In this document: positions 1 through 26,604 of the stretch, in pieces
Numbering within the stretch: position 1 is the stretch's first letter
Layout of the letters: each line of letters starts with the position of its first letter
Assembly: GCA_030765325.1 (NCBI GenBank)
Contig: JAVCCT010000055.1
Coordinates: 1 to 26,604 of the forward strand
Reading direction: 5' to 3'
DNA from: Candidatus Stygibacter frigidus
GTDB lineage: Bacteria > Cloacimonadota > Cloacimonadia > Cloacimonadales > TCS61
DNA: 26,604 nucleotides
The notes under the pieces: model-generated
The model's input: only the letters and a program-made list of their open reading frames with translations
What the model was told of the DNA's origin: nothing
Databases searched by the model: none
Position numbers and translations under genes: made by a program

Positions 1-1
1 G

Positions 2-778
2 GATGGAGAAGATGCCCTTGATAAACTGGAGTACCAGAAATTTGACCTTTATGTTCTTGATATATGCATGCCGCGCATGGATGGAATGCAATTGATGAAA
101 GAGATCAAGCGCCGACACCCATTTGCAGTAATAATTATCACTACTGGGTTTTCTACGCTTGAAAATGCAGTTAGAGCAATACGCGAAGGGGCATTTCATT
201 ATATCGCCAAACCGATCATGGCAGACGAATTTCTTGATGTTGTAAGGCGAGGATTTGCGTACGCTGAGAGTTTGGGTTCTCCAGATATAATCGAACCGGG
301 TACAAAGACAAAACTTGAAAAAACCTTACCACAAATGCTAAAAGGATTTTCGGCTGATGATGTGATGCAATTTGAGGAGATATCTATTATCAGACATTAT
401 CAACCGGGAGATATAGTGCCTTTAGATGATAAAAACGGGAGTATTATACTCGTGGAAACAGGGGAGCTTGGAGTATTATTGGGTACAATAAAGGTTGAGT
501 CATTATATTCTGGTCAGTGTTGGGGAGAAGAATCCTTTTTGAATATCAGCTATTTATTTACAGGTTTAAGAGCAGTGACAGAATCCAGAGTACGTCATTT
601 TCGGCGTCAGCAGATCATGGAATTTTTCCGTTTCAGAGATGAACGAGCTCTCAAGCGATATACAATCAATTTGATGTATATATTTTATCAGCGCTGGAAG
701 AGTGCCCTTGGTAAACTGGGATTATTTGTGGGATATGAAAAAGTAACAAAAGAGAATGATGATGAATCTAAAGTTTGA
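2..778 (+). CDS. Response regulator (REC) fused to a C-terminal cNMP-binding-like domain; 5'-truncated by the window edge
   Basis: The frame is open from base 2 (DGEDALDKLEYQKFDLYVLDICMPRMDG). It has the phosphoacceptor 'LDICMP', 'IIITTGF' and 'YIAKP' receiver motifs. The C-terminal half resembles a CAP/cNMP beta-barrel (FSADDVMQF...YQPGD...ETGEL...GQCWGEESFL). Confidence 0.8.
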   Translation, partial: DGEDALDKLEYQKFDLYVLDICMPRMDGMQLMKEIKRRHPFAVIIITTGFSTLENAVRAIREGAFHYIAKPIMADEFLDVVRRGFAYAESLGSPDIIEPGTKTKLEKTLPQMLKGFSADDVMQFEEISIIRHYQPGDIVPLDDKNGSIILVETGELGVLLGTIKVESLYSGQCWGEESFLNISYLFTGLRAVTESRVRHFRRQQIMEFFRFRDERALKRYTINLMYIFYQRWKSALGKLGLFVGYEKVTKENDDESKV

Positions 779-1970
779 TATTAGTGAACAAGAGATAAGT
801 GATGTACCTTTACGGGGGCGTCCCCGGATAAGATATTTACATAAATTATTATTAAAAAACCGGGGCTGGCAGGTGTATAGTGACGAATTAACAGCCCATT
901 TCCTGGATTTAATGACCACCAAAAAAGCTTCTGACCTTGATATGGGAGCTCCTGGATGTCAGCATAAAATATGGATGAGAATTGATGGATATAAATCACC
1001 ATTACCAGAATATAAAGATTTAAGAAAATTTGATGAAGAGCTATTTATCCTTAGTTTTGTGGAAGAAGAATATTTGGAGCAACTCCTGTCATATGGCGCT
1101 TTGGATCTGGCAGTTAATCCCCAGGCTGGTGAACATAACAGAAGGGCAAGAGGAAATGTATATCTTGATCAGGGAGTCATGGCATTAAATATGCGGTTAA
1201 TAAATGAAACCCCCATGTCACTTATCAATTTAGGCTTTTCACAAGCAGTAATAGACAGGCTTGATATGGATAAGGAAAAATTCGGGTTAACATTGATAAC
1301 CGGTTTGACTGGATCAGGCAAAAGCACAACTCTTGATGCAGTGATAGATTATAATAATATGCATAATAATGGAGAAATCATTATTATTGGTAACCCGATA
1401 GAATACATTCATCCATCCAAGAAATGCCTGGTGAGGCACCGCGAAGTAGGTTCCGATGTAGAATCCTTTGCTGGAGGGATCATTCAGTCACTCAGGCAGG
1501 ATCCCGATATGATAGTGATTGGAGAGATCAGGAATTCCACTGAAATAGCAGCAGCATTGGAAATTACGGATAGTGGTCATAAGACGTTTTCAACTTTACA
1601 TACCAGTTCTGCGACCGATACTCTACATAGATTTATAGCTGAATTTCCGGCAAATGAGCAGGATAGAATACGGCACAGATTGGCTGATACAATTAGCATA
1701 GTAATCTCTCAAAGACTTATTCCCGGTAGAATGAAAGGACGTGTGATGGCAAGAGAAATTCTATCAGTAGATAGCTCTGTGAGAGCAGCTATTCACAATA
1801 ATAATTTAGCTGAAATTTATCAAATGATGAATGAGGGTCAAGCGAGAGGGATGCTCACAATGGAACAGGATTTATTCCGATTATACAGGAAGGGTCACAT
1901 CACAAAAGAAACTGCAGTGAATTATTCAAATAATAAAGTGAGAATTGCACAACTTATGCAGTACACTTAA
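756..1970 (+). CDS. pilT: PilT/PilU-family type IV pilus ATPase (atypical Asp box)
   Basis: Motifs: KASDL...MRIDG, Walker A GLTGSGKS, SLRQDPD, Walker B IVIGEIR, His box SGHKTFSTLHT, and C-terminal GMLTMEQDL. The start overlaps the upstream gene. Confidence 0.85.
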   Translation: MMMNLKFDISEQEISDVPLRGRPRIRYLHKLLLKNRGWQVYSDELTAHFLDLMTTKKASDLDMGAPGCQHKIWMRIDGYKSPLPEYKDLRKFDEELFILSFVEEEYLEQLLSYGALDLAVNPQAGEHNRRARGNVYLDQGVMALNMRLINETPMSLINLGFSQAVIDRLDMDKEKFGLTLITGLTGSGKSTTLDAVIDYNNMHNNGEIIIIGNPIEYIHPSKKCLVRHREVGSDVESFAGGIIQSLRQDPDMIVIGEIRNSTEIAAALEITDSGHKTFSTLHTSSATDTLHRFIAEFPANEQDRIRHRLADTISIVISQRLIPGRMKGRVMAREILSVDSSVRAAIHNNNLAEIYQMMNEGQARGMLTMEQDLFRLYRKGHITKETAVNYSNNKVRIAQLMQYT

Positions 1971-1979
1971 GGTAAGGAT

Positions 1980-4013
1980 ATGGCAAAAAAATACCGGAAG
2001 TATTATTTTGGAATATTTGAAGATGGACCTATACTGAAGATAGCTCAGATAATAAATAGCAATGGACATCCGATTTTAATTGATATTAAAAAGACCGAGA
2101 TGGAAAATTCAATTTATCATGATACCTCGCGAAATTATGACAATCAGCCTACTGAAGTGAATGCAAACGAACTGGGGGTAGATTCTCTTCCTGATATTAA
2201 TCTTGAGGAAAGCGGTGACCTGGATTCAGTGATTTCTCCCCATGAACATTTATTGAGTGTATTCCCCTTAAATCAAGGTAGAATAGGTCTTAATGCTAAT
2301 GATGAAAGACTGGCTGTAAATTATACGGATAGATCACTCCGCAGCTTATCAAGACGCGATCTGATTAAATTAAATTTAGTAAATTCAGATGAGATGCGTG
2401 ATAAGGATGTGATGTGGGGGCTGGTTCCAACAGCCCAGGATCAAACTTGCATAATTATTCATAAAGGTGAGAATCGGCTATTCAGTTATCTTCAGAGATA
2501 TAATAAAATTCAGAGTGAGCGGAAATATTTTTACAGCTTGATTGATAGTAATGATATCTCGTTGATCAATGCTGCAAGAATGAACTATGAATTTGATAAA
2601 GAAGATGATGTACTGGTAATTTATCTTGGATTTGATTATAAAAAAGGTATTTTGATGAAAGGCGATGAATTCGTTAAGAGCCTGCCGATTATAACAAGTT
2701 CAGAATCTCTTGATCTGGAGCGGGAGATTTGCTCAAGATTGGCTTTATATCAGGATGAGATGGAAATTCCCCATGTTGATAAAGTGATAGTTTGCGGTGA
2801 ATATTGCCAGGACGTGATGCTGGAAGCAATTGCCGATACGTTTCCATCAACAGAAGTGGTAAGGTTCAAATTTAGTAATCTGCTATTTTCGGAAGAATTA
2901 GGGGATGATATTCCAGAAGAAGAGCTTGCTGCTAATGTGATACCTATATCACTTGCCTGCAAGATATTATTCAATAAATCATCAAATTTAATTCAGACAA
3001 ATTTCCTTGAGAAAAGTGTAATTAAAAGCCAGAAACTGGTTCAATTCTCCTGGCATAGTTTTTTAATGTTAGCAATTCTGTTAGGGATAACTTTTACATT
3101 TACCAATAATATCCTGGAACTTCAGAATAAATTGAAAGTAATGGAAGTGCAGCTTGAGAACAAAAAAAATGAATATGAAAAAGCGAAATCTGAACATGAT
3201 ACCAATCCTAATATTGCAAATGATATCAGGCGTCTAACTACACAATTTGAGAAAATGAAGTCCCTCTATAGTAATAAAGCGATCTGGTCACAGATCCTGG
3301 AAAACTTAACCCAGGAATTTAATAAATATCCAGTAAGCTGGCTTTCTAATATTCAAGGGAATCAGGATGGGTTCACGATATCCGGGTCAACCACAAAGCG
3401 TGAGAATATTGTGAAAATCTGCAGCAGCTTTCCTGATGGAACAATAAAAAGTGTAATGTCAGCTGAATGGGAAAAGAGAACAATATGGAATTTTGAAATC
3501 CGATATAGTTATCTGCCGGCATTACCAATAGTGCAAAGCTGGGCGGAAAAGAAATCTCAGGATATAGTTGATAATACAAATCAGAAGATAAAAAAGCAGG
3601 TTAGCACAACTAAAAAAGCTAAAAACAACATGGACCCTGAATACATAAAATATCAACAAATAACTGATGAATATTACAGTTATCATCATGATGATATGAT
3701 CATCCATGCTCAGGATTTTATTAAAAAATATCCTAAGAGTCCGCTGGTAGCAAATTGCAGATATTTAATAGGGGAGATTTATTATAGAAATGGAAAAATA
3801 AGCGAGGCAGAAAAGTTGTTTGATGAGGTATTGAAGGTGGAAAGCACTATGGAACCCTATGCATTATATCAACTTGCACAAATTTATTCAAAGACAGATC
3901 GACAATATCTGGCAATTGTGAATCTAAATTTAGTTACAAAGAAATTTCCAGGAAGCGAAGTGATCTCAAAAGCTAAAATATTATTCAATGAATTGGCGGC
4001 TTATCATGAATAA
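1980..4013 (+). CDS. PilM-like cytoplasmic domain + TM + PilN-like domain + C-terminal TPR (GspL-like fusion)
   Basis: Degenerate actin-like PilM motifs (YFGIFEDGPILKIA; LVIYLGFDYKKGILMKG; VDKVIVCGE), one TM segment (SFLMLAILLGITFTF), a coiled coil, a PilN-like segment (WSQILENL...SWLSNIQG...FTISGS) and a YbgF/BamD-like TPR (FIKKYPKSPLVANCRYLIGEIYY...ALYQLAQIY). Position between pilT and a secretin supports the call. Confidence 0.65.
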   Translation: MAKKYRKYYFGIFEDGPILKIAQIINSNGHPILIDIKKTEMENSIYHDTSRNYDNQPTEVNANELGVDSLPDINLEESGDLDSVISPHEHLLSVFPLNQGRIGLNANDERLAVNYTDRSLRSLSRRDLIKLNLVNSDEMRDKDVMWGLVPTAQDQTCIIIHKGENRLFSYLQRYNKIQSERKYFYSLIDSNDISLINAARMNYEFDKEDDVLVIYLGFDYKKGILMKGDEFVKSLPIITSSESLDLEREICSRLALYQDEMEIPHVDKVIVCGEYCQDVMLEAIADTFPSTEVVRFKFSNLLFSEELGDDIPEEELAANVIPISLACKILFNKSSNLIQTNFLEKSVIKSQKLVQFSWHSFLMLAILLGITFTFTNNILELQNKLKVMEVQLENKKNEYEKAKSEHDTNPNIANDIRRLTTQFEKMKSLYSNKAIWSQILENLTQEFNKYPVSWLSNIQGNQDGFTISGSTTKRENIVKICSSFPDGTIKSVMSAEWEKRTIWNFEIRYSYLPALPIVQSWAEKKSQDIVDNTNQKIKKQVSTTKKAKNNMDPEYIKYQQITDEYYSYHHDDMIIHAQDFIKKYPKSPLVANCRYLIGEIYYRNGKISEAEKLFDEVLKVESTMEPYALYQLAQIYSKTDRQYLAIVNLNLVTKKFPGSEVISKAKILFNELAAYHE

Positions 4014-4893
4014 TGCACTAAGAATAACTTTAATTGTTTTTGCTCTATTGATCCTGGTATTGGTAGCTGGCACATGGTATAAAAATCAAAACCAGAAGAA
4101 GGTTGCCATAATCAATCAACAGATAGTTGATCTGGATGGTAAGATCAAGAAAATTCAGGAGGAATATGCTCAGAGCATAGAATTGAGAAAAGAATTGGAA
4201 AGAGTAAAGGCTGAGGTAGATAAATTTGATAAATCAATTATAAGATATGATAGTCCTCCAGTTACTTATCAGTATTTGCTCAATATTCTTGATATGATGA
4301 AAGATAATATGATCTTCAATTTCAATTATGCAGGGCAGAAACAGTCTGAAGGAATGTTATTAAATTCCTACTTGATCAAGGGGACAGCGGGTCTCAATGA
4401 TGTTTATCAGCTGGTTTCACATCTTGAAAAACAAAAGTCTATATATTATGTTTATAATCTGGCAATTACTGCACCCGAGATAACGGCTACGGATACAATT
4501 AACTATTCATTTATGTTAGATTCGATAAGTGAAAGTGCTGTTCCGCAAAAAGTAGATATGGAGTTGAAAAAGATTGATATAAATCGCAAAGTGGATAGAT
4601 TATTTACTTGTGAATTGCTGGAAGAGAGACTTAATGCAGAAAAAGCGATTCGAATGCGCAATGAAGGTTTAATGGACTTAAGTAGTTTGAGCTTGATAGC
4701 CATCAGAGGGGATGAAGCTATTTTCAGTGACAGCCAGGGAATTTTACATGTTCTCGTTTCTGGAGATACCATTATGAACGGAATTCTTACAGAAGTTAAT
4801 GAAGAAAGTGGAATTGTGAAATTCAATATGAATTTGGGTAAAGGCAAGAATGAAGAAAGGGTTTATAATATTGGAAGTGGAGGCAATAAATGA
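4006..4893 (+). CDS. PilO-like membrane protein with a probable PilP/GspC-HR-like C-terminal domain
   Basis: N-terminal TM, coiled coil and PilO/GspM-like ferredoxin segment (YLIKGTAGLNDVYQLVSHLEK), then a beta-rich tail (LSLIAIRGDEAIFSDSQG...VSGDTIMNGILTEV). ATG 4006 is preferred because it overlaps the upstream stop; the ORF track starts at 3988. Confidence 0.55.
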   Translation: MNNALRITLIVFALLILVLVAGTWYKNQNQKKVAIINQQIVDLDGKIKKIQEEYAQSIELRKELERVKAEVDKFDKSIIRYDSPPVTYQYLLNILDMMKDNMIFNFNYAGQKQSEGMLLNSYLIKGTAGLNDVYQLVSHLEKQKSIYYVYNLAITAPEITATDTINYSFMLDSISESAVPQKVDMELKKIDINRKVDRLFTCELLEERLNAEKAIRMRNEGLMDLSSLSLIAIRGDEAIFSDSQGILHVLVSGDTIMNGILTEVNEESGIVKFNMNLGKGKNEERVYNIGSGGNK

Positions 4894-5978
4894 TCAGGTC
4901 AAAAAAGACAGGGATAATAGTTTTATTTCTTATCCTGATAACTTTACAGCTTATCAGTAAGGATGTGAGCAGTGATACAATCTCTTTAAGCAGAAATACT
5001 ACTATCAATGATGCCTTAACTACTATTGAAGTGATTTCCATCAGAACAGAAGGAAAAAAGATCTACAATCTGTCTTCTTCAAATTCTGCTATAGGAGTTC
5101 CAATAAAAAATACTAACTGGAAAGATGCACTTGAGATTATATGTAAAATCCATAATCTCACAATTGAAGAACGCGCTGGAACAATTATGATCAGTGATGC
5201 AGAAGCGAAATCTGAAGCAGAAAATGTGAACCTGAACAATAGGCAGGTAAAAATCAGTGCTTCTGTTCTGGAGATAAATAAGACTGTTGCTGAAAACATC
5301 GGAATAAACTGGTCAACTATCATTGATGGAGCAGTAAATTTTTCCGGTAGTTTAGCCTTTAAAGGAGCTTCAGCTGTTGGATCAGATCTATTTCAGGCTG
5401 CAGGAACAAGCACCACTGATTCTGGAGATCAGAGAATCCAGGTTGATGCACTAATGGCAATACTGGAAGAGAATCAGGATGGCAGGGTGTTAGCAAAACC
5501 CTCAATTAATGTTGATTCCGGTGAAAAAGGATATATTCAGGTTGGTAAGGATTTCTCCATTAAAACTGTTGATGATGCTGGAAATACTACTGATCAGTTT
5601 TTTTCCACGGGTGTAATTCTGGACGTTACTCCTACGATAATTAGTGACGAAGAAGGTAATGAAGCGATCAATATGAAGATTTCGGTTGAAAGATCTTCTG
5701 CTATCCCCGGTGAGGTTTCTACTGAAATCACTAAGAGTAGAGCAACCAGCTCTATTACTATGTATGATGGAGAAGAAACCACTATTGGTGGGTTATATGA
5801 CAAAGATGAAACTACTTCACGTGGTGGTGTGCCGATCTTAAAAGATCTGCCCTGGTGGTTTCTGGGATTAAGATATCTTTTTGGTTATGAAATAAATAAT
5901 GTTTCGGAAAAGGAACTTGTGATCATTATTAAAGCAGAGTTAATTGATTCAGTACTGATTAGAAGTGCAAAAGAGTAA
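4890..5978 (+). CDS. Short secretin (PilQ/GspD family)
   Basis: Signal peptide, N0-like segment (NWKDALEIICKIHNL), and secretin-domain motifs QVKISASVLE, VLAKPSI, GVILDVTP, TIGGL, GVPILKDLP..GLRYLF, ELVIII. ATGA overlap with the upstream gene. Confidence 0.85.
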   Translation: MIRSKKTGIIVLFLILITLQLISKDVSSDTISLSRNTTINDALTTIEVISIRTEGKKIYNLSSSNSAIGVPIKNTNWKDALEIICKIHNLTIEERAGTIMISDAEAKSEAENVNLNNRQVKISASVLEINKTVAENIGINWSTIIDGAVNFSGSLAFKGASAVGSDLFQAAGTSTTDSGDQRIQVDALMAILEENQDGRVLAKPSINVDSGEKGYIQVGKDFSIKTVDDAGNTTDQFFSTGVILDVTPTIISDEEGNEAINMKISVERSSAIPGEVSTEITKSRATSSITMYDGEETTIGGLYDKDETTSRGGVPILKDLPWWFLGLRYLFGYEINNVSEKELVIIIKAELIDSVLIRSAKE

Positions 5979-5982
5979 TATT

Positions 5983-7830
5983 ATGAAATCTTATAAACTG
6001 CTGTTTAGTTTAATTTTGATTGTTTTATTTACTCTTTTAACCCTGGGAGGATGTGGTTCAGCCACTTCTCTTGATGATGTTGATTATCCTGTGGGTTTAA
6101 GTATAGAGAAACTTACTAATTTTAGTGTAGGACTTACCTGGATGTATGAACCTGCTGATGGTGATACATTATATTATCAGGTTGCAAGAAAAGTCGGTAT
6201 AGATGAATGGGTAGAAAACTATATGATCCTTGATAGTGATGTTTATGAAGCAATTGATTATATACCCACAAGTGACAGTTTGGTGTATGCCTATAAAGTA
6301 AGATATTATGATCAATCTCTGGATACTGTTTCTCCCTATTCAGAAGTTATTGCCTATTTATCTGAATACACCTATCCTACAGATATGGAGATCAATCAGA
6401 TTACTCAAGAGACTCTGGAGATTACCTGGATAGATCATTGTCAGGGCGAAGATGGTTACGTGATAGATAGAAAAGTAAATGAAGGTGAATGGGAAAATGG
6501 ATATGTACTATTAGCTGCAGATAAGACCCAAATTAGTGACAATGTAAATTTATTTGATAATATTTCTTATCGTGTTTATGCCTATATTGGTACTTCTGAG
6601 ACAAGTGATCTGACAAAAGAGCACTTTGCCACTTTGCAGCCTCCTTCAGGATTATCGAGCAATATCCCTGATTTAAATAAGATAAGATTGAATTGGCAGG
6701 ATAACAGTGCTGGAGAAGATGGTTTTATCATTGATAAGATGACTGGGGATCAGGAATGGATAACTGATTATACTGTCGTTGACAGTAATATAACTACCTA
6801 TATTGATGATAATATTTTACCTTGTGGTGTTCTAAAATATCGCATTAAAGCATATAAAGACCAGTTTGTATCAGAATATTCCAATATTGATACATTATAT
6901 ATTAACATGGAGTTAATTGGTTCGTATCCCACCCCGGGTACTGCTCTACAGGTTTTCATTCCGGTAAGTAACTATTACATCCCTGAATGGACAGCTTTTA
7001 TTTCTGATGGCTATGAGGGATTGGCTATTGTAGATTGCAGCAATCCTTCCAGTCCATCTCCGATTAATACTTACCAGAATCTGTGGGGGGACAGGACATT
7101 GTCTGCTTTTGTCTCAGATAACTTTTTATATGTAGCAACTCAAAGTTTGGCAAATGCGGTGGGCGGTATTCAAAAGATTGATATCACAAATATTCAATCA
7201 CCGATAATTTCAAATGTGACTGAAACTACTGGAATTCCCAAGGATTTATATGTTGAAGGTGACTTCGCTTATATGGCAGAAGGAAGCAATGGTGTAACTA
7301 TTATGTATATTGCTTCATCATACCCGGCTGTTGTTTCAAATATTCCCCTAAGCGATGCCAGAAAAATATTTGTTTTACAGAAATACGGTAATGTGTATGC
7401 CTTTGTAGCGAATGGGCTAAATAATGGTATGGTTATTATTGATGTTACTGATCCTTACAATCCAGTACAGATTTCTGATCTGCCTTTTGAGGGATTAGCT
7501 AATGATATTTTCGTTGCAGATGATATTGCCTATCTCTCAAACGGTGAAAATGGACTCGAAATCATTGATATCAGCAGCTTAAATGCTCCTTATGTTATTA
7601 AAAATATCTCTACTGGTGGTTTTTCTAACGGAGTATTTGTCGAAAATAATTATGCTTATATATCAGATATTGAAATGGGATTTTATGTGATAGACTGCGT
7701 CAGCCCCGTCAATGCTTATATTCTTGGCAGTCTGGAAATGGAATCGGAACCTGCTTCTATACATATCGCTGGAAGTTACGCTTATATTACAGATAATGCG
7801 GGACTTAAAATTATTAAAATTAAACCATAA
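5983..7830 (+). CDS. Lipoprotein with three fibronectin type III-like domains and an LVIVD-repeat beta-propeller
   Basis: Lipobox LGGC after a hydrophobic signal (ATG 5983 preferred over GTG 5965). Three Fn3-like units (LTW/ITW/LNW...Y[KR]V.AY) and about seven LVIVD-type blades (e.g. AFISDGYEGLAIVDCSNP, YAFVANGLNNGMVIIDVTDP). Confidence 0.8.
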   Translation: MKSYKLLFSLILIVLFTLLTLGGCGSATSLDDVDYPVGLSIEKLTNFSVGLTWMYEPADGDTLYYQVARKVGIDEWVENYMILDSDVYEAIDYIPTSDSLVYAYKVRYYDQSLDTVSPYSEVIAYLSEYTYPTDMEINQITQETLEITWIDHCQGEDGYVIDRKVNEGEWENGYVLLAADKTQISDNVNLFDNISYRVYAYIGTSETSDLTKEHFATLQPPSGLSSNIPDLNKIRLNWQDNSAGEDGFIIDKMTGDQEWITDYTVVDSNITTYIDDNILPCGVLKYRIKAYKDQFVSEYSNIDTLYINMELIGSYPTPGTALQVFIPVSNYYIPEWTAFISDGYEGLAIVDCSNPSSPSPINTYQNLWGDRTLSAFVSDNFLYVATQSLANAVGGIQKIDITNIQSPIISNVTETTGIPKDLYVEGDFAYMAEGSNGVTIMYIASSYPAVVSNIPLSDARKIFVLQKYGNVYAFVANGLNNGMVIIDVTDPYNPVQISDLPFEGLANDIFVADDIAYLSNGENGLEIIDISSLNAPYVIKNISTGGFSNGVFVENNYAYISDIEMGFYVIDCVSPVNAYILGSLEMESEPASIHIAGSYAYITDNAGLKIIKIKP

Positions 7831-7854
7831 ACAAAAATCCATTAGGAGGATATT

Positions 7855-10800
7855 ATGAAAAAATGTCTATTATTCATTTTACTCATTGTCAGTTTTATGA
7901 TGTTTGCTGATACTGAAATCCCTGCGGGACCAGTCAGCGGCAACTGGAACCTGGTTGGTAGCCCTTACAACATTAACGGAGAAATCCAAATTGAAGTGGG
8001 AACTTCTTTAACCATCGATGCCGGTGTAACTGTCAATTTTACCGGTCATTACAAATTTATTGTTCTTGGTCAGATTCTGGCTGTAGGAACTAATGGAAAT
8101 GAGATAATTTTCACTGCAGATAACGATGTTACTGGTTGGAGCGGTTTTAGATTTTTAAATACTACAACTACCGGACAACCAGAATCTCAATTGATTTATT
8201 GCAATATTGAGTATGGTAGGGCAACCGGTGTCTCTCCAAATTATCAAGGTGGAGCATTATACTGCCTTAATTCCTCTGAATTACTGATTCAGTATTGTTC
8301 TTTTTCAGATAATAGTGCTACTACTGGTGGAACTATGTATCTTCAAAATTCTGATATAGAGATGAATTTTGTAGAGATAACAGGTGGTGATGCCACTGGT
8401 GCTGGTGGTGGTATCTATTTAAATAGCTCAGATATTATCCTGACAGATGCTGAAATTACCGGAAATACTGCTGTTTATGATGGTGGTGGTATAAATTGTT
8501 TTGCTTCTGATCCTGTTTTAACCCGCGTTCTTATCGCAGGAAACACTACTGAATGGAATGGAGGTGGTATTTCTGTATTTAATAATTCCTCTCCTACATT
8601 CACAAAGCTTACTTTAGCGCAGAATCAGTCTAATCAAAATGGCTCCGCTATTGCCTGTCTGTATGGTTCTGTCATCAATATGGTTAATTCCATTGTCTGG
8701 AATAATACCTATAATGCTATATATGTTGAACAGGGTACTACATGCAATATCACATATTCTGATCTCGCTACTGGCTCTGGTCAAAGTTATTATGGAACTG
8801 GATGCATTACTGCTAATCCACTATTTACTAATCCTGCTATTGGTGATTATTCCCTTTCCTGGTATAATGTGCCTACTCATGATGAAACCATGTCACCATG
8901 TATAGATAGCGGTGATCCTGATGGTGATCTTGATCCTGACGGTACTATTGCTGATATGGGTGCAGTTTTTTATATTCAAACTGGTATCCAGGGTATTGTC
9001 ACTTTGATCGAAGGCAACGGAGCAGTGGAAGATGTGGTAATAACTGCTACTTTGTTAGCGCCCCCAAACACTGAATATGTTGCAAATCCTAATGCTGATG
9101 GCAATTATATGTTGAGCATTCCTTCTGGTTCTTATGAAGTTGTAGCTGTCTTGGCAGGTTACAGCACAGAAACTATTGAATTAGTGGAAGTTGCCGCTGA
9201 ACTGGTGACTTTGGATATCGAACTAACAATTCCACCTCCAGGAGAAATTGTGGGTGTGGTTACTGTGGAAGGGATTGGAGACCCTTCAACTGTTTTGATT
9301 CAAACTGGTGCTTATTCTACCTATCCTTATGCCGTATTGGATATCTTTACTCACGAAATACTCTATTATGAATATACATTGAGTTTAAGTCCTGGCGTAT
9401 ATACTACTTTAACCGCTTCCCTGGCTGGGTATGTAACTCAAACTGAGGAAAACGTGGTTGTGGTTTCTGGACAGCAGACACTAGGCATGGATTTTTATCT
9501 GCCTTTGGTCACCAATGACGGTACTATTTCAGGAACTGTTCAATTGATAGGTGCTGGAGCCGGAAATGTAGAAGATGTGATTATTACTACCGGAGGTGAA
9601 ACTCTTTCTCCTGCCGCTGATGGTACTTATGAAATTACGTTAGAAAATGGGGTATATGATGTTACTGCCTCTCTGGATGGTTATTCTCAGCTTGTCCACC
9701 GAGATATTGATGTAATCGCTTTCCAGAATACTCCTAATATCGATTTTGATCTTATTTCTGGCTGGGAGCAGATTGATGGTACACTGTATAACATGGTTAT
9801 TTATGCTACTATAACCTATGATGGCGGATTCCTTACCAATGAAGGCAGTAATCAGTTAGCAGCATTTGGCTATGATGAAACTGGCACTATTGAACAGTGC
9901 CGCGGAACTGCTACCTGGATTGAAGGTAGCTATAGTTTTTGGGATAATTTCTTCCCTTTGGATGGCTTCTGGTATATAACAATCGTAAGTGATGATAATA
10001 GTGGAACTGAGCCGCTCTGGTTTGATTTTTATAATTCAGAAACAGGATCCATTGATGAATGTAATGAGAATATCTTTTTTGTAGATGGGGTCTATGATAT
10101 CGGATATAACCTTACGATTGATTCTCCTCTTACCAATGTCACTTATGACCTGGTAGCAGGCTGGAACTGGGTTTCTTTCAATAGAATTCCGGATGATCCC
10201 TCTGTGTCAGAGGTATTTGATGTCCTTGATGATGTTCCAGATATTTTCTATGTGAAAAATCAGGTTGCTTTCGCTCAGTATGATATTCCCAGTACCATGT
10301 GGGTTGGTGGATTAAACAATATTGGCTGGGATACGGGCTACAAAATCCAGATGCACAATGATTATGATGATTTCACATTTTCTGGTCAAATGATAAATAC
10401 TATCACGCATGCAATCAATATTCAGGAGGGCTGGAACTGGATTAGTTATATTCCAGAAACATCTTTGCCAATTGCTGAAGCTTTGCAGAGTATTTCTATC
10501 TCTGATAGTACCTGCCTTAAAACTCAGTCTAAATCTGCTGTTTATTTCGGTTCCTGGATTGGTGATCTGGAATATATGGAAGCTGGAAAAGCATATTTAC
10601 TTAGCTGGCCCATAGAACCTCCTACAGAAGGCTTATTTCTGGTGTATCCTCCTGATACTGAAGAAGTGCGTTCTGCAATAGATGTTCAGCCTATATCTAA
10701 TCTGGCAAACTGGCAGCCAGTTACTGGTAATAAATCAAACATGATCCTTATGGCTCAGGTTAGCGATAATGGAATTAAAATCGACAATGATGCTCAATAT

Positions 10801-11307
10801 TCAGTTGGAGTATTCGATAATAATGGTAATTGCCGCAGCATTGGAAAACTTGAAGGGGATTTCTGGTATTTCACGATCACAGGCGACGAAACAGAACTAC
10901 TGGAATTCAGAATCTATGACAATGCTGCCAAAAACACTGTAGTTTCAATCCAATCTATCAGATTCGAAGCTGACACCATGGTTGGAAATCCAAATCGCCT
11001 GTTTGAAATTGATTTCCAGACTGGAAATGTACCCGTTAATTCAATGCAGCTCATTCTTAAAGGGAATTATCCTAACCCCTTCAATCCTACTACGGTAATA
11101 AACTATAATATCCCTGAAGCCGGACTGGTTAATCTCGCTATTTATAATGTGAAAGGACAGTTAGTGGAAACTCTGGTTAGCTCACATCAGGATTCTGGGG
11201 AATATAATATCAATTGGAGTGCAGACGAACAAAGTTCTGGGATATATTTCTATAAATTGCAGTGGGGCGGCAATCAAATCACCCGTAAGTGCATTTTAAT
11301 GAAGTAA
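7855..11307 (+). CDS. Large secreted surface protein: right-handed beta-helix, carboxypeptidase-regulatory-like repeats, uncharacterised modules, and a FlgD-Ig/T9SS type A-like C-terminal domain
   Basis: AGGAGG RBS and signal peptide. GNWNLVGSPY...LTIDAGVTV, repeated GGGI beta-helix turns, SPCIDSGDP...DMGA, three G.I.G.V...G.YEV.A.L.GY repeats, and a C-terminal GNYPNPFNPTTVINY...IYNVKGQLV...SSGIYFYKL...KCILMK. Confidence 0.8.
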   Translation: MKKCLLFILLIVSFMMFADTEIPAGPVSGNWNLVGSPYNINGEIQIEVGTSLTIDAGVTVNFTGHYKFIVLGQILAVGTNGNEIIFTADNDVTGWSGFRFLNTTTTGQPESQLIYCNIEYGRATGVSPNYQGGALYCLNSSELLIQYCSFSDNSATTGGTMYLQNSDIEMNFVEITGGDATGAGGGIYLNSSDIILTDAEITGNTAVYDGGGINCFASDPVLTRVLIAGNTTEWNGGGISVFNNSSPTFTKLTLAQNQSNQNGSAIACLYGSVINMVNSIVWNNTYNAIYVEQGTTCNITYSDLATGSGQSYYGTGCITANPLFTNPAIGDYSLSWYNVPTHDETMSPCIDSGDPDGDLDPDGTIADMGAVFYIQTGIQGIVTLIEGNGAVEDVVITATLLAPPNTEYVANPNADGNYMLSIPSGSYEVVAVLAGYSTETIELVEVAAELVTLDIELTIPPPGEIVGVVTVEGIGDPSTVLIQTGAYSTYPYAVLDIFTHEILYYEYTLSLSPGVYTTLTASLAGYVTQTEENVVVVSGQQTLGMDFYLPLVTNDGTISGTVQLIGAGAGNVEDVIITTGGETLSPAADGTYEITLENGVYDVTASLDGYSQLVHRDIDVIAFQNTPNIDFDLISGWEQIDGTLYNMVIYATITYDGGFLTNEGSNQLAAFGYDETGTIEQCRGTATWIEGSYSFWDNFFPLDGFWYITIVSDDNSGTEPLWFDFYNSETGSIDECNENIFFVDGVYDIGYNLTIDSPLTNVTYDLVAGWNWVSFNRIPDDPSVSEVFDVLDDVPDIFYVKNQVAFAQYDIPSTMWVGGLNNIGWDTGYKIQMHNDYDDFTFSGQMINTITHAINIQEGWNWISYIPETSLPIAEALQSISISDSTCLKTQSKSAVYFGSWIGDLEYMEAGKAYLLSWPIEPPTEGLFLVYPPDTEEVRSAIDVQPISNLANWQPVTGNKSNMILMAQVSDNGIKIDNDAQYSVGVFDNNGNCRSIGKLEGDFWYFTITGDETELLEFRIYDNAAKNTVVSIQSIRFEADTMVGNPNRLFEIDFQTGNVPVNSMQLILKGNYPNPFNPTTVINYNIPEAGLVNLAIYNVKGQLVETLVSSHQDSGEYNINWSADEQSSGIYFYKLQWGGNQITRKCILMK

Positions 11308-11324
11308 ATAGATTTTTAGAATAT

Positions 11325-11352
11325 GACCCCGGATTATATCCGGGGTCTTTTT
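11325..11352 (+). terminator. Rho-independent terminator
   Basis: GACCCCGGA-TTATA-TCCGGGGTC is a perfect 9-bp stem followed by TTTTT, 17 nt after the stop codon. Confidence 0.8.
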
Positions 11353-11368
11353 GCTTAGGAGAGTTGTT

Positions 11369-12076
11369 TTGAAGTATCATATATTTGTCCTGCTTGTTAT
11401 TTGTTCTCTGGCTCTATATGCTGATCCACCTGTTTGGGAACCCATAACCGGGACAGAATTTTCTATGATCCTTTTTGCCCGTATTGCTTATAATGAAACT
11501 TATCTAACTAATAATAACCAGCATATTGTAGCTGCCTTTGGTCCTGGTGGCGATGAAGATTGCCGCTGTATTGCCGACTGGCAGGATTATGATCCCTATG
11601 GTTTCTGGTGTTTTAATATTGTGGGCAATACCGATGGTGAGATGATCACATTTAAATTTTATAACAGTATCACTGATAATATCTATGAATGCCCGCAGAT
11701 TTATGAATTTCTGGATAATGCAAATATTGGTTCTCCATCATCTCCAGACGAATTGATTTTTTATTCTTCCTCAGAACAAAATAGTGAACTCTCATTATAT
11801 AATTCAACAAAGCTTAATATTTATCCTAATCCATTCAATCCTGACACAAATATCAATTTTAACCTGAAAGAAGCTCAAAAGGTAAACCTATCTATTTATA
11901 ATTTGAAAGGACAAAGAATAATCAATCTGATCAACGGTATGCTACCTGAAGGAACTCACAGAGTAGTTTGGAATGGAATTGATCAACTTGATCACAAAGT
12001 TAGTTCGGGGATATATCTTATTAAGCTTTCACTTCCATACACGATCATCACACAGAAAACTCTATTATTGAAATAA
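11369..12076 (+). CDS. Small secreted protein: one uncharacterised module plus a FlgD-Ig/T9SS type A-like C-terminal domain
   Basis: TTG 11369 follows AGGAGAG (11357-11363) and gives a clean signal peptide (MKYHIFVLLVICSLALYA/DPP). The C-terminus reads IYPNPFNPDTNINF...IYNLKGQ...VVWNGIDQ...SSGIYLIKL...KTLLLK. Confidence 0.75.
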   Translation: MKYHIFVLLVICSLALYADPPVWEPITGTEFSMILFARIAYNETYLTNNNQHIVAAFGPGGDEDCRCIADWQDYDPYGFWCFNIVGNTDGEMITFKFYNSITDNIYECPQIYEFLDNANIGSPSSPDELIFYSSSEQNSELSLYNSTKLNIYPNPFNPDTNINFNLKEAQKVNLSIYNLKGQRIINLINGMLPEGTHRVVWNGIDQLDHKVSSGIYLIKLSLPYTIITQKTLLLK

Positions 12077-12149
12077 TCCACCCTAACTAAGCAGGAACGG
12101 TACTCCGTCAAAACTCCTGGCGACCGTTATACTCAACCCCTGTCGTCTG

Positions 12150-12578
12150 CTAATCTTTTTCCAGAAACTCCATTATCTGTTGCCTGATCTCATCTCTCAC
12201 CCTGCGGGTTTGCTGAAGTATTTCTGACTCAGTGCCTTTAAATGAAGATGGGTCTTTAAAACTCCAGTGTATCATGTCATCTATTACCAGTCCAGAGAAA
12301 ATCGGACAGCGTTCAGCAGAGGTTTTATCACATAATGTGATCAGAGATGAATATGATCTGCCTTCTCTAAAATATTTGAATACACTGTTACACTCATTAC
12401 CGGATATATCTATCCCGATCTCCTGCATCACCTTAACGACATTAGGATTAAGTTTGTTAGGTTCAAGACCAGCACTTTCGGCAATAAATCTATCTCCGCC
12501 CAGTGAATTGCAAAAAGCTTCTGCCATTTGACTCCGCGCAGAATTATGTATGCAAACGAAAAGAACTTTCTTCTTCAT
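12150..12578 (-). CDS. arsC: Arsenate reductase ArsC (LMW protein-tyrosine-phosphatase fold, thioredoxin type)
   Basis: P-loop [15 protein letters not shown], a second Cys pair [18 protein letters not shown], and a GGAGGT RBS. Confidence 0.85.
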
Positions 12579-12667
12579 AATTACCTCCGTAACATCAATA
12601 TCAATTCTACAAATTTATTCCTGCAAATTGTACATCAGTAAAAACAATCGGTAGAGAGGCTAAACTC

Positions 12668-12707
12668 TATAAGACCTATAGGTCATATAAGTCCTATAGG
12701 TCTTATA
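12668..12707. repeat. Palindromic repeat with 9-nt periodicity
   Basis: TATAAGACCTATAGG (12668-12682) and CCTATAGGTCTTATA (12693-12707) form a perfect 15-bp inverted repeat. The units are TATAAGACC/TATAGGTCA/TATAAGTCC/TATAGGTCT. Confidence 0.8.
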
Positions 12708-12716
12708 AAAATAGAA

Positions 12717-14003
12717 CTAAATCGCCACATGCACATTATCGACCAGAATCGAGGGCATCCAGTTTGATCCAGTGCAATGGAGTGTATCTTCCACAGCATC
12801 AATTTTCTTGAGCATTTTATAGATATTACCTGAAACCATACCTTCTTTGAGTCTGCCAATGATTTTGCCATTCTCCACATATAAACCCGGAGAAACTCCT
12901 AAAGAAAAATCTCCATTAGGCAGGTTACCACTATGCGCACCCAGCATGCTTTCCAGGATAACTCCCCGTTCCATGCTCTGCACCATCTCAGTAAAAGATG
13001 TATGTCCTGGCTGCATTCTCAAATTATGCAGTACAGGGGCAGGAAGAGAGGTCATTGAACCACGTATCCCATGACCTGTAGGTCTTTCATTTAATTTTTG
13101 GGCATAATTGAGATCATTGAATCTTTTCTCAAATACTCCATTTTTAATGATATTATGCCGATGACATACCACTCCTTCATCATCAAAGGGACGGCAACCG
13201 GGATATTGCTCATCCAGAGGGTCAGTGAAAAGTGCTAGTTTCTCATCAAATATCCGTATTCCAAGTTTCTCGGCAATAGGCGTGACTTTATCGTAATAAC
13301 TCTGTGAACTGGCTCCCAGGGCGAGACGCCAGGTGAGAGCATACATGGTCATTGGAGTAAATAATACCTGCATCTCTCCACCTGCTGGTTGCACAATATT
13401 TTTCCCTGCTTCATATCTGGCGATCATCCTGTCCAGAATATCATGATCAAGTGACCTGAAAGCTTTATCTATTATGCAATAGCTGATCCCTGATGCACTG
13501 CCGGGATATACGAGGGTAAAATACATATAATATGAGCTGCTCTGATGCGTCAAATCCGTGCCATTGGTATTGATGACTTCAATACTGCTGATGTCCTTTC
13601 CAGCATATGTTTCTGATTCAGCATCAGTTTTCTGCTTGATATAATCACTCACTTTCTTACATTCATCAGCTATCAGATCAGCATTTACACTCTCGATATC
13701 AGATTTATAACTCTCCAGACTCTCCACCAGGGGACTGTGAGGAAATTGATATTCCGCTTTTACTCCACCCAGCATGGAATTTTCAGCATTCTTAATAAGT
13801 TCATCATTGGAATGAAGATTTCTGGTATAGGCAAAACCAAGCATTTTATCTCTGATCGCCCTCATGCTGACAGCTGACTGGATATTATTATCTATATTCT
13901 GTAAAGCAGCACTTTGAAACTGGATCGAAGTGGATTCTTCCTTACTCCGGAAAATCTCTACCTGGTCAAATTTCTCTTTTGCAGATTGTAATATATCTTT
14001 CAT
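12717..14003 (-). CDS. TldE/PmbA-family protein (non-catalytic subunit)
   Basis: TldD/PmbA-family C-terminal motifs (PFDDEGV, GDFSLGV.PGLYVENGKI, GMVSGNIY) with no HExxxH. TAATG overlap with tldD and a GGAGGT RBS. Confidence 0.8.
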   Translation of the reverse strand: MKDILQSAKEKFDQVEIFRSKEESTSIQFQSAALQNIDNNIQSAVSMRAIRDKMLGFAYTRNLHSNDELIKNAENSMLGGVKAEYQFPHSPLVESLESYKSDIESVNADLIADECKKVSDYIKQKTDAESETYAGKDISSIEVINTNGTDLTHQSSSYYMYFTLVYPGSASGISYCIIDKAFRSLDHDILDRMIARYEAGKNIVQPAGGEMQVLFTPMTMYALTWRLALGASSQSYYDKVTPIAEKLGIRIFDEKLALFTDPLDEQYPGCRPFDDEGVVCHRHNIIKNGVFEKRFNDLNYAQKLNERPTGHGIRGSMTSLPAPVLHNLRMQPGHTSFTEMVQSMERGVILESMLGAHSGNLPNGDFSLGVSPGLYVENGKIIGRLKEGMVSGNIYKMLKKIDAVEDTLHCTGSNWMPSILVDNVHVAI

Positions 14004-15367
14004 TAATTACCTCCGATCACAAGATTTTTCACTATAATTTGCGGTCCACCAAAGCAGGAGCGGATATTAGTTTGTCCTTTACCACAACCTCCGCGTTTGG
14101 TGAATTGCAGATCATCACCTATGGCGGAGATATTCTGCAATGTTTCATAAAGATTACCTGATACATTGATATCACGCACCATTTTACCCAGTTTACCGTC
14201 TTTCACTTCATAACCATATTGAGCTCCAAAGGTAAAATTATCTCCAGAAGTTTGACCACCTTTGGGATCGCATAGGTAAATGCCGTCTCCAAGCTTGTGC
14301 AATAACTCTTCAAAACTATCTTCACCCTTATCAATATAGATTGTTCCCATTCTTATAATTGGTGCAAATCTGAAATCTTCGGCGATATTATGACCACTCA
14401 CCGGCTCATCAAAATCTACTGCTGTCCGGCGAGAATGAAGTCTGCCTGTTAATATTCCCTCTTTCATTAATTGTACTTTTCTCACTGCCACGCCTTCATC
14501 ATCATATTTATAAAAGCCCAAAAGCCCTTCCTGGGTAGCATCATCTATTATGTTTACCAGATTTGAACCGAGTTTATTGCCTATTTCCATTTTTTCCCGC
14601 AAGGCTGGTAGCGATTCTATCAAGTCCGCCTCAGAAAAATGTCCAAATGCCTCATGCGTAAATACTCCCGTCATCATATGATTAAGGATGCAGTTGTATT
14701 TGCCACCTTTGATTGGTTCTGCTTCCAGCAGATCAACCGCTATGCCTGCCCGTTTGGCAAAATTATCTTCCTGACCACGTACACTCTGAAATCCATCACT
14801 CCCGCCAGCTGAAATCCGCACATTCTGGATCACATTACCACTTTTGCTTTTAATATCTCCTGATAATACCGTAGTTACCAGTTCCTCAAATATCTCGCTG
14901 CCTTCACTATTTACAAAGTACTTTTCCCTGATAATATCTGCATAACTAAGATCGACATTGATTATTTTCTCTTGCTGAAGTGGTATTTTCACATATTTTT
15001 TCATCAAGGATATCTTTTCATCCATGCTCACTTCTCGTGGATCCTCTGCTAAAAGAGGCTTAAATTTATCTTGCACCACTTCAATTGCTGCCAGATTCAC
15101 AGATTTATTACGATATTTTCCCATCACAACTGCACTCTCAAGTGCCGATTTTATGGCTTTATCAGCATCATTTAAAGAAGTAAAAGCTACTGCTGACATG
15201 CCCCCTCCCTTTAATACACGGATTACGTAACCATCTGTGCTGCTGCTGGTTACTGATGTCAATTCCTCATTATTAAAATGCAGGGCATTATCATAACGCA
15301 TTTCATAACGTATATCGCAGTACTCAGCATCCACTTTCTGTAACAAAGTTTTTAATTTCTCAATCAT
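14003..15367 (-). CDS. tldD: TldD-family metalloprotease
   Basis: HEAFGHFSEAD (HExxxH), YDDEGV, IRMGTIYI, a C-terminal CGKGQ zinc-ligand Cys, and an AGGAG RBS. Confidence 0.88.
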   Translation of the reverse strand: MIEKLKTLLQKVDAEYCDIRYEMRYDNALHFNNEELTSVTSSSTDGYVIRVLKGGGMSAVAFTSLNDADKAIKSALESAVVMGKYRNKSVNLAAIEVVQDKFKPLLAEDPREVSMDEKISLMKKYVKIPLQQEKIINVDLSYADIIREKYFVNSEGSEIFEELVTTVLSGDIKSKSGNVIQNVRISAGGSDGFQSVRGQEDNFAKRAGIAVDLLEAEPIKGGKYNCILNHMMTGVFTHEAFGHFSEADLIESLPALREKMEIGNKLGSNLVNIIDDATQEGLLGFYKYDDEGVAVRKVQLMKEGILTGRLHSRRTAVDFDEPVSGHNIAEDFRFAPIIRMGTIYIDKGEDSFEELLHKLGDGIYLCDPKGGQTSGDNFTFGAQYGYEVKDGKLGKMVRDINVSGNLYETLQNISAIGDDLQFTKRGGCGKGQTNIRSCFGGPQIIVKNLVIGGN

Positions 15368-15402
15368 AACTGCTCCTGTAATATTAACTCGATACCTGCT
15401 AA

Positions 15403-15430
15403 ATTTTACTTATTAGAATAATATAGTCAA
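15403..15430 (-). promoter_or_regulatory. Sigma70-type promoter candidate for tldD
   Basis: Minus strand TTGACT (15430-15425), N16, TAAAAT (15408-15403), about 35 nt upstream of the tldD start. Confidence 0.55.
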
Positions 15431-15468
15431 TTTAATTCTTGATTTATATCAATTTCCACGCGAATTAT

Positions 15469-15515
15469 AAAAAAAAGAGTAACCGGGTTATAGATCCTAA
15501 GATCTCCGGTTACTC
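15469..15515 (-). terminator. Rho-independent terminator-like hairpin on the minus strand
   Basis: GAGTAACCGG/CCGGTTACTC 10-bp stem (15477-15486/15506-15515), an inner AGATC/GATCT stem, and a T8 run (A8 on +, 15469-15476). Confidence 0.6.
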
Positions 15516-15847
15516 CGATTCTGCATCGACACACTCGACAAAATTACCTCCGAGTATAACGTGTTCGACGCTTATTCCAGATGTATAATAAACTACTCTT
15601 TTTCACTGTTCCCCCTGTTTCCCTACTACAAATCTTGCTTTCCGTTCATTCCACTGCTTCACAAATCCCCTTTTCTTCATTTCTCTGTCCCCCAGTTCTT
15701 ATTTTTACTTATTACTATTGCAAATACAGTACCAACCTGAAAAAGAATAATAAATTAAAAATGAATAGTGTGTCTAATTAACTAAAATATAACACTTTAG
15801 ATATTGCAAGATAATCCCATCTACTCGCTGAATCAAAACCATTCACC

Positions 15848-15892
15848 TTATCATAATGATAAATATCACATCTTGCCTTATCATTATGATAA
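15848..15892. promoter_or_regulatory. Two perfect 7-1-7 palindromes TTATCAT-N-ATGATAA (operator-like)
   Basis: Copies at 15848-15862 and 15878-15892, both preceded by CC and 30 bp apart. A degenerate third copy lies at 15926-15940. Confidence 0.5.
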
Positions 15893-16317
15893 TAAAGGGC
15901 ATGCCTTGCTTCAACTATTTCTATATTATCATCATAATATAATCTATATCAAACGTAATATGCTCCAAAAAAAATAAAATAAAATCTAAATGACCCAGAA
16001 CCGCAATTTCAACCGATAATTCCTGACGTTTCCCTAAAAATTACCTTAATATACTCTGATAACACCCATCATGGCCATAAGGTCACCTTTTAGCTGGAAA
16101 ATGGAGAAATAGAACAGAATTACTATGATTTAAAAGATGAAAATGATGATATTATTCCGAGGAGGAGAAAATTGGCTAAAATGGGCTTTGCGAATTTGAT
16201 GGTAAACTCTGGATATTGGATTATGAAGTAGCCCTTCATTCAATGACAACATAAGCATCACATCATAAATATCTGTTACTTTTAACGTGTCTTTGATAAT
16301 TTTGTTGTACATCTGTC

Positions 16318-16423
16318 GTCACCATCCGGGAGGTCTATCGACCATCCAGAAGTCAACTTAGCCCTGTTCAATATCTCCCATCTGAAACCTTCTGGATGGT
16401 CGGAGACCTCCTGAATGGTTGAC
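16318..16423. repeat. Imperfect ~33-bp inverted repeat (REP/MITE-like)
   Basis: Perfect 14-bp core CGACCATCCAGAAG (16339-16352) / CTTCTGGATGGTCG (16389-16402), extending with few mismatches to 16318/16423. Confidence 0.65.
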
Positions 16424-16457
16424 CCTTTTTCATATATATTATCTCCATTAGCTCCAG

Positions 16458-18038
16458 TTATTTAGACCTGTTAGAATTGATATAAACAGGGGGATGCGAG
16501 TATATCTTAAGCAGTATGTTTCCCGTCATAACAGCAGGTCTTGGTATATCCATGATCTTCAGGATCGTAGGTGCCACGTCAGCAAGTTTCCCGCTGGCTA
16601 CCTGATAATCCTTCTGCTCAGTAAGTGATATTATTATTGGTACGGGATTAGTGCTGTGTTGCGTGAGAATTTCACCCTCATCATTCAGCATCTGGTCTGC
16701 ATTGCCATGATCAGCAATGAGGATGATATTATACTCATGCTCACGGGCAGAGGTAAGCACTTCTGCCAGGCATTTATCAATAGCTTGCAGAGCTTTTACT
16801 GTGGCGCTGAAGACTCCGGTGTGACCCACCATGTCAGGATTAGCAAAATTAGTAATGATCAGATCATATTTATCCAGCGAGAGAGCTTTTACCAGTTCAT
16901 CTTTAACTTCAAAAGCGCTCATTTCAGGTTTCAGGTCATAGGTGGCTACCTTAGGGGAAGGGATCAGTATCCTGTCTTCACCGGGGAATGATTTTTCCAA
17001 GCCACCATTGAAAAAGAAAGTTACATGAGAATATTTTTCTGTTTCTGCCAGATGCAATTGCTGGAGTCCACGTTTGCTGATAACTTCTGCCAGAGTATCT
17101 GAGCGGTCATCTGGTGGGAAGGCAACTTCTACAAGACCTTTGAATTTAATATCATATTCGCTGAAGGTGATAAATTTGAGGTTAGAGAATCTTCTGGCTG
17201 GGAAGGCATCAAAATCAGCGAAGATAAAGCTGCGGGTAAGTTCCCGGGCCCGATCAGCTCTGAAATTGAAGAATATCAGGCTGTCATTTTCTTTAACGCA
17301 AGCAATTGGTTTGCCATTTTCCCTGAGCACTGATGGCAGCATAAATTCATCTGTTACCTCATTTTTATAGCTATCTGAAATTGCTTCTGCTGCGCTATTA
17401 TATTGCTTGCCTTTGCCATTCACGAGTGCTTCATATTCCTTCTGAATGCGGTCATAGTTATTATCACGATCCATGGCATAATATCTTCCTGAGATAGTGG
17501 CAATTTTGCCAATGCCAAGCTCTTTAAGTTTTTTTTCTGTGGCTGCCAGATAGTCCTTTCCACTGTGGGGCAGGGTGTCTCTGCCATCCATGATGGCATG
17601 CAGGAAGACATTTTTGACCCCGTGATCCTGTGCCATTTTGATAATATGCCAGATATGCTCATAATTGCTATGGACATTTCCATCTGAAAGCAGACCGATC
17701 AGGTGAAGATCGCTATTATACTCTATTACGTGTTTTATCCCGTTCAGGATAGCTTCATTTTGATAGAAACTGGCATCTTCAATACTTTTATCGATCTTAA
17801 GATTTTGCTGACAGATGATCCTGCCAGCGCCAATATTCAAATGTCCCACTTCAGAATTGCCCATGATACCTGAAGGTAAGCCAACCATATCGCCACTTGC
17901 TATAAGCTGATTGTGAGGGTTACTATTGAGGAATTTATCATACACAGGCATCTTTGCAGCCTTGATCGCATTACCATAACTGCTTTTATTGATGCCAAAT
18001 CCATCGAGTATCAGTAATAAAACTTTTTTATTTTTCAT
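16458..18038 (-). CDS. gpmI: 2,3-bisphosphoglycerate-independent phosphoglycerate mutase
   Basis: Motifs LLILDGFG, MGNSEVGHLNIGAGR, SDGNVHS, MDGRDT, GRYYAMDRD, FNFRADRAR, AETEKYSHVTFFFNGG, NFANPDMVGHTG and ADHGNA. Confidence 0.96.
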   Translation of the reverse strand: MKNKKVLLLILDGFGINKSSYGNAIKAAKMPVYDKFLNSNPHNQLIASGDMVGLPSGIMGNSEVGHLNIGAGRIICQQNLKIDKSIEDASFYQNEAILNGIKHVIEYNSDLHLIGLLSDGNVHSNYEHIWHIIKMAQDHGVKNVFLHAIMDGRDTLPHSGKDYLAATEKKLKELGIGKIATISGRYYAMDRDNNYDRIQKEYEALVNGKGKQYNSAAEAISDSYKNEVTDEFMLPSVLRENGKPIACVKENDSLIFFNFRADRARELTRSFIFADFDAFPARRFSNLKFITFSEYDIKFKGLVEVAFPPDDRSDTLAEVISKRGLQQLHLAETEKYSHVTFFFNGGLEKSFPGEDRILIPSPKVATYDLKPEMSAFEVKDELVKALSLDKYDLIITNFANPDMVGHTGVFSATVKALQAIDKCLAEVLTSAREHEYNIILIADHGNADQMLNDEGEILTQHSTNPVPIIISLTEQKDYQVASGKLADVAPTILKIMDIPRPAVMTGNILLKIYSHPPVYINSNRSK

Positions 18039-18152
18039 AATTTACCTTACCTTGTATCCATAGATATATTATCACAGGATTACATCGGGCAATTTCCGGA
18101 TGACAGGTTATGGTGTCAAAGGAAATCCCTATGCTTTTGACGCCAGGCTCTG

Positions 18153-18232
18153 GTAGGGGCAGACCTGTGTGTCTGCCCAGAATTGGCTGCACAATTTTAT
18201 GAAAGAGGGCAGACACTTGGGTCTGCCCCTAC
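18153..18232. repeat. Inverted pair of GTAG-type REP sequences (REPIN/BIME-like)
   Basis: GTAG-GGGCAGAC-CTGTGT-GTCTGCCC (18153-18178, +) and GTAG-GGGCAGAC-CCAAGT-GTCTGCCC (18232-18207, -), with a 28-nt spacer. Confidence 0.85.
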
Positions 18233-18356
18233 AAGTCAGTCTATCAGGCATTGTAATGATGTGAAAAATTGGAGGATGCCCGATTAATAAAGAAAGTTGA
18301 CTAAAGAAGTGGTGTTTTGAAAATGACAGGGACAAAAACAGGCAAGGATGATAAAG

Positions 18357-19646
18357 ATGAAAAAGATATTTATATTGTTATTATTAGCATTAGTACTCTT
18401 TTCGGGATGTACTAAACAAAAGAAAGCTAATGCATCAGGCAAAGTAGAAGTAGTTTTCTGGCATGCTATGGGTGGACCTTTGGGTGATGCACTGGCAAAA
18501 TTGATCGATGAATTTAATGATACCCATGCAGATATTCACATAACTGGCATTGCTATGGGTAATTATACAGCTCTTTCGCAAAAGATCATGGCTGCTGTGC
18601 AGACCGGTAATCAGCCGGATATCAGTCAGGTTTATGAATCCTGGACTTCTAACATGATGGAAGGAGATGTATTGCGCCCCGTGGCAGACTTTATTGCTGA
18701 AGATGATAGTTTTGGTGATGAGGATCTGGCAGATTTTTATCCCGTATTTATCAAATGCAATACAATCGATGGTCAGCTTGTGAGCTTTCCTTTCAATAAA
18801 TCAGTAAGGGTGATGTATTATAATAAGGACATTCTCTTTCAGAATAATATGGATCCTAATAAGCCACCCAAAAACTGGTCAGAATTCCGCGATATGTGCA
18901 AACAGCTGACGGTTGATGTTGATGGAGATGGGGTACCAGACAGATATGGTACAACGCTCAAGATCAATGCCTGGCAATTTGAAAACCTGCTCTTGCAAGC
19001 TGGTGGTGAGATCATGGACGAGACAAGCACTAAACCGCTTTTTAATAGTAATGCCGGGGTGGATGCACTCAAGTATTTAACCGGTATTTTAAATGAAGAT
19101 AAGACGGCTTATCTGTCACCGGGATATGATGGGCAGAATGACTTCCTGGCAAGCAAAGTGGTGTTTTATGAAGATTCCAGTGTATCAATTGCCTATATGA
19201 GGAATATCGGAATTGATTTTAACCTGGGGATAAGCTCAGTTCCTATCAAGGATACGCGCAGAAATCTGATCAGCGGTACAAATGTGGCAATATTCAAATC
19301 AGATGATAAGCGCGTGGAATGGGCTGCCTGGGAATTTGTTAAATGGTTCACCTCTCCAGAGATAACTGCCGAGTGGAGTGAATACACATATTATATGCCA
19401 GTGCGGAGAAGTGCATTTCAGCAGCCAAATATCAAAAAAAGGCTGTTGACCAATCCGGAGATCAAGTCCGTGTATGATCAACTGGAATATGCCACCTATG
19501 AACCTCAGATATCTGAGTGGTTTGAAACCCGTAAGTATATAGAAGATCAGGTGATTGAAAAGGTGCTAAGGGGTACCAGCTCTCCTAAAGCTGCGCTTGA
19601 TAAAGCTGCCAAAAAGTTAACAGACATGTTGGCAAAAAATAAATAA
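18357..19646 (+). CDS. ABC transporter solute-binding lipoprotein (family 1, UgpB/sugar-like)
   Basis: Lipobox LFSGC, VVFWHAM, LIDEFN, GNQPDISQ, SFPFNKSVRVMYYNKD, AWEFVKWFTSPE and YMPVRRSA. The start could be 18348 or 18357. Confidence 0.88.
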   Translation: MKKIFILLLLALVLFSGCTKQKKANASGKVEVVFWHAMGGPLGDALAKLIDEFNDTHADIHITGIAMGNYTALSQKIMAAVQTGNQPDISQVYESWTSNMMEGDVLRPVADFIAEDDSFGDEDLADFYPVFIKCNTIDGQLVSFPFNKSVRVMYYNKDILFQNNMDPNKPPKNWSEFRDMCKQLTVDVDGDGVPDRYGTTLKINAWQFENLLLQAGGEIMDETSTKPLFNSNAGVDALKYLTGILNEDKTAYLSPGYDGQNDFLASKVVFYEDSSVSIAYMRNIGIDFNLGISSVPIKDTRRNLISGTNVAIFKSDDKRVEWAAWEFVKWFTSPEITAEWSEYTYYMPVRRSAFQQPNIKKRLLTNPEIKSVYDQLEYATYEPQISEWFETRKYIEDQVIEKVLRGTSSPKAALDKAAKKLTDMLAKNK

Positions 19647-19669
19647 TATCACTTTTAAGGAGGTGAGGA

Positions 19670-19756
19670 ATGTTTGGTCATCAGAGGATTGAACATTCGG
19701 GCTTAACCGAATTATTATATAATACTCAGAATAAGAAAATAATGGAGATATTATGA
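19670..19756 (+). CDS. Candidate 28-aa upstream ORF translationally coupled to thrS
   Basis: TAAGGAGGTGA (19656-19666) precedes ATG 19670. The product is MFGHQRIEHSGLTELLYNTQNKKIMEIL, and its TGA overlaps the thrS ATG (ATGA). Confidence 0.4.
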   Translation: MFGHQRIEHSGLTELLYNTQNKKIMEIL

Positions 19757-21666
19757 ATATAAAGATAAAATTCCCGGATGGGAATATCAAAGAATACCCG
19801 CAAGGGATAAGTGCTCTGGAAATTGCTGAAGGCATTTCTCAGGGTTTGGCAGATCAAACTGTGGCTGCCAGGGTTAATGGCAAACTGGTGGATGTGAATA
19901 AACCCATCTTAGAAGATGCCAGCCTGGAGCTACTTAAGTTTGATAGTGAAGAAGGGCAGGAAGTATATTGGCACTCAACTGCACATTTGATGGCACAAGC
20001 AGTGCAGCAGCTTTTTCCTGATGTGAAAGTGACGATTGGTCCTGCTATAGAAAGCGGTTTCTATTATGACTTTGATAAACCGGTTCCCTTCACTGACGAA
20101 GACCTGGTTGCTATTGAAGAGCGTATGAGAGAACTGGCAAAGCAGAATCTGGAATATACGCGTAAAGAAGTATCCCGCGATGAAGCAATGGAGCTTTTCA
20201 AGGCGATGGGAGAAACTTATAAGCTGGAGATTTTGGCAGAAATCCCTGAAGACGAAACTTTGTCTCTTTATCAGCAGGGAGAATTCGTTGATCTTTGCAG
20301 GGGACCGCATATAATTCACACAGGCAAGATCAAATCTATCAAATTGCTGAAAACTTCCGGTGCCTATTGGCGTGGAGACAGCAGGAACAAAATGCTGCAG
20401 CGTATCTATGGCATAAGTTTCCCTTCCAAAAAGCTGCTTAAAAAGCATCTTAATGATCTGGAAGAAGCGAAGAAACGTGATCATAGACGCATCGGTATTG
20501 ACCTTGATCTCTATTCTATTTCAGATGATATTGGGGCTGGACTGGTGCTTTGGCATCCTAATGGCGCTATGATCAGGAATATAATCGAAGATTTCTGGAA
20601 GAAAGAACATTTGAAAGCAGGATACAAGCTGGTTTATACTCCGCATATTGGTAAGAAACAGCTCTGGGAAACCAGTGGGCATCTGGATTTCTATGAAGAA
20701 AGCATGTTCGCTCCCATTGATGTAGAAGGTCAGGAATATTACCTGAAGCCTATGAACTGTCCTTTCCATATTGCTATATATAATTCTCAAAGACGCAGTT
20801 ACAGAGAATTACCACTGCGACTGGCAGAACTGGGGACTGTGTATAGATATGAGAAATCCGGGGCTTTGCATGGTTTGATGCGGGTGCGGGGATTCACACA
20901 GGATGACGCTCATCTTATCTGTACAGAAGATCAGGTGGAGAAGGAAGTTGAAAAGCTGATCAAGTTTTCATTTATGATGCTGGATTCCTTTGGGTTTGAA
21001 AATTATCAGGTGTATTTGAGCACCAAGCCGGAAAAGGCTGTTGGTGAAGATAAAGACTGGCAGATAGCAACTGATTCACTGGAAAAAGCTCTTAACAAAC
21101 AGAATATAGATTACTCAGTGGATGAGGGTGGCGGAGCATTTTATGGTCCTAAGATAGATATCAAGATCAAAGATGCCCTGAACCGCAGTTGGCAGTGTAC
21201 AACCATACAATTTGACTTCAATCTGCCTGCCAGGTTTAATATGGAATATGTTGGCACAGATAATACTCCACATCGTCCATTTGTGTTGCACAGAGCCCTG
21301 CTGGGTTCAGTGGAGCGCTTCTTTGGTACGCTGATTGAATATCATGGTGGTAATTTCCCGCTCTGGTTATGTCCCGTGCAGGTGAAGGTATTACCCATTT
21401 CAGATCATTTCATCGAATATGCTCAGAAGATAGAGAGTGAGATGCTGCAGCAGGAAATCCGGGCGGAAGTGGATTATCGCAATGAAAAGATCGGATTTAA
21501 GATCAGAGCTGCTGAATTGCAGAAGATACCCTATATGTTCATTGTCGGAGCTAAAGAAGTGGAAAATCAGCAGGTTTCTGTGCGCAGGCATACAGAAGGT
21601 GATTTGGGTTCTTATGATGTTTCTGGAGCAGTAAAACTCCTGAAAGAAGAATTAAAGAAAAAATAA
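19753..21666 (+). CDS. thrS: Threonine--tRNA ligase
   Basis: TGS domain, editing motifs HSTAHLMA and DLCRGPH, RDHRRIG, YLKPMNCPFH, MRVRGFTQDDAH, AFYGPKID, TIQFDF, HRALLGSVERF and a C-terminal anticodon-binding domain. Confidence 0.98.
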   Translation: MNIKIKFPDGNIKEYPQGISALEIAEGISQGLADQTVAARVNGKLVDVNKPILEDASLELLKFDSEEGQEVYWHSTAHLMAQAVQQLFPDVKVTIGPAIESGFYYDFDKPVPFTDEDLVAIEERMRELAKQNLEYTRKEVSRDEAMELFKAMGETYKLEILAEIPEDETLSLYQQGEFVDLCRGPHIIHTGKIKSIKLLKTSGAYWRGDSRNKMLQRIYGISFPSKKLLKKHLNDLEEAKKRDHRRIGIDLDLYSISDDIGAGLVLWHPNGAMIRNIIEDFWKKEHLKAGYKLVYTPHIGKKQLWETSGHLDFYEESMFAPIDVEGQEYYLKPMNCPFHIAIYNSQRRSYRELPLRLAELGTVYRYEKSGALHGLMRVRGFTQDDAHLICTEDQVEKEVEKLIKFSFMMLDSFGFENYQVYLSTKPEKAVGEDKDWQIATDSLEKALNKQNIDYSVDEGGGAFYGPKIDIKIKDALNRSWQCTTIQFDFNLPARFNMEYVGTDNTPHRPFVLHRALLGSVERFFGTLIEYHGGNFPLWLCPVQVKVLPISDHFIEYAQKIESEMLQQEIRAEVDYRNEKIGFKIRAAELQKIPYMFIVGAKEVENQQVSVRRHTEGDLGSYDVSGAVKLLKEELKKK

Positions 21667-21679
21667 GATGATAAACAAT

Positions 21680-21710
21680 AACCCTGGAGTATCTCCCGGG
21701 TTTACTTTTT
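21680..21710 (+). terminator. Terminator-like hairpin between thrS and kdsD
   Basis: AACCCTGGAG-TAT-CTCCCGGGTT (9 of 10 pairs) followed by TACTTTTT. Confidence 0.5.
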
Positions 21711-21720
21711 GGGAAAAATA

Positions 21721-22686
21721 ATGAATATACAGGAAACGATCAGACAGGAATTAAATCGTGAAGCTGACGCTGTCAAAAGGGCAGCCAAAAGCATTGGTGC
21801 AGAAGCAGAAAAAGCTGTGGATATTATCTATAATTGTACCGGGAAAATAGTGGTTACCGGCATGGGTAAAACAGGAATAATAGCCAGAAAGATTGCTGCC
21901 ACATTGGCGAGTACCGGTACAACAGCAATATATCTTCACCCGGCTGAAGGCATTCATGGTGATCTGGGTATGGTGCAAAAAGGTGATGTTGTGATTGCCA
22001 TTTCATATAGCGGGAATACCAGTGAAGTTATTCAGATAATTCCCTATCTGCATTTTAATAAAATCCCTATTATTGCTATCACGGGAAATCTTGATTCTGA
22101 GCTGGCAAAAAACTCTCAGGTAGTGCTCGATGGATCTGTACCTGCGGATTATGAACCTTTTGGACTGGTGCCCACTTGCAGTACTACAGTTGCCCTGGCA
22201 TTGGGCGATGCTTTGGCAGTAGCGCTTCTTCGTAAACGAAATTTCAATGAAGAGGATTTTGCCCGTTTTCATCCCGGGGGAACAATAGGCAGAAAATTGC
22301 TGCTGAAAACAGCTGACCTTATGCATCAGGGAGAAGATGTTCCTATTGTAGATTCACAAGCAGGACTGGATAAAGTTGTTCTGGAAATGACCAGTAAAAA
22401 GCTGGGCTGCACCTGCGTTATTGATGATAAAGGCAGGCTTTGCGGAATAGTGACAGATGGTGACCTTAGAAGGCTGATCAGCAAGGGTGTGAAAGAGCTG
22501 AAACAGATTGCAGCAGAATTCATGACACCTAGCCCGGCTACGATCAGTTCAGAAAAACTTGCCGTTGATGCTCTCTATCTGATGGAAGAGAAAAAGATCA
22601 CAGTGTTGCCGGTAGTAGATGGATCACTTGTTCCCGTAGGAATTATCCACATGCATGACCTTATCCAGGCAGGAGTAGTAGGGTAA
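21721..22686 (+). CDS. kdsD: Arabinose-5-phosphate isomerase (KpsF/GutQ family; SIS + 2 CBS)
   Basis: Motifs VVTGMGKTG, KIAATLASTGT, HPAEGIHGDLG, ISYSGNT, PTCSTT, GDALAVAL, FARFHPGG, GIVTDGDLRR and IHMHDL. ATG 21721 is preferred over TTG 21709. Confidence 0.92.
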   Translation: MNIQETIRQELNREADAVKRAAKSIGAEAEKAVDIIYNCTGKIVVTGMGKTGIIARKIAATLASTGTTAIYLHPAEGIHGDLGMVQKGDVVIAISYSGNTSEVIQIIPYLHFNKIPIIAITGNLDSELAKNSQVVLDGSVPADYEPFGLVPTCSTTVALALGDALAVALLRKRNFNEEDFARFHPGGTIGRKLLLKTADLMHQGEDVPIVDSQAGLDKVVLEMTSKKLGCTCVIDDKGRLCGIVTDGDLRRLISKGVKELKQIAAEFMTPSPATISSEKLAVDALYLMEEKKITVLPVVDGSLVPVGIIHMHDLIQAGVVG

Positions 22687-22713
22687 TCGTTGTAACCGGA
22701 GCATCCTTGCTCT

Positions 22714-22733
22714 GGGTAGGGGTAGGGGAAGGG
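22714..22733 (+). other. Canonical G-quadruplex-forming motif
   Basis: GGG-TA-GGGG-TA-GGGG-AA-GGG: four G-runs with 2-nt loops. Confidence 0.55.
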
Positions 22734-22734
22734 T

Positions 22735-22774
22735 AATGTAAAATGTAAAATGTAAAATGTAAAATAAAATGTAA
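22735..22774. repeat. 7-nt tandem repeat (AATGTAA)n
   Basis: Four perfect units at 22735-22762, one truncated unit (AATAA), and one perfect unit at 22768-22774. Confidence 0.85.
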
Positions 22775-22780
22775 GAATTA

Positions 22781-23355
22781 TTAGCAACGAACAAAACGAA
22801 CAAAACGAACTAAAAACAGCATTATTTTGCATTAGATCATTAATTGATTGTATAAAAACCTTAGAGAGGAGGAAGTTTGGATATAATCTATAAAGACAAA
22901 TATTATAGAATAAAACAGGCATGCATTGAAGTTCGAAAAGTTCTTGGGAATGGATTTCTGGAAAAGATTTATGAAAATGCATTAGTTGTTGAATTAGAGA
23001 AATCAGGATTCCTTGTTGAAACCCAAAAGAGATTAACCGTTAATTACAAAGGTCATGTAATTGGTGATTACATTGCAGACATCGTTGTTGATAACATTAT
23101 AATAATTGAGCTAAAAGCAGTTAATGAGATAATTGATTTACACAAAGCACAACTACTTAATAATTTGACAATCACAGGATACAAGCTGGGTATTTTGATA
23201 AATTTTCCTAACAATAAAGCCGGATTTAATATAGAAAGAATACCAAATCTAAGACTAATAAATACTTAACAAGTTCACAAAATCAGATAAGAATAACTCC
23301 TAAATTGGGTTTCTTACATTAAAAAGTTCGTTTTGTTCGTTTTGTTCGTTGCTAA
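22781..23355 (+). mobile_element. 575-bp cassette: GxxExxY gene between perfect 31-bp inverted repeats (putative mobile element)
   Basis: TTAGCAACGAACAAAACGAACAAAACGAACT (22781-22811) is the exact reverse complement of 23325-23355. The repeats are certain; mobility is inferred. Confidence 0.65.
22877..23269 (+). CDS. GxxExxY protein (PD-(D/E)XK nuclease-like fold)
   Basis: GFLEKIYENAL gives the G-x-x-E-x-x-Y motif, followed by YIADIVVD...IIELKAV, HKAQLLN and GILINF. TTG start after GAGGAGG. Confidence 0.9.
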   Translation: MDIIYKDKYYRIKQACIEVRKVLGNGFLEKIYENALVVELEKSGFLVETQKRLTVNYKGHVIGDYIADIVVDNIIIIELKAVNEIIDLHKAQLLNNLTITGYKLGILINFPNNKAGFNIERIPNLRLINT

Positions 23356-23368
23356 AACCTCTTCTTCT

Positions 23369-23689
23369 TCAATCTGTTACTTCATAATCTATCACCCTTC
23401 GTTCATAGCGTACTTCGCCCAGAAAATCTTTTACTTTTTGATGAGCTGGATGTTTTTGATAAATGTCTAAAGCCGTTTGATCTTCAAAAAGCATTGATAA
23501 GGCAAGATCACTGCGATCATTACCCTTTCTCATATTAATCCCGATCTTGATATCAATAATACCTTCAATTTCAGTTGCCATCTCATTTAGCATTTGCTGA
23601 GCAGTTTGCAGGTTCTGCTTCTTATCACCTTCTTTGGTCAATTCCAGAAATCTCCATAATACTATGTGCCTGATCATATAGCGCTTCAC
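23369..23689 (-). CDS. Dabb (stress-responsive alpha/beta barrel) protein
   Basis: MIRHIVLWRF...IEGIIDIKIG...FEDQTALDIYQKHPAHQKV...RRVIDYE. Confidence 0.85.
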   Translation of the reverse strand: MKRYMIRHIVLWRFLELTKEGDKKQNLQTAQQMLNEMATEIEGIIDIKIGINMRKGNDRSDLALSMLFEDQTALDIYQKHPAHQKVKDFLGEVRYERRVIDYEVTD

Positions 23690-23988
23690 ACGAAAAATTC
23701 TACCAGCCGCTGTTCACAACTGATCTTATCCATAAATTCATAAGCTTTTCTTACTGCTCGATGATTGTCAAATATCTCTATCGCTTCCCAGGAAGTGAAT
23801 TCTACAAAAATAGAAAAATCTGAACTCCAATCTAATCTGTTCTGATTTATTCCAGTTTCAAGCCTGGTTATCTGAGGAATGATGTTTTTGAGATTATCAA
23901 AGGCTTCCGCTGCCCACAACTGATTAGTGGATAGTGCATTTCCGCAGGCTTCTGGTTTTAATCTATACAACACAATTTTTCTCGTCAT
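23686..23988 (-). CDS. Divergent Dabb-like protein
   Basis: MTRKIVLYRL...IPQITRLETG...FTSWEAIEIFDNHRAV...RLVEF. ATG 23988 follows AAGGAG, and its stop overlaps the next start (GTGA). Confidence 0.65.
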   Translation of the reverse strand: MTRKIVLYRLKPEACGNALSTNQLWAAEAFDNLKNIIPQITRLETGINQNRLDWSSDFSIFVEFTSWEAIEIFDNHRAVRKAYEFMDKISCEQRLVEFFV

Positions 23989-24094
23989 TATGTCTCCTTG
24001 CAATATTGAGAAATCACAATTACGGATAATAAGTCAATATCTTTCCCGTAAAATTTATCATTACCTCGAAGTTAAAATGTTCACTGACTTAAAA

Positions 24095-24266
24095 AATGCC
24101 CTGGATGGGCATTACAATAATAGCCATGGGTTTCAACCTATGGTTTCAAAATTATATGAAGTCCCCACCCATCCCGTTTTCGGCTTCGCCGAAAACGGGA
24201 TGGGTGTGTTTTTTATAAATCCCATGGGTTGAAACCCATGGCTAGTTTAGTGTAACCCTTGCGGGT
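24095..24266. repeat. Composite palindromic element: inverted REP-like arms around a perfect 19-bp hairpin
   Basis: TAGCCATGGGTTTCAACCTATGG (24121-24143) matches the reverse complement of 24222-24244 at 22/23. The centre is CACCCATCCCGTTTTCGGC-TTC-GCCGAAAACGGGATGGGTG (24166-24206). Short outer hairpins lie at 24095-24113 and 24255-24266. Confidence 0.85.
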
Positions 24267-24457
24267 AAAGAAAAAATTCATGAAATATTAACCTGTAAAA
24301 CACAATTTAACAGTATAATAACCTGATATTATCTTAAAAAAAGGAAATGCCAGCTTTCAAGTAAAATATTCATAATTCATGTTTTATCTGTCAAGTTTTC
24401 GTCACACCAATCACTTCTCACTATCAAACAACTAACCTTCCGTAATCATCAATAGCC

Positions 24458-25216
24458 TCATTCTATTACTACAACACTATCAGTCAGATTGCTCATAATG
24501 TTACCATTGTATTGAAAATTATCTATACCAATAATCGTCTCACCAACACTTAAGGCGGTAAAATTAAAGAACGCAAGTGGTCCTTCACCTATAATTGGCT
24601 CTACATTTGCCATAGCTATCATTATCACACCTGGTTCAGGTTCGTTTACTGCATACATCATATTACCAGCTAAGGTGTTATATAAAGAAGCACTATTATA
24701 ATCAAGATAATTAATATCATAGCTTATAGTGCACGAATAGCTACAAACTGACAAAGATGAATCTATTAAAGTTGTAGTGAGTGCAATATCAAAATAAGCT
24801 CCATTATTAACGGTGATGCTTTCCAGAGTAATAACAGGATTTATAGGATCAACAACGTTGACTAAGACTACATCAGAAACGGTAGAAGAGTTATTACCAT
24901 CATCTACTATGAAAGTAACTGTTTCAGTACCAGTCCAGTCATCTGGAGCACTCATCTCTACTATCAATCCTGTAATAGTAATAACTATCTGAGTATTTCC
25001 AATGACCGTTAGTGTGAGAACATCATTATCTTCATCATTAACATAAACAGAAAAATCTTCAGTTAGCGTTTCGTTTAATATGAAACTGAAATGCCCAGGT
25101 AATTCTATAGAGGGGAGATGGTTAACATCATTGGGATTACCTGTATTGGTGGATTCCGAGCAGCCAGTCAATAGCAGAAAGATTCCAATAAATATAATAA
25201 CAGTAATCTTTTTCAT
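24458..25216 (-). CDS. Lipoprotein with a cadherin-like/Ig domain and a cohesin-like domain
   Basis: ATG 25216 follows AAGGAG, with lipobox LTGC. NHLPSI...VNDEDNDVLTL...DDWTGTETVTFIVDDG is Ig/cadherin-like. ISYDINYLDY...PGVIMIAMA...GEGPLAFFNFTA is cohesin-like. Confidence 0.7.
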   Translation of the reverse strand: MKKITVIIFIGIFLLLTGCSESTNTGNPNDVNHLPSIELPGHFSFILNETLTEDFSVYVNDEDNDVLTLTVIGNTQIVITITGLIVEMSAPDDWTGTETVTFIVDDGNNSSTVSDVVLVNVVDPINPVITLESITVNNGAYFDIALTTTLIDSSLSVCSYSCTISYDINYLDYNSASLYNTLAGNMMYAVNEPEPGVIMIAMANVEPIIGEGPLAFFNFTALSVGETIIGIDNFQYNGNIMSNLTDSVVVIE

Positions 25217-25278
25217 AGAATTCTCCTTCATCTAATATACTTATTAACTGTATTTACTTCTTTTACAGTCCAGTTTTT

Positions 25279-25306
25279 ATTTTAATAAATAAAATTATAC
25301 TGTCAA
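25279..25306 (-). promoter_or_regulatory. Sigma70-type promoter candidate for the cohesin lipoprotein
   Basis: Minus strand TTGACA (25306-25301), N16, TAAAAT (25284-25279). Confidence 0.6.
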
Positions 25307-25466
25307 TATTTATTTTTTGATGTTCGAGACGGGGAGAGAGAGACTGTTCAGTCTTTATGGTTAATTTATCCCTGATGGGGATTCACTATAATAGTTTCAG
25401 GTTGGCACGAAGTGACTACCTGGGGTTTATGATATAATAAGACATTTCTCCCCCAAACACCGGCTT

Positions 25467-26604
25467 AGGCATCGTAACGAAATAACATGATCACCTTAGA
25501 TTAACAACATCTTATTGTATAATTCCATTCTCCGTGAAATTCCTCTCTTAAAATATTAACTTCTGACAGCTCCTTTTTTGAGATTTTTATTCCTTTAGGA
25601 TATTCTCTTTTATCAAGATTTGATTTTACAATTAAACCTGCATCTGTTTTTGTAGCTGCAATTAGTTTTATAACTACTTCGTAAGACACCAAAGGTTTTC
25701 CTCTCCAATTTTTAGATATATATGAAAAAAGCCTATGTTCAATTTTATTCCATTTGCTTGTACCGGGAGGGAAATGAGATACTGTAATATCAATTTTTAG
25801 TTCATTTGCTAATTTCTGGAGTTCAATTTTCCATAACCTTACTCTCGAACCATTACTTCCTCCCCCATCCGCCGTTATAAACAATCTTGAGGCATTAGGA
25901 TATGTTATTTGACCCATCTCATACCACTACATCCTAATAGAATTTACTGCAAACATTGCGGTATCATGATTCACTCCTACATTTACCCAACCCTTATTTT
26001 CACTGACATCATATACTCCGTAAGGGATTGCTTTTCCTTCTGCTTGACTGGGAAAATCATATACGTTTACTTTTTCTGGATTACCTTTAGAATGCCATTC
26101 TTGTCCGTTATTCTTATAATTACCAACAAGTTCTTTCTTTTTGGTATCAACTGAGATCACAGGATCTCTATTTTGTTGAAACTCTTTTACTTTATTGTGA
26201 ATGAAGTTAAACTGCTCATTGCGGTCTGGATGTCCCTTCCCTTCGTATGTTTTTCGGTTTCCCTGCAAACTGAACCCATTACTTTTTAATATTTCTCCCA
26301 CTACTCTATGACTGACATTATAACCTTTTGTCTTGAGTTCTGCAGACAAATTTCTTAAACTTTTACATGTCCATAAAAGAGAGGAATCAGGTTCTCCTCT
26401 GATTTCAGGTTCCAATATTTCAAATAGTAGCTTTTCAATTTCAGGATATTTGAAAACTGCTTTTTTTCTGCCACCTCCGGCCTGACGAATTCTCGATTTT
26501 GCTTCTTCGTTTTCACCCTTTTTAAGGTCTTCCATTCCTTTGCGAATTGTATTTCTTGAAAGCCCAGTAGCTGATGAAACCACCGAATTACCTCCATAAC
26601 CATA
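25467..26604 (-). mobile_element. ISAzo13-family insertion sequence, right part (runs off the window)
   Basis: Contains the transposase below. The right end is placed tentatively near (CTT)AGGCATCGTAACGAAATAA at 25464-25485. The partner end is outside the window, so the boundary is uncertain. Confidence 0.7.
25501..26604 (-). pseudogene. ISAzo13-family DDE transposase interrupted by one in-frame TAG
   Basis: The two ORF-track pieces are in one frame, separated by TAG at 25927-25929 (NSIRM*WYEMG). Motifs: YGYGG...GLSRNTIRKG, VISVDTKKKELVG, LFITADGGGSNG, PPGTSKWNKIEHRLFS, FHGEWNYTI. The frame is open to base 26604. Confidence 0.85.

Follow-up and report, generated by a model that had tools for sequence, protein, structure and literature searches.

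A GxxExxY nuclease-fold gene between inverted arrays of 9-nt units at the kdsD-Dabb site of Candidatus Stygibacter frigidus, and the association of such arrays with the protein clade

Why should a single small gene, from a family to which no function has been assigned, lie between two perfect inverted repeats and be accompanied by nothing else? The question is raised by a locus in the window, by which we mean the whole stretch of 26,604 nt that was analysed, contig C74 of a 2.43-Mb MAG (G000) that is 68% complete; the sequencing runs that match the window are salt-lake metagenomes. The gene belongs to PF13366/TIGR04256 (GxxExxY), a very common family with no known function, and no paper was found on its function or its repeat context, those found to name it calling it 'unknown' or mentioning it in passing. 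In the reading that we favour, to which we give a probability of about 0.5, the GxxExxY protein would be a nuclease with a Cas4/RecB-like fold, bracketed by its own clade-specific arrays according to a logic like that of REP/RAYT or NTS/Ssn. This reading draws on the observed architecture of the cassette, on its rarity around other genes, on the covariation of arms with protein clade, on the excess of arms in most sampled genomes with the cognate clade and on the turnover at the site. The features of the locus are the following.

21709-22686, + strand: kdsD (arabinose-5-phosphate isomerase), the left host gene, with SIS and CBS domains (NF008141/TIGR00393).
22696-22715, + strand: hairpin with an 8-bp stem, CCGGAGCA-TCCT-TGCTCTGG, directly after the kdsD stop and present in the MFE fold.
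22733-22774, + strand: (A)ATGTAA heptamer array, outer part of the left repeat module, read from the sequence.
22781-22811, + strand: left arm, TTAGC and three AACGAACAA-type units, read from the sequence.
22827-22856, + strand: weak candidate promoter, TTGCAT-N18-TATAAA.
22877-23269, + strand: GxxExxY / PDDEXK_3 gene, 130 aa, TTG start (profile matches, fold prediction).
23162-23164, + strand: codon AAT (Asn96) at the position of the Tyr of QxxxY (alignment of relatives).
23325-23355, - strand: right arm, reverse-complementary to the left one without mismatch.
23369-23689, - strand: Dabb gene (stress-responsive A/B barrel), the right host gene, convergent (PF07876).
23686-24003, - strand: second Dabb gene, neighbour of the first.

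As the preliminary description had it, the arms are exact reverse complements over 31 nt, each being composed of TTAGC followed by two full units and a partial one (AACGAACAA, AACGAACAA and AACGAACT), and they enclose the GxxExxY gene only, with 65 nt between the left arm and the gene start and 55 nt between the gene stop and the right arm. Indeed, the ORF at 22877-23269 is the sole substantial one between the arms, and the whole cassette measures about 0.6 kb. The inverted repeat reaches 39 nt at 92% (22773-22811 / 23325-23363), and the weaker extension of the right arm, up to position 23363, stops 5 nt short of the Dabb stop. The setting between kdsD and a convergent Dabb gene is borne out by the coordinates and the profile matches, and the ribosome-binding site that had been attributed to the gene is found as GGAGG just upstream of the TTG start. 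The promoter proposed at 22827-22856 holds in part: the sequence is there, but its first hexamer agrees with TTGACA at 3/6 positions and a consensus scan omits it. No target-site duplication is visible at the cassette ends, as had been noted earlier, the flanks AATTA and AACCT being different. Within the cassette no transposase domain was detected, TIGR04256 and PF13366 being the only family matches, and in the source genome neither an excision junction nor near-identical copies of the cassette at separate loci were seen. A search of Rfam returned a chance snoRNA match as its best result (E = 0.65).

Brackets of this strength are rare in the genome. Inverted repeats of comparable strength were absent from shuffled contigs, and among the 1,295 ORFs of the source genome that have at least 100 aa and full flanks, the cassette ranks first with a flank-IR score of 31.5 (99th percentile 14.5); a score of at least 20 is found for 0.15% of these ORFs, and a score of 16 is reached by less than 1% of other ORFs. 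The 16-nt core of the arms matches the window 4 times, against 0.01 matches expected. Further along the window, positions 24118-24245 hold a nested palindromic element of about 128 nt, which has the appearance of an unrelated MITE-like repeat. Its outer arms are TAGCCATGGGTTTCAACC.ATGG, a 13-bp hairpin at 24172-24200 lies inside them, and inverted repeats similar to the outer arms are present on contigs C44 and C120.

The protein encoded between the arms reaches 128.3 bits against TIGR04256 (cut-off 35) and 126 bits against PF13366 (cut-off 22), whereas a profile search found no match to a GIY-YIG domain and a sequence search of the PDB found no match at all. Its AlphaFold2 model has a pLDDT of 94.4, and the best PDB neighbours given by Foldseek are Cas4 SSO0001 (4ic1, E = 1e-4), lambda exonuclease, LHK-Exo and MGME1, with a TMq of about 0.56. 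Ten residues (G24, G26, E29, Y32, D68, E78, K80, Q92, N109 and F110) do not vary, either among 72 sequences or in a 60-sequence alignment, and the window protein keeps G24, G26, E29, Y32, D68, E78, K80 and Q92. The conserved residues match D...ExK...QxxxY, the signature by which RecB-family nucleases are recognised. As modelled, the protein is a minimal PD-(D/E)XK core of about 125 aa, of the Cas4/RecB/lambda-exonuclease type. It shares with Cas4 and RecB the core fold and, but for Tyr96, the D...ExK...QxxxY motifs, and differs from them by its size, by the absence of an Fe-S cluster module and of CRISPR or recombination partners nearby, and by a TM-score of about 0.56. One deviation concerns the motif itself: Tyr96 is present in 71 of the 72 aligned sequences, the window copy alone having Asn96, and the closest relatives, the metagenome contig L184 and the congener G003, have TAT (Tyr) at codon 96. 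Judging from the alignment, the Y96N change may denote a weakened or inactivated enzyme, or an error in the MAG consensus.

The preliminary description had overlooked that the arms belong to a genome-wide and clade-wide repeat family, and that the left module includes the heptamers at 22733-22774. With up to two mismatches, the 16-nt arm core has 33 matches in the source genome vs 3 for the reversed control, and these group into about 25 clusters of an AGC-(AACGAACAA)n module. In aligned copies, the full module comprises, from its outer side, (A)ATGTAA heptamers, a T-rich linker, AGC and two to three 9-nt units ending in ACGAACT, and the left side of the window cassette carries all of it. Gene-less arms, whose possible existence had been raised earlier, do occur as hairpins with cassette-type arms on contigs C215, C75 and C44, their loops of 42-140 nt being unrelated to the cassette interior. 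A sister family, built of CGCGAACAA units, counts 15 copies. Many 9-mer modules have a heptamer array of the (A)ATGTAA type at their outer end and, since 7 mod 3 = 1, three repeats would offer TAA in all three frames of the same strand; entering translation would thus meet a TAA in any frame, so that insertion of an element beside gene ends would be tolerated.

The question whether periodic inverted repeats accompany the family in general had been raised at the outset, and such repeats do rise above controls in two samples. The two other GxxExxY genes of the source genome (contigs C352 and C147) sit between inverted arrays with a periodicity of about 9 nt, made of different units, CGCGAAA/CGCTAAA and CAGGATT. 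GxxExxY genes are present in 29 of 41 genomes of the order, in 1-10 copies with fragments included, and a flank inverted repeat scoring at least 3 points over the best of 20 shuffles was found at 35 of the 69 Cloacimonadales loci with usable flanks; most of the remaining loci have a common unit on both sides. Similarly, at 27 of 71 loci taken from other phyla (among them Planctomycetota, Acidobacteriota, Chloroflexota, Bacteroidota, Nitrospirota, Desulfobacterota, Patescibacteria and one Pacearchaeota archaeon) the bracket scores above the 99th percentile of a control with mismatched flanks, nearly all of them with CRCNGAT-like periodic units, and by eye about 60 of the 71 display inverted arrays of 8-10-nt units of CRCNGAT form. 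One or two letters of each unit are variable, and these often disagree from one arm to the other; the header on the outer side and the core of the unit are kept, so that the conserved thing appears to be the motif and not the pairing, as judged by inspection, a column-wise comparison being confounded by alignment selection. The window cassette is one of a widespread class, in which a GxxExxY gene of about 125 aa lies between inward-facing arrays, usually of three 8-10-nt units, whose sequence is specific to the clade; arrays of the same kind are dispersed over the genome as gene-less hairpins and as solo arms.

Clusters of such genes also exist. The complete 2.25-Mb genome G027 has 10 GxxExxY matches, fragments included, within 42 kb (C1:786000-828500; loci L040, L065, L069, L071 and L094), and two near-identical tandem cassettes with a common truncated internal arm are wedged there between two host genes.

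Specificity for the clade is apparent from a tree of 72 proteins, in which the window protein falls in a clade of 10 members (SH-aLRT 99), the others coming from G001, G002, G003, G010, G011, G013, G016, G029 and G033. All six clearly labelled CGAACAA-armed genes are in this clade, and units of this type were seen by eye at three further members of it. The covariation between arm and protein that had been envisaged earlier was recovered, the tree requiring 23 changes of arm class vs at least 34 in each of 300 shuffles of the labels, with the reservation that related genomes are non-independent samples for covariation and co-occurrence alike. Beyond the gene and its TTAGC-(NNCGAACAA)n arrays, the flanks of the ten clade loci are unalignable and the loci are thus not syntenic; arms persist at coding identities as low as 67-70%. 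For repeated 6-mers of the flanks, the Jaccard index is 0.017 at protein identities below 35% and climbs to 0.137 at identities of 65% or more, and the correlation between Jaccard index and identity was reached by 0 of 1000 permutations. In G002, the paralogue has AGC-CGCGAACAA arms, and the matching variant is the solo array at the kdsD site of that genome.

In most of the sampled genomes, the arms are also more abundant where the cognate clade is present. Eight genomes with a clade gene have 29-151 matches to the arm core, namely G000 with 33 (reversed control 3), G001 with 37 (3), G002 with 68 (4), G003 with 29 (3), G010 with 31 (8), G011 with 101 (10), G016 with 151 (23) and G029 with 39 (15), whereas most genomes in which no clade gene was found have 10 or fewer, the congener G004, which has no intact gene, having 2 (reversed control 2). 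Some genomes depart from this pattern: 41 matches were counted in G021, whose single GxxExxY gene belongs to another clade, G014 and G022 have 32 and 15 matches, and G013 and G033 possess the clade gene with few matches. Since the genomes are related and partly incomplete, and since not every GxxExxY match was placed on the tree, this co-occurrence is to be read as an association and not as a test.

The interval between kdsD and Dabb varies widely among relatives. G004 has an empty site, with about 60 nt between the stop codons and no repeats. G002 and the metagenome contig L185, whose kdsD 3' ends are 85% and 88% identical to that of the window, have no gene and carry heptamers (ATGTAA) and a solo AGC-CGCGAACAA-ACCAAACAA array, which is at the place of the left arm. 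L184 has the cassette in the window orientation, with Tyr96 and with arms that match at 27/29 positions. In G003 the gene is inverted between similar arms, with further arm pairs and then the contig end, and G001 holds an unrelated insert of 1.3 kb. Empty sites, which had been suggested as informative, are thus represented by G004, but no precise empty site was found, as the gene-less G002 and L185 carry other arrays. Between L184 and the window, identity is 93.6% for the GxxExxY gene vs 86.0% for kdsD and 86.7% for Dabb, and between G003 and the window it is 86% for the gene vs 75% for kdsD (dS 0.69 vs 1.41); the gene is less diverged than the flanking genes in both cassette-bearing relatives. 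Because the presence of the cassette is uncoupled from the similarity of the flanks, and because the cassette looks younger, it appears to have been gained, exchanged or lost after the lineages split.

The flipped copy gives some indication of how this may proceed. In both L184 and G003, the arm beside kdsD is an AACTAACAA variant and the arm away from kdsD has a GAC unit, despite the opposite orientation of the gene. Arm variants that stay fixed while the gene flips are a hint, at two diagnostic positions, of inversion by recombination within the arms. As the diagnostic positions are two in number and the interior non-coding parts differ in length, a simple in-situ inversion between G003 and the others was not adopted. 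The preliminary description had taken the perfect identity of the arms as a sign of selection, a claim that finds no support in the 27/29 match in L184, which has the same orientation; because of that match, arm perfection is peculiar to the window lineage. Most simply, the perfect 31-nt arms would reflect recent homogenisation, for example conversion during recombination between arms, which would also account for the flipped copy in the congener.

The earlier suggestion of a self-mobilising or hitch-hiking element finds support in a gene-arm unit that comes and goes and in an arm type tied to the clade; since the unit varies at the site and its arm type follows the clade, a hitch-hiking or mobile element linked to its arms fits. 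Self-mobilisation is not helped by the absence of a duplication and of near-identical copies. An autonomous element would go further, with the nuclease as a transposase or homing enzyme cutting the outer ends of the arms and the hairpins as its non-autonomous derivatives. Presence, absence and inversion at one site, with a gene less diverged than its flanks, are what such an element would produce, and the clade with its cognate arms at unalignable loci in different genera, the tandem near-identical cassettes of G027 and a TIR with several sub-terminal units, which resembles multi-site transposon ends, point the same way. We nevertheless consider it unlikely: target duplication and precise empty site are both lacking (the gene-less relatives holding other arrays), identical copies were not found at separate loci of the source genome, a PD-(D/E)XK nuclease alone is without known strand-transfer activity, and the loops of the gene-less hairpins share nothing with the cassette interior.

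According to a second alternative, there would be no functional link, the arrays being generic intergenic furniture (terminators, insulators or host-factor sites) between which small accessory genes accumulate or survive. The source genome is rich in arrays, with 62 of period 9 and 60 of period 7 at a strict threshold, vs 1 and 0 in shuffles, and 143 of period 9 when the threshold is loosened, of which 68 fall within long ORFs; many of these 62 to 143 arrays are far from any GxxExxY gene. Period-9 unit families include ATGGAC, CTATAAGAC, CACAGAG, CACGGAT and GCGGAC, and they far outnumber the GxxExxY genes, of which this genome, 68% complete, has yielded three. The window itself has an intergenic period-9 array of CTATAAGAC/CTATAGGTC units at 12667-12708, one of about 12 such arrays in the genome. 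Such repeats break the assembly, as many contigs end in them. Arrays of ATGGAC, GTGGAC or GCGGAC units on contigs C110, C111, C162, C249 and C385 often adjoin TTGACA-like boxes, some inside hairpin loops, and by their sequence may double as, or overlap, promoter regions.

The bracket is found around another type of protein as well. Two genes of about 200 aa that encode four-helix-bundle proteins (TIGR02436, the 23S IVS protein family) lie in G000 between GTGGAC/GCGGAC 9-nt units arranged as hairpins or arrays (L102, C72:1430-2240; L103, C249:4680-5450), and a third one, on C257, has direct arrays of AAGAATT type; the bracket design is that of the GxxExxY cassettes, and the protein is unrelated.

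Arrays distant from the gene, arrays beside promoter boxes, bracketed four-helix-bundle genes and the G021 arms without a clade gene are all as expected if the arrays were mere furniture. We judge this to be quite unlikely, however, as such brackets are found around less than 1% of other ORFs, the type of arm goes with the clade of the protein in different genera and at different loci, the bracket recurs around GxxExxY genes in many phyla and in very different genomes, and the arm family is nearly absent from the congener without an intact gene.

A third alternative, which the preliminary description had proposed as RNA excision, operates at the RNA level: as for rRNA intervening sequences, the arms would form a helix on a read-through RNA that RNase III would cut, the ORF being released or silenced and the flanking messages separated. 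The MFE fold computed for 22690-23400 (z = -3.8) does contain the helix between the arms, and the bracket is common to GxxExxY genes and to the four-helix-bundle genes of the 23S IVS protein family. Against this, the gene and kdsD are on opposite strands in G003. Most relatives have imperfect arms, in which mismatches at the variable positions are uncompensated and the unit motif is kept, and there are solo arms and direct-repeat arrangements. The hairpin after the kdsD stop (22696-22715) also stands against it; this hairpin has near-copies in other intergenic regions (contigs C29, C133 and C33), is found after kdsD in G002 and L184 too, and probably represents a dispersed, terminator-like hairpin that lacks a T-run. 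Since the flanking genes converge, there is moreover no operon for an RNA-level element to ride, and the proposal, weak in view of these features, is in our opinion very unlikely. An integron cassette and a homing endonuclease were dropped, there being no attC or integrase context for the former and no conserved target gene for the latter.

In the favoured reading, a GxxExxY nuclease acting on its own clade-specific arrays, the enzyme would bind the unit arrays, probably with one subunit per unit, the variable letters being left unread. It would then nick or cut at or near the array, in duplex, cruciform or single-stranded hairpin DNA, and the cut could favour recombination, spreading or upkeep of the repeats, and hence of the gene itself; the window copy may be catalytically weakened by its Y96N change. 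Several observations count against such a partnership, namely the many unit families vs three genes, the bracketed four-helix-bundle genes and exceptions of the G021 type. Because the unit families exceed the genes and four-helix-bundle genes are bracketed too, another factor could act on the arrays, and the covariation is equally expected if the arms ride as linked sequences in a unit that something else moves.

Among known systems, REP/RAYT in the REPtron arrangement offers a close parallel, with a single-copy nuclease-type gene between inverted copies of a dispersed repeat, tens to hundreds of gene-less hairpins and a repeat type that co-varies with the clade of the gene. RAYT is however a Y1/HUH transposase, so that the mechanism of a PD-(D/E)XK protein would differ, and REPs are single palindromes whereas the cassette arms are arrays of three 9-nt units. 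Similarly, 42% of Ssn homologues are flanked by NTS/SRM on both sides, 81% of the genomes with more than 200 NTS/SRM repeats hold an Ssn gene, and the Ssn GIY-YIG nuclease cleaves single-stranded DNA site-specifically and modulates transformation (PMC11893778). A small nuclease gene flanked by dispersed repeats is common to both, and the logic of a gene with its cognate repeat matches; Ssn has the GIY-YIG fold, the SRM is a conserved hairpin and not a unit array, and GxxExxY is known here from sequence and predicted fold. The intervening sequences of 23S rRNA also contain a small ORF (four-helix-bundle / PF05635) inside a long inverted-repeat stem, but the cassette is outside rRNA, between convergent protein genes, and neither its orientation nor its arm pairing is conserved. 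With IS and MITEs (Tn7, Mu and IS21-like ends), it has in common TIRs made of several sub-sites, short gene-less derivatives and insertion polymorphism; it differs by its size of about 0.6 kb and by having no recognised transposase or target-site duplication. As each of these systems lacks a defining feature here, the cassette falls outside REP/RAYT, Ssn, IS/MITE and rRNA intervening sequences.

A broader proposal can be put forward tentatively, as a possibility that we hold to be doubtful. GxxExxY proteins might be enzymes cognate to a very large class of hairpin repeats, as yet without a name, that are made of unit arrays and occur in bacteria and some archaea. This would be a third independent nuclease-repeat symbiosis after RAYT/REP and Ssn/NTS, in which the nuclease would read short tandem units and drive the spread, inversion and loss of repeats and small cassettes, the ORF-bearing rRNA intervening sequences being one special case. 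If members of this family are site-specific nucleases, with targets spelled out beside each gene as short tandem units, a large share of the unexplained intergenic hairpin repeats of many phyla would have an origin, and the breaks of MAG assemblies at these repeats would be explained. Each cassette would then state its own recognition sequence, so that the family would amount to a natural library of small, programmable-looking nucleases. The kdsD-Dabb locus is in this respect a natural experiment, in which one site is found in five states among close relatives, an inversion included.
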